Assembly (NCBI GenBank): GCA_036677375.1
Contig: JAVBWO010000012.1
Coordinates: forward strand, 420,677 to 484,676
DNA from: Bacillota bacterium
GTDB taxonomy: Bacteria; Bacillota; Dehalobacteriia; UBA4068; UBA4997
Direction of reading: 5' to 3'
Length of the DNA: 64,000 nucleotides
The notes beneath the pieces were generated by a model, which saw nothing but the letters and a program-made list of their open reading frames with translations, did not search any database and was not told the origin of the DNA. Below, in pieces: positions 1 through 64,000 of this stretch (position 1 is its first letter; each line of letters starts with the position of its first letter). The translations under genes and the position numbers were made by a program.

Positions 1-409
1 AACGAGTGATTTCCTGCTCCTGCAAAGCGGCGGCCATGACCATGGCGCCCCGCACTGGTCTGAGTTTCCCTTCCAAAGATAACTCGCCGGAAAAAGCAGT
101 CTCTCCCAGCTCCGCTGTTTTTAACACCTGACCTGTGGCCAGCAGGATGCCTAAAGCAATGGGCAGATCGAAACCGGGACCCTCTTTTTTCAAATCGGCC
201 GGCGCCAGGTTTACCGTTATACGCCTTAGAGGAAATTCATAACCGGAATTTTTGATGGCGGTACGGACTCTTTCCTTGCTTTCTTTCACAGAGGCGTCAG
301 GCAGGCCTACGATGTCAAAGGCCGGCAGCCCCTGGCTCACGTCCACCTCTACTTGGATCAGATGCCCCTGAAGCCCCAAAATAGAACACCCGTTGACTGT
401 TGCCAGCAT
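1..409 (-). CDS. comM: YifB/ComM family Mg-chelatase-like AAA+ ATPase, N-terminal part (runs off window)
   Basis: Manual translation from ATG at 409: MLATVNGCSILGLQGHLIQVEVDVSQGLPAFDIVGLPDASVKESKERVRTAIKNSGYEFPLRRITVNLAPADLKKEGPGFDLPIA, the typical YifB N-terminus. Not in the ORF track because it is truncated. Confidence 0.92.
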   Translation of the reverse strand, partial: MLATVNGCSILGLQGHLIQVEVDVSQGLPAFDIVGLPDASVKESKERVRTAIKNSGYEFPLRRITVNLAPADLKKEGPGFDLPIALGILLATGQVLKTAELGETAFSGELSLEGKLRPVRGAMVMAAALQEQEITR

Positions 410-697
410 GGTTTCACTTCTTTTCTTTCGGGAATATGTCGGTAATTTTGCTTCTATTATAATATATGATTTATATTTCTTCGTTACAATTTTACCTTTC
501 CCTGCACACAATGTAAATATCCTTCTTGTGGTAAGCATAAATTATCAGGAAAAACTGAGAATTTTTAACCAAAATATTTTTTCTTTCTTGCTGTGAAATA
601 TTTTCTTTATCCTTCCCGCCCCCTTTTTCCGGTATATAATACCAGTATACAATAAAAGATAGGAAACACGGTTTTCGTGTCTCCTATCTTGATACCG

Positions 698-1660
698 TTA
701 TTCCGCGGACGGCTTCTTTTCGGTGAGATATTGTTCCAGACCCAGCCAAGCAACACCTGTGGCATTGTCTTTAGCATAGGACGGTGGCGTAAAAGAAAGG
801 GCGGCGGCTTTTGCCATGCGGTGTCTGAGCCGTTCTGTAAGAAAGCGGCTCCCCGCCACGCCTCCCACCAGCAAAATATCGGTGAGACCGGTGCAAGTCA
901 TTGCTTGCCGCAAAGATTTTTCCAAAGTATTGGCAATGGCAGTCAGAACGCTTTGCGCAACGGCTCCCGGCGATGCTCCCGCGGCCACCAGTCGTTGCGC
1001 GGCACTTTCCGGCCCGGAAAAGGAAAAATCCATGCCGCGAACCCAGCTTTTCAGGGCAGGCCTTTCTCCCGCATAAGCCAAAGCCAGCTCATCCAAAGCC
1101 GCGCCGGCGGGAAAAGCCAGCTGCAAGGCAACACCCACCCGGTCGATGAATTGGCCGGCCGCCAGATCGGTAGAGCCACCCAACCGGTTAACATCAAAAC
1201 CGCCCGGCTTTTTGGTTACCTCTAAAATCTCTGAGGTACCGCCGGAAAGATGCACCGCTAAAAAGCGTTCCTTTTCCGGCATGGCCGCCGTTTTAACGCC
1301 CGCCATGAGATGCCCCTCCTGATGGCTTACACAGTAAAAGGGCACATCCCAGGCAGCAGCCAAAATCCTGCCCCAATGTTCCCCCGCCCAAAAGACGGGC
1401 ATGTAAGAATCCGCCTGGGGCCGGGGACGGCTGCTGGCGCACACCCCTTTGATATCCCGGCTGCCGCCGGCCTGCCCAAGAAGCTCCTGAAACAAAGGCG
1501 CCCCAGCCTGGATATGCTGAAAGAGGGCGGCCGATTGGGCTAAGCCCCGGCCACCCTCTTTTACTTTTAATAATTTTTCCGTCTTAGCTACCAGATGGCC
1601 CTTTTCGTCCACCAAAGCCCATGAGGTAGTATAACAGCTTGTATCAATTCCCAGGATCAT
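698..1660 (-). CDS. TsaD/Kae1-like protein (ASKHA fold; paralogue found next to nusB in Clostridia)
   Basis: N-terminal LGIDTSCYTTS, SHQEGH metal motif, LSGGTSE, GQFIDRVG, C-terminal DNATGVA. Confidence 0.85.
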   Translation of the reverse strand: MILGIDTSCYTTSWALVDEKGHLVAKTEKLLKVKEGGRGLAQSAALFQHIQAGAPLFQELLGQAGGSRDIKGVCASSRPRPQADSYMPVFWAGEHWGRILAAAWDVPFYCVSHQEGHLMAGVKTAAMPEKERFLAVHLSGGTSEILEVTKKPGGFDVNRLGGSTDLAAGQFIDRVGVALQLAFPAGAALDELALAYAGERPALKSWVRGMDFSFSGPESAAQRLVAAGASPGAVAQSVLTAIANTLEKSLRQAMTCTGLTDILLVGGVAGSRFLTERLRHRMAKAAALSFTPPSYAKDNATGVAWLGLEQYLTEKKPSAE

Positions 1661-2063
1661 CTTGTTTTCTCTCCTGCTTATAGATGCTGTCTAAAATCCC
1701 GTTGATAAAGGCCGGCGATTCGGCGCCGCCAAAGGCTTTTGCCAGCTCCACCCCTTCATTGATGACAATGGTTCCGGGAATCTCCGGCGTAAAACAAAGC
1801 TCGAAAGTAGCCAGCCGCAGGATGCTGCGATCCACATTGGCCAGACGGCAAATATCCCATTGCCGACTGAAGCGGCCAATTTTTTCGTCGATTTCCGAAA
1901 AACGGTTTTGCGTTCCTTCCACCAAAGCCAACGCAAATGCGGTATCCTCCTCATTGAGGCCGGAATCGGCCAAGGTGTTTTTCGCCACTTCAATATCGTT
2001 TTGCCCCACATCCATCTGAAATAGCATCTGGAGGGCGACTTCTCTAGCGATATGCCTGCTCAA
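1644..2063 (-). CDS. nusB: Transcription antitermination factor NusB
   Basis: SRHIAREVALQMLFQ ... DRSILRLA ... INEGVELAKAFG ... FINGILD. Confidence 0.96.
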   Translation of the reverse strand: MSRHIAREVALQMLFQMDVGQNDIEVAKNTLADSGLNEEDTAFALALVEGTQNRFSEIDEKIGRFSRQWDICRLANVDRSILRLATFELCFTPEIPGTIVINEGVELAKAFGGAESPAFINGILDSIYKQERKQDDPGN

Positions 2064-2075
2064 AAGGGCTGCCTC

Positions 2076-2300
2076 CTACTTGTTGTTGTTTACTAGATTG
2101 CCAATGGCCTCTTTAAAATTGAACTTCTGGTCAGCCTTCTTGCCGATCTGGTACCCTAAAACCACGCAAATGGTAATAAAGACCGCTTTCCAAAAGCCGA
2201 AGGCAACTACGGCAAGACCAAAGAGCAGTCCGAAAAAGACGCCCAGGACTTTGCCGCGGTGGTTATGCCACAATTCCAGCCATATTGCACCCCAATCCAT
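2076..2300 (-). CDS. DUF2273 small membrane protein
   Basis: HRGKVLGVFFGLLFGL...GFWKAVFI; usual position between amaP and nusB. Confidence 0.88.
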   Translation of the reverse strand: MDWGAIWLELWHNHRGKVLGVFFGLLFGLAVVAFGFWKAVFITICVVLGYQIGKKADQKFNFKEAIGNLVNNNK

Positions 2301-2311
2301 AAAGAACCCTC

Positions 2312-2854
2312 CTAACCCACCTTAGCTTGGCTTACTTCCGTCACCAAAACCTGAATATCGGCGACTTTTAATCCTGCCAGGTTTTCCAAATAGTGACGCA
2401 CCGTATTATGAAGATTGGAAATGGTTTCAGGAATGTTCACATCTTCAATGACAGGGGTCTTAATATTGACAATGATCCCGTTCTCGGAATTTCTGATATC
2501 GGTCTTTGGTTCACCCACACCCGGAACAGATAGAGCCGCTCTTTTGATGACGCTTTCGATGGCGTTGACCGACATCTGAACATTACTGCCTTCCGCAGTG
2601 GTTACCACAGCTTGTGTTCTTTGACGATCTTTTTCGGGACGCAAGGCGCTGCCGACGATGATGACCAGGCCGACAAAGATCAGCACCACACCGCACAAAA
2701 GCATCGCCCAGCCATAGGAAGCGGGGCCGTTTAAGATCCGCGTAAATACGGATAATACCGCTTGGCGCTGCAAGCCGGCCACAATCAAGCCGACGCCGAA
2801 TGCCATCACGGCCAAAGACAAAAGGAACATCAACAGACGGTCTACTATTTTCAA
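2312..2854 (-). CDS. amaP: Alkaline shock response membrane anchor AmaP
   Basis: Two N-terminal TM helices plus an Asp23-like domain; TTG start at 2854 after a GGGGAGG RBS; adjacent to asp23. Confidence 0.85.
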   Translation of the reverse strand: MKIVDRLLMFLLSLAVMAFGVGLIVAGLQRQAVLSVFTRILNGPASYGWAMLLCGVVLIFVGLVIIVGSALRPEKDRQRTQAVVTTAEGSNVQMSVNAIESVIKRAALSVPGVGEPKTDIRNSENGIIVNIKTPVIEDVNIPETISNLHNTVRHYLENLAGLKVADIQVLVTEVSQAKVG

Positions 2855-2936
2855 CTGAAAGCACCTCCCCATGTTTAGGCTTGTCCTATGGGCAAGCCAT
2901 AGGAACCGCGCCGATCTCCGGCGCTGGCCGCCGGAA

Positions 2937-3326
2937 TTATTCGGCGGCAGGCTGCTCTTCTTCTGCTTGGGGGAAGATAACGCCTTGTACGTTGACATTA
3001 ATCGTGTTAACCGCCAGGCCCGTCATATTCTCTACCGCTTTTTTGACGTTTTCCTGAATCTCAACGGCCACGGTGGGGATATTGGCGCCATATTCCACGA
3101 CGATAGAAATGTCGATGGTGCAGGAGTTTTCCCCAACTTCAACTTTGACGCCCTTGGTTAATTGCTTGCGGCCCAATTTCTCGGCAATACCGCCGACAAT
3201 CCCGCCGCTCATGCCGCCGACACCATCCACATCACTGGCAGCCAATGCGGCAATGGTAGCAACCACATCGGAAGCGATCTTAACACTGTTAGAAGTTTCA
3301 ATGGTATATTCTACTTGATTTTCCAT
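2937..3326 (-). CDS. Asp23/Gls24 family protein (YqhY-like)
   Basis: VKIASDVVATIAALAA...KGVKVEV...YGANIPTVA..IQENVKKAVENMTGL. Confidence 0.93.
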   Translation of the reverse strand: MENQVEYTIETSNSVKIASDVVATIAALAASDVDGVGGMSGGIVGGIAEKLGRKQLTKGVKVEVGENSCTIDISIVVEYGANIPTVAVEIQENVKKAVENMTGLAVNTINVNVQGVIFPQAEEEQPAAE

Positions 3327-3682
3327 AAATCAAACACCTCCTCTAAATGGTTAGTCTTATTATAGCAAAATCAAAGGAAAATAACAATAAAGATACTATG
3401 ATTATTTCTTGAGCGGCACTTTTGGGCTAACCATAAAATACCGGCGCCTTTCCATCATGTGTTTTTTAACAAACGGTTTTGTTTTGTTTCAGTAAAATTC
3501 CCCAGGCGGCGCCGCAGACATTGATTTCTTCTCAAAACACGGAATGATTCCCTTTCGGCCAATCATCAAACCAGCAATACATTTTACCAAGCTTTCTCAT
3601 ATCATAAGAAGCGGCACCTTGCCAACGCTGCCGTAAGACGCCGGGAAATTGCACTTCTTGACCATATGCGCATAAGATAACA

Positions 3683-3717
3683 ACCGGCCTCTTTCCCATT
3701 TTAAGAATAGGCCGGCT
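3683..3717 (-). terminator. Probable intrinsic terminator after spoIIIAH
   Basis: ccggcct...aggccgg inverted repeat followed by a T-rich stretch on the minus strand. Confidence 0.45.
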
Positions 3718-3783
3718 GTCTTTAGCCTCAATGCGCCCGTGATGCGAATCGCAGGATCTCAGCCAAACACTGATTGGTTTGAC

Positions 3784-4416
3784 TTATACTTTCTCCAGCA
3801 TGATCACCACATTTTCAAAAGGCACTTGAGTATAGCTGGTCACCAAACGCGCCACTTGCTCAGCGTCGCCTTCGGGCAGGACGGCTTCCGCAACCCCCAG
3901 CACCACTGTGGCTTTGTTGTCCTGGAGAAAGACTACTGCTTCACCACCGTACTTGGCGGACAAAATGTTTTCTAAAAGAAGCTCCGCTTCCATGATAGAA
4001 GTGATGGCGACGATCTTCTTCTGAGCGGTATCCCGCATGACACTGCTGCTTTTTTCGTTATTCACGATGCCTTCCAGCATTTCCAGCTGCTGTCCCCGAA
4101 CTTTGGAACGTTCCAGGCGATAGGAGTCAAAAAATTCATCCGCATTTGCCGCGTCTTCTTTGGAGATCTCCACCTGAGGATTGTTGGAAATAACATCCAC
4201 ATTGGCTTCTGCCGCCGCCTGCGCCAGTTCCCCCGCCGCCATTTCCGTATTCTCTCCGTTTACCGGCGTGCTGTCTTCCATCAGGCGGGGCACACCAAAG
4301 CTGAACACAAAGACCAGCACCAATACCGCCAGGAACAGCAAGGCTTTTTCTTGTTTTTTATCTTGAAATTGCCATTTTTTTACCGTTTTGGAGATCGTTT
4401 TTTTTCCGTCCGGCAT
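3784..4416 (-). CDS. spoIIIAH: Stage III sporulation protein AH
   Basis: N-terminal TM; FFDSYRLERSKVRGQQLEML motif; last gene of the spoIIIA operon. Confidence 0.9.
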   Translation of the reverse strand: MPDGKKTISKTVKKWQFQDKKQEKALLFLAVLVLVFVFSFGVPRLMEDSTPVNGENTEMAAGELAQAAAEANVDVISNNPQVEISKEDAANADEFFDSYRLERSKVRGQQLEMLEGIVNNEKSSSVMRDTAQKKIVAITSIMEAELLLENILSAKYGGEAVVFLQDNKATVVLGVAEAVLPEGDAEQVARLVTSYTQVPFENVVIMLEKV

Positions 4417-4422
4417 CTCTGT

Positions 4423-5040
4423 TTACCTCCCTTTGGCGGCCGTCACGATGATACGGTGCGGCGAAATGCCCAATAATCCCTGCACCGCTTCGGTCAAAGC
4501 CGTTTTTATTTTTATATTATCCGCACCCTCCGCCACCACCAAAATGCCCTGGATCACGGGAGTATCTTCCCCGATGAGTACCGGCGCGTTGCCGCTGCCT
4601 GCCACTGCCAGCTTCCGGCTCTCGGTGGTTTCAGTGATAACACGGAGTGTACCGTCCGTACCCTTTTCTTCTTCCGTTTTAGAGACAGTATCGCCGTTAA
4701 CGGCATATTCTCCCTGCGCGGAACCGGCATAAGTCAAGGTCACCGTTACCTGACCCACGCCCGCCATTTTGCTCAAAGCCGCGGCAATCTTGCCTTCCAA
4801 GTCTTCTTCTCCCAAAGAGGCATTAGAAGCGGCAGAGGAAGGGGTGGCGGTACCTGTGGCGGCGTTCCCCGCCGGCGCCAGACCCCCTTGCCAGGAAGAT
4901 GCCAAAAACATTAAAAAAATACCGGCCACAAGCAGGATGCCTAGCTTAATCAGCATCTTTTTCTGAGCCAGGGTTATTTTCAAACCCTCTCGTTTCTCTT
5001 TTTTATCCGATTGCGTCAAGGGCTCCTCAGCCATTTTCAT
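4423..5040 (-). CDS. spoIIIAG: Stage III sporulation protein AG
   Basis: LSKMAGVGQVTVTLT ... PVIQGILVVAEGA ... LGISPHRI. Confidence 0.9.
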   Translation of the reverse strand: MKMAEEPLTQSDKKEKREGLKITLAQKKMLIKLGILLVAGIFLMFLASSWQGGLAPAGNAATGTATPSSAASNASLGEEDLEGKIAAALSKMAGVGQVTVTLTYAGSAQGEYAVNGDTVSKTEEEKGTDGTLRVITETTESRKLAVAGSGNAPVLIGEDTPVIQGILVVAEGADNIKIKTALTEAVQGLLGISPHRIIVTAAKGR

Positions 5041-5551
5041 CATCCTTTCCGGCAATGATTATAAGATTCAGCTGCTCCTGCTTTAAAGTATAAAAGTTAA
5101 TCAGAAGCTCGCTGATCTTCTCCTTCAGTACCTCTTGATCCACTTTGGCGCCACAGGAAACGGTAAGAGTCACCCGGGATAGACTGCCGTCTTCTTCCAG
5201 CTCCGTTTGGGCGGTCACATCTTCTGCTCCCGGGGCCAGACCCGCCAAGGCTGCGATCTGCCCGCCTAATGTTTCCTGATATTCCCCAATGGCATCTTGA
5301 GAAAGCTTTTCTTTTAAATCCTCGCCCGCCTGCAAAATACCTGTGCTGCTTTTCGTTTCCGACGATGTGACGGCAGGCAGGATTTTCTCTTTGGTAAAAG
5401 CATTTAAAATCGGGCTCAGGATCGCCAGAAGCAAAAGCAGACCCGTTACCACCCTGGCAAAGCGCTGCAACTCCCCTCTGGGCAGCATCATCTCAAAAAA
5501 TACCGTCATTAACGCCATGATGGCGATATTGCGCACAATCTCTGAAATCAC
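5027..5551 (-). CDS. spoIIIAF: Stage III sporulation protein AF
   Basis: FFEMMLPRGELQRFARVVTGLLLLLAILSP; operon position. Confidence 0.9.
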   Translation of the reverse strand: MISEIVRNIAIMALMTVFFEMMLPRGELQRFARVVTGLLLLLAILSPILNAFTKEKILPAVTSSETKSSTGILQAGEDLKEKLSQDAIGEYQETLGGQIAALAGLAPGAEDVTAQTELEEDGSLSRVTLTVSCGAKVDQEVLKEKISELLINFYTLKQEQLNLIIIAGKDDENG

Positions 5552-5564
5552 CCCATGGCTGCAC

Positions 5565-6749
5565 CTACCTTATCATCATACTTATATTCCCCATCCCTAC
5601 AATAATGCTTAAAACAAAGAAGAATAAAAGACCGCTGGCTGCCACCACACCGAAAAGAGCCATTAAGGACCCACCCAGGCCGTTTAGAGCATTGGACAGC
5701 TCTCCATCGCCCAAAGGCTCCACAAAAGCGGCGGCCAGACGGTAAATCAGCGCCATTACCAGAACCTTGACGGCAGGCAGGGCACAGATTAAAAAAATTG
5801 CGATGACGCCAAAAATACCGATGGAATTTTTTAAGATCAAGGCGGTGCTTAGCACGGTATCCAGGGCATCCGCCAGTGATTTTCCCACCACCGGGATAAA
5901 AATTCCGCTGGCCGCCTTAGCCGCCTTCACGGTCAGGCCGTCCATCACGCTGCCTGCCATTCCAGTCAGCCCCATGGCCGCCGTAAATAGAGTCAGCATC
6001 AAAGTCATGATACCCAAGGCTACATCCCGGCAAAGTTTTGAGAGCTTGTTCACATTAAAGCGGGGCGAAATATAGCTGACAATGCCCAAAATGGCGCTGA
6101 AATATACCAAAGGCAGCACCACCACCTGAATGATATTCACCGCCGCCCCCACCAAAAAAAGCAAAATGGGCTGAAAGATATTGATGGAGATAACGCCTCC
6201 CATGGCGGCCAGGATGGTCAAAAGCAGAGGAGTCAAAGAATAAAGGAAGCCGCTCATGGACTCCACCGCTTCTTTGGCGGAGCCACCCGCCAAAGTGAAG
6301 GATTGCAGCGCAATGCCAAGCAAGGCAAGGTAAACCACACCGTGGCTTAAAGTGGAGACCGCCTCCGATGCCATAGCCCCCCTGAGATTAGTCAAGATCA
6401 GGCAGGCCGCCGCTAAAACCGCCAACTGCGCCAAAATTTTGCCATTGGCAAGGACTTCACTCCAGAATAGACGTAAGAGCGCCCTGCCCATTTCGGCGGG
6501 CTTTAAGGAGACCTCGCCATCCTTGGCCTGCTGCCACAATTCCTTTAAGCTGGTAGCGCCCAGGATCTCCTTGGTATTGCCGTCCATATCCTCAATATAT
6601 TGTTCCACCGCGCTGAAATCCAGGTTTCCGGCAACGGAAGACGGCTCGGCGCCGTTCTCTGTTGCCGCCAAAGCCGGGACAGCGCCGGGAAAAACTTCGT
6701 AAAAAAGGAATAAGAAAAGCAAAACGGCCACAGCCGCGGTTTTCCGCAT
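5565..6749 (-). CDS. spoIIIAE: Stage III sporulation protein AE
   Basis: Polytopic membrane protein with FIPVVGKSLADA and ILKNSIG motifs; ATG at 6749 after GGAGG. Confidence 0.92.
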   Translation of the reverse strand: MRKTAAVAVLLFLFLFYEVFPGAVPALAATENGAEPSSVAGNLDFSAVEQYIEDMDGNTKEILGATSLKELWQQAKDGEVSLKPAEMGRALLRLFWSEVLANGKILAQLAVLAAACLILTNLRGAMASEAVSTLSHGVVYLALLGIALQSFTLAGGSAKEAVESMSGFLYSLTPLLLTILAAMGGVISINIFQPILLFLVGAAVNIIQVVVLPLVYFSAILGIVSYISPRFNVNKLSKLCRDVALGIMTLMLTLFTAAMGLTGMAGSVMDGLTVKAAKAASGIFIPVVGKSLADALDTVLSTALILKNSIGIFGVIAIFLICALPAVKVLVMALIYRLAAAFVEPLGDGELSNALNGLGGSLMALFGVVAASGLLFFFVLSIIVGMGNISMMIR

Positions 6750-7105
6750 CCCATTCCCTCCTAATATTCGGTAAATTTCCCAAACGGCAGCAACTAGTTT
6801 TACGGCATAGAATCCGGACGAACTTACCGGTTTTGCTTTCTTCGCCGTGGATATTATCGGAAGCAGTCCGCCCATTTTCTATCAAATAAAATTTTTCGAT
6901 GAGACTATTTTGTAAGACACGCCTTGCTAAAAACGAGTGCCCGTTTTCCTTATCTCCTATTTTTTGCCCAAAGCGCGCTATTAACTGAATTCCCATAGCG
7001 ATTTCTTTTTTCCATCAGGCAAAACCATGTCTCAGCTATCAGAACCATTTCTCAGTAAGAAAAAAATTGCTTTCTCTTGGCCGCTTTCTGTTTTCATCCC
7101 AAGTG

Positions 7106-7498
7106 CTAAGGCAATAACCGCAGCACAGCATCTAGGATCTCTGCCATAATCGGAATAGCCAGCATCATAATGACCACCTTGGCGGCCAGCTCCACCTTGG
7201 TGGCCAAGGCGCCTTGTCCGGCATCCCGGCAGATTTGACCGCCAAATTCCGCTATGTAGGTAATAGCGATGATTTTTAAAATGGTGCTGAGATACATGCT
7301 GTTCAGATTGACCCTGTTCGCCAATTGGCTAAAAACTTCCACCGCCTGTACCAGCTTGGGAATGAGCACGATCAGAATGATGATCCCGGCCACTAAGGTA
7401 ATAACCACTGCCAGGGCGGGCATTTTGCTTTCCCGTAAAAATACTACAAGAATGGCGGTAATGATGGCTAAGGCCAATATCGGTAAAAACTGTTCCAC
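7106..7498 (-). CDS. spoIIIAD: Stage III sporulation protein AD
   Basis: YLSTILKIIAITYIAEFGGQICRDAGQGALATKVELAAK; GTG start after GGAGG (the longer ORF in the track is an upstream extension). Confidence 0.93.
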   Translation of the reverse strand: MEQFLPILALAIITAILVVFLRESKMPALAVVITLVAGIIILIVLIPKLVQAVEVFSQLANRVNLNSMYLSTILKIIAITYIAEFGGQICRDAGQGALATKVELAAKVVIMMLAIPIMAEILDAVLRLLP

Positions 7499-7581
7499 CC
7501 TCCGCCCTCCTCCTTTTTTGTTCTTTTTCTTTCCGGCCTGACGGTTCCCGGGCCGGGAAGAGAGGCGATTACAGTTTCCTC

Positions 7582-7782
7582 TTAGTAGAGATTGAATACC
7601 GACTGCACTTGGGTAAATAAAGTATTGATTACCGGCAGCACCTTGATGAGCGCCACTGCCAATCCTACCACCAAAGTCAGATAAGCATATTCCTCCCGGC
7701 CCGCCTGCTTCAAGAATGTATATAGGATGGTGACCGCAATGGCCAGCCCCGTTAAAAAGAAAATGATCGATACATCGCTCAT
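7582..7782 (-). CDS. spoIIIAC: Stage III sporulation protein AC
   Basis: LKQAGREEYAYL..VVGL; 66 aa; operon position. Confidence 0.92.
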   Translation of the reverse strand: MSDVSIIFFLTGLAIAVTILYTFLKQAGREEYAYLTLVVGLAVALIKVLPVINTLFTQVQSVFNLY

Positions 7783-8208
7783 GCCAAGCCCTCCCTCCCA
7801 CTAGGTCTTTCCGCTCCGCCTGCCCTCTCCCTGTTATGTCCATCCCTGCAAAATTTTTGCCTTTATCCTCACATCCGCTCTCCGCGGTATTGACAACGAT
7901 CCGCCACCATCTGCAACCCTTTTGACCCCTTGCGCCTTCTCTTGGCAAGCGCTTCCGCGCCGCCCGTTCTTTATTGATAAGCCTAATTTCATTGCGGCTT
8001 TTTTATTCTGAGACTCTCTTGTTTACCGCCTCATTCTTTGTTTGTCGGACTTGCCGGTTGATCATCCCTCTTGTGCTTGTCAACCTGTTTACACCGGAAA
8101 GGTCCCTGCCCTTTTGCACCTCCCCATGCGACCGATTATCCAATCATCAGGATAACCAATCTTTTTATGTTTCCAATTTTTTATTGCCTTTCCAACGTCT
8201 TAGAATCC

Positions 8209-8742
8209 TTAAAGCCACATCAGAAATAAAACCAATCCCGTGCTGATTCCCAGGCCGCGCCATATCCTACCTTGACTATGGGCAGTCTGCGCGGCCTCTT
8301 TTTGCCTCTCCTCCAGTTGTTCCGCTGCCAGATGCAGCCGGCGCAACTGATCCTCCCGATGGGACAGGCCCAGTCCCTGCCCAAAGCGCCGCAATATGTC
8401 GGCATCGCCGCCGTTCATAGACAATCGGGCCAGGCAGCTCTCCAGCGCTTTGCTCCAAGCCTCCGCTGCGGTCAGGCCTTTTTCCGCGGTCAGGCAAAGG
8501 GCGGCTTTGGCAAAGACCAGCCCCACTTCGCCGTCCAGCCTTTGGCTCACCTGTGTCAGGGCGAGGGGTAAAGGAGTGGCCCCGTAATCGATCTCCGTAG
8601 CCAGAAGCTGCAGTCCGTGACAGGCTGCGCTTAAGGTTGCCGCCCGTGCCGCCAGAGCCTTGGCTACCAGATTGCCCAAAGCGCCGCAGGCCAGAATGAT
8701 AATGAACCCCCCCAGCAATTTTACGAGCACGCTTCCCGCCAT
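8209..8742 (-). CDS. spoIIIAB: Stage III sporulation protein AB
   Basis: LQLLATEIDYGATPLPLAL ... FGQGLGLSHREDQ. Confidence 0.9.
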   Translation of the reverse strand: MAGSVLVKLLGGFIIILACGALGNLVAKALAARAATLSAACHGLQLLATEIDYGATPLPLALTQVSQRLDGEVGLVFAKAALCLTAEKGLTAAEAWSKALESCLARLSMNGGDADILRRFGQGLGLSHREDQLRRLHLAAEQLEERQKEAAQTAHSQGRIWRGLGISTGLVLFLMWL

Positions 8743-9695
8743 AGCTCCCTGCCCTCCCCGTCATAAACCGCTTCCAAGGTTCCAGGACCCCGGCGGCGGC
8801 TTAAAAAAATCACTCGCTGAAAGAATTTATTTTTTAAAAGATAGCCTGTACAAGGCCGCTCCAATAGCTCCCGGCGATCTTGCCCATGGGCGGTGGTAAT
8901 GACCTTGATCCCGGCATGCAGAGCCTCTTCCAACGCCTGGCTGTCTTCCGTCCTGCCGATTTCATCCGCCACCAGAACCTGCGGCGCCATAGAGCGAATG
9001 AGAAGCATCATGCCTTCCGCTTTGGGACAGCGGTCCAGGACATCGGTACGGCTGCCGATAGGAAGCTGCGGTACCCCTTCCACACAGCCGGCGATCTCCG
9101 AACGCTCGTCCGCTACCGCTACATTCATAGGCGGCAATCCGGCCAAACCATCCGCCAGTTGCCGCACCATATCCCGGAGCACCGTGGTTTTTCCCGCCCG
9201 GGGCGGCGATGCCAGAAGGGTATGGCAAAGCTTTCCATCCTCCACGATATAAGGTAAAAATTTCGCCGCCGCTCCCGGCACCGCCCGGGCCAGGCGCAGA
9301 TTGATGCTGGAAATATTTTTCATGGTGCGGATATGGCCGTTTTCCAAGACTCCCTGGCCCGCCAGACCCGCCCGGTGGCCTCCCGGCAAGGTGATATAGC
9401 CCCGGCGCAGCTCCTCTTCCATGGCGTAAAAGGAACTGCCGCTCAATAAAAGCACCATTTTTTGCAGCATATCATCACCGGCCAACACTCCTTTGGCCGG
9501 GTCTGTGGTAAGCCTGCCCCCCCGGCACAAAAAGGCGTCTCCCGTACCCCGGCAAAGCAGCACAGGCTGTCCTTTGCGTAAGCGCAATTCTTCCAAAAAA
9601 TCAAGCTCTCCCGGAGGTAGCTGATTTAAAATTGTCAAAAGCTCCGGTAAAAGATAATCCTCAAGTTCCGGCGGCAGCCCCTTGATTGTCACCAT
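8721..9695 (-). CDS. spoIIIAA: Stage III sporulation protein AA (ATPase)
   Basis: LEELRLR, GYITLPGGHRAG, Walker A SPPRAGKTT, DERSEIA, DEIG; ATG at 9695 after GGAGG. Confidence 0.95.
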   Translation of the reverse strand: MVTIKGLPPELEDYLLPELLTILNQLPPGELDFLEELRLRKGQPVLLCRGTGDAFLCRGGRLTTDPAKGVLAGDDMLQKMVLLLSGSSFYAMEEELRRGYITLPGGHRAGLAGQGVLENGHIRTMKNISSINLRLARAVPGAAAKFLPYIVEDGKLCHTLLASPPRAGKTTVLRDMVRQLADGLAGLPPMNVAVADERSEIAGCVEGVPQLPIGSRTDVLDRCPKAEGMMLLIRSMAPQVLVADEIGRTEDSQALEEALHAGIKVITTAHGQDRRELLERPCTGYLLKNKFFQRVIFLSRRRGPGTLEAVYDGEGRELWREACS

Positions 9696-9715
9696 TGACC
9701 CCTCCTTTTCTTCTA

Positions 9716-9744
9716 TGGATATGAAAAAGAGGGACAAATTATGC
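9716..9744 (-). promoter_or_regulatory. Putative sigma-E promoter of spoIIIA
   Basis: Minus strand gcATA-N16-CATATCCA resembles the SigE consensus; spoIIIA is SigE-dependent in model spore formers. Confidence 0.6.
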
Positions 9745-9774
9745 TCCCAATGCTTTCGTAGAAACAATAATAAA

Positions 9775-9808
9775 AAAACACCCTGTTACAACTGTAACAG
9801 GGTGTTTG
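9775..9808 (-). terminator. Intrinsic terminator after efp-CD1247
   Basis: aaacaccctgttaca-ac-tgtaacagggtgttt perfect inverted repeat with a U-tract on the minus strand. Confidence 0.85.
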
Positions 9809-9838
9809 ACCGTCTTTTCCATTTGATCAAGAAAAGTC

Positions 9839-10294
9839 TTACTCTTTTTCTTTTTCAGCTTCTTCTTCAGCTTCTTCTTCATCAGAAGAGGAGGTTTCTT
9901 CCCCATCATTGACGAATACGGTGCTTTCGCATACCGGGCAGATAACTTCGATCAATTCATCGTCATCTAAGATATCGGCATCGAAGCAGACCACTTCACC
10001 ACAATTCGGGCAAGTGGCTTCCACATATTCCTCACCACAATGGCAACAGTCATCATCATCGTCTTCTTCATCGCCTAAGATCTCTTCTTCTAAGTCGGTG
10101 AGATCACTGTCCATCGCATCCACATATTCTTCCAGATCCTCCTGGGCATCGGCTAAGCCTTCCATTTCATCGGCAACCTCGTTTAAAACATCCAATACTG
10201 CCAATAAAAGTTTGCCTTCCTTGCTTTGTTCAGAGATTTCCAGTCCGTCTGCTAAACCTTGTAAATAAGCCACTCGCTCTTTCAATTCAGTCAC
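9839..10294 (-). CDS. CD1247-like acidic protein with C-terminal zinc ribbon
   Basis: LKERVAYLQGLADGL N-terminus; CPNC and CPVC pairs; usual position between efp and spoIIIAA. Confidence 0.85.
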   Translation of the reverse strand: MTELKERVAYLQGLADGLEISEQSKEGKLLLAVLDVLNEVADEMEGLADAQEDLEEYVDAMDSDLTDLEEEILGDEEDDDDDCCHCGEEYVEATCPNCGEVVCFDADILDDDELIEVICPVCESTVFVNDGEETSSSDEEEAEEEAEKEKE

Positions 10295-10368
10295 GGGAAA
10301 TACCCCCTTTCATTTTCTAAGTTCATTTATTATAGTATCGGCGTTACCGCCGATGACTATTCTATGCA

Positions 10369-10929
10369 TTATGCCCGCTCAATATACTCGCCGGTTTTGG
10401 TATTGATGCGAATCTTGTCCCCTTCGTTGATAAAGAAAGGGACGCGGACAACAGCGCCGGTTTCCATGGTGGCGGGCTTGGTGCCGCCGGAAGCGGTATC
10501 GCCTTTGATGCCGGGTTCCGTTTCAATAACAGCCAATTCCACCTGGGCGGGGAAATCCACGCCAATGATATTGCCTTGGAAGAATAAAACGGACAGCACC
10601 ATATTTTCTTTCAGATATTTGACTTCGGGACCCAGCTGATTGCTGTTTAAGGTTTTTTGATCGTAAGTTTCTTCATCCATAAAGATGAAGCTATCGTCAT
10701 CCTCATTATAAAGGAATTGCATGCTCCTGCGATCCAAATGAGCTTTTGGCACTTTCTCACCGGCATCAAAGGTACGCTCCACAACGCCGCCGGTACGAAC
10801 ATTTTTCAGTTTGGTACGGACAAAAGCGGCCCCCTTACCGGGCTTGACATGTTGAAAGTCCACTACCATATAAGCATCTCCATCCAACTCGATGGAAACG
10901 CCGGTCCTAAAATCATTACTGGAAATCAC
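10369..10929 (-). CDS. efp: Elongation factor P
   Basis: ISSNDFRTG...[17 protein letters not shown]...GEYIERA; GTG start. Confidence 0.97.
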
Positions 10930-11020
10930 GCAAATACCTCCCACATACCAAAATTTCTAGCATTCATATCTTTAATATTTTACCATAAAAAAACTTGCTT
11001 AAACAAGTGTTTTCTGAAAT

Positions 11021-11046
11021 AAAAAAAGGGCTGTGAAGCCCTTTTT
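11021..11046 (-). terminator. Intrinsic terminator after rplS
   Basis: aaaagggc-tgtgaa-gccctttt inverted repeat with U-tract. Confidence 0.75.
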
Positions 11047-11392
11047 ACTTCTTGCGAATTTCTTTGATTCTGGCTGCCTTTCCGGTGAGGTCGCGGAGAT
11101 AATACAATTTAGCCCGGCGAACTTTACCGTGACGCACCACTTGAATCTTATCCAAGCTGGGCGCATGGAGAGGGAAGGTTCTTTCGACTCCGACACCGTA
11201 GCTCATCCGGCGGACAGTAAAATTCTCACGGAGGCCGGTGCCTTTTCGTTTGATGCAGACCCCTTCAAATAACTGAACCCGTTCCCTGCTACCTTCTACG
11301 ACCTTAACGGAGACGCGGACGGTGTCTCCAGGACGGAATTGGGGAATATCCTGACGTAATTGCTCTTTTTCAATCATCGCAATAAAATCCAT
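11045..11392 (-). CDS. rplS: 50S ribosomal protein L19
   Basis: FRPGDTVRV...RERVQLFEG...GVGVERTFP...[11 protein letters not shown]. Confidence 0.98.
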
Positions 11393-11506
11393 GTTTCTTC
11401 CTCCTTTCTTTCCCAAGCGTTCATACCTGCACTTTGCAGCATAGCGGACCGCCCGTTTTACACATGACTTAGGTATTATAGCACAACCGAAAAATAATAA
11501 CAATAT

Positions 11507-12787
11507 TTATTTTTCACCCAATAACCGGTCAAATATGATCGAAGCCGCGCTGCGCACCGATAAATGATTATATTCTCCTACGCCGTAGATGGGACGCAGG
11601 ATATAGGAGGCGTCTGCCATCAGCTCGTCGGTGAGGCCCCACCCGGTACCCAAAAGCAAAAGATAATCGCCTCCCTCTTTTTCCATAGTCCGGCGCATCT
11701 GGTCGTAACCTACCATAGCGGGATGAGCCTTGGCGCTTGTGGCGATAAGCTTAGGCGCACCGATAGCCTGGATCACATCCTCCAGAGAAACCACCAGATG
11801 GGTGCGCTCCAAGGCCTGATGCCGGTGGAGATTGTAGCGGGCGCCGAACCCCCTTTTCCAGTGACCCAGCAAGGTGGTGATCAGCTCCCGCTGTCCTTCT
11901 GCGGGCTGTACAATGAAAAAGCCCGCCAGATCATAGGTAGCCGCCGCTCGGGAGATATCGTGCAGATCCAGGTTGGTCAGAGAAGTATTGACGATTTCTT
12001 TTTTCTTGTTATAAACCGGATAATGCAAAAGCGCTACCCATAGACGAAAAGGCTTTACCGTATCCTTTTTGATCTCCGTCAAAACAGCAACGTCTTCCGG
12101 CGTCAGCAGCGCCTTGGATAAAAGCTGCGGCCGCCGCTGATAGGTTCGGTACAAAGACTGCCGCCGCCGCCAGCGGCGGATGTCCTCATGATTGCCGGAA
12201 AGCAGCACCTGTGGTACTTCCATGCCCCAAAAGACAGGCGGCCTGGTATATTGGGGATATTCCAGCAAACCATCCTGAAAGCTCTCTTCCTCAGAGGAAG
12301 CGTCATCCCCCAAAACCCCCGGCAAAAGCCGGATGATGCTGTCCGCCATGATCATGGCGGGCAGTTCGCCGCCGGTTAAAACATAATCGCCGATGGACAG
12401 CACATCGGTGGCATAGGTATCCTCCACCCGCTGATCCACTCCTTCATAATGGCCGCAGATAAAGATGACCTGATCGGCCAAAGCCAGCTCCCGTGCTTTT
12501 TTCTGCGTAAACAGCTCCCCGGCGGGGCTGGTCATAACAATACGCACCTTTTTGTCTTTCGCCGGCTTGCAGTCCTCTATGGCGGCAAAAAGCGGCTCGG
12601 GCTTCATTACCATACCGGCGCCGCCGCCGTAAAGGCGGTCATCGGCGGTGCTGTGCTTGTCTTCGGTATAGTCCCGGATATTGGTGATATGCATCTCCAC
12701 AAACCCCTTGTCGCAGGCCCGCTTGACAATGCTCTCCGACATAGGGGCAAACATGGCCGGGAAAAGGGTCAAAATATCGATCCGCAT
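11507..12787 (-). CDS. trmD: tRNA m1G37 methyltransferase TrmD fused to a C-terminal DUF2168-like SPOUT RNA methyltransferase
   Basis: TrmD motifs IDILTLFP, DDRLYGGGAGM, CGHYEGVD, SIGDYVLTGGE, LEYPQYTRP; then ALLHYPVYNK..TNLDLHDISR..GTGWGL..YNHLSVRSAASII. Confidence 0.93.
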   Translation of the reverse strand: MRIDILTLFPAMFAPMSESIVKRACDKGFVEMHITNIRDYTEDKHSTADDRLYGGGAGMVMKPEPLFAAIEDCKPAKDKKVRIVMTSPAGELFTQKKARELALADQVIFICGHYEGVDQRVEDTYATDVLSIGDYVLTGGELPAMIMADSIIRLLPGVLGDDASSEEESFQDGLLEYPQYTRPPVFWGMEVPQVLLSGNHEDIRRWRRRQSLYRTYQRRPQLLSKALLTPEDVAVLTEIKKDTVKPFRLWVALLHYPVYNKKKEIVNTSLTNLDLHDISRAAATYDLAGFFIVQPAEGQRELITTLLGHWKRGFGARYNLHRHQALERTHLVVSLEDVIQAIGAPKLIATSAKAHPAMVGYDQMRRTMEKEGGDYLLLLGTGWGLTDELMADASYILRPIYGVGEYNHLSVRSAASIIFDRLLGEK

Positions 12788-13105
12788 GTTTTTCTCCATT
12801 CCTTCAATCTTTGCTGTATCCTTACGGCAATCATGCCCGATTGCTTTCCCATTTTTCATTCGTACTTTTTAGCATACTTTTGATTGTTTTTTCCATTTAT
12901 ACAGCTTTTTATAAGCTAAAGCCCGGCATTTTTCCAACTGACCCGGCCTTCTGCCTGATCCGCTCCAGCCCCGTTCCCCCTGGAGTCACCTCATCCGTTA
13001 TGCAACCGCTTCCCAAAGTTGGGCGAAAAGCTTCAGGTATTGTCTGATGCCGGTTTAATTCATTTTCCCATTTTTCATCGCCACAATCCCGTCTGAACCA
13101 CAGGG

Positions 13106-13615
13106 CTATTCATAACATTCCAAAAGACCGGCGGGAAGCTTGACGTCCAGCCGTCTCGCCGACAAATCCGTCTTCTGGATGACATCCTTCAAAGCCGGTA
13201 CCAGAAGATCTTTTTTTCCTTCCCGGGCAATAACATAAACATCGTTAGCACCGGTCTCCAGAATATCGGAAAGAGTACCCAAAAAAGCCCCCTCGCTGTA
13301 GACCGAGAGACCCAGAAGCTCAAAATAATAATATTCCCCTTCCGGCAATGGCTCCAGTTCCGCTTTGGCGATCCTGATCTCGGAAGGAAACAGGGCTATC
13401 GCGGCGTCTCTGTCGTCCACGCCGGCGAATTTTACCAACAAAATACTTTGGTGAGGCTGGACGCTCTCCACCTCGAACCAGCGCCCCGGCTTAGCAAGCC
13501 ATAGGGAACGCCCTTTGGCGAAACGCTTCTCCGGTTTCTGCGTAATGACCGCCACTTTGACCATGCCCCGGACGCCATGAGCGCCCACTACTTGTCCCAC
13601 TAAGATTTCCGTCAC
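13106..13615 (-). CDS. rimM: Ribosome maturation factor RimM
   Basis: VGQVVGAHGVRG...GEYYYFELLG...ETGANDVYV. Confidence 0.96.
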   Translation of the reverse strand: MTEILVGQVVGAHGVRGMVKVAVITQKPEKRFAKGRSLWLAKPGRWFEVESVQPHQSILLVKFAGVDDRDAAIALFPSEIRIAKAELEPLPEGEYYYFELLGLSVYSEGAFLGTLSDILETGANDVYVIAREGKKDLLVPALKDVIQKTDLSARRLDVKLPAGLLECYE

Positions 13616-13694
13616 GATACCGCCCCCATCCCAATCTTACAAGAACCCCTTCCCGGTAACAAACGGGAAGAGGTTCTCATGTACAGATCTAAAA

Positions 13695-13925
13695 CTAAAC
13701 AATGTCCAAATCGGACTTTTTGCCTTCTTTGGCCGCCGCTGCTTTCAAAACGGTGCGGATTGCCTTGGCAATACGGCCTTGCTTGCCAATGACCTTGCCC
13801 ATATCCTCCGGCGCGGTGCGTAGCTCCAGGTGGATGCTTTTTTCCTTCTCCACCTCGGTGACTTCTATCGCATCGGGGTTGGTCACCAAAGACCGTGCAA
13901 TGTGTTCAACCAATTCTTTCATCAT
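13695..13925 (-). CDS. khpA: KH-domain RNA-binding protein KhpA (YlqC)
   Basis: DMGKVIGKQGRIAKAIR; lies between rpsP and rimM. Confidence 0.94.
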   Translation of the reverse strand: MMKELVEHIARSLVTNPDAIEVTEVEKEKSIHLELRTAPEDMGKVIGKQGRIAKAIRTVLKAAAAKEGKKSDLDIV

Positions 13926-13975
13926 GTCTCCCCCTTCGTCACAGGAGTAAAAACATCCTGGCCAAGGTCGTTACC

Positions 13976-14236
13976 TTATTTTGCCTGCCGTTTTTCCCAG
14001 ATACCGGTACGTTTCAGCAAGGAACGAACCGTATCGGAAGGTTCTGCTCCGGTAGCGATCCACTTCAGGGCTTTTTCTTCGTCGATCTTGATTTCGGCGG
14101 GATTGCTCAAAGGATTATAATAACCGATCTCTTCGATGAAACGACCATCGCGAGGATACCGGGAATCAGCCACTACCACTCTGTAAAAGGGTTGTTTTTT
14201 TGCACCCATGCGGCGCAGTCTGATACGAGTTGCCAT
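13976..14236 (-). CDS. rpsP: 30S ribosomal protein S16
   Basis: [29 protein letters not shown]. Confidence 0.98.
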
Positions 14237-14540
14237 ATTGTCACCTCCTTATCTTTCTCAAAATCTAGTATAAGAATTAATTTTTTATTATCTGTCCGTA
14301 TTTCTATAAGATTTCTGTCCGTCCGGTTCCCGCGCCTTTTGCCCGTATCATCATAGGATCCTTGGGAAATTGCGCTTGCCGACCATTCCGCCTTTTAAGC
14401 GGCTCGTCCGCATCCGGCCCGGGCTTTTCGTAAAAAGCGCCCGGCTCTTCTTGCAAGCCTCTTGCCATATCGGGCTTTTTACACCTTATCGAGCCTTTGA
14501 TATCTTAACGCGCTTTTGGCGCCGCATCAATTTTTCCGCC

Positions 14541-15884
14541 TTACCGGAAGAAAGGCATTTTAGGCATCCCTTTGCCTTTTTTGCCGCCCGCCATGCCACC
14601 CATCTGCTTCATCATTTTCTTGGTCTGTTCAAATTGCTTCAGCAGCCGGTTGACGTTCTGTACCTGAGTGCCGCTGCCTTTGGCGATGCGCTGCCTTCTC
14701 GAGCCGTTGATAATCTCCGGCCTCTGGCGCTCCTCCGGCGTCATGGATTGGATAATGGCCTGTATGCGAGCCATCTCTTTTTCATCCACCTGGATGTCTT
14801 TCAGTTGTTTTCCCATACCCGGCATCATGCTCAAAATGTCCTGCATGCCGCCCATTTTTTTCATTTGCTCCATCTGATCCAGAAAATCGTCAAAGGTAAA
14901 TTCCGCTTTCAGGAGCTTGGCTTCCATCTCTTTGGCTTTGGTGGAATCCACCGTGGCCTGAGCCTTTTCGATGAGGGAAAGCATATCCCCCATGCCCAAG
15001 ATGCGGGAAGCCATGCGGTCGGGGTAAAAAGGCTCCATGGCTTCGGGCTTTTCCCCCATGCCCACGAATTTAATGGGCTTACCGGTAACGGCCTTAGCGG
15101 ATAAAGCGGCACCGCCTCTGGTATCGCCGTCCAATTTGGTCAGCACCAGCCCATCGATGTCGAGCTGAGCGTTGAAGGCTTCCGCCACATTGATGGCGTC
15201 CTGGCCCGCCATGGCGTCGATCACCAGGAGGGTCTCGTGGGGGGCTACCGCCGCCCGGATATTTTTCAATTCGTCCATCAGGGCCTCATCGATATAGAGC
15301 CGCCCTGCGGTGTCGATGATAAGATAATCGTTGCCGTGATCCTGGGCGTGGGCATAGGCCGCCTTGGCAATCGCAACGGGGCTCACGCCGTCTCCTAAGC
15401 TGAATACGGGAATGCCCAGGCTCTCGCCCAATACCTCGAGCTGCTTGATGGCGGCGGGACGGTAAACATCCCCGGCAGCCAGAAGCGGCCGCCGGCCCTG
15501 TTTTTTCAACAGATTGCCAATCTTGGCGGCTGAGGTGGTCTTGCCGCTCCCTTGCAGCCCCACCATCATAACCACGGTGGGCGGCTTGGAAGAAACCGCG
15601 ATCTTAGCCTGCTCCGGACCCATCAAAGCGGTCAGCTCTTCATTAACAATCTTAATGACCTGTTGGCCGGGGGACAGGCTTTCCAAAACCTCGCTGCCCA
15701 CCGCCCGTTCTTTTACTTTCGCGATAAAATCCTTAGCCACCTTGTAGCTGACGTCCGCTTCCAAAAGAGCGACGCGGACTTCCCGCATGGCCTCGCCGAC
15801 ATCGGCCTCGCTGAGCTTTCCTTTGCCGGTGAGCTTTTTAAAGGTTGCCTGCAATTTATCGGCTAAGCTGCTGAATACCGCCAT
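14541..15884 (-). CDS. ffh: Signal recognition particle protein Ffh
   Basis: ALLEADV, GLQGSGKTT, DTAGR, TKLDGD, Met-rich M domain with SRRQRIAKGSG. Confidence 0.98.
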   Translation of the reverse strand: MAVFSSLADKLQATFKKLTGKGKLSEADVGEAMREVRVALLEADVSYKVAKDFIAKVKERAVGSEVLESLSPGQQVIKIVNEELTALMGPEQAKIAVSSKPPTVVMMVGLQGSGKTTSAAKIGNLLKKQGRRPLLAAGDVYRPAAIKQLEVLGESLGIPVFSLGDGVSPVAIAKAAYAHAQDHGNDYLIIDTAGRLYIDEALMDELKNIRAAVAPHETLLVIDAMAGQDAINVAEAFNAQLDIDGLVLTKLDGDTRGGAALSAKAVTGKPIKFVGMGEKPEAMEPFYPDRMASRILGMGDMLSLIEKAQATVDSTKAKEMEAKLLKAEFTFDDFLDQMEQMKKMGGMQDILSMMPGMGKQLKDIQVDEKEMARIQAIIQSMTPEERQRPEIINGSRRQRIAKGSGTQVQNVNRLLKQFEQTKKMMKQMGGMAGGKKGKGMPKMPFFR

Positions 15885-15911
15885 GTCCATTTTCTCCTTT
15901 GCCGGACATTT

Positions 15912-16256
15912 TTATAAGTCTTGCCCCTTTGCCTGCAATAAAGCCAGCGCGGCGTCCACCAGATCCCAGCGTTTCTCCGCCTCGGCTTGCCTTAAAAGGG
16001 CACTCATTTCGTTGATCAGTTCCCCGTTTTTCGTGAGCCGGGTCAAAAGCTGCAAGCGTTCTTCATAATGCTCCAACAGCTTCTCACAGCGCTTTAATAA
16101 ATCATGAACCCCCTGGCGGCTGATATCCCAGAGGTCGGCGATCTCCCCTAAAGAAAGATCCTCGTCATAGAATAAGGTCAAAACCTCTCTTTGTTTTTCC
16201 GTCAGCAAATTGCCATACAGATCATAAAGTAAAGCCATGCGGCCCAGCTTTTCCAT
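15912..16256 (-). CDS. ylxM: YlxM family DNA-binding protein
   Basis: LLYDLYGNLLTEKQ..DLSLGEIA..ISRQGVHD; directly upstream of ffh. Confidence 0.94.
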   Translation of the reverse strand: MEKLGRMALLYDLYGNLLTEKQREVLTLFYDEDLSLGEIADLWDISRQGVHDLLKRCEKLLEHYEERLQLLTRLTKNGELINEMSALLRQAEAEKRWDLVDAALALLQAKGQDL

Positions 16257-16368
16257 CCGGCACCCGCTTTCTTCCGTTAACAAGGTCTTCCCTTTTAAAA
16301 AAGTTCATTTCCTCTTGGTAAAGTTTTTTCTTTTTGCCTTGACAAGTTTTTTTCCTTGACACTCTAAA

Positions 16369-16397
16369 AGTATAATCGATTTCCCTAAACCTGTCAA
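16369..16397 (-). promoter_or_regulatory. Sigma-A promoter of ylxM-ffh
   Basis: Minus strand TTGACA-N17-TATACT. Confidence 0.75.
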
Positions 16398-16412
16398 GTA
16401 AATTTGCTTTCT

Positions 16413-17324
16413 TTATTCAAAAATTGCTTTGACAAAATCCCGAGGCACAAAAGGTTGCAAATCATCGATGCCTTCGCCAACGCCGATCATTCGCACCGGC
16501 AGATGCAACTCATGCTGGATGCCGATGGTAACGCCGCCCTTGGCGGTGCCGTCCAATTTAGTCAAAATGATACCGGTAAGGGGTACCACCTCGCCGAAGA
16601 GCTTGGCCTGGCTGATGGCATTTTGCCCGGTGCCTGCGTCTAAGACCAATAAAGTCTCCACATGCGCGTCGGGTGCTTCCCGTTTGATAATGCGATAAAT
16701 TTTTTTCAATTCTTCCATAAGATTGGCTTTATTTTGCAGCCGCCCCGCCGTATCTACCAACAGTACGTCGCTGTGCCGGGAAAGCGCTGCTTGGCAGGCG
16801 TCAAAGACCACCGCGCCGGGGTCGGCGCCCTGGCTTTGACGAATGACGTCCACGCCGGCCCGCTCGCCCCAGACAACCAATTGCTCAATGGCCGCCGCCC
16901 GGAAGGTGTCCGCCGCCGCCAGTAATACCTTGTGTTTTTCTTCCCGCAGGTAGTGAGCCATCTTGCCGATGGTGGTGGTCTTGCCGGCGCCGTTGACGCC
17001 GACCACCAGCCAAATATTGAGCCGGTCTTTCTCGATGGCAAGCCCATGCGTGCCTTCTTCTAAAATAGCGGCGATCTCCTCCTGCAAAGCCGCCTGCAAT
17101 TCGCCGGCGTCACTGATACGATCCGTCTTGACCCGCTGGCGCAGCCGGGTCACCAGATCAATGGCCGTCTCCACGCCGATATCCGCCATGATCAGTTGTT
17201 CTTCCAGCTCTTCGTACAATTCTTCATCGATCTTGCGGCCAAAATGCAATGTGCCGCCAATCTTTTCGGCAAAACCGCCCTTGGTCTTGCTTAAACCATG
17301 TTTCAATTTATCAAAAAAGCCCAT
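16413..17324 (-). CDS. ftsY: SRP receptor FtsY
   Basis: MGFFDKLK, GVNGAGKTTT, DTFRAAA, DTAGR, TKLDGTAKGG. Confidence 0.98.
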   Translation of the reverse strand: MGFFDKLKHGLSKTKGGFAEKIGGTLHFGRKIDEELYEELEEQLIMADIGVETAIDLVTRLRQRVKTDRISDAGELQAALQEEIAAILEEGTHGLAIEKDRLNIWLVVGVNGAGKTTTIGKMAHYLREEKHKVLLAAADTFRAAAIEQLVVWGERAGVDVIRQSQGADPGAVVFDACQAALSRHSDVLLVDTAGRLQNKANLMEELKKIYRIIKREAPDAHVETLLVLDAGTGQNAISQAKLFGEVVPLTGIILTKLDGTAKGGVTIGIQHELHLPVRMIGVGEGIDDLQPFVPRDFVKAIFE

Positions 17325-17334
17325 GTCAATCCTC

Positions 17335-20300
17335 CTAGCTTGCCGCTTCCATGTCGGTGAGCTTCACCGATACCACCTTTGAAATGCCGTCTTCCTCCAT
17401 GGTCACCCCCCAAAGCACCTGGGCGGCTTCCATGGTACCCTGCCGGTGGGAGATCAATAGAAATTGGGTGTTACCGGCTAATTCCCGCAAATATTCCCCA
17501 AAGCGGTCCACATTGGCCTCGTCCAAAGCAGAATCCACCTCGTCCAACACGCAGAAAGGGCTTGGACGCACCTGAAAGATGCCGAACATCAGGGCAATGC
17601 CGATTAAAGACTTCTCGCCCCCGGACAAAAGATTATAATTGGCAATGGTTTTGCCCGGCGGCGACACCGAAAGCTCCACGCCGGTTTCCAGCAGATTTTC
17701 CGGATCGGTCAGGGACAGGGAAGCCTGGCCACCGCCGAAGAGCCGGACAAAAGCCTTGTTGAATTCCTGACTAACCTTGCCAAAAGTCTCCTGGAAGCGG
17801 CGGTTCATAATATTGTCCATTTCCTTGATGACCTTATCCAAAGACTTCCGCGCCGAGAGAAGATCCGCCCGCTGCGCGGTCAGAAATTCATATCTTTCTT
17901 TGACCTCTTGGTATTCCTCGATAGCGCCCATATTCACCGCACCCAAAGCAAAAATGGCTTGCCGGAGCTCCCGCACCCGGAGGGATGCCTCACGGCGGGA
18001 AAGATCGGGCAGAATCAGAGGCGCCGCTTCTTCATAGGTAAGGCCGAAGTTTTCCCGGAGCTTCTGCATCTCATTGTCCCATTCCGTTTCCAGTTTGGCT
18101 TTTTTTATCTCCTGCTGGTGCAGGGACTCCCGCTGTTTTTCCATGGCCTGCCGCAGTTCCTTGGCTGCCTTCTCTTGTGCCGCCGCGCTCTCTTCCATGA
18201 TCTGCAATTCATGGCGGTCGGTATTCAGTTGGTTCTGCCGGAGATGGTATTGTTCTTCCATTTCCTGCAGCTCGTCTTTTGCTTTATGATGATCTTCCCG
18301 GCAGAGATCCCGCTGCTTCTCAAAATGTAGCAATTGGGCTTTTTTCTCCTCGATCTCCTGGAACAGTCCGGTCTTTTCGCCTTTCAGACGTTTCAGTTCC
18401 GCTGCCAAACTCTGCCCTTCCTGCTCCAGCCTGGCCAGTTCCACTCGCAGATCGGCCACCCGCTTCTGACACTCATCCAAAGCCGCAGCGGCGGCGTCAT
18501 AAGCCGCTTGATTTTCACTGATATTGTTACCGGCTTGCTCGTTGATCTCCTGCCAGTGAGACAATTCTTCTTTCAGCGCCGCCTGCCGCTTGGTAAGCTC
18601 TACGACTTCTTTTTCCTGCTCCGTCTTTTCCCAGGTCAGGCTTTCCCGCTCCTTGGCCTCGGACTGAGCGGAGGCGGTCAAGTGCTGCAAATCCTTGTCC
18701 AAGGCCAGCCGGCTCATTTCCAGCTGCCGCAGCGACTCCCGCAAGGCGGCGCGTTCTTCTTTATCGCCAGCCTCCTGCGCCTTTAGGCCATCCAGCTCCG
18801 TTTTGGCGGTCTGGGCCTTTTGGGCCAGCTCCGCCACCTGTCGCGCCAACTCCCGGATCTCCTCCTTGCGGGCCAGAAGATCTCCCTGGCGTTTCTCCCG
18901 GCTGCCGCCGCTCATAGCGCCGCCGGGATTGACCATATCCCCTTCCAGGGTCACGACTTTGCATTGATATTGCAGCTGCCGGGCGGCCTGGTTAGCCACC
19001 GGCAGAGATTCCACCACCAGCAGGTTATTCAGAAGGAATTCGGCGGCGGGCCGCACTTCCTTACTGCATTTTACCAGATCCACGCCCCGGCCGATGACGC
19101 CGGGCATGGACAATACTTTGTCCAGAGTTTCGTTGCGCCGGGCGCGGATAGCATCTAAAGGCAAGAGCGTCACCCGGCCTGCCTGGTTCTTTTTCAGATA
19201 ATCAATGGCGTCCCTGGCGTCTTTTTCCGTTTTGGTCACGATATTCTGCAAAGCGCCGCCCAAAGCAGTCTCCAAAGCCGTTTCGCAGCCGGGCCGCACT
19301 TCCAGAAGCTCCGCCATAACTCCAATGATGCCGGAGGCTGCCGCCTGGCCCTTCTTGGCGGCCAGAAGCAGCGCCCGCACGCCGGGATAATAACCTTCAT
19401 ATTTTTCCTGCAATTCCTGCAACATTTGCAGCCGGGAATTTTGGGCGTTCCAGGAATAGCGCAGCATCACCTCGGCCTCCGCCAGCTCCTGCTGCTTACC
19501 GTCCCGTTGTTTTGTCCGTTCCTCCACCTGCTGCAATTGGATCTGCTTCTCTTTGCCGTTTTCCGCCGCCGCTTTCAGCTCACGGCTCAGGCGTTCTTTT
19601 TCCGCCGTCAGATTCTCCCCGACAGCCGCCAACCGTTTTAAATCTTCGTCGATTTTAGCCAAAGTTTGCCGGGCCGTGGCGATCAACTGATCTTGGTAGG
19701 TGATCTCGTTCTTGATCTGCGCCAGCTGATTGGCCAGATCAAAAGCCTCTTCCTTAGCGGTCGCCACTTGCTCCCCGCAATCGGCGGCTTTATTTTTGGC
19801 TACCTCCAGCGCGGCTTCCTGTTGCGTCAAAGCCGTGGCGGTTTGTTTGATTTTTCCATCCAAAGCGGCTTTGTCGGCTTCTTTTTCCGTTACCAGATCG
19901 ATAAAACCGCCGTCTTTGGAAGTCAATCCCGCCATTTCCTTTTCCAGGCGGAGGATATTCTCTTCCGCCGCCTTTTTCTGTGCCAAAGCTACACCGATCC
20001 TGGCTTCCACTTTTTCCTTATCGGTAGCCAGCTGGAAAAGGGCCTGCTGCTTTTTATCCACCGTTTCTTCCCGGCGAGTGATTTCCAGGCGGATCTCCTC
20101 CGCTTGAGCCTCCGCGGCGGCAAAGCCGCTTTCCTGGGTCAAAAGCTCTTTTTCACTCTGATTCTGACTCTCTTTCAGCTGCTTCAGCTTGTTTTGATAT
20201 TCTGCCAGATTCTGGGCAATGAGGCTGATTTCCAAACGGTTGGCAGCCTCGGTCATTTCCCGGCAGGAGGCGGCCTTTTCCGCCTGTTCCCCTAAAGGCC

Positions 20301-20907
20301 CCACCCGCGCCGCCAAGTCGCTGACGATATCCTCCACCCGCTCCAGGTTGCGCTGGGTATTGTCCAGCTTGCGCATGGCTTCCCGTTTACGGTTGCGGTA
20401 GCGGACGATGCCCGCGGCCTCCTCGATGAGGCAGCGCCGTTCTTCCGGTTTCATGCCCACCATCTCATGGATGCGTCCCTGCCCCACCATGGAAAAACTG
20501 TCGCTGGTAACGCCACAATCCACGAAAAGATTATAGATATCCTTCAAACGGCAAGTCTTGCCGTTGATGAGGTATTCGCTTTCGCCGGAACGGTAGGCCC
20601 GGCGCGCCACCGTCACCTCGGAGAATTCCAAAGGCAGACTGCCGTCACTGTTGTCGATGGTAAGAGCCACCTCCGCCATGCCGATGGCCTTCCGTTTGCC
20701 GCTGCCGGCAAAAATCACATCCTCCATCTTCTGGCCCCGGAGGGAACGGGGATTCTGCTCGCCGATGACCCAGCGCACCGCGTCCGACACATTGGACTTG
20801 CCGCTGCCGTTGGGGCCTACCACGCAGGAAATTCCTGGCTCCAATTGCAGCCGGGTTTTATCGATAAAAGACTTAAAGCCCACCAGATCGATGCTTTTTA
20901 TGTACAT
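17335..20907 (-). CDS. smc: Chromosome segregation protein SMC
   Basis: GFKSF, GPNGSGKSN, long coiled coils with hinge, LSGGEK, LDEVDSALD. Confidence 0.98.
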   Translation of the reverse strand: MYIKSIDLVGFKSFIDKTRLQLEPGISCVVGPNGSGKSNVSDAVRWVIGEQNPRSLRGQKMEDVIFAGSGKRKAIGMAEVALTIDNSDGSLPLEFSEVTVARRAYRSGESEYLINGKTCRLKDIYNLFVDCGVTSDSFSMVGQGRIHEMVGMKPEERRCLIEEAAGIVRYRNRKREAMRKLDNTQRNLERVEDIVSDLAARVGPLGEQAEKAASCREMTEAANRLEISLIAQNLAEYQNKLKQLKESQNQSEKELLTQESGFAAAEAQAEEIRLEITRREETVDKKQQALFQLATDKEKVEARIGVALAQKKAAEENILRLEKEMAGLTSKDGGFIDLVTEKEADKAALDGKIKQTATALTQQEAALEVAKNKAADCGEQVATAKEEAFDLANQLAQIKNEITYQDQLIATARQTLAKIDEDLKRLAAVGENLTAEKERLSRELKAAAENGKEKQIQLQQVEERTKQRDGKQQELAEAEVMLRYSWNAQNSRLQMLQELQEKYEGYYPGVRALLLAAKKGQAAASGIIGVMAELLEVRPGCETALETALGGALQNIVTKTEKDARDAIDYLKKNQAGRVTLLPLDAIRARRNETLDKVLSMPGVIGRGVDLVKCSKEVRPAAEFLLNNLLVVESLPVANQAARQLQYQCKVVTLEGDMVNPGGAMSGGSREKRQGDLLARKEEIRELARQVAELAQKAQTAKTELDGLKAQEAGDKEERAALRESLRQLEMSRLALDKDLQHLTASAQSEAKERESLTWEKTEQEKEVVELTKRQAALKEELSHWQEINEQAGNNISENQAAYDAAAAALDECQKRVADLRVELARLEQEGQSLAAELKRLKGEKTGLFQEIEEKKAQLLHFEKQRDLCREDHHKAKDELQEMEEQYHLRQNQLNTDRHELQIMEESAAAQEKAAKELRQAMEKQRESLHQQEIKKAKLETEWDNEMQKLRENFGLTYEEAAPLILPDLSRREASLRVRELRQAIFALGAVNMGAIEEYQEVKERYEFLTAQRADLLSARKSLDKVIKEMDNIMNRRFQETFGKVSQEFNKAFVRLFGGGQASLSLTDPENLLETGVELSVSPPGKTIANYNLLSGGEKSLIGIALMFGIFQVRPSPFCVLDEVDSALDEANVDRFGEYLRELAGNTQFLLISHRQGTMEAAQVLWGVTMEEDGISKVVSVKLTDMEAAS

Positions 20908-21215
20908 AAAATGCCTGCTCCTCCAAAACATTTTGCCGCAGTTATTTTTGAAGCTTTACCGTAACGCAAACAATACAAAACAATGTAAAACTTTGATTGA
21001 TCATTGCCTGCAATAATCTTGCCCCGCCCGTATTTAAAACGCCATAGATCATCTAAACAGTCATGCCACAAACTATTTTGACCCAGTTGACATAATATTG
21101 AACATGGTATTAAGCATAGTATGAATATGGTGTGAGTATGGTATCGAACAAGCCGTTCCGCCAAATTCAACGGCTGCCGCTATGCAAAAGATTCCGGACA
21201 TATTTAGTTATTATA

Positions 21216-22298
21216 TCATAACGTAATTGTCGGAGGCAAATCAAAAGGCATCCGCTTAAGCCGATCCCGCATAAATTCCTCTTCCTCCAGGAAAAAGCGC
21301 GGCCCGTCTTCCCCGCCCAAGCCAAGCCCGCCCTGAGCAAAGGGATATTCCCTCACTTTGATGTCGGGCCGAAGGCATTCCAATTCCGTCAGATTGCGGC
21401 GGTTCTGCCCAATGAGCTGGCTGATATGCCTGGAATCTGCATATAAAACAGGGTTTTTCAGTTCGTGCCGGGCCAAAAGAAAGACCGCTTTATCAAGCCA
21501 CAAAGCCCCCGCTGCCAAATGGCCGAAGGAGGGATGGAAAGGCCCAGCCAGCACACCCTTGCCCCAGGCAATTTCATGGGTGGGCTGCAACCCTACCCGG
21601 ATCACTTCCACGCCGTAATAGCGGCACAAAAGCAAAAGATCCCGGCAAATCGTCACCGCTTCTTCCAAGGTCAGGGGCCGGTAGCGGTCCGTTGCATAAA
21701 GAGCCGCCAAAGGTGTTCCTTTCAACACTAAAGTGGGATAAAGCCGTGCGGTGTCCGGCCGGTAGGCCAAAAGAGCCGCCGCATTGGCCAAAGCACGCGC
21801 CCTGTCTTCTCCCGGCAAACCGGGCATCAGTTGTACGCCCCAGTGAAAGCCGGCCTTTTTTAAAAGCGATGCCGCCTGAAAGGAATCCGCCGCCCCATGG
21901 CCCCGTCCCGCATTTTTTAAGACCTCATCCTCCAAGGACTGCACGCCAAGTTCCACCATATCCACGCCGAATTCCGCCAAAAAGTCCAGCTTTTCTCTGC
22001 TGATGGCGTCCGGGCGGGTGGAAACGCGCACACCTCTGATACGTCCCCGCTGGAGAGCCTCGGCTGTCACCTTTAGATAATAGGCCTGCTCCTCTCTGCT
22101 CAGAGCGGTAAAGCTGCCGCCGTAAAAAGCCACCTCCGGCAAAGGCTCCTGCCGCCAGGCTTCGATAGCGGCGGCGACCGCAGCCGCCGTAGGAGCGCAG
22201 GTTCCCGTTACCTGAAACTGGTCACAAAAGATACAACGGTGGGGACAGCCTTTATGGGGTATAAAAAAGGGCAGGATGTACCGGTTATTCCTGCCCAT
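21216..22298 (-). CDS. Radical SAM protein (Elp3/YhcC-like)
   Basis: GCPHRCIFC (CxxxCxxC), FYGGSFT, STRPD, ELGVQS, GPFHPSFG; usual position between rnc and smc; start could be 22325. Confidence 0.88.
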   Translation of the reverse strand: MGRNNRYILPFFIPHKGCPHRCIFCDQFQVTGTCAPTAAAVAAAIEAWRQEPLPEVAFYGGSFTALSREEQAYYLKVTAEALQRGRIRGVRVSTRPDAISREKLDFLAEFGVDMVELGVQSLEDEVLKNAGRGHGAADSFQAASLLKKAGFHWGVQLMPGLPGEDRARALANAAALLAYRPDTARLYPTLVLKGTPLAALYATDRYRPLTLEEAVTICRDLLLLCRYYGVEVIRVGLQPTHEIAWGKGVLAGPFHPSFGHLAAGALWLDKAVFLLARHELKNPVLYADSRHISQLIGQNRRNLTELECLRPDIKVREYPFAQGGLGLGGEDGPRFFLEEEEFMRDRLKRMPFDLPPTITL

Positions 22299-22333
22299 TT
22301 TTTGCACCTTTATTAATCTTTTCATTTTTTTTA

Positions 22334-23218
22334 TTATTTTTGTAAAACATTTCGTCCTTTCGTATCTGTTTGTCTTTCAGCTTTTTTATGAAGCGTTTTA
22401 TTTTTTTGAGATGCCGGAGCCTGCCGCTTTTTCCCTTTGGAAACGATGCTGCTTTTGGGAAGCTCTGCGGCTTTTTCGGCAGCTTTATCCTCCCGCACCG
22501 CTTTTTCCTTTGCAATAACCGAATTCCGCTTAGTGTCCCGGTTTTTCCAAGCGCTCGCCGCGGCAGCCTGTTCCGCTTCTTTTTTGCTGCTGCCCCAGGC
22601 GCTGGCCAATTCTTGATCCTGGTAGACAACAGCCATGCAATATTCCTTTTTGTGATCGGGACCGCGGCTGTCCAACAGGCGGTATTGCGGAGCGTCACCG
22701 CCCGCGCTTTGGGTCCATTGCTGCAAAAGCCCTTTGTAATCCTCATATTTGCCGGCATGCATATTGGCCATAGCCTCTTCCAGTCCATCCAGGACCATAT
22801 GTCTGGTCGCTTCCAGACCACAGGAAAGATAAAGGGCTCCCAGCACCGCTTCAAAAGTATCGGACAGTACGGAGTCCCGCTGACCGTCACCGTTTTTTTC
22901 ACTGCCTTTGCCGAGCAGCAGATAATCTCCCAGAGAGATACGACGGGCCGCCGCCGCCAAAGCTTCCTCCCGCACCAGCGCCGCCCGAATCTTGGAAAGC
23001 GTTCCCTCCTGCGCCTGGGGGTAACGGCGGTACAGTTCCTCCGCCATCAGCATATCCAAAACAGCGTCGCCCAAATATTCCAGCCGCTGATTATCGGGGC
23101 CCTGCTGGCCTTCAAAATAGGTGGGATTGGTGACCGCCTGCCGCAATAGGGTAAAATCATTCCCCAGCCAGCCGATGGATAAAGCCAGTTCCCCAATATC
23201 TTTCCGCGTTTTTGTCAT
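22334..23218 (-). CDS. rnc: Ribonuclease III with a Lys-rich C-terminal tail
   Basis: NQRLEYLGDAVL, SDTFEAVLGA, dsRBD (YKGLLQQW..GPDHKKEY..GSSKKEAEQAAA), then ~70 aa extra. Confidence 0.95.
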   Translation of the reverse strand: MTKTRKDIGELALSIGWLGNDFTLLRQAVTNPTYFEGQQGPDNQRLEYLGDAVLDMLMAEELYRRYPQAQEGTLSKIRAALVREEALAAAARRISLGDYLLLGKGSEKNGDGQRDSVLSDTFEAVLGALYLSCGLEATRHMVLDGLEEAMANMHAGKYEDYKGLLQQWTQSAGGDAPQYRLLDSRGPDHKKEYCMAVVYQDQELASAWGSSKKEAEQAAAASAWKNRDTKRNSVIAKEKAVREDKAAEKAAELPKSSIVSKGKKRQAPASQKNKTLHKKAERQTDTKGRNVLQK

Positions 23219-23240
23219 ATTCAAAACCCCATTTGGCGAT

Positions 23241-23471
23241 TTAGAAAATCTTATTCTGGATATACTCAACCAAATCCCGCATATTGGCAAAACTCATGGC
23301 TTCCTCATCGGAAATATTGATTTCGAATTCTTCCTCCAAAGACATAATCAATTCCACGACGTCCAAAGAATCCACTTCCAGATCGGCAAAGGAGGTATCC
23401 ATGGTCACCTCTTCGGGTTTGCGCCCCAGTTGTTCCACAACAATTCTTTTGATCTTTTCAAAAATGTCCAT
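23241..23471 (-). CDS. acpP: Acyl carrier protein
   Basis: DLEVDSLDVVELIM phosphopantetheine site. Confidence 0.95.
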   Translation of the reverse strand: MDIFEKIKRIVVEQLGRKPEEVTMDTSFADLEVDSLDVVELIMSLEEEFEINISDEEAMSFANMRDLVEYIQNKIF

Positions 23472-23528
23472 GCCCCAGTCTCCTTTTTATCATTTCTCAA
23501 CTTTATGATATTGATTTCTTAAACCGGT

Positions 23529-24515
23529 TTATTCCGCCTGGCAAGCGCCGACCCTTTCGGCGATCTTGCCGACAAAATCAGCTTCCACCAGATTGGCTGC
23601 TACGGCAATGGCGTTCTTAATGGCATAAGCATTGGAACTGCCGTGGCAGACGATACTGATGCCCTTCACACCCACCAGGGGCGCGCCGCCGTACTCCGTA
23701 TAATCCAGTGCCTTCTTGATATTCAATAAACCGGGCTTCACTAAAGCCGCACCGATCTTGGTGAAAAGGTTATGCTTAAATTCCCGTTTCAGCTGAGCAA
23801 ACAGTACTTTACTCAAACCCTCCGCCATCTTCAGCACCACATTGCCGGTAAAGCCGTCGGTGACCATGACGTCATATTCGCCATAAGAGATATCGCGTCC
23901 CTCAATATTACCGATAAAGTTCAGTTCGCTTTCTGCTAAAAGCTTGTGAGCCGCAACCACCAGCGGCGTACCTTTGCATTCTTCCGCCCCATTGGAAAGC
24001 AAGGCGATGCGTGGATTTTCGGTATGAAAGACAGCCTTGGCGTAAACATCCCCCATCACGGCAAACTGCAACAGCTGTTCCGGTTTCAGTTCCGTGTTGG
24101 CACCGATATCTAAAACGATCTTGCCGCCGTTAAAGGTGGGGAAAACCACACAAATAGCAGGCCGCTCCACGCCTTTGATCCTTCCCAACTGCAACAGAGC
24201 CGATGCCATTTGCGCGCCGGTGGAGCCCGCCGAAACCACAGCGTCTGCCTCTCCCTCTTTGACCAGCTGGGTCGCCACCCAAATGGAGGAATCTCTTTTC
24301 TGCCGCAGATGTTCCACGGATTCATCCATGGCCATCACGGAACCGGCGGGATAGGTCCTGACATTGGCGGGATATTGAGACTGCTTGGGCAGCATCGCTT
24401 CTTTCCCTACCAAAATAATCTGCCAATCGCTATGTTCTTGCGCCGCGGCAATCGCTCCCTGCACAATCTCATTGGGTGCATGGTCGCCGCCCATGGCGTC
24501 TACAGCAATACGCAC
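23529..24515 (-). CDS. plsX: Phosphate acyltransferase PlsX
   Basis: IAVDAMGGDHAP, SAGSTGA, DGFTGNVVLK, GGAPLVG, CHGSS. Confidence 0.97.
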   Translation of the reverse strand: MRIAVDAMGGDHAPNEIVQGAIAAAQEHSDWQIILVGKEAMLPKQSQYPANVRTYPAGSVMAMDESVEHLRQKRDSSIWVATQLVKEGEADAVVSAGSTGAQMASALLQLGRIKGVERPAICVVFPTFNGGKIVLDIGANTELKPEQLLQFAVMGDVYAKAVFHTENPRIALLSNGAEECKGTPLVVAAHKLLAESELNFIGNIEGRDISYGEYDVMVTDGFTGNVVLKMAEGLSKVLFAQLKREFKHNLFTKIGAALVKPGLLNIKKALDYTEYGGAPLVGVKGISIVCHGSSNAYAIKNAIAVAANLVEADFVGKIAERVGACQAE

Positions 24516-24712
24516 GTTTCTTTCCTCCCGCGCCTTTTTAGGCTGTCATTTTCTAAGTAAAATATTACAAAAATATTATACACACTTGTTTTACTTTATA
24601 CAAGCGCAAAAAAGAGCCGCGCTGCATCTTGCGCCGCTCTTTTCTCTTTCTTCGATTTATTTTCCTTTTTTCTTCATTTTTTCTTCATTTTTTGCACTTT
24701 TCTTTTTGTTGT

Positions 24713-25699
24713 TTACTGATTTTTGATGCTTTTCAGATACTCTGTAACGGTCATATTATTTGAAGCATTAACCCGTGGCAATAGCAAAAGAGAATTCCCC
24801 GCTACCGCCTGATTCGGCTGCGTGGTAACGGCAATAAGATAGCCCGTATCTTTTAATGCCTGGGTGAGGGTATCGTTATGCCGGCCGTAAGGATATGCAA
24901 AATAAGTGATGGGTACGCCCAATTCCTTTTCCAGAATACTTTTGCTCAAGGCCAGATCATTGGCGACGCGCTCCCGGTATTCCCAGGGCGATTCCAAGAC
25001 GCCGTTGCCGAAGTAGATCTTGTTGACCATAGCCGGGCCGGTCTCTCCTTTGGCATTGATCACTACGCTGCCGTGGCCGTCATAGGTGTGGCTGCCGAAC
25101 TCAATGATGCCGCTTTGCGCCATTTCCCGCATCTGGTCAAAAGTCAGATGGGGCAGTCCGTAAGCGGAATCATCGTACTGCGATACGTCGACCGCAATTT
25201 CGGAAGAACTCACCACCACCGCTATATTGGCCTTGAGGCCGTATTGCTTCAAAATAGGGTACGCCATAGTACAATTGCTGGCATAGCCATCGTCAAAGGT
25301 AATGACCACGCTGTTGTACGGCGGCATCAGCCCCTGAGCCAAATAGTCATAAAGCTCGGACATCAGGAGCGTTTTATATCCTTTATCGTACAGCGCCTTC
25401 ATTTGCGCGGCAAAAACGTCCAGCGAAATCACCGCATTGTTGCCATAGTTGACGCCGCCCTTAGCGCAGGTCTCAGCGGGAGCCAGATGATGATACATCA
25501 GGATAGTGTAACTCTTCGCCTGTTTGCCGACAATGGGCACCGGCGCCAAAGGCATGGCCGCCGCTTTGACGCTGGAGGTCTGCCCCGCCGCCCAAACGCG
25601 TTGCTGCCCGCTGAAACAGATACCGCAAAATAAAGCGGCTATGAAAAAGGCCAGTGCCGCATGAAAAAAGATTATTTTTAAATTTTTAACTTTTATCAC
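24713..25699 (-). CDS. Secreted polysaccharide deacetylase (CE4/NodB family)
   Basis: Signal-peptide-like N-terminus; ILMYHH, ITFDDGY, SHTYDGH, FAYPYG motifs. Confidence 0.88.
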   Translation of the reverse strand: MIKVKNLKIIFFHAALAFFIAALFCGICFSGQQRVWAAGQTSSVKAAAMPLAPVPIVGKQAKSYTILMYHHLAPAETCAKGGVNYGNNAVISLDVFAAQMKALYDKGYKTLLMSELYDYLAQGLMPPYNSVVITFDDGYASNCTMAYPILKQYGLKANIAVVVSSSEIAVDVSQYDDSAYGLPHLTFDQMREMAQSGIIEFGSHTYDGHGSVVINAKGETGPAMVNKIYFGNGVLESPWEYRERVANDLALSKSILEKELGVPITYFAYPYGRHNDTLTQALKDTGYLIAVTTQPNQAVAGNSLLLLPRVNASNNMTVTEYLKSIKNQ

Positions 25700-26050
25700 G
25701 TTCCACTAAGCCTACCTTTCTTGATCTTCGTGTAATTTGACGCCGTTTTAGAGGCGGCTTCTTGCATACGATTTCTAAGGCAACACCGCATCATTCACCG
25801 AAAAGGCCGACAAAGCGGTGCTTTACTTAAGACAGTTCTTCGATCAGGGATGTCATTGTTATCTGTTTATCCGTATTTTTATTTTACGACACTTTACCAA
25901 CAGGCGATACTCTGTACGATATTGCCCTAAATTGATAGACGCCGATATTATGTCCCGGTTCCCGGAAATCTTATCCACTTTTGATCTTGTTGCTTTTTTT
26001 GTTTATGTTCATATGACTGTTTTGTCCTTCCATAAAACGGATCACGCTGC

Positions 26051-26082
26051 AAAAAAGCCTCCGGCAGATACCGGAGGCTTTT
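26051..26082 (-). terminator. Intrinsic terminator after rpmF
   Basis: aaaagcctccgg-cagata-ccggaggctttt. Confidence 0.85.
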
Positions 26083-26092
26083 CAAAGCAAAT

Positions 26093-26290
26093 TTATTTCG
26101 CTTTGGCAGGCGCTTCCACTTTGATGGGACGGCCTTTATAATAGCCACATTCCCCACATGCATGGTGAGGCTCTTTCAAAGCATGGCATTGAGGGCAAAT
26201 ACTGAGACCGGGCGCAACATTGCCGGCACTCATTCCGGCACGGTGCATACGGACATTGGCTTTGGATTTTCTATTCTTAGGTACACCCAT
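26093..26290 (-). CDS. rpmF: 50S ribosomal protein L32 (Zn-binding type)
   Basis: MGVPKNRKSK...CPQC...PHHACGECGYY. Confidence 0.95.
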   Translation of the reverse strand: MGVPKNRKSKANVRMHRAGMSAGNVAPGLSICPQCHALKEPHHACGECGYYKGRPIKVEAPAKAK

Positions 26291-26307
26291 GGATTTCCAC
26301 TCCTTTC

Positions 26308-26829
26308 TTACTCTGGTTCCTTCTGGTTTTTTAAAAGCAATAATTTCGCAAGCCGCGGGTCGATTTCCTGCTCCCCGCAGCGGCAGGCCTCGGTATTGAG
26401 ATCCGCGCCGCAACCGGGGCACAGTCCCCGACAATCGGCGCTACACAGCACCTGCATCGGTAAGGAAAGATAGATCTCTTTCAAAAGATACCGGGTGATC
26501 TCGATCACATTGCCTTCAAAGAGATGTACGGTTTCCTCTTCATCGGACTCCACCACTTCCGGCTGATTGGAAAAAGTTTCTGTTACCTGCACGGAAAAAG
26601 AATGGGAAAAAGGTTTCAGACAACGGTGGCAAGTAAGCTCCAACAAACCGTCCGCCGTACCTTCCACCACAAGAAAAGCGTTCTGATGATCCACCTTGCC
26701 GCGAAAAAACAAAGGAGCAGACAAGACCAGCTCGCCATAGCCGAAGGCTGCGGCATCCACCTCTTCTGAAAGAGAAAAAGCTGCCGAACCGCCTTTGATA
26801 TTTTTGACTTTACTTACATCAATCTTCAC
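26308..26829 (-). CDS. YceD/DUF177 family protein
   Basis: CHRCL ... LPMQVLCSADCRGLCPGCG..DPRLAKL; upstream of rpmF. Confidence 0.92.
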   Translation of the reverse strand: MKIDVSKVKNIKGGSAAFSLSEEVDAAAFGYGELVLSAPLFFRGKVDHQNAFLVVEGTADGLLELTCHRCLKPFSHSFSVQVTETFSNQPEVVESDEEETVHLFEGNVIEITRYLLKEIYLSLPMQVLCSADCRGLCPGCGADLNTEACRCGEQEIDPRLAKLLLLKNQKEPE

Positions 26830-26946
26830 ACCATTCCCGCCTTTTTGGGCAATGAATGCCGTTTTCCACACAGACCGCTTTCGCCCTTCGCGATAAATAG
26901 CGGCTTCATTATTATACAAACAGCGGTTTAATATGTCAAGTTCTTG

Positions 26947-28140
26947 TTATTTTGAGACAATAGCCAAGGTGTCTTTGGCAATCATCAGTTCCTCATTGGT
27001 GGGAATAATGAAAGCTTTCACCTTGGAACCGGCTTTGGTGATCTCGGTTTCTTCACCGCGCACTTCGTTGGCCGCCGCATCAAAATCCAAGCCCAGGAAG
27101 GATAGGCGCTCACAGATGGCTTTACGCAATCTGATGCTGTTCTCCCCGATACCGGCGGTAAAAACGATGGCGTCAACGCCGTTCATCTCGGCGGCATAAG
27201 CGCCGATATATTTCACGATCTGCTGCTCTAACATTTCCAAAGCCAGCTTGGCTCTTTCATTGCCTTCGTTGGCAGCTTCTTCCACATAGCGCATATCGCT
27301 GGATACGCCGGAAATGCCTAAAAGACCGCATTTCTTATTCAAATAGTTACACGCCTCCTGGGCCGACAAATTTTCCCGTTCGCAAATATAAGCCACAATG
27401 GCGGGGTCAACATCGCCGGAGCGGGTTCCCATGAGCAAGCCGGCCAGCGGGGTAAAGCCCATGCTGGTATCCATGCATTTACCGCCACAGACGGCGGAGA
27501 TGCTGGAGCCGTTGCCCAAGTGGCAGGTAATGATCTTGGTTTCCAATGCCGGTTTCCCTAACAGGGCGATGGCACGTTCAGAAATATAGCGGTGAGAAGT
27601 GCCATGGAAGCCGTAACGGCGTACGCCATATTTTTCATACATATCATAACTGATGCCGTATATATAGGAGCTGGCAGGCATAGTTTGATGGAAGGAAGTA
27701 TCGAAAACGCCGACCATCGGCACGCCGGGCATGGTTTCCTTGCAGGCATTGATCCCTAATAAGGCCGGAGGATTGTGCAGGGGAGCAATCTCAACTAATT
27801 TCTCAACTTCCGCGATGACGTCTTCTTTCAGCAAAACGGATTGGGCAAAGGTGCTGCCGCCATGGACGATCCGGTGTCCGACGGCGTCGATTTCTTTCAT
27901 ATCGGAGATGACACCGTGCTCGGGACTGGTTAAGCACCCGATCACCAGCTCAATGGCTTTGGAATGGTTTGGCATCTCAGCTTTGATCTCAACTTTTTTA
28001 TCCCCTACCCTGTGGGTCAGATCGGATTCGGCCAAGCCGATTTTTTCTACCAAGCCTTTTGCCATAATGGTTTCGGTGGTCATGTCAAAAAGCTGGTACT
28101 TCAAGGAAGAGCTTCCACAGTTCAAAACCAATACTTTCAT
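26947..28140 (-). CDS. ackA: Acetate kinase
   Basis: LVLNCGSSSLKYQL, GHRIVHGG, APLHN, RRYGFHGTSH, CHLGNG, IPTNEE. Confidence 0.98.
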   Translation of the reverse strand: MKVLVLNCGSSSLKYQLFDMTTETIMAKGLVEKIGLAESDLTHRVGDKKVEIKAEMPNHSKAIELVIGCLTSPEHGVISDMKEIDAVGHRIVHGGSTFAQSVLLKEDVIAEVEKLVEIAPLHNPPALLGINACKETMPGVPMVGVFDTSFHQTMPASSYIYGISYDMYEKYGVRRYGFHGTSHRYISERAIALLGKPALETKIITCHLGNGSSISAVCGGKCMDTSMGFTPLAGLLMGTRSGDVDPAIVAYICERENLSAQEACNYLNKKCGLLGISGVSSDMRYVEEAANEGNERAKLALEMLEQQIVKYIGAYAAEMNGVDAIVFTAGIGENSIRLRKAICERLSFLGLDFDAAANEVRGEETEITKAGSKVKAFIIPTNEELMIAKDTLAIVSK

Positions 28141-28265
28141 TTTTATTTACCCCCTGCGCTTTTGATTTGCATTTTAGATGATAGACCATAACCTTATATA
28201 TATTATCATATTCGGCAGCTTTTTTCCAGTTTATTTTTGCTTTTCTTTCAATAATCAGCAGGCAG

Positions 28266-29432
28266 GTGATGTGTATGGCTCTTTGCCGCGGCTTGGCCAT
28301 CTGCTTTTTTCTTTTGGCTATGATCTTTTTCCCTAAAACTGTTTTTGCTGCCGCCGGCGTCGGTCTCGGTATTTGGTGGCAGTCGGTGGTGCCTTCTCTT
28401 TTCCCCTTTTTTATGACGGCGGAGCTCTTACTGCGCACCGGCATGGCCAAAACCTTGGGCCTTTGGCTTGATCCTTTGATACGTCCCCTTTTCCGCCTGC
28501 CGGGGGCAGCCGCTTTGGCGGTGGTTATGGGCTTTGTTTCCGGGTCGCCCACAGGAGCTGCCATCACCGCCAGCTTGCGCAAAGAAGGTCTCTGCACCAA
28601 AGAAGAAGGAGACCGACTACTGGCTTTCACCAATAACGCCGGGCCTTTGTATATCCTGGCCGCCGTCGCCATCGGCATCTTGAAAGAACCGGCTTTGGGG
28701 GTATGGCTTTACCTCTCTCACTATCCCGTTAATTTTATCTTTGGCATTTTACTGCGTTTTCGGGCAAAGAAAACCCCGGCCAAACAGCAGAGCTGTTGCC
28801 GCCGGGGCATATGGCACCTGTACGATACCTGGAAGGAGGGCGTCGCTCTTCTGAAAGCCACCGAAACGCCACCCTTTGGACAACTGCTGGGCCAATCGGT
28901 GAAAAACGCCATTGTTAATATCAGCGCTATTGGCGGCTTTATGGTTTTTTTTGCCGTTTTGACCGCGCTCCTGCAAAAAATGGGATTGCTGACCGCTTTC
29001 GACCGTTTGTTTTTTGGTTTTTGTCAAATCTTTGGGTTATCCGGTGAGTTGACTCTCTCCCTCAGCAAAGGTTTTTTTGAGATGACCATCGGGGTGGCCG
29101 CCCTGCCGCAAAGCGGCGCTCCCCTTTTGGAGCAGATGGCGGCCGCGGGCATGATAATAGCCTGGAATGGGTTATCCATCCAGGCTCAGGTTATCAGTAT
29201 GCTGGAAGGCACGGATTTGAGCCCCAAGCTTTATTTGATAAGCCGGGCTGTGCACAGCATCCTTGCCCTGCTGCTTTTATTATGGGCAACACCCTATATT
29301 CCTGCCAACGCCGGTAATCTGACGCCCGCCGTTCTGCCGGGAATCGGAACGCTATGGCTTGCCGCCATGGGCATTTTACTGCTCTTAGCGATTATCGGTC
29401 TATGTATGTCCACATTTATGAAAAGAAATTAG
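28266..29432 (+). CDS. ylbJ: Sporulation integral membrane protein YlbJ
   Basis: VVPSLFPF, PLIRPLFRLPG, SGSPTGA, NNAGPL, FFEMTIG, GLSIQAQV. Confidence 0.9.
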   Translation: MMCMALCRGLAICFFLLAMIFFPKTVFAAAGVGLGIWWQSVVPSLFPFFMTAELLLRTGMAKTLGLWLDPLIRPLFRLPGAAALAVVMGFVSGSPTGAAITASLRKEGLCTKEEGDRLLAFTNNAGPLYILAAVAIGILKEPALGVWLYLSHYPVNFIFGILLRFRAKKTPAKQQSCCRRGIWHLYDTWKEGVALLKATETPPFGQLLGQSVKNAIVNISAIGGFMVFFAVLTALLQKMGLLTAFDRLFFGFCQIFGLSGELTLSLSKGFFEMTIGVAALPQSGAPLLEQMAAAGMIIAWNGLSIQAQVISMLEGTDLSPKLYLISRAVHSILALLLLLWATPYIPANAGNLTPAVLPGIGTLWLAAMGILLLLAIIGLCMSTFMKRN

Positions 29433-29450
29433 ATTTTTCGTTTGAAAAAT

Positions 29451-29909
29451 TTAATCTTTTGGTGAACGCAATTCCGCACGGCTCTTTTTAATAACGGCAA
29501 GAGCCTGTTCCATGTTCAACTCAATCTGGGACAAAACATTATCGCCATAGACTTGGATATCATGAGCGATTTCACCTGCGCGCTGCTGCGCTTTATTCAA
29601 TACATTCTCCGCTTCTGCCTGAGCTTGCAGAACGATCTCATTCTCCATCACTAATTTGCCGGCTTGGAGTCTTGCATCCTCCAGCAAACGCTTGCCCTGA
29701 TTTTCAATACTTTCCAATAATTTATCACTTTGATCCAATACTTGGCGGGCCTGTTTGATCTCTTCCGGCATCAGGGCGTGAATCCGGTCGATGAGTTCCA
29801 GCAATTGATCACCGTCCACCATCACTTTCCCGGTAAGCGGTACGCGGGATGCATTGGTAATATACTCCTCTATGTCTTGCAGGACATTGTTGATCTCACT
29901 TTTATCCAC
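29451..29909 (-). CDS. Conserved coiled-coil protein (often annotated ATPase / ATP synthase subunit-like), usually found after rsmD-coaD
   Basis: IEEYITNASRVPLTGKVMVD..LPEE-like (MPEEIKQA) N-terminus followed by coiled coil. Confidence 0.78.
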   Translation of the reverse strand: MDKSEINNVLQDIEEYITNASRVPLTGKVMVDGDQLLELIDRIHALMPEEIKQARQVLDQSDKLLESIENQGKRLLEDARLQAGKLVMENEIVLQAQAEAENVLNKAQQRAGEIAHDIQVYGDNVLSQIELNMEQALAVIKKSRAELRSPKD

Positions 29910-29941
29910 TGAAAAAACCCTCCTTTTGCTTCTTCTAATAT

Positions 29942-30490
29942 TTAATCGTTCTGATATCGGTAATACAAAACGGCGGTATCGCCGTAAAAAGACTCTTTTT
30001 CTAATCGCCAGGCGGCGCCGGCAAAGCGTTCCTGGGTTTTGGCCGCGGTTTCCAAAACCACAATGGCTTCCGCCGCCAACAGGCCTTTCCGTTCCAAGAG
30101 CGGCTCGACTTTAGTGATGATCCCCCGGTTATAAGGCGGATCTAAAAAAACCAAATCAAAAGCACCGTCCAATCGCGGCAGAATATTGCTTACATCGCCT
30201 GCCAGCACCCGGGTAGACGCAGTCATGCCGCAAAGGTCAATATTCCTTTTCATGGCGGACAAAGCTTTTCGATCGTTATCGATGAGCACCGCTGCCCCGG
30301 CGCCCCGGCTCAGAGCTTCCAACGTCATGGCGCCGCTGCCGGCAAAAGCATCCAAGACCCTGGCTTGTGCAAGATAAGGCATGAGTACGCTGAAAATTGC
30401 TTCCTTCACCCGATCGGCGGTAGGTCGTGTATGGTTTCCGGCAGGAGCAAACAAGCGCCGGCCGCCGGCAGTTCCGGCAATGATCCGCAT
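29942..30490 (-). CDS. rsmD: 16S rRNA m2G966 methyltransferase RsmD
   Basis: MRIIAGTAGGRRL..RPTADRVKEAIF..LDAFAGSG..EALSRGA..FLDPPY. Confidence 0.95.
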   Translation of the reverse strand: MRIIAGTAGGRRLFAPAGNHTRPTADRVKEAIFSVLMPYLAQARVLDAFAGSGAMTLEALSRGAGAAVLIDNDRKALSAMKRNIDLCGMTASTRVLAGDVSNILPRLDGAFDLVFLDPPYNRGIITKVEPLLERKGLLAAEAIVVLETAAKTQERFAGAAWRLEKESFYGDTAVLYYRYQND

Positions 30491-30728
30491 GGAATCCCTC
30501 CCCAGAGAATCGCTGCATAAAACAGGAAACGTGGGTAAAACTAATTTAAACAAACCTCAAAAAGCTTTTATAAAAAACCAAGTAAAAAACGCAATTCAAT
30601 TCACGCTACGCCCGTTAAAAATTCCATCTTAACAGCCGCTATAGCACATTGAAAGAAAGGCGGCATACAACGAAAACCCATTAAATCAAAGAAAATCATA
30701 AAAAGCCATGGAAAACAAAAATAAAAAA

Positions 30729-30914
30729 TCAGGAATTCCCATGCTCTTTATGTTTGGTTACGTTGGCGCTAATTTTGATACGGGTTGCACAATGTTCGCA
30801 AATATACCCTTTTCTTTCTTCCTTGGACATTTTATCGTATTTTTCGTAATCCTGATCCACCGGGCTGAGTATCAATTCCCGGTTGCATATCATACAAGTG
30901 ACTTTCATATGCAT
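30729..30914 (-). CDS. Small zinc-ribbon protein (DUF2197/YlaI-like)
   Basis: MHMKVTCMICN...YICEHCATRI; the longer ORF in the track overlaps gpr and is probably spurious upstream of 30914. Confidence 0.7.
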   Translation of the reverse strand: MHMKVTCMICNRELILSPVDQDYEKYDKMSKEERKGYICEHCATRIKISANVTKHKEHGNS

Positions 30915-31031
30915 CGCCTTTTTTATTTTAGCATAGAATTTGTACGAGCACCATAGAGTATTGATTATTCGCTTTACACAAGACTTGTTCCTGCATGATT
31001 TTACAAAAAAACACAAATAAGGAGAAGAAAA

Positions 31032-32000
31032 ATGCATCCAGTCAAAAATGGTATTCCAGACGTTTCCAGCTATAATCTGGCGGTAGAGGCCCATCAAGCT
31101 TTGCGGGGAGACGCCAATATAGAAATACCCGGCGTTTCCGAAGAAGTGGAAAAATATACCGAAGCTACTGTGACCACCATCCGCATCCTGAATTCCGAAG
31201 GCGAAGCCCGCATGGGCAGGCCCAAAGGGAACTATATCACCATTGAGATTCCCCAAACCGAGGAAGCGGCTCTCCTTATCGACGAATTAAGCGGTATTTT
31301 AGCCAAGCATCTCGCGCCTCTTTTACCCAAGGTGGCGGTAGACGTACCCTTTTTAGTAGTTGGCTTAGGCAATCAACACGCCACGCCTGATGCCTTGGGC
31401 CCGGAAACCGTGGATTTCATCCAACCTACCCGTCATTTTTTTCTGCATGTCCGTGATTCGGTAGACGCGGGACTTCACTCTTTGGCTGCTTTTGCGCCGG
31501 GCGTCATGGGCATGACCGGCATTGAGACTGCCTCCATCATCCGGGGCATCGTGGAGCACGTGAAACCCTGCTGTCTTATTGTCATCGACGCTCTTTCCGC
31601 CGCCAGCGTTACCCGAATCGGCACCACCATCCAGATCAGCGACAGCGGCATCCGCCCAGGCTCCGGCTTGGACAATAATCGCAAAAATTTGGATCAGGCC
31701 ACCATGGGCGTGCCCATTATCGCCATCGGCGCTCCCACAGTGGTGCATTCCATGGCCATCATCAAGGAATCCTTAGAATTGTTTGGAGAACAATACCCAA
31801 TCATCACGCCAAAAAATCAAAAAGATGCCGTATCGCTTTTGTCCGAAAAACTGCTTTCCGTTTTTGGCGGCGATTTAGTGGTAACGCCGAAAGAAATCGA
31901 TCTGTTGATTCCGCATATGGCGCGAATCATTGCCGCAGGCATCACCCGGGCGGTGCATCCTGGTGCCAATGAAGAAAACTACCGTTTATATATGCAGTAA
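31032..32000 (+). CDS. gpr: GPR germination protease
   Basis: GRPKGNYITIE, LVVGLGN..TPDALGP, PGVMGMTGIET, IDAL, TTIQISDSGI.PGSG, VTPKEID. Confidence 0.93.
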   Translation: MHPVKNGIPDVSSYNLAVEAHQALRGDANIEIPGVSEEVEKYTEATVTTIRILNSEGEARMGRPKGNYITIEIPQTEEAALLIDELSGILAKHLAPLLPKVAVDVPFLVVGLGNQHATPDALGPETVDFIQPTRHFFLHVRDSVDAGLHSLAAFAPGVMGMTGIETASIIRGIVEHVKPCCLIVIDALSAASVTRIGTTIQISDSGIRPGSGLDNNRKNLDQATMGVPIIAIGAPTVVHSMAIIKESLELFGEQYPIITPKNQKDAVSLLSEKLLSVFGGDLVVTPKEIDLLIPHMARIIAAGITRAVHPGANEENYRLYMQ

Positions 32001-32339
32001 CCCAATGAACGCCAAAATCGCGGCGCTTGAGACCTGAGGCTAAACAAAAAAATTTACGAAGCGACAGCAATCCCCCCAAACCACCGGTAACGAAACTGAT
32101 AAATAAAAAAGCTGCCACATAAATATCTGAAGAACGGCCGTGTCAAGCGGCCGCTTTTTCATATTTAATACTTTATGGAGATTGAATTTTTCGAGATCAA
32201 GTGTGATTTTATAAAAGATCGTCTTGTTTTTCTGCCAATTGCATCCAAACCTCCCCCATATTATAATGGTGGTATCGATCAATGAAAATGAATGAAATAC
32301 ATGAAATATTACGCCATGTAAAGAAGAATTTTCACGATG

Positions 32340-32354
32340 GCAACCGCCGGTTGC
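32340..32354. promoter_or_regulatory. Palindromic candidate operator upstream of the XRE regulator
   Basis: GCAACC-gcc-GGTTGC perfect palindrome; a second GCAACC half-site at 32380. Confidence 0.45.
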
Positions 32355-32537
32355 GGCATTGATAAGCAAAGCTGCTGGCGCAACCGATGACTTTTCGTTT
32401 ATGCTTAAAACAGGTCATTAACCGCCAAACAGCCAATTTTGAAATTTATCCTCTATGCACTTTATGGCTTTATTTGGAATGCAACTTAATACACTTCAAG
32501 CGAAAGGCAAGCGCAGGCGAAAGGAAGGGAATATGCG

Positions 32538-32990
32538 ATGAATATTGAGATCGCCAACCGGTTGGTACAATTAAGAAAACAAAACAATTTATCCCAAGAG
32601 GAACTGGCCGCTAAGATCGGCATCAGCCGTCAGGCAGTTTCCAAATGGGAACGAGCGGAAGCATCGCCCGATACCGATAATTTAATTCTTTTGTCAAAAT
32701 TATACAACATATCTTTAGATAATCTATTAAAAACCGAGGACGAGGCTGCCGCGGCGCCAGATGCCCAGGAAGTTTCGCCGCCCCCAGCCGGCCTGCCACA
32801 AGAAGAAATCAAAGAGGCGGAAGAACAAAAAAATAAAACGTTTTTACAGCGCCTTCCCTACCCTGCCATTATTACCATGGTTTACCTCATTTTGGGATTT
32901 GTCTACGGATTATGGCATCCCGGCTGGCTCTTATATTTGACGATTCCCATATATTATTGGTTCGCAGACGAGATGCAAAAGAAAAAATAA
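32538..32990 (+). CDS. XRE-family HTH regulator with C-terminal membrane segments
   Basis: LRKQNNLSQEELAAKIGISRQAVSKWE; C-terminal YLILGFVYGLWHPGWLLYL. Confidence 0.9.
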   Translation: MNIEIANRLVQLRKQNNLSQEELAAKIGISRQAVSKWERAEASPDTDNLILLSKLYNISLDNLLKTEDEAAAAPDAQEVSPPPAGLPQEEIKEAEEQKNKTFLQRLPYPAIITMVYLILGFVYGLWHPGWLLYLTIPIYYWFADEMQKKK

Positions 32991-33149
32991 TTGGGGCATC
33001 CTATTTTATAGTTAGGTAAGAAACCGTCCGATTAGCTCCTTACAAATATTTTAATTGTTTTTAATTTTTTATGGGCAATTTCAAAGAAAGAACCTCGGCG
33101 GATTGCCAAGGTCCTTCTTTGAAAATTTAAATCCAATCATTATTAATCA

Positions 33150-33422
33150 CTACTGATTGCTAGATGTGGACTGGTTGGAATAAACTGTTCTAGCGGAGCT
33201 GTTGATAGCAGAGGTCTGACCTTGGGACAAAGCCTGCTCAGCAAAAGCTACCATTTTTTTGGTCATATTCCCTCCCACATAACCATTTTGACGAGAGGAC
33301 AGTTGGCCCTTGTCGATCTGATCGTAGTTGGTAATACCCAGTTCGTTGGCTACTTCCATTTTGAATTGGTTCAAGGCACCGGAAGCGCTGGTTACAACAG
33401 GAGTATTGTTGGAACGGCTCAT
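33150..33422 (-). CDS. Alpha/beta-type small acid-soluble spore protein
   Basis: ALNQFKMEVANELG...SSRQNGYVGGNMTKKMVAFAE. Confidence 0.94.
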   Translation of the reverse strand: MSRSNNTPVVTSASGALNQFKMEVANELGITNYDQIDKGQLSSRQNGYVGGNMTKKMVAFAEQALSQGQTSAINSSARTVYSNQSTSSNQ

Positions 33423-33621
33423 TTATTTTCACCTCCTTGTATTGAAGCTAAGCCTATTGTAGCCATTTGAGGGCTTTTTAAACCAGACAGTATTTTCCAC
33501 CTCTCACAATCTCTGCACGCCTTAAAAAATATAGCATTGCCGGATTTTGCATCCGTAGCAATGCGCTTGAAAAATCTTAGAACATGATGTTTTTTATCGA
33601 AATTCTGAAATAAAGAAAATG

Positions 33622-33652
33622 AAAAAAGAGCCTATGTGAAGGCTCTTTTTTT
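33622..33652 (-). terminator. Bidirectional intrinsic terminator downstream of recG
   Basis: aaaaaagagcct-atgtga-aggctctttttt. Confidence 0.8.
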
Positions 33653-33823
33653 ATGATGGTTTTTTCACCATCTTTCATCTCATGACCACAGTTTACATAC
33701 CGTCAAGCATCATGTATTTTTCATCTATCAAATCGTTCTTTACACATTGCTCCGGCGTCAAACCGCGCCATCCGCGGCCGATACATCAGCGTTTCCGGTT
33801 TTTCTGAGATTATTTCATATCAC

Positions 33824-36133
33824 TTAATTCAGCATTTTCATTTTTTCAGCAACCGTTCTGCCCAGCTCGTTTTTGGTCAAGAAATCCGGTTCTGCCAAAA
33901 GCCGGACAGCTTCCCCGCGGGCGCTTTCCAGCATAGGCGCGTCGCGGATGATATCCGCCACCACAAGCTCTGGCAGACCGTGCTGACGGGTGCCGAAAAG
34001 CTCGCCCGGTCCTCTCAATCGCAAGTCCGCTTCGGCAATGTCAAAGCCGCCGTTGCTTTTGGTCATGATATCCATACGCTGGGCGGCAACATCGCTCGCG
34101 GCATGATGCATCAGAATACAATAGGACTGATATTTGCCTCGCCCCACTCTGCCCCGCAACTGGTGCAGCTGGGCCAAGCCAAAACGCTCCGCATCCCGGA
34201 TCAGCATAATGGTGGCATTGGGCACATTGATGCCTACCTCGATGACGGTGGTGCTGACCAAGACCTGAATCTCACCCCGGTAAAAGGCTGCCATCAGCCC
34301 TTCTTTTTCCAGGCTTTTCATCCTGCCGTGCAAAAGCGCCACCGCATAGCCTTTCAGTTCCCGGCCCGTCAGGCGTTCCGCCAGCTTGACCGCAGATTGC
34401 AGATCGCTTTTTTCCGATTCCTCCACCAAAGGACAAACGATATAAGCCTGCCTTCCGGCGTTTATCTCTTTTTTAATGAAATTGAAGATCCGTTCTTCCA
34501 GTTCATAGCCTACGGCATAGGTCTTCACCTTCTGCCGGCCCGGCGGCATCTCATCGATCAAGGAAAGCTTAAGATCCCCATAAAATGTCAAAGCCAGCGT
34601 CCGGGGAATGGGGGTAGCCGTCATGACCAAAACGTCGGGATAGCCGCCCTTGGCGGAAAGCTTACTTCTTTGCAAGACGCCGAAACGATGTTGTTCGTCG
34701 GTGACGGCCAGTCCCAAAGCGGCAAATTCTACCTGTTCTTGAATTAGGGTATGGGTGCCCACCACCACATCCACTTCCCCTTTGGCGATCCGTTCCAAAG
34801 CCTCCCGGCGCTTCTTACCCAGAAGCTGCCCGGTAAAAAGGATGGCGCTGACACCAAGTTTTTCCCATAAGGGAGTCAGGCTCTCATAATGCTGCTGGGC
34901 CAGGATCTCGGTAGGCGCCATCAAGGCCCCCTGATAGCCGCTGCAATAGTTTTTGTAAAGAGCAGCTGCGGCAACAACGGTTTTGCCGCAGCCGACATCG
35001 CCTTGAATCAGCCGGGCCATGGGTTCCGGCGCTGCCATATCGGCAAAGACCTCTCCGATGACCCGACTTTGCGCAACCGTCAAAGGAAAAGACAAGGCTT
35101 CTAAGAACCGTTGCAGGATAGTGGGGTCATGGGGCCGGGCAATGCCCTCCGCCTGTGCCGGCCTGCGGCTGGACAAAACAGAGAGCTGCAGGAGCAGAAG
35201 CTCCTCATAAGCCAGACGCTGCCTGGCTTTTTCCTGCTCCGCCATATGGACAGGGAAATGCATGGCAAACATGGCCTCTTTTCTCCCCATCAAGCCATGT
35301 CTTGCCAAAATTTCCGGCGGCAGCGTTTCCGCGATAGTATCGCCGTATTTTTGCCAGATCTCCGCCACCAGCTTCCGTAGGAATTTCTGGGGTAGGCCTT
35401 CCGTACTGCGGTAAACGGCAATGATTCCGGCAAAGGAGCTGGCCCCGCCGGGTTCCGGCAATTCATAATCCAAGACATTCAACTCGGACTGCCGGTATTT
35501 GTGCTCCAGACGGCCATAAACCACGATCTCGCGGCCTGCGGCAAGCTTGGGCGCCAGATGCTTCTGGTTGAACCAGACCGCCGGCACCATGCCGCTTTCG
35601 TCCCGGATAAAAGCTTTTAAAATATGCAGCTTACGGTTGGGCTCCAGGCTTCTGGTATCCACGATGCGCCCTCGAATCACCGCCGTTTCATGAATGGAAA
35701 GATCGGCAATGGGACGGATCTTGCCCCTGTCTTCATAAGCCCTGGGATAGAATGTCAAAAGATCCTGTGTGGAAAAAAGACCCAGCCGGTTCAAAAGAGC
35801 AGCCCGCTTGGGACCAACGCCTTTTAAATATTGCAGTCCGCAATGACCGGGAACCGCCGCTTTCGGCGGCGTCCTGACGGCGGCAACCGGCGGCGGCTCG
35901 GGTAATTTCAGCAAAATAGCACGAGCCTCCGGCAGCATGGTTTCCCGTTCCAGGAGGGTGCCGTTGCGATAAGAAGCGGCAAAGCGCAAAAGCGCTTCTT
36001 TTTCCGGCGGCGGCAGTAACAACGCCTGGCCTTCCAGCCATAAAGAAAACCCGCCAAATACCGCGGCGTCATAATACCCTGTTTTGGCTTCCTTTTGCAT
36101 GATTTTTTCAATGGCTGCCGGCAGCTTGTCCAC
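33824..36133 (-). CDS. recG: ATP-dependent DNA helicase RecG with N-terminal extension
   Basis: [55 protein letters not shown]. Confidence 0.97.
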
Positions 36134-36331
36134 GCTTTTTTTGGCCTCCTTCGCTTATTGATTCAATTACGGCTCATATGATATAAAGATACAGAATAAG
36201 ACTCTGCTGACAAATAACCTATCGCGTAAGCTAATTGCGGTTCACTTATTTAAGCTCATTTTTTTTATGAAAAGAGCATTACAGCTTCCTTCACTGTAAT
36301 GCTCCGGGTACTTAAGCAAAAAACAAATAAA

Positions 36332-37975
36332 TCACTCTACCGCGAGCAGGAAATAATAAAGGTTCTGACCGCCCATTTGCAATTCGATTTCCAGATCCGG
36401 GTAAGCTTCCGCCACTTTGGCGGCGATCCTTTCGGCATCCTCTTTCGAAATATTGTCGCCATAAAGCAAAGTAATGATGCTGTCGTCGTCGCCCATCATC
36501 TTGGTCAGAAGATTTAAGACTACCTGAGGGATGTCCTTGCCTACTTCCGCTAGTTTACCGTTAAAAAGACCCAGAATATCCCCTTCCGCAATTTCGTTTC
36601 CTTCAAAAGAAGAATCTCGTACCGCGTAGGTCACTTCGCCGGATTTTACATTCCGGAGCGTTTCCTGCATGCGTTTCGCATTGTTTTCGGCGGTCTCTTC
36701 CATATCAAAAGCCAGCATAGCTGCCATGCCCTGGGTGATGAACTTAGTGGGCACAATGGAGACCTTCTTTTCCGCCAGTTTTTTGGCCTGCTCCGCGGTA
36801 AGAATGATATTGCTGTTATTGGGCAAAACCACCACTTCCTTGGCAGGCACTTTATTAATGGCGTTTAAGATATCCTCGGCGCTTGGGTTCATGCTTTGGC
36901 CGCCGTTGATAATATAAGCGGCGCCCAATTCCAAAAAGAGATTTTTGATGCCTTCGCCGGAACCCACCGTCACCACGGCGCATTTACCGGAAGCCATTTC
37001 CTCGGAATAGGCATGACCGTTCTTTTTGGTTGATGCCATTTGCGCCTCATACTGCTCCCGCATATTATCCACCTTGATGCTATGGAGGGTGCCGTATTGG
37101 ATCATATGGGACATGATGGCACCTGGATCATTGGTATGGATATGGATTTTGACCATTTGAGGCGTGCCAACCGCCACTTGAGAATCCCCTTTATCGGCCA
37201 GGAAGTCCCGAACGGCATCCACCGGGATATTTTCCCCCTTAACAATGAGTTCTGTGCAATAGGGAAAGGTAATATCGGCTGTGGAAAGTCCTTCGGTCTG
37301 AATACCGCCCGATACTTCCGTTGCAGCCTGCTCCCCTTCCGTATAATGGAACTCCTCGCCCATTAAAGCGCGGAAACCCCCTTCAAAAATAACTAAAATT
37401 CCTTTGCCCCCGGCATCCACCACACCAGCCTGCTTCAAAACAGGCAGCTGTTTGGGGGTATTATCCAGAGCTACTTGCCCTTGCTCCAGGACATATTCCA
37501 ATAATTCCAAAACATCGGCGCCGGCGGCAGCCCGGAAAGTGGCGGCGGCAGCCATATGCTTAAAGACCGTCAAAATCGTACCTTCCACCGGACGCATCAC
37601 CGCGCGGTAAGCCAGATCCACCCCGCGCTGCATGGCAAAAGCGAAATCTCTGGCATTTAAGACCTGCTTGTCCCCTACACCCTGAGCAAACCCACGGAAA
37701 ATCTGGGACAGAATGACTCCGGAATTGCCTCTGGCCCCCATCAAAGCACCGTTGGATAAAGATTGCACAACGGCAGACACACTCTTTTTACCTTGCAGAT
37801 CTTTCACGGCGGAACCCATGGTCAAAGCCATATTGATACCGGTGTCGCCGTCGGGAACCGGGAAAACATTTAAGGCGTTGACCATCTCCTTGTTGATCGC
37901 AAGGAAAGCATACCCTCCGGAAAAGAACTTTTCCAGCTCTTCTGCTCTCAATTGATTCATTTTCACTTGTCGCAA
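36332..37975 (-). CDS. fakA: DAK2-domain fatty acid kinase subunit FakA (YloV)
   Basis: NALNVFPVPDGDTGINM, GARGNSGVILSQ, VEGTILTV, VDAGG, GGQSMNPS. Confidence 0.94.
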   Translation of the reverse strand: MRQVKMNQLRAEELEKFFSGGYAFLAINKEMVNALNVFPVPDGDTGINMALTMGSAVKDLQGKKSVSAVVQSLSNGALMGARGNSGVILSQIFRGFAQGVGDKQVLNARDFAFAMQRGVDLAYRAVMRPVEGTILTVFKHMAAAATFRAAAGADVLELLEYVLEQGQVALDNTPKQLPVLKQAGVVDAGGKGILVIFEGGFRALMGEEFHYTEGEQAATEVSGGIQTEGLSTADITFPYCTELIVKGENIPVDAVRDFLADKGDSQVAVGTPQMVKIHIHTNDPGAIMSHMIQYGTLHSIKVDNMREQYEAQMASTKKNGHAYSEEMASGKCAVVTVGSGEGIKNLFLELGAAYIINGGQSMNPSAEDILNAINKVPAKEVVVLPNNSNIILTAEQAKKLAEKKVSIVPTKFITQGMAAMLAFDMEETAENNAKRMQETLRNVKSGEVTYAVRDSSFEGNEIAEGDILGLFNGKLAEVGKDIPQVVLNLLTKMMGDDDSIITLLYGDNISKEDAERIAAKVAEAYPDLEIELQMGGQNLYYFLLAVE

Positions 37976-37981
37976 GCCTCC

Positions 37982-38338
37982 TTAATCCACCATGCGGACA
38001 TCCTGCACAATCACCTGAACCGTGGAAGGGATTATGCCGGCATTTTTTTCAACTGCATACTGAACACGCTGTACCACATTATTGGCGACCTCGGAAATCT
38101 TACAGCCGTAAATGACGACGATGTGAAGCTTAATCACAATGGCATTATCTTTGGTGATCACTTCCACACCCTTGCTTATCGATTCTTTGCCTAAAATCTT
38201 GCCTAATCCATCTTTGATGTTCTGAGAGGCCATCCCCACCACACCAAAGCATTCGGTTGCGGCAAGGCCGGCAATGGTACCCAAAACATCGTTGGCAATG
38301 ACGATCTTCCCATATGAATTATTGATTTCACAGGCCAT
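37982..38338 (-). CDS. Asp23/Gls24 family protein (YloU)
   Basis: GKIVIANDVLGTIAGLAATECFGVVGMAS; lies between rpmB and fakA. Confidence 0.92.
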   Translation of the reverse strand: MACEINNSYGKIVIANDVLGTIAGLAATECFGVVGMASQNIKDGLGKILGKESISKGVEVITKDNAIVIKLHIVVIYGCKISEVANNVVQRVQYAVEKNAGIIPSTVQVIVQDVRMVD

Positions 38339-38574
38339 TTTTTTCACCTCCATAAAGGCTTTACTTATATTAGTATATCCTAAACGGAAAAAAATGCAAA
38401 TTTTATTTTTGTCTAATCCTGTCTCTTTCTTGCCTTTTCCCTGGTTTTGCCTGCTTGCGGCAAGTTGAGATAACATGTCCTCTTGTCGGAAAATTTTCTC
38501 TCATCCTCTTGCTAAGACGGCTTTTATTTGTTATAATAACAAGTGCGTTTTATGGCAAGAAGGAGGTGTACCCC

Positions 38575-38763
38575 ATGGCAAAATGTGAAATTTGCGGCAA
38601 AGCAATTCGTAGCAGCATGAACGTCAGCCACTCCCATATCAGAACCAAACGTGTCTTGAAGCCTAACCTGCAAAGAGTCCGGGCGATCGTTGACGGCAAA
38701 CCCTGCCGCGTCGTTGCTTGCACCCGTTGTCTGCGCTCCGGCAAGGTACAACGCGCCGTTTAG
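38575..38763 (+). CDS. rpmB: 50S ribosomal protein L28
   Basis: MAKCEICGK..NVSHSHIRTKR..PNLQ..CTRCLRSGKV; AAGGAGG RBS. Confidence 0.97.
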   Translation: MAKCEICGKAIRSSMNVSHSHIRTKRVLKPNLQRVRAIVDGKPCRVVACTRCLRSGKVQRAV

Positions 38764-38852
38764 TTTATTTTCCTAATGTAAGGCTCTAAACAGCCCATAC
38801 TAGGCAAAACCACAGAAAATAAGGTTTTTAAAGAGATTCTGACGAAACAAAG

Positions 38853-38875
38853 AAAAGTGCTCCGGCACTTTTTTT
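38853..38875 (+). terminator. Intrinsic terminator after rpmB
   Basis: aaaagtgc-tccg-gcacttttttt. Confidence 0.75.
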
Positions 38876-39163
38876 GTTGTCTTTTTTAGAAACGATTCAA
38901 ATCGTGTTCAAATTATGATAGTACAGGCTTTTGACTCGTTTGTTGCCGCGTTGGGCGCTGTCTTATATCACTGGAGCGCCACTGACGCACCACTGGAAAG
39001 GAAATGTGCAAAACGGACGCCAAGCCTTTAAAGCAAAGACATCGCAAGATTCCGCTCAACCCCCAAAATGGCTTGCCCATTTGCCGGAAGCATTTTTTCC
39101 GCCGGTCACCAACACCCTGGCCACACCATAAAATATAGAAGAAAGAATCAGGGGGTGGTCGCT

Positions 39164-39382
39164 TTGCGAAGTCAACAAGAAATTATTCAGCAAGTTGATA
39201 TATACAAAGAAAAACTTTATGTTGCCATACAAGAAAAAGAGTCATACCAAAACTACATTTGTCCAGATATCGACCTGGTCATCTTTTCTTTGGTTGATAA
39301 GCTGGAAGCTCTACTTTGGGTATTAGAGCTTGATCTGCCGGAGGGAGACATCATTGATGCTCTCACCGGCTTTACCCATTGA
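39164..39382 (+). CDS. Small hypothetical protein (72 aa)
   Basis: TTG start after AGGGGGTG; MRSQQEIIQQ...DKLEALLWVLE; followed by a terminator hairpin at 39415-39448. Confidence 0.65.
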   Translation: MRSQQEIIQQVDIYKEKLYVAIQEKESYQNYICPDIDLVIFSLVDKLEALLWVLELDLPEGDIIDALTGFTH

Positions 39383-39716
39383 CGCTTCATCAGGCGGTCA
39401 AGCCCGCCTTTTCAAGAACGCACAGGCATAAGCCGGTGCGTTCTTTTATGTTGGAGCTTTAGCAGCGGCCTGTAAAAGTAATGCGGTTGGCGAATTTTTC
39501 AGTGCCTCTTTAAGAGGCTTGCCAGTACTATGCCCCTCTAGGGCTTGTGCATACCACGTGTTAAAGGCATGGTTTTGTTTATTTTCAGCTAGTTTTATCT
39601 TTTTTAACTGAATTTATCTTTTTTTAGCCGGACTTAACCGGCCCCGCCGCACGGCATTTTGATCTATGAAACAGATCAAAACACCCTCGACGGTCAACCG
39701 GCATCGGGAAGCCTTC

Positions 39717-40742
39717 TTATTGGATAATGCCGCCCCCTACCACCAGATCTCCCTGGTAAAATACCACGGACTGGCCGGGGGTCACCGCTTTTTCCGGCTT
39801 TTCAAAGACCACTTCGACAGCGCCGTCCTCCATAGGCGAGATCAAAGCAGGCGCCGCCTGGGCTTTATACCGAATCTTGGCCATCACTTCTAAAGGCGCT
39901 ACAAGACGGTCAAAGGGAATAAAATTGCAGTTCTCTGCCACTAAGCGCCGGCTCAGCAAGTCCTCTTCCGTGCCCAGTACCACCTCATTGGTATCCGCCT
40001 TTAAACTGACCACATAAACGGGATGACCCAAAGCGATGCCCAGACCCTTACGCTGGCCCACGGTATAAAAAGGCAAGCCCTGGTGACGGCCTAATACATT
40101 GCCGTTTTTGTCCACGAAAGCCCCCGGCTTGGCAGAAACGCCCCAGCTTTTCAAAAAACTGCGGTAATCACCGTCTGGGATAAAGCAAATATCCTGGCTG
40201 TCCGGCTTTGCCGCCGCGGCAAGGCCCAGTTGCTGTGCTTTGGCCCGGACGACATCCTTATCATAAGTGCCCAAAGGCAGTAAAAGGCGGCCTAAAACCT
40301 CCTGAGACAAAGCATAAAGCACATAACTCTGATCCTTTCGGGCAAAACCGGCTTTATAAAGAAGAGTGCGACTGTTTTGCCGCCGGATTTGCGCGTAATG
40401 ACCGGTGGCAAAATAATCAAAGCCAAGCTTCAGGCCAAAATCCCAAAGAGCGCCGAACTTGATTCGCTTATTGCAGAAAATGCAAGGGTTCGGGGTTCTG
40501 CCCTGCCGGTATTCCGCGATGAAGTTGCCGATGACCTCCTGGGTGAAGCGCTCCGTCAGAGGTACGGCATAATGGGAAATACCCAGGGCCTGGGCGGCGG
40601 CCTGAGCTTCTTTGATCACACGAGGGTTGCCGGTATCCATGGTGAGTCCCATCACCTCGTATCCTTCCTCCAGCAAAAGCGCCGCCATCACGGTGGAATC
40701 CACACCGCCGCTCATAGCAGCCATTACTCTTTGTTTAGGCAA
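39717..40742 (-). CDS. mnmA: tRNA 2-thiouridine synthase MnmA
   Basis: AMSGGVDS, TPNPCIFCN, ATGHYA, KDQSY, SQDICF, TVGQRKG, TPGQS. Confidence 0.97.
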   Translation of the reverse strand: MPKQRVMAAMSGGVDSTVMAALLLEEGYEVMGLTMDTGNPRVIKEAQAAAQALGISHYAVPLTERFTQEVIGNFIAEYRQGRTPNPCIFCNKRIKFGALWDFGLKLGFDYFATGHYAQIRRQNSRTLLYKAGFARKDQSYVLYALSQEVLGRLLLPLGTYDKDVVRAKAQQLGLAAAAKPDSQDICFIPDGDYRSFLKSWGVSAKPGAFVDKNGNVLGRHQGLPFYTVGQRKGLGIALGHPVYVVSLKADTNEVVLGTEEDLLSRRLVAENCNFIPFDRLVAPLEVMAKIRYKAQAAPALISPMEDGAVEVVFEKPEKAVTPGQSVVFYQGDLVVGGGIIQ

Positions 40743-40954
40743 ACCCTTCTCTCCTTCCCAAGTCCCATATTTTCTTATTTTTTCCAGAAATAGCCGGTTT
40801 ATGACCCTTATGGCAATTCCGGCTTTGCTTTTCCGCCCGCATTACAATCATTTCAGCCATTTTTATCAAGTATCCGCCTTATGGCCCAAACCGGAAATGT
40901 AAACGGTTCGGTTGCGCATGAAGCTGACGGCGGTCATTTATTATAGCCATATGC

Positions 40955-40984
40955 TAAAAAAGGGACGCCCGCTGGCGTCCCTTT
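40955..40984 (-). terminator. Intrinsic terminator after iscU
   Basis: aaagggacgcc-cgct-ggcgtcccttt. Confidence 0.8.
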
Positions 40985-41112
40985 CGGGCCGGTTTAATAC
41001 CTTTGTTGCTTGTCTTTGCCATTTCAGGTATTCCCATGACTTTCAGCGCCAATTGATTTTCCGCTCCATCAGTACAGCGTCCATCGTGCTGAACAACCAT
41101 GCTCCGCCAAGG

Positions 41113-41493
41113 CTAGTGCTTGCTTTGATAATTGTCGATCGCCGCTTTCAGGGCGTCTGCCGCCAAAACGGAGCAATGTATCTTATATTCCGGAATGCCG
41201 CCCAGCGCATCTACGATATCCTGAGTACTGACTTTTTTGGCTTCTTCCAAGGTCTTGCCTTTCACCATTTCCGTCAGTGCGCTACTGGAAGCGATGGCGG
41301 CGGCGCAACCATAGGTCTTGAAGCGAATGTCCCGGATGATGTTATTTTCGTCGATATCCAAATAGATAATGGTGGTATCTCCGCAACTGGGGCTTTGCAC
41401 TTCGCCCATCGCGGAGGTGTGTTCCGGCTCTCCCACATTGCGGGGATTCTCAAAGTGATCCATCACTTTTTCATTATATAGATTTTGCGCCAT
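41113..41493 (-). CDS. iscU: Fe-S cluster scaffold IscU/NifU-N
   Basis: YNEKVMDHFENPRNVG, SCGD, YGCAAAIAS, KIHCS (three conserved Cys). Confidence 0.93.
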   Translation of the reverse strand: MAQNLYNEKVMDHFENPRNVGEPEHTSAMGEVQSPSCGDTTIIYLDIDENNIIRDIRFKTYGCAAAIASSSALTEMVKGKTLEEAKKVSTQDIVDALGGIPEYKIHCSVLAADALKAAIDNYQSKH

Positions 41494-41625
41494 TGTAACC
41501 CACTCCTTTTTCATCTCCTGGCGGCCTTCGTGTCTGCTTGCTTTGCTTCTTTACATTCATTCTAATATTCTAATTCCTAGTTATTAACTTGGTGTTTATA
41601 TCATAACAGCTTGATTTACCCTTTG

Positions 41626-42951
41626 TCAATCCTTTTTCTTTCCTCTTTGATCCAAATATTCGACGATTTTTTTTTCATGTCCCCGACCGGTAGGTTGGTA
41701 ATAGCGGCTCTCTTTTAATTCTTCCGGCAAATACTGCTGTTTGATCCAGCCGCCCGGGAAACTGTGGGGATATTGATAGCCCGCGCCGTGGCCGAAGTTC
41801 TTGGCCCCTTGATAACTGGCATCACGCAAATGGGTGGGAACACCGGAAAAATTCTTATTCCGTACATCCGACAAAGCGGCGTCAATACCGGCATAGGCAG
41901 CGTTGGATTTGGGCGCTGTGGCAAGATAAACCGCCGCCATGGCAATGGGAATGCGGGCCTCCGGCCAACCAACATAATGGGCGGCGTCCATAGCGGTCAC
42001 TGCCACCTGTAAGGCCTGGGGATCGGCCAGTCCGACATCCTCGGCGGCGCAAATAATGATACGCCTGGCAATGAATTCCGGACTTTCCCCGGCGTCGATC
42101 ATACGGGCCAGCCAATGCAAAGTGGCATCCGGGTCGGAACCCCGCATGCTTTTGATAAAAGCGGAAATCACATCGTAATGATAATCACCGTCTTTGTCGT
42201 ATTTCATGGCGCGGCGCTGGATGCTCTCGGCAGCCACCTCCAAGGTGATATGGCGCCAACCGTCCGCTTCCGGAATGGTGGTAAGGACAGAGAGCTCTAA
42301 AGCATTCAGCGCAATCCTGGCATCGCCGCCGCTCATGGCGGCCAAATGCGCCAAGGCTTCCTCCGAGGCTGTGGCATGATATTTCCCCATGCCACGCTTC
42401 GTATCGGCCAGGGCCTGTTTCAGTAAAGCAATGATATCCTGTTCCGTCAAGGGTTCCAGCTTGAAGATGCGGGAGCGGGACAATAAAGCGGAATTGACTT
42501 CAAAATAAGGATTTTCCGTGGTGGCTCCCACCAAAATGATGGTGCCGTCCTCTACTGCCGGTAAAAGGGCATCCTGCTGGCTTTTATTGAAACGGTGGAT
42601 CTCGTCGATAAAAAGCACGGTACGCTTGCCGTAAAGGCCCAAGTTCTCTTTGGCACCGGCAATGACCTGTCTGACATCTGCCACCCCCGCCGTTACGGCA
42701 GAAAGCTGAGTGAAATTGCTCTGTGTGCTGCCGGCGATGATCTGCGCCAAAGTGGTCTTGCCGGTGCCGGGCGGCCCGTAAAAAATGAGGGAAGAGATCT
42801 GATCCGCTTCAATGGCGCGGCGCAAGAGCTTGCCTTTTCCCACAATATGTTCCTGTCCAAAAAATTCCTGAAAGTTGCGCGGGCGCATCCTAGCGGCCAG
42901 GGGTTCCGCCTTTTTGCGGTTGGTCTCCCGGCTGGCGCTGAATAGATCCAA
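41626..42951 (-). CDS. rarA: Replication-associated recombination protein RarA/MgsA
   Basis: [44 protein letters not shown]. Confidence 0.96.
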
Positions 42952-43057
42952 TCAGCCCACCTCCCTTATGACTTATTATACTATCATGCTTTATATACAT
43001 TGGTATGTGTTACGATCTTTTTCATTCAATCCTGTGTACGGCTTTTATCAAGACGCC

Positions 43058-43807
43058 CTATGCCATACCCGCGATCTGCCTGACCACATAGCCCGCCAAA
43101 AACATGCCGGCCACAGGCGGTACAAAGGCGATGCTGCCAATGGCGCGTTGGCCTTCCGGCAGTTTTTCCTTGGGCGGGATGGGCGGCTCCGTGGAATAGA
43201 CCACCGGCACGCCTTTTTCGATACCAACCTGACGCAGCCTCTGCCGCATCATTCGCGCCAACGGGCAAACCTTGGTTTCCGCAATATCGCCTAAGCGCAA
43301 AAGTTCGGGATACAGCTTATTACCGGTACCCATGCTGGAAACAATGCCGATGCCGGCCTCCAGGCAATATTGGATGATAGCCACCTTACCCGTTACATCG
43401 TCAATGGCGTCCACCACCCAGTCCATACCGGAGAGAAGCGCCACCACATTATCCTCGGTAAGCCGGACGGATCGCAATTCCACCCGGCAGCCGGGATTGA
43501 TCTGTGCCACCCGTTCCGCCATGACCTCCGCCTTTTGCCTGCCTACGGTGCTTGTCAAGGCGGGGATCTGCCGGTTTAAGTTGCTTAGGACAATCCTGTC
43601 AAAATCAATGAGCCGTAGGGTCGCCACGCCGGAGCGGGCCAAGGCCTCGCAAGCGGCGGCACCTACTCCTCCCAGGCCGCATACCGCCACCCTAGCCTTG
43701 TTTAAACGGGAAAGGGCTTCCTCTCCCAAAAGCAAAGCCGTACGGACAAAACGTTCCTCGATTCCGTTTATTTCGCTTGTTCCGTTTGTATCTCTCGCAG
43801 TCGTCAT
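43058..43807 (-). CDS. tcdA: tRNA threonylcarbamoyladenosine dehydratase (ThiF family)
   Basis: GLGGVG..EALARSGV..SNLNRQ..DAID..SSMGTG..CPLAR..YSTE. Confidence 0.9.
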   Translation of the reverse strand: MTTARDTNGTSEINGIEERFVRTALLLGEEALSRLNKARVAVCGLGGVGAAACEALARSGVATLRLIDFDRIVLSNLNRQIPALTSTVGRQKAEVMAERVAQINPGCRVELRSVRLTEDNVVALLSGMDWVVDAIDDVTGKVAIIQYCLEAGIGIVSSMGTGNKLYPELLRLGDIAETKVCPLARMMRQRLRQVGIEKGVPVVYSTEPPIPPKEKLPEGQRAIGSIAFVPPVAGMFLAGYVVRQIAGMA

Positions 43808-43809
43808 GG

Positions 43810-44730
43810 CTATAAAGTTCCCTTCCGGCGCAGATTGTCAAGATAATGCAGGTAATCCTCAGGCGGCGGCACCTGGATGGTCATAGGCTGCCCGGTCATC
43901 GGATGCTTGAAATTGACCCGGGTACAATGGAGAAGCTCTATGGGAGTAGCAGGCTTTTTCGGCCCGTACACCACATCACCCACCACAGGATGTCCGATAT
44001 GCTTCATGGAAACCCTGATCTGATGGGTGCGCCCTGTCATGATCTGCGCTTCGATGAAGGCGTACTGCGGAAAATGCTCCAGCACCTTATATTTTGTCCA
44101 GGCGTTGCGGCCCTTGCCGGGCGTCACTGCCATCTTTTTCCTGTCACGAGGGTCCCGGCCGATGGAAACCTGGATCTCGCCGCCGGCTTCCGGCATATTG
44201 CCGTGAACCACCGCCACATAGAAGCGTTCCACCTGGCCGGTGGGCCAGGCCGCCGTCAGCGCCCGGTGCGCCCGGTCATGCTTGGCGATGACCAATAAAC
44301 CGGAGGTATCCTTATCCAGGCGGTGCACGATACCGGGCCTCAGCTCGCCGTTGATGCCGGAAAGATTGTCACAATAATGCAGCAGGGCATTGACCAAGGT
44401 ACCCTGGTAGTTGCCAACAGCCGGGTGCACCACCATGCCCCGGGGCTTATTGACAAAAAGGATATCCTCATCCTCATAGACGATATCCAAAGGAATATCC
44501 TCCGCACGAATGGCAACCGGCACCGGCGGCGGGATCAGGGCAATGATCTCATCCCCCGAAGCGATAGCCTGGCTGGCCTTGGCGCTTTTGCCGTTTATGG
44601 TGATGGCTTCCTCTTTGAGAAGGCTCTGCACTCTCGCCCGGGACAAATCAGGCCATAGGCCGGCGATAAAAATATCCGCACGCTTGGCATCCTCCCCGGC
44701 GCGGCAGGTTCTTTTGTCAAGGTCTGTCAT
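43810..44730 (-). CDS. rluD: RluA-family 23S rRNA pseudouridine synthase (RluD-like)
   Basis: S4 domain, NKPRGMVVHP, HRLDKDTSG, TGRTHQIRV; follows lspA. Confidence 0.92.
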   Translation of the reverse strand: MTDLDKRTCRAGEDAKRADIFIAGLWPDLSRARVQSLLKEEAITINGKSAKASQAIASGDEIIALIPPPVPVAIRAEDIPLDIVYEDEDILFVNKPRGMVVHPAVGNYQGTLVNALLHYCDNLSGINGELRPGIVHRLDKDTSGLLVIAKHDRAHRALTAAWPTGQVERFYVAVVHGNMPEAGGEIQVSIGRDPRDRKKMAVTPGKGRNAWTKYKVLEHFPQYAFIEAQIMTGRTHQIRVSMKHIGHPVVGDVVYGPKKPATPIELLHCTRVNFKHPMTGQPMTIQVPPPEDYLHYLDNLRRKGTL

Positions 44731-45178
44731 GCTTGACCTCCCGGCTTTTTTTCTCATCAAACAGCAATAAGAGGCAAATGGCGATTACGCTCAAGACCAA
44801 AAGGCAGTCGGCTACATTAAAAATAGGGATAATGAAAATATCAATAAAATCCACTACATATCCAAAACGCAAACGGTCGATAAAATTGCCGACGGTGCCC
44901 GCCAAAAAAAAGGTCAGCGACAGACGCCACCATTTTTTTTCTTTCGGCATCTTCATCAAAAAGAAGATGACAGCCAGGAGGGCCGCCAAAGTGATCACGA
45001 TAAAGAACCATCTCTGCCCCTGTAGGATACTGAAGGCAGCTCCTTCATTATGTATATAGAAAAGCTGTAGAATACCGGGGATCACCGGCACAGCTTTTCC
45101 ATAGGGCAGATAAGCGGTGACAAAATACTTGCAGATCTGATCCGTGAAAAGTAAAATCAAAGCGATTATCCAGTACAT
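44717..45178 (-). CDS. lspA: Lipoprotein signal peptidase II
   Basis: NEGAAFS, GNFIDR, VVDFI, FNVAD. Confidence 0.96.
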   Translation of the reverse strand: MYWIIALILLFTDQICKYFVTAYLPYGKAVPVIPGILQLFYIHNEGAAFSILQGQRWFFIVITLAALLAVIFFLMKMPKEKKWWRLSLTFFLAGTVGNFIDRLRFGYVVDFIDIFIIPIFNVADCLLVLSVIAICLLLLFDEKKSREVKHDRP

Positions 45179-45205
45179 ACTCTTCTCCTCTGTTCTCAAA
45201 TCGGA

Positions 45206-45760
45206 TTAAGGCCGGATGGTGCGGGCATCCTCCACATATTGCACCAATTGAGCGATAAAATCGCCAATATAAGGCAGATCAAGCCCCACCAAAAACCTTA
45301 AGATATACAGTAAAACGGCAACCAGCAAGGTAAAGCCGATACCGAAGCCAAAGCCTCTGGCCAGACCGCCCATAAAATTTAAGATTACCATTTTTCTGGG
45401 CTTTCCCATCAATGCCACATAATCGGCAATATGGGAATGCTCCAGATTGGCGGAAATTTTCTCTAAACGGCGCAGATTATCCCAAGCCTGCCGGTACCAT
45501 TCTTCCTTCTCCTCGCCATCGGCCAACTCTCTTAACAGAACTTCTTTTTTTGATTGAAAAGATTTCCCCGCTTCATCCCGCACCATGCCCGTATCGGTCG
45601 TGGCACTTAGGTCATGATTTTGATCTTTCGCTTTCGTCATGCGTTCTTTTCCGTCGCCACCGGGTACATCCTGCCCACAGTCACGGCTGGCTCCATCGGA
45701 ATCAAAGTGCATGGTATAAGACGGCTGGTTCTCATGGTTATTTGTGGGAGACATGGGCAT
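45206..45760 (-). CDS. DUF5665-like membrane protein with a long low-complexity N-terminus
   Basis: IADYVALM..P..NFMGGLARGFGFGIGFT..LPYIGDFIA; GGAGG RBS. Confidence 0.75.
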   Translation of the reverse strand: MPMSPTNNHENQPSYTMHFDSDGASRDCGQDVPGGDGKERMTKAKDQNHDLSATTDTGMVRDEAGKSFQSKKEVLLRELADGEEKEEWYRQAWDNLRRLEKISANLEHSHIADYVALMGKPRKMVILNFMGGLARGFGFGIGFTLLVAVLLYILRFLVGLDLPYIGDFIAQLVQYVEDARTIRP

Positions 45761-46038
45761 TCCTCCTATGGTTTCCCTTAGTATTTCCTCAAATCAATAT
45801 AATATCATTATTTTATCGATTCTCTTGATTATCGGAAGCTTGAGGCCAAAAGGCTTGGCCCAATAGATTTCCCAATCATCTATGCTTGCTGGTATTCTCT
45901 ATTTTACCTCTTCTCGGTCAATAACTCAATCCTTTATTGCCATAAGACTTCCTTTGCTTTCTTACGGTCTTCGACAATTTTGACTTGACCGGCTAGCTTA
46001 TATTTTCAAGGGGTATTAAAAGTTTTACGCAAAAAAAT

Positions 46039-46066
46039 AAGGACAGGGCTAGTTGCCCTGTCCTTT
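46039..46066 (-). terminator. Intrinsic terminator after the M56 gene
   Basis: aaggacagggc-tagtt-gccctgtcctt with U-tract on the minus strand. Confidence 0.8.
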
Positions 46067-46133
46067 AAGGGGTTAGTCTTAATCACGATGTCCATTGAGG
46101 CAGTGATGCAACAATCGATTTTACCGCTAAACC

Positions 46134-48326
46134 CTAATGCCCAAAGCCTTCAATTTTCCACCCTGTTTGAGGAGATTCGTATACCATACTGCAATCCCAA
46201 GATTGTTCTCCGTTGTCTATGGTCACCTCTTCGTTGTACTGAAGATTCACATAAACTCTAAAGATTTCAGTATTTTTATCGGATTCTTCGATGAGCTCAA
46301 TTTTTGACAGTTTTACTGACTTCAGGTTGTCAAAACTTGATTTGACTCCTATATCGGCATCAGTTAAAGGCAAGCCTATCCCTTTAAGAAACAATTCTTC
46401 GTTTGGCATATTTACTGTCAAATTGCCCAACAGCGTCTTTTTCGAGAGACAGTATTCCGCACTCTGAGCGTTTTTATTGTCCAGCGCCGTGAAATATTCC
46501 TTGATAACCTGTTCTGGTTCTAATTTGGACAGTCTTTCTTCGGTGCTATCCGCCTTAACTTTGTTCGCAATCCATTCGTTAACCGTTTTACCTGTCACAC
46601 TTTCGAAGCTGTTCCCTTTCAGACTGCAAGCGTTAAAAGCACTGTGCCGCCCGGCGCTAACGAATGCGCCAATGATTTTATCGCCATTTTTAACGACGAT
46701 GCCTCTGCAATTCTGTATCGGATGGAACTCTTGCGGCATACTCTCATGAATTCTATAAACTTTAACGTCAAGATCTGCGTTGTTAGAGTATTGGCTCATG
46801 TCAAGGCCGATATCCTTTGAAAGCTCGTTGTTATACGCGAAATAATATGCATTTGGATTGAAACCGGACAAAGTGCTGATATTGTTGAGCTTGTTTTTCA
46901 TCTCACTGATCTGGTAATCAAGCGTCCATCCATATTCCTTAAATAGTGCCGTGTCAGTTTTACCTATATTGAAAGTAATATTTGTGTTTTCAAAAAGTGA
47001 ATCAATATAGCGTGCAAAATCTGTTCCTATATCGAAAAGACCGCCGTCTTTTACGATGTAGGCTTTATCATAGAGTGTATCATAGTAAAGCCCACAGCTA
47101 TATCCGCCGATCTTATTTGACAATTTAATCGTATACTGATTTGTATGATTATTTTCCAGATCATCTATCTGCTTGGAGGGTATGCTTGTTCTTATCGTTG
47201 AGTCAATGTATGCCACTACCTGGCGATCGGTTGCTTCAAACGCATTCGACGACTTAGATCCTTTGTTTTCGGAGAGGAACGAAATTTTTACGCTATGATA
47301 TTCCGTGGTGTACGCCGCTTCCAATGTCCCGGGAAGAGCAGATGATAACACATTACTTGGATTGGATGGATTTGCAGGTGTCCTGTCCGTTTGCTTGCTG
47401 ACAATAAGAGAAATACTGACCACGGCAACAATTACAATTGCCGTAACGTTTAGCCAAAACGCAGTTTTTTTATAATTCAACACATTTTTCACCCTTTCCT
47501 TCACTCCTGTTTCCCCAAATGCAAGTGGGCTGAGAAGTCCACTCTTTTTTACCGACAGCGTCAATAAGGAACTGGCATAGTCACCTCGGATATCAAAATC
47601 ATAATGCTTCATGACGCTCTCATCCGCTGACAATTCCATATCCTTTACCATGAATGCGTAGGAAAACCATACAATGGGATTAAACCAATGTACGGATGTG
47701 ACCAGAAAAGCCAAGGGTTTTATCAGATAGTCAAGGCGTCTGATATGCGTCCGTTCATGCGCTGTCACATATTCCATCTCATTTACACCAAGCCCTGTAG
47801 GAACATATATTTGGGTACGGATGAATCCCATAACAAACGGCGTTTTAATAAGGTCAGTTTCATAAATATTATCATGAACAAGAATCGCAGTCATGACCCT
47901 TCTTTTTAAACGCAGATAGCTGATAATCCCATATAATAAAAGCACAAGAACGCCCGCCATCCACAGATATGCTCCGATTTCCAACACGACTTGAACGGGA
48001 TTGACGCTTTCAGCGGGGCTTACTGGTGGCAGCGATCTTTCAATAGCATTGTTTACGGCGTGGTCGACAACCGGTACTCCGCTTTGTATGGATGGGCTCT
48101 TGGAATAAACTATGTCGTGCGGTATAGTCTGCGGATGCACGGGAATGGCACTTACCGGCAATTGGATCGTAAACGGGCAAATCAGCCGGAAAAATACCAC
48201 AGCCCAAAGCACGTATGAATATATTTTGGACGTTTTTCTTAAGGCCAGCCGGATCAGCATGACGATCAGGGCGACGCAACTTGCGCTGAGACTCATGTTC
48301 AAAATCCCGATAAACAATCCGCTCAT
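46134..48326 (-). CDS. BlaR1/MecR1-like M56 membrane metallopeptidase with a large extracytoplasmic domain that is not recognisably a penicillin-binding domain
   Basis: LNMSLSAS, HERTH zinc motif, HWFNP, DMELSAD, LAFGE, KERVKNVL; C-terminus ends in ..GWKIEGFGH (DUF4829-like). Confidence 0.9.
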   Translation of the reverse strand: MSGLFIGILNMSLSASCVALIVMLIRLALRKTSKIYSYVLWAVVFFRLICPFTIQLPVSAIPVHPQTIPHDIVYSKSPSIQSGVPVVDHAVNNAIERSLPPVSPAESVNPVQVVLEIGAYLWMAGVLVLLLYGIISYLRLKRRVMTAILVHDNIYETDLIKTPFVMGFIRTQIYVPTGLGVNEMEYVTAHERTHIRRLDYLIKPLAFLVTSVHWFNPIVWFSYAFMVKDMELSADESVMKHYDFDIRGDYASSLLTLSVKKSGLLSPLAFGETGVKERVKNVLNYKKTAFWLNVTAIVIVAVVSISLIVSKQTDRTPANPSNPSNVLSSALPGTLEAAYTTEYHSVKISFLSENKGSKSSNAFEATDRQVVAYIDSTIRTSIPSKQIDDLENNHTNQYTIKLSNKIGGYSCGLYYDTLYDKAYIVKDGGLFDIGTDFARYIDSLFENTNITFNIGKTDTALFKEYGWTLDYQISEMKNKLNNISTLSGFNPNAYYFAYNNELSKDIGLDMSQYSNNADLDVKVYRIHESMPQEFHPIQNCRGIVVKNGDKIIGAFVSAGRHSAFNACSLKGNSFESVTGKTVNEWIANKVKADSTEERLSKLEPEQVIKEYFTALDNKNAQSAEYCLSKKTLLGNLTVNMPNEELFLKGIGLPLTDADIGVKSSFDNLKSVKLSKIELIEESDKNTEIFRVYVNLQYNEEVTIDNGEQSWDCSMVYESPQTGWKIEGFGH

Positions 48327-48682
48327 TTCGCCGCCTCCTCAATCATTTTCTTGATTTGTTCGGCATCGCTCTGCGTAAGCTTCTTATCCTGTAGAAATGC
48401 AGTAATAAAGCAGGGCAACGAGTTGCCAAAAGCCTTTTCAAGTATTTGCTCACTCTCGTATTTTTGTACCTGAATACGTTTGACAAGGGCCGTCACAACG
48501 GCACTTTCGTTTTTTAACACACCCCGCTCTGACAGCCGCTTAATGACCGAATACGTAGTGGATTTTTTCCAGCCAAATTCACTTTGACATAACCTGACAA
48601 GCTCCGTTGAGTTGACCGGTTCTTTTTCCCAGACAATACACATGAAGCGGTATTCGGCGTCGAATATTTTTAAGTTCTCCAT
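48323..48682 (-). CDS. BlaI/MecI/CopY family repressor
   Basis: DAEYRFMCIVW..WKKSTTYSVIKRLSERG; overlaps the M56 start (ATGA). Confidence 0.92.
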   Translation of the reverse strand: MENLKIFDAEYRFMCIVWEKEPVNSTELVRLCQSEFGWKKSTTYSVIKRLSERGVLKNESAVVTALVKRIQVQKYESEQILEKAFGNSLPCFITAFLQDKKLTQSDAEQIKKMIEEAAK

Positions 48683-48701
48683 TTTGATTCCCTCCCGTGA
48701 A

Positions 48702-48756
48702 GTCGAATGGCTTAGACCTTAGTATTAGTCTAATGTATTCGACCTACGCTTGTCAA
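48702..48756 (-). promoter_or_regulatory. Promoter with two tandem BlaI-type operators
   Basis: Imperfect palindromes GTCGAA-N4-TTAGAC (48702-48717) and GTCTAA-N4-TTCGAC (48728-48743); minus strand TTGACA-N18-TAGACT overlaps the second. Confidence 0.72.
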
Positions 48757-48969
48757 GATGAAAGTTTATTCAAGCAACCTCCCTTTAACGGTTTAAACAC
48801 TTGTTTGCCGCTTCGTATAGACGAAAACGCCTCTTTCCCAAAAAACTCCTTGGAAATGAGGCGTTTTCTTGCCGTATTCAGTTTGCCTATTGGGTAAGTT
48901 CACAATTTATCCTTGTGACTTTCCTCCTTTGACGCGTAAGCTTTCGGTTTTTTATCACTTTTGATATGA

Positions 48970-49950
48970 TTATTTGACGTTGCCGGTTACCAATGCCAAG
49001 AGAGCCATGCGCACGGGCAAGCCGTTATGAGCTTGGCGGAAATAAGCGGCGCCGGCATATTCGTCCACGTCAACCGTGATCTCATTGACGCGGGGCAGGG
49101 GATGCAGGATGATGGCGCCGGGACGGAAGGTTTTTACTAAGGACCCGTCCATAATAAACTCGTCTTTAACTGCTTCATATTCTTCCAGGGAGGCAAAGCG
49201 TTCCCTCTGTACCCGGGTCATATAAAGAACATCTGCGGCTTTGCAGGCTTCCGCCAGGCTGTTGGTTTCAGTTACTTCAATGCCCTTGGCACGAAGCTTG
49301 GCGGTAATGTCGGCAGGCATGGGCAAAGCGGCGGGGGAAGCAAAGATCAGTTTGGTTTGATACATGGCCAAAAAATCTACCAAAGAGTGGACGGTGCGGC
49401 CGTTTTTCAAGTCACCGATCAAGGCAACGGTTAAGCCGTTCAAGCTGCCTTTTTCTTTGATAATGGTATAGATGTCCAAAAGGGCTTGGGTGGGATGCTG
49501 GCCAGCGCCGTCTCCCGCATTGATCACAGGATGTATGGCGGCGTCAGCGGCAATTTGCGCAGCGCCGGTCATAGGGCTTCTGCAAACGATAACATCGGCA
49601 TAACCGTCGTTGACCAGCATGGTGTCATGTAAAGTCTCCCCTTTGGAGGTGGAAGAAGTCTGTGCGCCGGCCGCTTCGGCAACGGTAATCACATTGCCGC
49701 CCAAACGCAGCATGGCTGTTTCAAAAGACAGGCGTGTACGGGTGCTGGGTTCAAAGAATAAGGAGGCCATGACCTTCCCGTCCATATCATAAAGGCGTTT
49801 TTTGTCGATTAAGCATTGCTCATAGTGGGCCGCGGTATTCATAACAATTTCCAATTCTTCTTTGGTGAATTGATATGCGCTTAAAATGTCTTTGCCCAAG
49901 AAGAGATCCAATTTGTCTTGAGAAGGTTTTCCCGAGAAGTTTTTCAGCAT
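48970..49950 (-). CDS. pyrB: Aspartate carbamoyltransferase catalytic subunit
   Basis: FFEPSTRTRLSFE, KGETL.DT, INAGDG..HPTQALLD, GDLKNGRTVHS, TRVQRER, HPLPR. Confidence 0.92.
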   Translation of the reverse strand: MLKNFSGKPSQDKLDLFLGKDILSAYQFTKEELEIVMNTAAHYEQCLIDKKRLYDMDGKVMASLFFEPSTRTRLSFETAMLRLGGNVITVAEAAGAQTSSTSKGETLHDTMLVNDGYADVIVCRSPMTGAAQIAADAAIHPVINAGDGAGQHPTQALLDIYTIIKEKGSLNGLTVALIGDLKNGRTVHSLVDFLAMYQTKLIFASPAALPMPADITAKLRAKGIEVTETNSLAEACKAADVLYMTRVQRERFASLEEYEAVKDEFIMDGSLVKTFRPGAIILHPLPRVNEITVDVDEYAGAAYFRQAHNGLPVRMALLALVTGNVK

Positions 49951-50124
49951 TTGCCATTTCCCCCTTATTTTTTTGATTATTCGGAATTCAATTGTATCCA
50001 AACAGTATTCTACACTATTTCTGTATCCAATTCAACTTAAAATTTTGCAAATAGGTGAAATAAAAGCAGCTTTTTACAGCTGCCTTTACAATCGGACAAA
50101 AAATGCAAATTGTCCTTTTTTATC

Positions 50125-52860
50125 TTAATTTGTCTCCAGTGTATCCATCACCTTACCGCAGCGGGGACAAAGACCATGCGAATCCAAAGCTTCGCTGTAC
50201 ACCCAGCAGCGCTCGCATTTGGCACCGGCGGCGGCGGCGACATGGATTGCCGTCTCTTCTCCTTTCACTAATTGAAAGGAAGAAACAATACAAATGGCGG
50301 CCAGGTCATTGGCCAGAGAATTCAACAAATCATAGGCCTCTTTGCCGCAAACCATTGTCACGGCGGCATCCAGCGAGTGGCCGATGACTTTATCCTGCCG
50401 AGCTTTTTCCAAAGCGGCGGTGACCTGTTCCCGCAAAGCTAAGACCGCTTCCCATTTGCTTTCCAGAGCATCGTCAAACCAGCCTCTGTTGACGGCGGGC
50501 ATATCCAAAAGCTGCACGCTTTCCGGCATACCGGAAGCCTTGGGCAGGTAAGTGTAGATCTCTTCCGAGGTATAGGCAAGAATCGGCACCAAAAGCCGCA
50601 TTAAGGCATCCACCGTGTAATACATCACCGTCTGAGCAGAACGGCGGCCCAGATCACCGGGCAGTTCGGTATACATCCTGTCTTTAGTGACATCCAGGTA
50701 GAAGTTGCTCATATCCACCACGCAGAATTTATGCACATTGTGGTAAACGGTGTGGAAAGCATATTCTTCATAACCTGAAAGCACCCTTTCAGTGAGACGG
50801 GCCAGCTTGGCTAAGATATAACGGTCGATTTCCGGCATATTTTCATAGGCTACCATATCTTTTGCGGGATCGAAATCATATAAATTGCCCAAGAGGAAAC
50901 GGGCGGTATTTCTAATCTTGCGGTAGGACTCGCTGACCTGTTTCATGATGGAAGGAGAAACGGCCAAGTCGTTTCTGTAATCGGCGGAGGAGACCCACAA
51001 ACGCAGCACGTCGGCGCCCATCTGGTCGATGACCTTCAGGGGGTCTACCGTATTGCCGATGGACTTGGATTGCTTGACACCTTTTTCATCCACTAGGAAA
51101 CCATGGGTCAGAACCGCCTTATAAGGAGCGGCGCCTTTAATGGCCACGGCGATGGACAAAGAAGAATTGAACCAGCCGCGGTGCTGGTCAGAACCTTCCA
51201 GGTACAGATCGGCGGGCCAGCTAAGATCAGACCATTGCTCCAAAACAGCCAGATGGCTGCTGCCGGAGTCGAACCAAACATCCATGATATCGGTTTCCTT
51301 GCGGAAGTGGTCATGGCCGCAGACGGGGCACACGGTGCCTTGGGGCATTAATTCGGCGGCGGGCTTGGTGAACCAGATATTGCTGCCGTGTTCTTGCACC
51401 AAGTTCGCGATATAATTAATGGTATCGTCATTGATGATTTCCTTGCCGCATTTTTCGCAGTAGAAAATGGGGATGGGCACGCCCCAGGTGCGCTGACGGG
51501 AAATACACCAGTCGCTTCTGTCCCGCACCATGTTGTAGATGCGGTCATGCCCCCAGGCGGGCACCCATTTTACTTGATCAATCTCCGCCAAAGCCTGTTG
51601 GCGGAAGCCGTTCACCGAAGCGAACCACTGCTCGGTGGCCCGGAAGATAATGGGTTTTTTGCAGCGCCAGCAGTGGGGATATTGGTGGTTCATCATCTGG
51701 AATTTCAAAAGGGCGCCGCATTCCTCTAAGGCTTTGCAGACCGCCTTATTCCCTTGGACCAGATCCATCCCGGCAAACTGCTCTCCCGCCTCGGCGGTAA
51801 AATGCCCGGTGCTGTCCACAGGAGACAGGATATCCAGATTGTAACGCATCCCAACTTCAAAGTCCTCGACGCCGTGGCCCGGGGCGGTGTGGACACAGCC
51901 GGTACCGGCATCCAAGGTGACATGCTCCCCTAAGATGACCACTGAATCCCGCTCTAAAAGCGGATGCCGGCAGGCAATGAATTCCAGGTCGTGGCCTTTA
52001 TATTCCTGCAAAACCTGACAGGTTTGGGCGCCGATGGCGGCCACAAAACCGTCCAGCAATTCCTTGGCCACCACTAATTTCTGACCGTCGATCTCCGCCA
52101 TGACATAGGTGTAGTCAGGATGGAGGGAAATAGCCAGGTTGGCGGGGATGGTCCAGGGCGTGGTGGTCCAGATTACAAAATAAGCGTCTTCCGGAACTAC
52201 TCCTTTGCCATCTTTCACTTTAAATTTTACATAGATGGAGGCGGACTTGGCGTCGGCATATTCCACTTCCGCTTCCGCCAGAGCTGTTTCACAGTCGGCG
52301 CACCAGTAAACAGGTTTCTTTCCTTTATAAATATAACCTTTTTTGGCCATTTCACCGAAGGCACGCAATTGCACCGCTTCGTATTTGGGCATCAAAGTGA
52401 TATAAGGATCTTCCCAATCCCCCCGCACGCCCAGCCGCTTGAACTGCGTTCTTTGCAGGTCGACAAATTTCAAAGCATATTCGGTGCATTTTTCCCGCAG
52501 GGTGGCTTTATCCATTTTATTGCGGTCGATGCCCAACTCCTTGATGGCCCGCAATTCGATGGGCAGCCCATGGGTATCCCAGCCGGGCACATAAGGCGCG
52601 TCAAAACCGCTCATGCTCTTATATTTGACCACCATATCCTTTAAAACCTTATTCAAGACATGGCCCATATGGATATTGCCGTTGGCATAAGGCGGGCCGT
52701 CGTGGAGGATGAATTTAGGCTTGCCGCTGTTTTTCGCCGCCACTTTGTGATAAATGTTCATCTCTTCCCAAGCCTTCAGAAACTCCGGCTCTCTTTCGGG
52801 TAAATTACCGCGCATGGGAAAATCGGTTTGCGGCAGATTCAGGCTGTTGCTATAATCCAT
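50125..52860 (-). CDS. ileS: Isoleucyl-tRNA synthetase (type 1)
   Basis: HDGPPYANGNIHMGH, GWDTHGLPIE, DWCISRQR.WG, EGSDQHRGWF, KQSKS, C-terminal CERCW/CPRC. Confidence 0.98.
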   Translation of the reverse strand: MDYSNSLNLPQTDFPMRGNLPEREPEFLKAWEEMNIYHKVAAKNSGKPKFILHDGPPYANGNIHMGHVLNKVLKDMVVKYKSMSGFDAPYVPGWDTHGLPIELRAIKELGIDRNKMDKATLREKCTEYALKFVDLQRTQFKRLGVRGDWEDPYITLMPKYEAVQLRAFGEMAKKGYIYKGKKPVYWCADCETALAEAEVEYADAKSASIYVKFKVKDGKGVVPEDAYFVIWTTTPWTIPANLAISLHPDYTYVMAEIDGQKLVVAKELLDGFVAAIGAQTCQVLQEYKGHDLEFIACRHPLLERDSVVILGEHVTLDAGTGCVHTAPGHGVEDFEVGMRYNLDILSPVDSTGHFTAEAGEQFAGMDLVQGNKAVCKALEECGALLKFQMMNHQYPHCWRCKKPIIFRATEQWFASVNGFRQQALAEIDQVKWVPAWGHDRIYNMVRDRSDWCISRQRTWGVPIPIFYCEKCGKEIINDDTINYIANLVQEHGSNIWFTKPAAELMPQGTVCPVCGHDHFRKETDIMDVWFDSGSSHLAVLEQWSDLSWPADLYLEGSDQHRGWFNSSLSIAVAIKGAAPYKAVLTHGFLVDEKGVKQSKSIGNTVDPLKVIDQMGADVLRLWVSSADYRNDLAVSPSIMKQVSESYRKIRNTARFLLGNLYDFDPAKDMVAYENMPEIDRYILAKLARLTERVLSGYEEYAFHTVYHNVHKFCVVDMSNFYLDVTKDRMYTELPGDLGRRSAQTVMYYTVDALMRLLVPILAYTSEEIYTYLPKASGMPESVQLLDMPAVNRGWFDDALESKWEAVLALREQVTAALEKARQDKVIGHSLDAAVTMVCGKEAYDLLNSLANDLAAICIVSSFQLVKGEETAIHVAAAAGAKCERCWVYSEALDSHGLCPRCGKVMDTLETN

Positions 52861-53037
52861 GAAAAAGCTCCTTTCATCATGAAAACAGATTTAAATTGCT
52901 AATTATTGCCTTGCCGCCCTCCCGGCTCCTGCCGGTTTTGCGGCTCAGTGAATCTTAAGATCATGCTTAAAGCAGATGGACGGCCTTGTAAAAGTGTTTT
53001 GCAACACATGTCCTTCCATGCCGTCTGACGGCACCCA

Positions 53038-53325
53038 TAAAAAAAATACCCCCATCCCTCTTTAGGGACGGAAGCACCGTGGTACCACCCTATTTATTCC
53101 CAACCGCTTTGATCGGTTTTTACAGCTTTTAGCCGAAGCGGGATAGGAATCACTTACCGGCAGATAACGGCTCCCGCCGGGCAGTCCTCATTAGAGCGAA
53201 GCTCTTTTCGAACCGCCAGCTCACAGGTGATTTCCTTCAAGTATTCGATACCCGGCTCCCACCTTACCCAGGCTCTCTGTAATCTCTTGCCTTGAAAGCG
53301 TCCTGCTCATCGCTTTTTCATTGTG
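53038..53325 (-). ncRNA. T-box leader (Ile specifier)
   Basis: Minus strand: AGAGA box, GGTGGGA loop, specifier GAA-ATC (AUC at 53229-53231), T-box AATAGGGTGGTACCACG (53078-53094), terminator with U-tract; TTGACA at 53426-53431. Confidence 0.9.
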
Positions 53326-53473
53326 TTTTCAGTTTTAATTTTGCCCGCCGCCCTGCTTAAAATGCACAGAAGCCTTTCCAGGCATTTACTTATAACGTAT
53401 TTATATTATACCAAAGGACGGCCCTTGTCAACGGGGTCGCCCTAAAATATCGCTGCAATCAATTTCCCCAAAC

Positions 53474-53746
53474 CTAAATCGCCAGCGCGTACAGAAGTTT
53501 GATAACCAGACGATAAACCAGCTCCAATGCCAGCAAGGCCACGATGGGGGAAAAATCAATGGAGCTCAATCTGGCAAAAGGAAGCAGGCGGCGAAAAAGA
53601 TTCAGAAAAGGTTCCGTCATCTCATGGATAAAACGGAAAATAGCATTGCTCCGATTATGCGGAAACCAGGAAAGAAGTACATTGGCAATAATCATATAAA
53701 AATAGATCTGAAAAAGCATATTGACCAAACGAATTAAAAAAAGCAT
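53474..53746 (-). CDS. ylmG: YggT/YlmG family membrane protein
   Basis: LLSWFP..MTEPFL..FRRLLP..IDFSPIVA. Confidence 0.93.
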   Translation of the reverse strand: MLFLIRLVNMLFQIYFYMIIANVLLSWFPHNRSNAIFRFIHEMTEPFLNLFRRLLPFARLSSIDFSPIVALLALELVYRLVIKLLYALAI

Positions 53747-53762
53747 TCTATTACCTCGCTAT

Positions 53763-54278
53763 TTACTTTTTGAAAAAATTGAATGCTGGAAAATCATCGC
53801 CTCCGGCAGAGGAACCGGCAGGACCTTTGCTGAAGCCGTCGTCTCCCATGATATTGCCTTCCAGATCCACCTGGTTGGAGCTGAAAACAAAGGTAGCGCC
53901 GCTGACTTTTTTGGGCACGCCGTCTAAAGCGAACACGGCGCCGGAAAGAAAATCAACCATACGCTGGGCAATGTCCTGGGGCATCTCTTCAAAATTAACG
54001 ATAACCACACGGCGTTCCTTGATGTGCCTGGCAATGGTCTGCATATCATCATAGCGCTCCGCTTTAATCAAGATCATTTCCACGGCTTTATTCTGTCCCG
54101 GGATAGCAACCATTTGTCCCCGGCGGCTCTTTTTCATATCCTGTTCACGAAAGACATCCTGATATTCCTTATATTCCCGGGGCTCCGCCACTGCCTGAGC
54201 CTCAGGTCTTTGCTCCCCCATTTCCTCTTCTTCTAGAGGATGAAAGAATACATTGCTTACCTTATCCCAAAATGCCAT
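53763..54278 (-). CDS. sepF: Cell division protein SepF
   Basis: VIVNFE..AQRMVDFLSGAVFALDG. Confidence 0.93.
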   Translation of the reverse strand: MAFWDKVSNVFFHPLEEEEMGEQRPEAQAVAEPREYKEYQDVFREQDMKKSRRGQMVAIPGQNKAVEMILIKAERYDDMQTIARHIKERRVVIVNFEEMPQDIAQRMVDFLSGAVFALDGVPKKVSGATFVFSSNQVDLEGNIMGDDGFSKGPAGSSAGGDDFPAFNFFKK

Positions 54279-54303
54279 AATAAACCTCCCCCTTTAAATC
54301 CCA

Positions 54304-54996
54304 TTATTGGTATGCCCGCATTCCAAATATCCCTGTACCGATCCTGATAATAGTAGCACCCTCCGCAGCGGCTACCATATAATCACCGGTCATTCCCATG
54401 GATAATTCCTTCATATCGGCATAGGGCAAATCTAAAGCCGCCAATTCGTCCCGTAACTGCCTGAGCCGGCAAAATACCGGCCGGTTTTCTTCCATATCCT
54501 CCACATAAGGTGCTATGGTCATCAACCCCTTCACGGCTATATGGGGATAAGCCTCCAAAGAACGGATGAAAGCCTCTGTTTTTTCTGCCTTGAGTCCAAA
54601 TTTCGTATCTTCTTCCGCAATGTTGACTTCCAGAAGGCAAGGAACCACTCTATTAATCTTAGCTGCCTGCTTTTCGATCTCCTGAGCCAGAGATTCCCGG
54701 TCCAGGGAGTGGATCATGGCAACCTTATCAATGATATATTTGACTTTATTGGTTTGCAGGTGTCCGATGAAATGCCAATTGACTTCGGGAAAACTGTCAT
54801 ATTTATCCAGAAGTTCCTGCACCTTATTTTCACCGAAGCAGTCCAAACCCGCGGCCAGGGCCTCTGCCATCCGGGGAGGCTTTACAGTCTTGGTCACCGC
54901 CATGATTGTAATATTTGCCGTGGCATAGGGAGTATCCTGCCTGGCTTTTAGAACATTTTCTCTGATAAAACCAATCTTTTCAGCAATAGATGACAT
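54304..54996 (-). CDS. yggS: YggS family PLP homeostasis protein (YlmE)
   Basis: AVTK, FGENKVQE, WHFIGHLQTNK, GLMTIAP, LSMGMTGD, RIGTGIFG. Confidence 0.95.
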   Translation of the reverse strand: MSSIAEKIGFIRENVLKARQDTPYATANITIMAVTKTVKPPRMAEALAAGLDCFGENKVQELLDKYDSFPEVNWHFIGHLQTNKVKYIIDKVAMIHSLDRESLAQEIEKQAAKINRVVPCLLEVNIAEEDTKFGLKAEKTEAFIRSLEAYPHIAVKGLMTIAPYVEDMEENRPVFCRLRQLRDELAALDLPYADMKELSMGMTGDYMVAAAEGATIIRIGTGIFGMRAYQ

Positions 54997-55134
54997 TACG
55001 TGCCTCCAAATGTGATATTATGACAAAGAACGCGTGTCACAAGCCTGTTTCAGACGATATCGTACTTATTGTACCACAAAATTTTCTAGCTGCAAATATT
55101 TCTCTGCAATTTCCTAAAAATAAGCGGTACAGGC

Positions 55135-55164
55135 AAAAAAAGCGGCGCTTCAAGCGCCGCTTTT
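55135..55164 (-). terminator. Intrinsic terminator after nrdG
   Basis: aaaagcggcgctt-c-aagcgccgctttt. Confidence 0.8.
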
Positions 55165-55185
55165 AGGTTTGACCATACAAAATAG

Positions 55186-55335
55186 CACTGTAACATCTAA
55201 AATTGTGATATAGCGGCGAGGATGGTTTGCGCAGGACAAGGTGGAGGATTGAGGAATCCTTTCTGTATTCTGATTGACGACAACACAATATTGTATAAAC
55301 AGGATCGATGTACGCAAGGATTCGGTATTACAGTG
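55186..55335. mobile_element. Putative 150-bp MITE-like palindromic element
   Basis: Terminal inverted repeats CACTGTAA / TTACAGTG, weak internal self-complementarity, no credible coding role; sits between the nrdG stop and its terminator. Confidence 0.45.
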
Positions 55336-55337
55336 TA

Positions 55338-55856
55338 CTAGGAGGCTGGGCGATAAAAGGCATGCTCCACCACTTTGCCCGCCTCCAGGGAGGCGGCCAC
55401 ATCAATGGCCCGCTGGTTTCTGGAACCACGGAAGAAAAGGTTCAAGTCCTTCTCCTTTAAAAGAAATGGCCCGTCCATCACGATCGCCGTATCGGACAAG
55501 AGTTCCTTGACATCGGAGTTCTTTTCCGCCATCTCCAGAATTTCTTCCCAGGTATAGCCGGTATAGACAAAGATATCCTTGCCCATCTCCCGCACGCCCC
55601 GCGCCAGAAGCGCGGCGGCTTTCGGCTGAGCCAGCGGCTCGCCGCCGGAAAGCGTAATGCCCTTTAACAGAGGATGCTTGGCAATCTCTTGCAGGATATC
55701 CTCCGATTGAAACAACGTGCCTCCGGCAAAATCATGGGTCTCCGGATTCTGGCAGCCGGGACAGTGATGAGGGCAGCCTTGGAAGAACACCACAAAACGG
55801 ATTCCCGGGCCGTCCACCACGCTTTCTTTCACCACGCCGGACAAACGCATCTCCAT
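55338..55856 (-). CDS. nrdG: Anaerobic ribonucleotide reductase activase NrdG
   Basis: SVVDGPGIR..QGCPHHCPGC, GITLSGGEP, RGSRNQR. Confidence 0.96.
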   Translation of the reverse strand: MEMRLSGVVKESVVDGPGIRFVVFFQGCPHHCPGCQNPETHDFAGGTLFQSEDILQEIAKHPLLKGITLSGGEPLAQPKAAALLARGVREMGKDIFVYTGYTWEEILEMAEKNSDVKELLSDTAIVMDGPFLLKEKDLNLFFRGSRNQRAIDVAASLEAGKVVEHAFYRPAS

Positions 55857-55871
55857 TCCCTCATCTCCTTA

Positions 55872-56345
55872 TTTTAATGTTCGCGTATATACTTTAGGTA
55901 TATGTCACAATTCTACCCGCGGCATTCTGGCGATCACGCATCTTTTAATGTTCGTGCATCATGATTTGTTATCTTACAAAATACTACCCGCGGTGCTTTT
56001 AACGTTCGCGCATATAACATTTATTTACCGCATGATATTACCTGCAGCGTTTTTAATGCTTGCGTATAGCTTTGCTTTACCCCAAGACACTACCCACAGC
56101 AGCTCTTTAATGTTCGCGCAGATAACATTTATTTACCTCCAGACAATACCCGCGGCTGCTTTTAACGTTCGCGCAGATAGCTTTGATTTGTCCCAAGACA
56201 CTACCCGCGGCTGCTTTGATGCTTACGCTTCTTTTAACATTCGCACATCTCAGTTTTACTATCTTTTTATCACTACCTACATTTTTCCTAAGGTTTGCGT
56301 TTTAACGTTTGCACAGATACTTTTGATTAAAAATCCTACCAAAGC
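55872..56345. repeat. Tandem array of ~54-bp bipartite non-coding repeats (about 8 full units plus orphan box-A copies)
   Basis: Box A TTTTAAYGTTCGCG-like starts at 55872, 55943, 55997, 56051, 56105, 56160, (56214), 56232, 56300; box B TACCCGCGG-like follows, mostly 42 nt after the box-A start. Confidence 0.88.
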
Positions 56346-56425
56346 CTTTTTCGCGCCTGCATATCCGCTTTTTTATGTAATACAAATACTTCACAGCGAG
56401 AACCGGATTCACAGCATCATCCACC

Positions 56426-58438
56426 CTACAGGTGGGAGACCCGGCTGTGCAATTCCGCTAATTTGGCGTCATTGAAGCGATCTGTGGTGCTGAAATATCC
56501 GGTGATCCGCCGTACCCGGCTGATTTCCGTACTGCCACAGACAGGGCATTCATCCTGGTTGATGACACCCTGATGGTTACAGGAGGTACAAAAATCAATA
56601 GGGAAATTGATGCCTGCATAACCCATATCGCAGTCCTTCATGTGGCGCAGGATGGTCTCAATGGCCTCTACGTTGTTGGACAAAGGTGACGCGATCTCCA
56701 CATAGCTGATATGGCCGGCGTCACAGTATTTATGATACGCCCCTTCTATCGCCACTTTATCAAAAAGGGAAATGGGATAATGCACCGGCACGTGGAAAGA
56801 ATTGCTATAATATTCCCGGTCGTTAACGCCAGGAATCAGACCATATTCCTTGCGGTCTATTTTCAGAAACCGCCCGGCCAGGCCTTCGGCCGGCGTGGCC
56901 AAAAGCGTATAATTCAGGTCGTGATTCTCGGCATATTCCTTCACCCGCTTGGACATATGGGAAATAATCTCAAGTCCCAGCTTCTGCGATTCCGGGGATT
57001 CCCCGTGATGTTTGCCTGTTAAAGCCGTCAAGGTTTCCGCCAGACCGATGAAGCCGATGGAAAGGGAACCGTGCCTGATGGCCTTTTCAATGGTATCGTT
57101 GGCAGCAAGCCCTTCGGAATCCAAATAGAGCTTCTGCCCCATCAAAAAGGGCATGTCCTTGACCTTCAAGCTCGCCTGCACCCGAAAGCGGTGGAAAAGC
57201 TGCCGGGAAGTCAGATCCATTACATTATCCAGCAAGCGGTAAAAAATATCGATATCGCCCTTGGCCTGAATGGCCAACCGGGGCAGATTGATAGAAGTAA
57301 AGGAAAGATTGCCCCGTTTTTCCGTAATGGCCGGACCCTTGCGGTTGGCCATCACCCGGGTGCGGCAACCCATATAGGCCACCTCGGCGCCGTAATCCCG
57401 GTTAAAGCTTGAGTCCATGAAGCTATAAGTAGGATTCATCCGCTTGCCGGTAACCCGCATGGCCAGCTGGAACAGATCATAGTTAGGATCTCCCGGATTG
57501 AAATTGATGCCTTCCTTCAAACGGAAGATTACATTGGGGAAAATGGGGTTCTCCCCATGGCCCAACCCCTGTTCATAAGCTAAAAGCAAATTCCGGGTGA
57601 CTTTACGCCCCGCCTCCGAAGTATCACAGCCCAGATTCAGGCTGGAGAAAGGCACCTGGGCCCCGGCTCTGGAATGCATGCTGTTCAAATTATAGATCAA
57701 AGCTTCCATAGCCTGGAAGACCTCATCATCGGAAGCCTCCCCGATAAAGGGGGCGATGTCCCGGTCAAAGAAAGCAAAGCTCTGGCCGCCGTGCATGTCG
57801 TTTTGGGAGCTTTGCAGGATAATCGCCGCCAAGGCGGTAGCAGAGCCTGGCCGGCGGGGCGGCCGGATATAACCGTGACCATTGTTAAAACCCCGCTGCA
57901 GCAATTCGCCCAGAGGGATCTGAACACAGGTCAGGGTCTTGGAATAAAAGTCCAGATCATGGATATGAATATCGCCGCTGCGGTGCGCCTTGGAGAACTC
58001 CTCCGGAATCAGCCGGGATAAATAATAGGTTTTGCTGGCGGCGCTGGCGATCTGTAGCATTTTCGCAGAGGGGGAATTGCTCACATTGGCGTTTTCCTTG
58101 CTGGTCTCCACCAGAATTTGCTCCACGGCATCCATCAAATCGGATCTCGCCATACGCACCCGGTTCCTGCGATCGCGGTACAAAATGTAAGCTTTGGCGG
58201 TACGGGCATGTCCATCTTCAATGAGCACCCTTTCCACCATATCCTGAACGTCTTCGACGCTGAAGATATCGGAGCCGTACTGTAGCTGCAATTCTTTCAG
58301 CACCTTAATAGTCAGTTCCATGGCCAAAGTACGGTCATTGCCACCTTCCGCCTGTGCGGCGCGAAAAATCGCGTCCGTGATCTTGCTTTCATCAAAGGCC
58401 ACCAGACGGCCGTCTCTTTTGCGTATTTGATTCACCAT
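56426..58438 (-). CDS. nrdD: Anaerobic ribonucleoside-triphosphate reductase NrdD
   Basis: N-terminal ATP cone, IHIHDLD, MGCRT, ATPAEG, CTSC..CPVC, glycyl radical loop RRITGY. Confidence 0.97.
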   Translation of the reverse strand: MVNQIRKRDGRLVAFDESKITDAIFRAAQAEGGNDRTLAMELTIKVLKELQLQYGSDIFSVEDVQDMVERVLIEDGHARTAKAYILYRDRRNRVRMARSDLMDAVEQILVETSKENANVSNSPSAKMLQIASAASKTYYLSRLIPEEFSKAHRSGDIHIHDLDFYSKTLTCVQIPLGELLQRGFNNGHGYIRPPRRPGSATALAAIILQSSQNDMHGGQSFAFFDRDIAPFIGEASDDEVFQAMEALIYNLNSMHSRAGAQVPFSSLNLGCDTSEAGRKVTRNLLLAYEQGLGHGENPIFPNVIFRLKEGINFNPGDPNYDLFQLAMRVTGKRMNPTYSFMDSSFNRDYGAEVAYMGCRTRVMANRKGPAITEKRGNLSFTSINLPRLAIQAKGDIDIFYRLLDNVMDLTSRQLFHRFRVQASLKVKDMPFLMGQKLYLDSEGLAANDTIEKAIRHGSLSIGFIGLAETLTALTGKHHGESPESQKLGLEIISHMSKRVKEYAENHDLNYTLLATPAEGLAGRFLKIDRKEYGLIPGVNDREYYSNSFHVPVHYPISLFDKVAIEGAYHKYCDAGHISYVEIASPLSNNVEAIETILRHMKDCDMGYAGINFPIDFCTSCNHQGVINQDECPVCGSTEISRVRRITGYFSTTDRFNDAKLAELHSRVSHL

Positions 58439-58462
58439 ATTCTTTCCCCCACCATTTTCAGA

Positions 58463-58981
58463 TTATTTACCGTTCTCCCGCAGCAATAATTCTTCAATAG
58501 ATCTCAGCGAAGAACCGTCGGAATTATTTCTCTCCCGCAGCATTAGCATCAGCTCGTTCATAAAAGTGCGAATATCCTCAAACTGCCGGTATACGGAGGC
58601 AAAACGTACATAAGCCACTTCGTCCACCGTACGCAGCTTCTGCATGACCAGCTCCCCGATTTCTTTTGAGGGGATCTCCCGATCCATGGTATTGCGCAGT
58701 TCCTTTTCGATGTCATTGACCATTTCTTCCAAAACGCTGAAGGGGACGGAACGTTTGTCACAGGCTTTTACCAAGCCGTTCAAAATTTTGTTGGCGTCGA
58801 AGAGCTCCCGGCGGTTGTCCCTTTTGACCACGATCAAGGGGATTTCCTCTAACCGCTCATAGGTGGTAAAGCGCTTACCGCATTGCTGGCATTCCCGGCG
58901 GCGGCGGATGCTTTTACCGTCCTCTACAGGGCGTGAATCCAAAACCTTAGAATCCTCATAACCGCAATAAGCACATTTCAT
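58463..58981 (-). CDS. nrdR: Transcriptional repressor NrdR
   Basis: MKCAYC..SKVLDSR..IRRRRECQQCGKRFTTYE, ATP cone, DEVAYVRFASVYR. Confidence 0.97.
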   Translation of the reverse strand: MKCAYCGYEDSKVLDSRPVEDGKSIRRRRECQQCGKRFTTYERLEEIPLIVVKRDNRRELFDANKILNGLVKACDKRSVPFSVLEEMVNDIEKELRNTMDREIPSKEIGELVMQKLRTVDEVAYVRFASVYRQFEDIRTFMNELMLMLRERNNSDGSSLRSIEELLLRENGK

Positions 58982-59046
58982 GAGATCCGCTCCTTCATCA
59001 TACGTATTTTAAAAATGAAAAATGCGTTTGGTGGTTTTACCAGGCC

Positions 59047-59100
59047 ATAGTACATTTTGTGCTATTATCTTATTTTAAACCACAATATATAGTATGTCAA
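59047..59100 (-). promoter_or_regulatory. Sigma-A promoter of nrdR-nrdD-nrdG overlapped by NrdR boxes
   Basis: Minus strand TTGACA-N17-TAAAAT; NrdR box CCACAATATATAGTAT at 59080-59095 in the spacer; weaker second box at 59047-59062. Confidence 0.78.
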
Positions 59101-59164
59101 GTCTTTCCAGAGGGATTTACCGGTAATTATTATCATTAAATTAATAAGCCCATTTAAACAAATA

Positions 59165-59191
59165 AATCCGGCTTACGCCGGATTAAAAAAA
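59165..59191. terminator. Hairpin / probable terminator after ylmC
   Basis: aatccggc-ttac-gccggatt followed by a T-rich stretch on the minus strand. Confidence 0.6.
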
Positions 59192-59199
59192 TATTTTTC

Positions 59200-59547
59200 T
59201 CAAGTGCCGCACGGGGGCTCCAATTCGTTTCGATCCAGATCAATCCAGCCTTCCTCCTCGTCAATATCGTATCGATGGGACCGGCGGTTCCTGGGACGCT
59301 GGGGTGGAATCTGATTGTTCAGCTCGACTAAGACCACATCCACGCCAATCTTTTTAATCTGCTGCCAAGCTATAATCAGCTCGTCGCCCCGGCTGAACAA
59401 GCCGAAAAAACGCCTTTCGCCCGGAAGCACCAAGGCCTTGATCTGTCCGGCGGCCAAATCAACTTCAATATCCCGCACCGGACCCAGCCTTTTGCCATCC
59501 TGTATGTTGACAATATCTTTGCTACGCAAATCCGATATCCGAAACAC
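59200..59547 (-). CDS. ylmC: YlmC/YmxH family sporulation PRC-barrel protein
   Basis: [33 protein letters not shown]. Confidence 0.92.
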
Positions 59548-59570
59548 GAGCCATCCCTCCCCTTGTTTCT

Positions 59571-59600
59571 ATTATATGTATAAGCTCTCCCTAATCATGC
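59571..59600 (-). promoter_or_regulatory. Putative sigma-E promoter of ylmC
   Basis: Minus strand gcATG-N17-CATATAAT. Confidence 0.55.
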
Positions 59601-59682
59601 CCTTTCTGAAAAAAAAGAAGCATAATCTTTATTGTGTTCACCCGAATCAAATTTGCTGGGATATGAAAAGCCTGTACCATAT

Positions 59683-59717
59683 AAAAAAGAACCATATCTG
59701 AGATATGGTTCTTTTTT
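59683..59717 (-). terminator. Bidirectional terminator after spoIIR
   Basis: aaaaaagaaccatatc-tga-gatatggttctttttt. Confidence 0.85.
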
Positions 59718-59732
59718 ATTCAGGCGCCGCTA

Positions 59733-60350
59733 TTATTTGTCTTCATCCAAACTACCCAGGATTTTAAAGCGGATCTTGATCTGTTCGCTTCTGCCGTTAT
59801 TGCTCATAGCGGGAACGACCTGGGTTGACACTGTGCTGGCGCCGTCCATGAAACATAAAGGCGGGAAAAGCACGCACCACCAATTTTTACCTTCTCCTTT
59901 GCCTAAAATGATACGTAACGCGTCATAGTCCCCAGCCGCCAAGAACAACTGTCCATAGGTGCGGTCGGGAAATTCATAACGCCCAAACATGCCCTTGGCG
60001 CCATAACCAGCGTCCGCCACCGTCGCCGCGGCGACGCTTTCCAAAAGTGGAATATTATCTTTCACAATGGTTTCCGCTTCTGCCTTGGTCGTCGCTTTCT
60101 CTAAGAGCGGGGTAAGCGTTTCCACCACTTTATCCCGGACAGCCAGTTTCAAAAGCTGATCTTTGGGATCGTCGCTGTTAGCGATGATATGCAGCCGTAC
60201 CGGACCCGCATTGTCCTCCGCCGCCCCTTGGGTCGGCAGCGTTTCTCCCCCCGAAGTCATCAGATAGACTCCGCAAACCGCCAGAATACAGAGGGTGGCA
60301 AAGAAGATCAGCCGTTTCTTTTGATTGCTTCTTACGATTTTACCAAACAT
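59733..60350 (-). CDS. spoIIR: Stage II sporulation protein R
   Basis: VRLHIIANSD..DQ.LKLAVRD, FPDRTYG, LRIILGKGEGKNWWCVLFPPLCF. Confidence 0.95.
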   Translation of the reverse strand: MFGKIVRSNQKKRLIFFATLCILAVCGVYLMTSGGETLPTQGAAEDNAGPVRLHIIANSDDPKDQLLKLAVRDKVVETLTPLLEKATTKAEAETIVKDNIPLLESVAAATVADAGYGAKGMFGRYEFPDRTYGQLFLAAGDYDALRIILGKGEGKNWWCVLFPPLCFMDGASTVSTQVVPAMSNNGRSEQIKIRFKILGSLDEDK

Positions 60351-60362
60351 CTTTTTTCTCCT

Positions 60363-60590
60363 TTTTAATGCTCGTGAAGTCAGCGAAAGCTTTCCTTTTT
60401 TACGCTGCCCACGGCGGTCGATACAATTCTATTTTAACATTCTCGTTTTTAACGTTCGCGCATTTACTTTGACTTGTGCACTGCATTGTACCCGCGGACA
60501 GCTTTGTATTGATCGCTTAAATTAAATGCTCCCCTATTTTTAAGGTTCGCGTACTTACCTTTAATTTCTTTATAAGATCGTACTCGCAGA
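60363..60590. repeat. Second cluster of the same bipartite repeat (3 full units plus orphan box-A copies)
   Basis: Box A at 60363, 60447, 60538 (orphan at 60432); box B at 60406, 60489, 60581 (42-43 nt spacing). Confidence 0.78.
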
Positions 60591-60661
60591 TAACAGCGAG
60601 TAGCTTCCCCAAATTGAAACACTCAAACCCTTTTACTGTCTGTCCGTCTGCGCCAGCGCTT

Positions 60662-61435
60662 TTAAATAAATCGCCGCAGATTCATAAGAGCGCCTTTTTC
60701 CAGGCGGGAGACCTGGGCCTGGGAGATGCCGATTTCCTCGGCCACCTCCATCTGGGTCTTTCCTTCAAAAAACCGCAGATTGATGATTTTCTTTTCTCTG
60801 TCGCCCAAACGGCCCAAAGCGTCCTTGATGGCAATGCTTTGGGTCCACTGGCTTTCTCCAATGGTATCGTCCCTGACTTGATCCATCACGTAGATGGGAT
60901 CACCGCCGTCATTGTAGATGGGCTCAAAGAGGGATACCGGATCGGTGATAGCGTCTAAAGCAAAAACCACTTCCTCCACCGGCAGATCCATTGCCTTGGC
61001 GATTTCGTTGACAGAGGGTTCCCGGCCGCTTTCCGAAGCTAACTTGTCCCTGGCCTGCAAGGCTTTATAAGCTACATCACGAAGGGAACGTGAAACGCGG
61101 ATGCTGTTATTATCCCTCATATATCGGCGCACTTCTCCGATGATCATGGGTACAGCATAAGTTGAGAATCGGACGTTTTGACCTAAATCGAAGTTATCTA
61201 CCGCCTTAATCAAACCGATACAGCCTACCTGAAACAGATCGTCCGGATTCTCTCCCCGATTGATAAAACGCTGGATCACGCTGAGCACCAAACGCAGATT
61301 GCCGCTGATGATCTCTTGTCTGGCATGGCGGTTTCCTGCCTGCATTTCCACAAACAGCCGCCGCATGATCTCATTGGATAAAACAGGCAGCTTTGCCGTA
61401 TTGATCCCGCAAATTTCCACTTTGTTGCCTGCCAT
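60662..61435 (-). CDS. sigG: Sporulation sigma factor SigG
   Basis: NKVEICGINTAKLPVLS, DDLFQVGCIGLIKA, IRVSRSLRDVAYKAL, DPVSLFEPIYNDGGDPIYVMDQ. Confidence 0.97.
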   Translation of the reverse strand: MAGNKVEICGINTAKLPVLSNEIMRRLFVEMQAGNRHARQEIISGNLRLVLSVIQRFINRGENPDDLFQVGCIGLIKAVDNFDLGQNVRFSTYAVPMIIGEVRRYMRDNNSIRVSRSLRDVAYKALQARDKLASESGREPSVNEIAKAMDLPVEEVVFALDAITDPVSLFEPIYNDGGDPIYVMDQVRDDTIGESQWTQSIAIKDALGRLGDREKKIINLRFFEGKTQMEVAEEIGISQAQVSRLEKGALMNLRRFI

Positions 61436-61479
61436 ATTGGAAGCCCTCCCGGATCTTTTTATCATTCTTGGTCATAGGA

Positions 61480-61509
61480 GATTATTGCCCGGCAACAAGT
61501 TAAATATAC
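61480..61509 (-). promoter_or_regulatory. Sigma-F/G promoter of sigG
   Basis: Minus strand GTATA-N15-GGCAATAATC matches the SigF consensus. Confidence 0.72.
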
Positions 61510-61700
61510 TATAGAAGGCAAAATAAAAAATGACTTTCCTGATAAAAGAGCATTTCACGGAACAGGTTCTTTCAGTCTTCTTAAACCGGCCTATCACAAA
61601 GCGGCTGCTTTACATTGCGATCATCCGTTCCTACGTCCTCGCGCGGCTTTATGATCCGGCCCAAGCTGCGGCTGCTCGTCCTCATAGCTTTTAGGGTGTA

Positions 61701-61712
61701 TACGTGCGCCCT
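61701..61712 (+). other. Degenerate MOBQ-family oriT nic core
   Basis: TACGTGCGCCCT versus the RSF1010/pIP501-type core TAAGTGCGCCCT (1 mismatch), just downstream of the DUF3847-like relic. Confidence 0.6.
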
Positions 61713-61744
61713 TGTTACTAAGGCTATTGTTCCGTAGCTCCTCC

Positions 61745-62020
61745 CTAGGCTCGTTTTCTCAAAAACTCCTGTGCAGCCGTACTCTGTGCGATATGGTATC
61801 AAAAGTCCTTGCCCTCGGTTTCCGTCATTGTCTTCAGCTCTGGCACAATACTTTCCAGAAAGCCGCCGTATAGAAAAATCCGGTGATTTCTTTCCTTGCG
61901 AGCCTCGGCAGCAAGTTTGCGGTCAAGCATTTTGTTTCGGTTCTCGTACTGACGGATTTTCTGCTGTGTGCGCTTGATTTCGGCGTTGCAATCCTCAATG
62001 GTTTGGAGTAGCTTTTTGCT
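61745..62020 (-). pseudogene. DUF3847-like mobilization accessory protein, disrupted
   Basis: Manual translation KKLLQTIEDCNAEIKRTQQKIRQYENRNKMLDRKLAAEARKERNHRIFLYGGFLESIVPELKTMTETEGKDF*YHIAQ...; in-frame TGA at 61799-61801; no start codon after the AAGGAGG RBS. Confidence 0.65.
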
Positions 62021-62114
62021 CCTCCTTTTCTGATTTTGGATTAAAAAAGAGCAGCCGTTTCGTAAGAAATGACTGCTCTCGTTGGTGCTATTCAGTTATT
62101 TGTTCAATAGCGAT

Positions 62115-63125
62115 TTACTGATATAGGGTCGGGTCCGGCTCATAGAGCGCTTTTCCTTGCGCGTCGTAGATACTGGCCTCCATGCCCACCCACCAGTGGC
62201 TATCATCTATCGGTTCACCACTGTCGTTAACCTCCATACGGTCAATGATACATTAGTACAGAAGCCCGTTTCCATCCTCCATCTCTATATACAAAGTGAG
62301 TGTACTTCCAAATGGAATCTCATAGTCTTTGTCCAGCTCGTAGTAGAACGGACCTTCGGTGATGTGACCCTTCATTTGTGTTGCAGACTGCGCAGATGTC
62401 ATGTTTTCCGGTCTTGCACCACTCTCATTTTGGTAATTCTCAAAGAAGTCCTCGTTATCAAGGGGTATGCTTGTCCTACTTAACTCCACGCCATCCAGCA
62501 TCTCAACGAGCGTGACGCTCTTAATCTCACCTTCATCCTTGCAGCAGGCATCCACATTAATGACGCCCTCGCGATGATAGACATATACGCTGTCCTGCGT
62601 ACTGCCGGTTGCGCTGCCACTCAGGTATGCACTGACATTAGGGAGATAGTCGTATCGCGGTGAGAGATCCCAGTTCAACGCCTCGGTTTGTATGACTTCA
62701 CCCTCGTGGAATATAACCGTGGAGACATGTGTTTCGGCAAAAAGCGGTATCTCTATGTTTGCCGTAAATTCACCGCCATCACCTAATATCATTGAGTGCT
62801 CGACCCCATCTATAACGATGACAGCTTCGGTATTCGTTGTATACTTCTTTGGCGAAATGGCGCAGTTGAGCATCACTGTCTTAGCGTCAATATCCGCTTC
62901 ACCGAATTCCCATGAGTCGGCAGATAGGAGGCTGGCCTGTTCTGCCAAAGCATAGCTGACACTTGAAGATATATTGCCAATATTGTTGTTGACGGTGGAC
63001 ATTTGACTGCTGAGGCCGTTTTGAAGGTTTCTTACTTGTGATTTCAGAGAAGAAATTTGGAACAGACAAACGATCACCAGCAGACAGGCGACTGCTGCGA
63101 GGATGTCCGAGATGTTTTTTTTCAT
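62115..63125 (-). pseudogene. Membrane-anchored cargo protein of unknown function with a probable premature stop
   Basis: ATG at 63125 after GAAAGGAG; N-terminal TM and coiled coil; in-frame TAA at 62253-62255 followed by 45 more protein-like codons (CIIDRMEVNDSGEP...TLYQ*). Confidence 0.6.
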
Positions 63126-63262
63126 GGATGTACTCCTTTCTGTTAGGCATCGATGCTCTATGCGGAGCGCATCCACATAGATAAACATAGTAAGCTTATC
63201 ATGTTAAAGCGTCTTTGTCTATCTATCTGGCTAAACATTTCTGCGGCGACTTTGTAACTTTT

Positions 63263-63526
63263 TTACGAACACCTGCCTTGCCCATTGTTTAATCCGATGC
63301 GCTTCGCCGCTTCGCTTGCCGCCCTCCGTCGTTCTTCGCCATATGGCGCGGTCAGACGGAAAGAGAAGCGACCTTTTGCAATCAGCTTGCGCCTACCGAT
63401 TTTCAGCGTTGGAAAGTCCTCACTGACCAACAGATTGTACACCCCGGCTTTGGAGAAATGGAGCGCAGCGGCAAGCTGTTTGGCGTTCAGTACATCGGGT
63501 AGATATTCAAAAGACTCTTTTTTTAT
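63263..63526 (-). pseudogene. Excisionase-like (HTH_17) ORF with an ATA start, apparently fused to the tail of another element gene
   Basis: AAAGGAG RBS, then ATA AAA AAA GAG; LPDVLNAKQLAAALHFSKAGVYNLLVSEDFPTLKIGRRKLIAK joined to GRFSFRLTAPYGEERRRAASEAAKR. Confidence 0.6.
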
Positions 63527-63595
63527 TAACTACTCCTTTCCCACGTGAAAAAGCGGCAGCCACCATTTGGGCTGCTGCCGCCGGATTCTGCGTGT

Positions 63596-64000
63596 TCATT
63601 TGTCCAGATACTTTTGATATTCTAAGGTCACATAGTCCTCATAGGCATTTGATTCAGGCGATTCGTTTGCGTACTGCGCTGGCGGTCTGATACCCCGCCT
63701 TGTCAAAAATCTCCTGTTCCGTATAACCGTCCATGCGTAGCTTCAATATTTCCCGGTCTTTCTCTGCTCATACTTCTTTCAGCAAAAGCAGCAATCTGCA
63801 TTTCAGAAAGGACGGATTGCTCAAACTCGCCCCGTGAATCGGCAACCTCAAAAATATCTCCGTCCTCGCTCTCCATCATTTCATCCAGAGAGAGGGACTT
63901 GCCGGATTTATGCTTGGTCATGTAAACGATCAACTGATCCTGCCAATCTCCTTAGGATTTAAAGGCAAATCAGGCGTTTACGTCATTGGGTTTGCCGTTT
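63596..64000 (-). pseudogene. Sigma-70 region-4-like HTH protein of mobile elements, frameshifted
   Basis: SLSLDEMMESEDGDIFEVAD.. in one frame; EKDREILKLRMDGYTEQEIFDKAGYQTASAVRKRIA* in another; stops in the upstream part; GC hairpin at 63553-63581. Confidence 0.6.

Follow-up and report, generated by a model that had tools for sequence, protein, structure and literature searches.

Bipartite repeat units between nrdD and nrdG in an uncultured Firmicute belong to a dispersed family of intergenic tandem repeats

Several families of interspersed intergenic repeats have been described in bacteria, and the role of STAR, MIRU and many REP elements is a long-standing loose end. The part of PMC3532100 that deals with STAR elements of Staphylococcus aureus describes a GC-rich box, with consensus T(G/A/T)TGTTG(G/T)GGCCC(C/A), combined with a locus-specific recurring sequence of at least 40 bp. 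MIRU are presented in sections of PMC3184786 as units of 40-100 bp in about 40-50 copies, intergenic within operons and transcribed in polycistronic mRNA, with small ORFs that overlap the adjacent genes and imperfect GC-rich inverted repeats both at their ends and internally; they are absent at the homologous site of a relative, their unit number varies, and they are used as VNTRs. Passages of the same source portray BOX elements as transcribed and MITE-like; a secondary structure is predicted for them, and an IS has been proposed to mobilise them. REP elements, in the relevant portion of PMC3733652, are palindromes of 20-40 bp that carry a GTAG or CGTC tag outside the paired stem; they frequently occur as inverted pairs and are linked to RAYT genes.

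Here we describe, in an uncultured, spore-forming Firmicute of sediment and sludge metagenomes, a family of tandem repeats peculiar to that lineage and scattered over intergenic sites, one array of which fills the spacer between nrdD and nrdG in a stretch of 64,000 nucleotides (the window). Each unit consists of a 16-nt box A (consensus TTTTAAYGTTCGCGCA), about 26 variable nucleotides and box B (TACCCGCGG; written as a consensus, yTAC-CCGCGG), the whole unit measuring 50-53 bp. The sequence family is new, while its kind (interspersed intergenic tandem repeat, or minisatellite) is known. Literature searches with the box motif strings returned unrelated papers only, and those on intergenic repeats of Clostridia, whether interspersed or tandem, returned general repeat papers only.

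The likeness to STAR elements lies in intergenic, interspersed direct repeats in which a short conserved GC-rich box alternates with locus-specific recurring sequence, at many loci, with expansion and contraction, species-specific locations and a role that is not known; a direct conserved box and at least 40 bp of locus-specific sequence recur here in ten intergenic arrays. The differences are that our units have two boxes at a fixed distance followed by a variable linker, that the host belongs to another Firmicute lineage, and that the sequences are unrelated, the STAR consensus being missing from the box A/box B consensus of our 37-unit alignment. With MIRU, compared by description only, the family shares units of 40-100 bp at operon junctions, a copy number of about 40-50, probable transcription within polycistronic mRNA, their lack at a relative's homologous site and a variable unit number (tandem intercistronic units that vary in number were seen at contig level, at the nrd locus only). 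It differs from MIRU in its mixed orientation (four antisense and three sense arrays), in keeping no reading frame, with no minus-strand ORF of the gap bridging the neighbouring genes, in having no inverted repeats, and in the phylum of its host.

A REP/BIME-like family was among the candidates named in a preliminary description of the locus. That idea holds in so far as the units form a dispersed, lineage-specific, extragenic family of about ten arrays, often in operons or between co-directional or convergent genes, as REP and BIME elements do (PMC3733652), but the units are direct and non-palindromic, with no inverted repeats and no consensus pairs. The reverse of box B reads CCGCGGGTAG in many units, a possible counterpart of the GTAG or CGTC tag, though with no palindrome beside it. 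Nor was an intact RAYT found in the 94% complete genome, whose single Y1 transposase (PF01797) locus, C28:209414-209770, has three in-frame stops and IS200-like end hairpins and is a broken copy. BOX elements of Streptococcus pneumoniae resemble the family in their modular tandem arrays of short boxes, intergenic position, Firmicute host and transcription (probable for the present arrays), but here neither structure nor partner element was found. CRISPR arrays show a similar regular alternation of conserved and variable segments; the present arrays differ in their related "spacers" and degenerate, variable-length repeats, in the lack of Cas1 in the genome (94% complete) and in the lack of any phage or plasmid match to the nrdD-nrdG gap. 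As for MITEs, box A and the reversed box B have only a CGCG core in common, and no inverted repeats occur in 55800-56480. By contrast, an element that adjoins nrdG has inverted ends of 11 bp and is truly MITE-like.

The array between nrdD and nrdG

All genes near the site (nrdR, nrdD, nrdG, a YggS-type gene, sepF and ileS) lie on the minus strand, with nrdD upstream and nrdG downstream of the operon junction that bears the array. The features of this junction, and of a second array in the window, are:

55338-55856, minus strand: nrdG, activating radical-SAM enzyme (Pfam Fer4_12 and Radical_SAM; NCBIfam TIGR02491 above cut-off)
55857-56425: nrdD-nrdG spacer, 569 bp, occupied by the repeat array
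55865-55870, minus strand: nrdG ribosome-binding site AAGGAG, 8 nt 5' of the ATG, read from the sequence
55872-55922, plus strand: unit 1, box A, 26 nt and box B; only 1 nt separates its box A from the ribosome-binding site of nrdG
55925-55940, plus strand: degenerate extra box A, 11/16 matches, within a 20-nt linker
55943-55993, plus strand: unit 2
55997-56047, plus strand: unit 3, box B degenerate (TACCTGCAG)
56051-56099, plus strand: unit 4, 49 nt, box A and box B both degenerate
56105-56155, plus strand: unit 5, which with unit 3 makes up half of a two-unit higher-order repeat of 108 bp
56160-56210, plus strand: unit 6, boxes perfect
56214-56229, plus strand: degenerate extra box A, 10/16 matches, within a 21-nt linker
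56232-56282, plus strand: unit 7, degenerate; absent from one metagenome contig (68-bp in-register skip)
56300-56345, plus strand: unit 8, 46 nt, degenerate edge unit
56426-58438, minus strand: nrdD, anaerobic ribonucleoside-triphosphate reductase (Pfam NRDD 1.1e-193 and ATP-cone; NCBIfam NrdD equivalogs)
58463-58981, minus strand: nrdR (Pfam and NCBIfam)
59733-60350, minus strand: spoIIR
60363-60589, plus strand: sigG/spoIIR array, with units at 60363-60414, 60447-60497 and 60538-60589 and a partial box A at 60432-60445
60662-61465, minus strand: sigG

Eight direct units, as previously counted, occupy the spacer; units 7 and 8 are degenerate. Gene coordinates give the gap as 569 bp, where 570 bp had been noted, and box A, present as described, is really 16 nt long and ends in CGCGCA. 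Box A starts fall at 55872, 55943, 55997, 56051, 56105, 56160, 56232 and 56300, giving start-to-start steps of 71, 54, 54, 54, 55, 72 and 68. The reported distance from A-start to B-start was reproduced: 42 nt in six of the eight units, 40 nt in unit 4 and 37 nt in unit 8. The 71- and 72-bp steps arise because their linkers hold an extra degenerate box A, a level of similarity (at least 10/16) that 93 of 5000 random genomic 22-mers also reach. Tandem Repeats Finder reported periods of 55 (4.3 copies, 73% matches) and 108 (1.9 copies, 80%), the latter being the two-unit higher-order repeat.

That the array is real is borne out by the 14-mer TTTTAAYGTTCGCG, which at up to two mismatches has 12 matches in the window (eight in the nrdD-nrdG gap and four at 60363-60551) against 1.16 +/- 1.13 expected, a count reached in 0 of 100 shuffles. 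The gene nrdG retains a ribosome-binding site of its own, immediately next to the array. A plus-strand ORF of 175 aa (55948-56475) spans the array, antisense to the operon and overlapping the 3' end of nrdD; it matched no Pfam family, and the minus-strand ORFs inside the gap are at most 40 aa long, none of them bridging nrdD and nrdG. Arrays of this type are sites where assemblies and gene callers may err, this spurious ORF being one example.

Genome-wide distribution and unit anatomy

About ten intergenic arrays of one to eight units, from which 37 units were curated, were found in the organism's own genome; copy numbers are lower bounds because the assembly searched (2.80 Mb) is in 28 contigs and 94% complete. 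The arrays lie at the following sites:

array 1, intergenic: nrdD / nrdG
array 2, intergenic: sigG / spoIIR, in the window
array 3, intergenic: tpiA / gpmI
array 4, intergenic: biotin carrier / oxaloacetate-decarboxylase beta (OAD-beta)
array 5, intergenic: tRNAs / cyclophilin
array 6, intergenic: hom / thrB
array 7, intergenic: GNAT / spoIIE
array 8, intergenic: DUF4363 / phosphoglucosamine-mutase-like (glmM-like)
array 9, intergenic: spoIIM / xerD
array 10, intergenic: 3' of ilvC

The bipartite pattern matched 27 times in the genome, against 6, 4 and 4 times in three shuffles. An nhmmer profile of the 37 units gave 33 matches at E up to 1, of which 32 fall within the ten arrays, so no further loci are indicated; a previous profile built from the nrd units only had been dominated by unit interiors. 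Outside the arrays, box A occurs at chance level except for a few solo copies, and no box A was found at the contig ends of the assembly. The nrd repeats are therefore one array of a dispersed family rather than a device of the nrd operon. Six of the ten arrays sit between co-directional genes. Stage-II sporulation genes account for three or four of the approximately 20 array-flanking genes, which could hint at the function of the arrays.

Units within each array are joined head to tail. In the alignment of the 37 units, box A has a between-array identity of 0.73 and box B one of 0.55 (0.52-0.84 in the CCGCGG columns), compared with 0.33 for interiors and 0.28 for flanking sequence; the corresponding within-array values are 0.79, 0.67, 0.52 and 0.36. 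Uniform divergence across the unit, which the preliminary description had taken as the mark of a neutral minisatellite, is thus not what the alignment displays. Measured from the start of box A to the end of box B, 33 of the 37 units are 50-53 nt long (15 of them 51 nt), while the linkers between units range from 1 to 40 nt and array periods from 52 to 92 bp. Several of these periods (55, 59, 68, 71 and 73-77 bp) are not multiples of three. Degenerate units occur at array edges, namely units 7 and 8 of the nrd array and the final units of two others (C15b and C12m).

Taken together with the spacing, the box conservation supports the proposed constraint on the boxes and on the A-to-B distance, evidence that is partly circular because units were collected via their boxes, with a regular expression that permitted 45-55 nt and with degenerate box B ends placed by eye. 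The contrast between boxes and interior, and the multi-unit arrays themselves, are free of this ascertainment effect. Helically phased binding sites, suggested from the 54-bp period, are not carried over in that form: the linker length varies, and the 54-bp period is therefore local to the nrd array. What does stand is the fixed A-to-B distance, which favours a bipartite protein site. The centres of AACGTT and CCGCGG are 41-42 bp apart, about four helical turns, and would therefore face the same side of the helix. The two hexamers were also considered as avoided restriction palindromes, and their observed/expected ratios of 0.81 and 0.83 are unremarkable. The reverse of box A (CGAAC...) may resemble the PurBox, the Cheo/SOS box and the Spo0A box, over a half-site at best, a likeness on which nothing here rests.

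Orientation, folding and transcription

Seven arrays lie in regions with a clear direction of flanking transcription. Units are antisense to it in four (nrd, sigG-spoIIR, the decarboxylase operon and spoIIM-xerD) and sense in three (tpiA-gpmI, hom-thrB and ilvC); the three remaining arrays are in convergent or divergent regions. By GC skew, seven arrays fall on the lagging side of replication and three on the leading side, a difference that is not significant.

Folding of the minus strand had been noted for nrd units 5 and 6, with the other units folding poorly, and this was confirmed: unit 6 reaches -15.2 kcal/mol (z -2.27) and unit 5 -8.7 kcal/mol (z -0.35). Folding z-scores of the 37 units have a mean of +0.05 for the A-to-B strand and of -0.46 for the opposite one; values below -2 were obtained for a single unit on the reverse strand (nrd unit 6) and for none of the 37 on the forward strand. 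RNAalifold found 0 consensus pairs in the 37 units on either strand, and no inverted repeats were found in 55800-56480. The 9-bp stem between box B and box A that had been put forward pairs in 69.1% of cells of the reverse-strand alignment, compared with 67.9 +/- 1.3% after shuffling, a level attained by 120 of 500 shuffles, and in 61.8% when the partner is slid by +2 columns; no covariation was detected in it. Such pairing merely reflects the CGCG cores of both conserved boxes, which are self-complementary, and the stem does not hold as a conserved structure. In many units a short CGCG/UGCG stem can form between the boxes of the reverse strand, which may give a weak RNA or single-strand hairpin.

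No Rfam 15 family matched either strand of 55000-59500 at E up to 1, and at two other loci a tRNA alone was matched. Promoter-like sites in 55300-56700 number two, both on the plus strand (shuffle mean 1.7), with none on the minus strand of the operon, and no terminator-like sites were found in the same interval. From the lack of both on the transcribed strand, the nrd array is probably read through passively within the operon.

Lineage, rival readings and candidate partners

At up to two mismatches, the 16-nt box A occurs 35 times in the organism's own genome (reversed control 0) and 0-4 times in each of 50 other genomes of the order, not above controls (0-6). The exact bipartite pattern has nine matches in the own genome and one match each in two of 40 relatives. 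Scans with this exact pattern of species representatives (five single matches in unrelated MAGs) and of JGI metagenomes (seven single matches), both of which may omit records of the own genome, are consistent with chance. On sequence grounds, the family is confined to its own lineage and non-coding.

A search of 21 genomes, among them the organism's own, found nrdG in every one. The distance between nrdD and nrdG in relatives is 5-104 nt at nine of 13 loci, as measured only where the nrdD alignment reaches the last residues (four of the 13 alignments stop early), against 569 here, and the spacer is therefore a gain in this lineage. Since even the closest relatives have only 49-59% NrdG identity, this "insertion" could also be in-situ growth of the 569-bp spacer from a chance seed. 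The number of units is polymorphic, as judged from Logan contigs of public runs at depth 4-5, not raw reads, and at the nrd locus only. Contigs of two runs (X4 and X5) skip 55878->56167, 288 bp, exactly from the start of unit 1 to the start of unit 6 (five units), and an X5 contig lacks precisely unit 7 by a skip of 68 bp, 56231->56300; both losses are in register. An X4 contig of 721 nt, from another study, retains the full nrd array with six substitutions and one 5-nt deletion. A further joint in X3-X5, 55832->56499 (skipping 666), was left unused, its shorter side being only 26 letters. As variable-number loci, the arrays could be used to type strains of this lineage in metagenomes.

The best reading of the family is a DNA-level interspersed minisatellite of the STAR/MIRU/BIME kind. 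That the nrd array represents a single site of a non-coding, interspersed tandem-repeat family which is specific to this lineage and acts at the DNA level with a partner protein has, in our estimate, a probability of about 0.6. Founder units would have settled in short intergenic spacers, mostly within housekeeping operons, and each array would then have lengthened and shortened in place as boxes recombined in register or replication slipped between them. The unit is probably a bipartite site for protein recognition: a putative trans-acting DNA-binding or recombination protein would contact both boxes, which would explain why the two boxes and their fixed distance have been retained. An array within an operon would be read through passively, with nrdG translated from its own adjacent ribosome-binding site. 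The signature of the family is unusually clear, with a pair of conserved boxes at a set distance and a linker of free length, and offers a handle for finding a binding protein. More tentatively, the boxes might be half-sites of a lineage-specific binding or recombination protein that both plants units at the junctions of operons and exploits the resulting arrays, for example to organise the nucleoid from multi-site platforms or to tune expression within operons; we think this unlikely, and if true it would amount to a Firmicute counterpart of REP-RAYT or REP-IHF/gyrase built on a non-palindromic bipartite site.

A selfish or neutral minisatellite without a partner, its boxes apparently conserved through youth, homogenisation by concerted evolution and ascertainment, would account for the decay of edge units (which homogenisation without selection on each unit predicts), for the expansion and contraction of the nrd array, and for a family with no evident function that is limited to one lineage. 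We nevertheless doubt it, since common descent alone would not erase the interiors, which between arrays are at the background set by the flanks, yet spare box A, and the A-to-B distance is held in nearly all units while linkers drift. Less probable again is a role at the RNA level, in which eight transcribed hairpin units are processed to small RNAs, or stabilise, attenuate or uncouple nrdD and nrdG as has been proposed for REP/BIME and BOX. The array lies in an operon and is probably transcribed, there being no terminator-like site; transcribed-strand unit 6 folds well, the CGCG/UGCG stem with G-U pairs is possible in many units, and the reverse strand has the lower mean z. Set against this are the single fold with z below -2 among 37 units, the stem that pairs at the shuffled level, and the mixed orientation, the empty RNAalifold consensus and the lack of an Rfam match, which likewise leave the processed small-RNA array first suggested unsupported.

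Phased operators specific to nrd (54 bp, about five turns), through which NrdR or another regulator would control nrdG, could draw on the presence of nrdR directly upstream in the same gene string and on the 54-55 bp spacing of units 2-6. This is very improbable: the same units recur at nine other, unrelated loci with other periods, box A beyond the arrays is at chance level apart from the few solo copies, strain variants lack five of the eight units, and relatives have no such spacer at the loci where it could be measured. Box A also seems unlike the palindromic NrdR box. The unusually long spacer in a normally tight operon is better explained by the insertion of a repeat family than by a control device for nrd. 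The faintest chance belongs to a degenerate CRISPR-like array (box B, linker and box A as repeat, the interior as spacer) or a coding repeat. A regular repeat/spacer-like layout with an interior of about 26 nt recalls the former, and the 175-aa open frame that spans the array the latter; yet neighbouring interiors are related (as the within-array identity and the 108-bp repeat attest), linker lengths vary and neither Cas1 nor a phage or plasmid match was found, while the frame is antisense, overlaps the 3' end of nrdD and belongs to no Pfam family, and the array periods do not keep a frame.

Among the genes that flank the arrays there is no nuclease or transposase. The xerD gene beside spoIIM is most simply a housekeeping recombinase, a reading that follows from the XerD model being its best match, though below cut-off on a partial query; we take the spoIIM-xerD neighbourhood to be ordinary, as in the Bacillus gene order. 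Box-A-like strings at C19:41836 and C1:199670 lie within a duplicated stretch, the plus-strand frame of which presumably resembles the start of a small terminase subunit, and were dropped as unrelated. Two solo copies of box A at C24:311554 and C24:313688 form an inverted pair (18 nt, 94% complementary) 2.1 kb apart. They bracket a CI-like repressor and a phage-type regulator of the phrog_36 type and adjoin a small-terminase gene and tRNA-Val, and the module between them could be the source element or encode the partner protein.

Position of the arrays relative to neighbouring genes

Early sporulation genes account for four of the approximately 20 genes that flank the ten box A/box B arrays of this genome, namely sigG, spoIIR, spoIIE, and spoIIM, which are found at the following loci (L-numbers designate extracted loci with local coordinates).

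Window 59733-61465: array with sporulation-gene flanks
L033 (contig C26): array with sporulation-gene flanks
L035 (contig C5): array with sporulation-gene flanks

While this is a post hoc observation, sporulation genes are more frequent among the array flanks than expected from a random draw, and the four genes are not known to share a regulator. The first of these loci carries the second array of the window (60363-60589; three units and a partial box A), which lies between sigG and spoIIR, with the spoIIR start codon 12 nt from the first box A.

In three antisense arrays, and likewise at one solo copy, box A meets the downstream gene's ribosome-binding site with its A-rich end (reverse strand ...CGAACRTTAAAA):

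Window 55865-55887: box A abutting a ribosome-binding site
Window 60351-60378: box A abutting a ribosome-binding site
L009 1383-1410: box A abutting a ribosome-binding site
L051 1049-1072: box A abutting a ribosome-binding site

In sense arrays, the upstream gene (hom, ilvC, DUF4363, tpiA) has its stop codon either at the start of box A or overlapped by it. Abutment of box A on ribosome-binding sites and stop codons is consistent with insertion into very short spacers, and target preference is a possible reason for this placement.

Box-like sequences at possible mobile-element remnants

Two loci elsewhere in the genome contain box-like sequence in the vicinity of putative mobile elements.

L015 (contig C28, 207914-211270), local 1350-1420: hairpin region of an IS200-like pseudogene with three in-frame stops
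L051 (contig C24, 310500-314700), local 1055-1072 and 3172-3189: inverted pair of solo box A copies

In the IS200-like pseudogene, the left-end hairpin has a loop and 3' arm reading TTTTGACGTT, the same 10 nt with which the tpiA-gpmI array's variant of box A begins, and a second hairpin includes ACCCGC, a sequence also present in box B. With 61 occurrences of TTTT[AG]A[CT]GTT in the genome, the identity with box A may be due to chance. Between the solo box A copies, which are 18 nt long, 94% complementary and separated by 2.1 kb, lie a CI-like HTH/S24 repressor and a phrog_36-type regulator; a small-terminase gene lies just downstream of one copy, while the other is located just upstream of a promoter-like site identified by eye (TTGACT-17-TATAAT) followed by tRNA-Val. 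The bracketed region could represent the remnant of a prophage or satellite, and is possibly the source or the partner of the box A/box B family.

Other features of the nrdD-nrdG locus

Window 55186-55337: MITE-like element of ~152 nt, immediately 3' to the nrdG stop
Window 55948-56475, + strand: 175-aa open frame through the nrd array, antisense to the operon and overlapping the 3' end of nrdD

The MITE-like element, which is distinct from the box A/box B repeat and has no Rfam match, possesses terminal inverted repeats of 11 bp (TACACTGTAAC / GTTACAGTGTA) bordered by CTAG or CTCG, the nrdG stop TAG forming part of the bordering CTAG. It has 24 matches in this genome, each at 75-100% identity to it, and its presence accounts for the very high depth of the metagenome-run contigs at 55200-55300. 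The 175-aa frame, for which no Pfam family was found, is one that automatic annotation is likely to miscall as a gene.

Metagenome contigs from three public runs (X3, X4, X5) contain a joint from window 55832, inside nrdG, to 56499, inside nrdD, that skips 666 bp. Depth at this joint is 9-51, yet its shorter side comprises only 26 letters, and it may derive from another organism or a repeat. Among relatives of genus g3 (L021, L024, L025, L028), the NrdD alignment is split, its final ~30-50 residues aligning as a separate piece about 140-370 nt further downstream than the main match; this suggests an insertion near the glycyl-radical domain in this genus.
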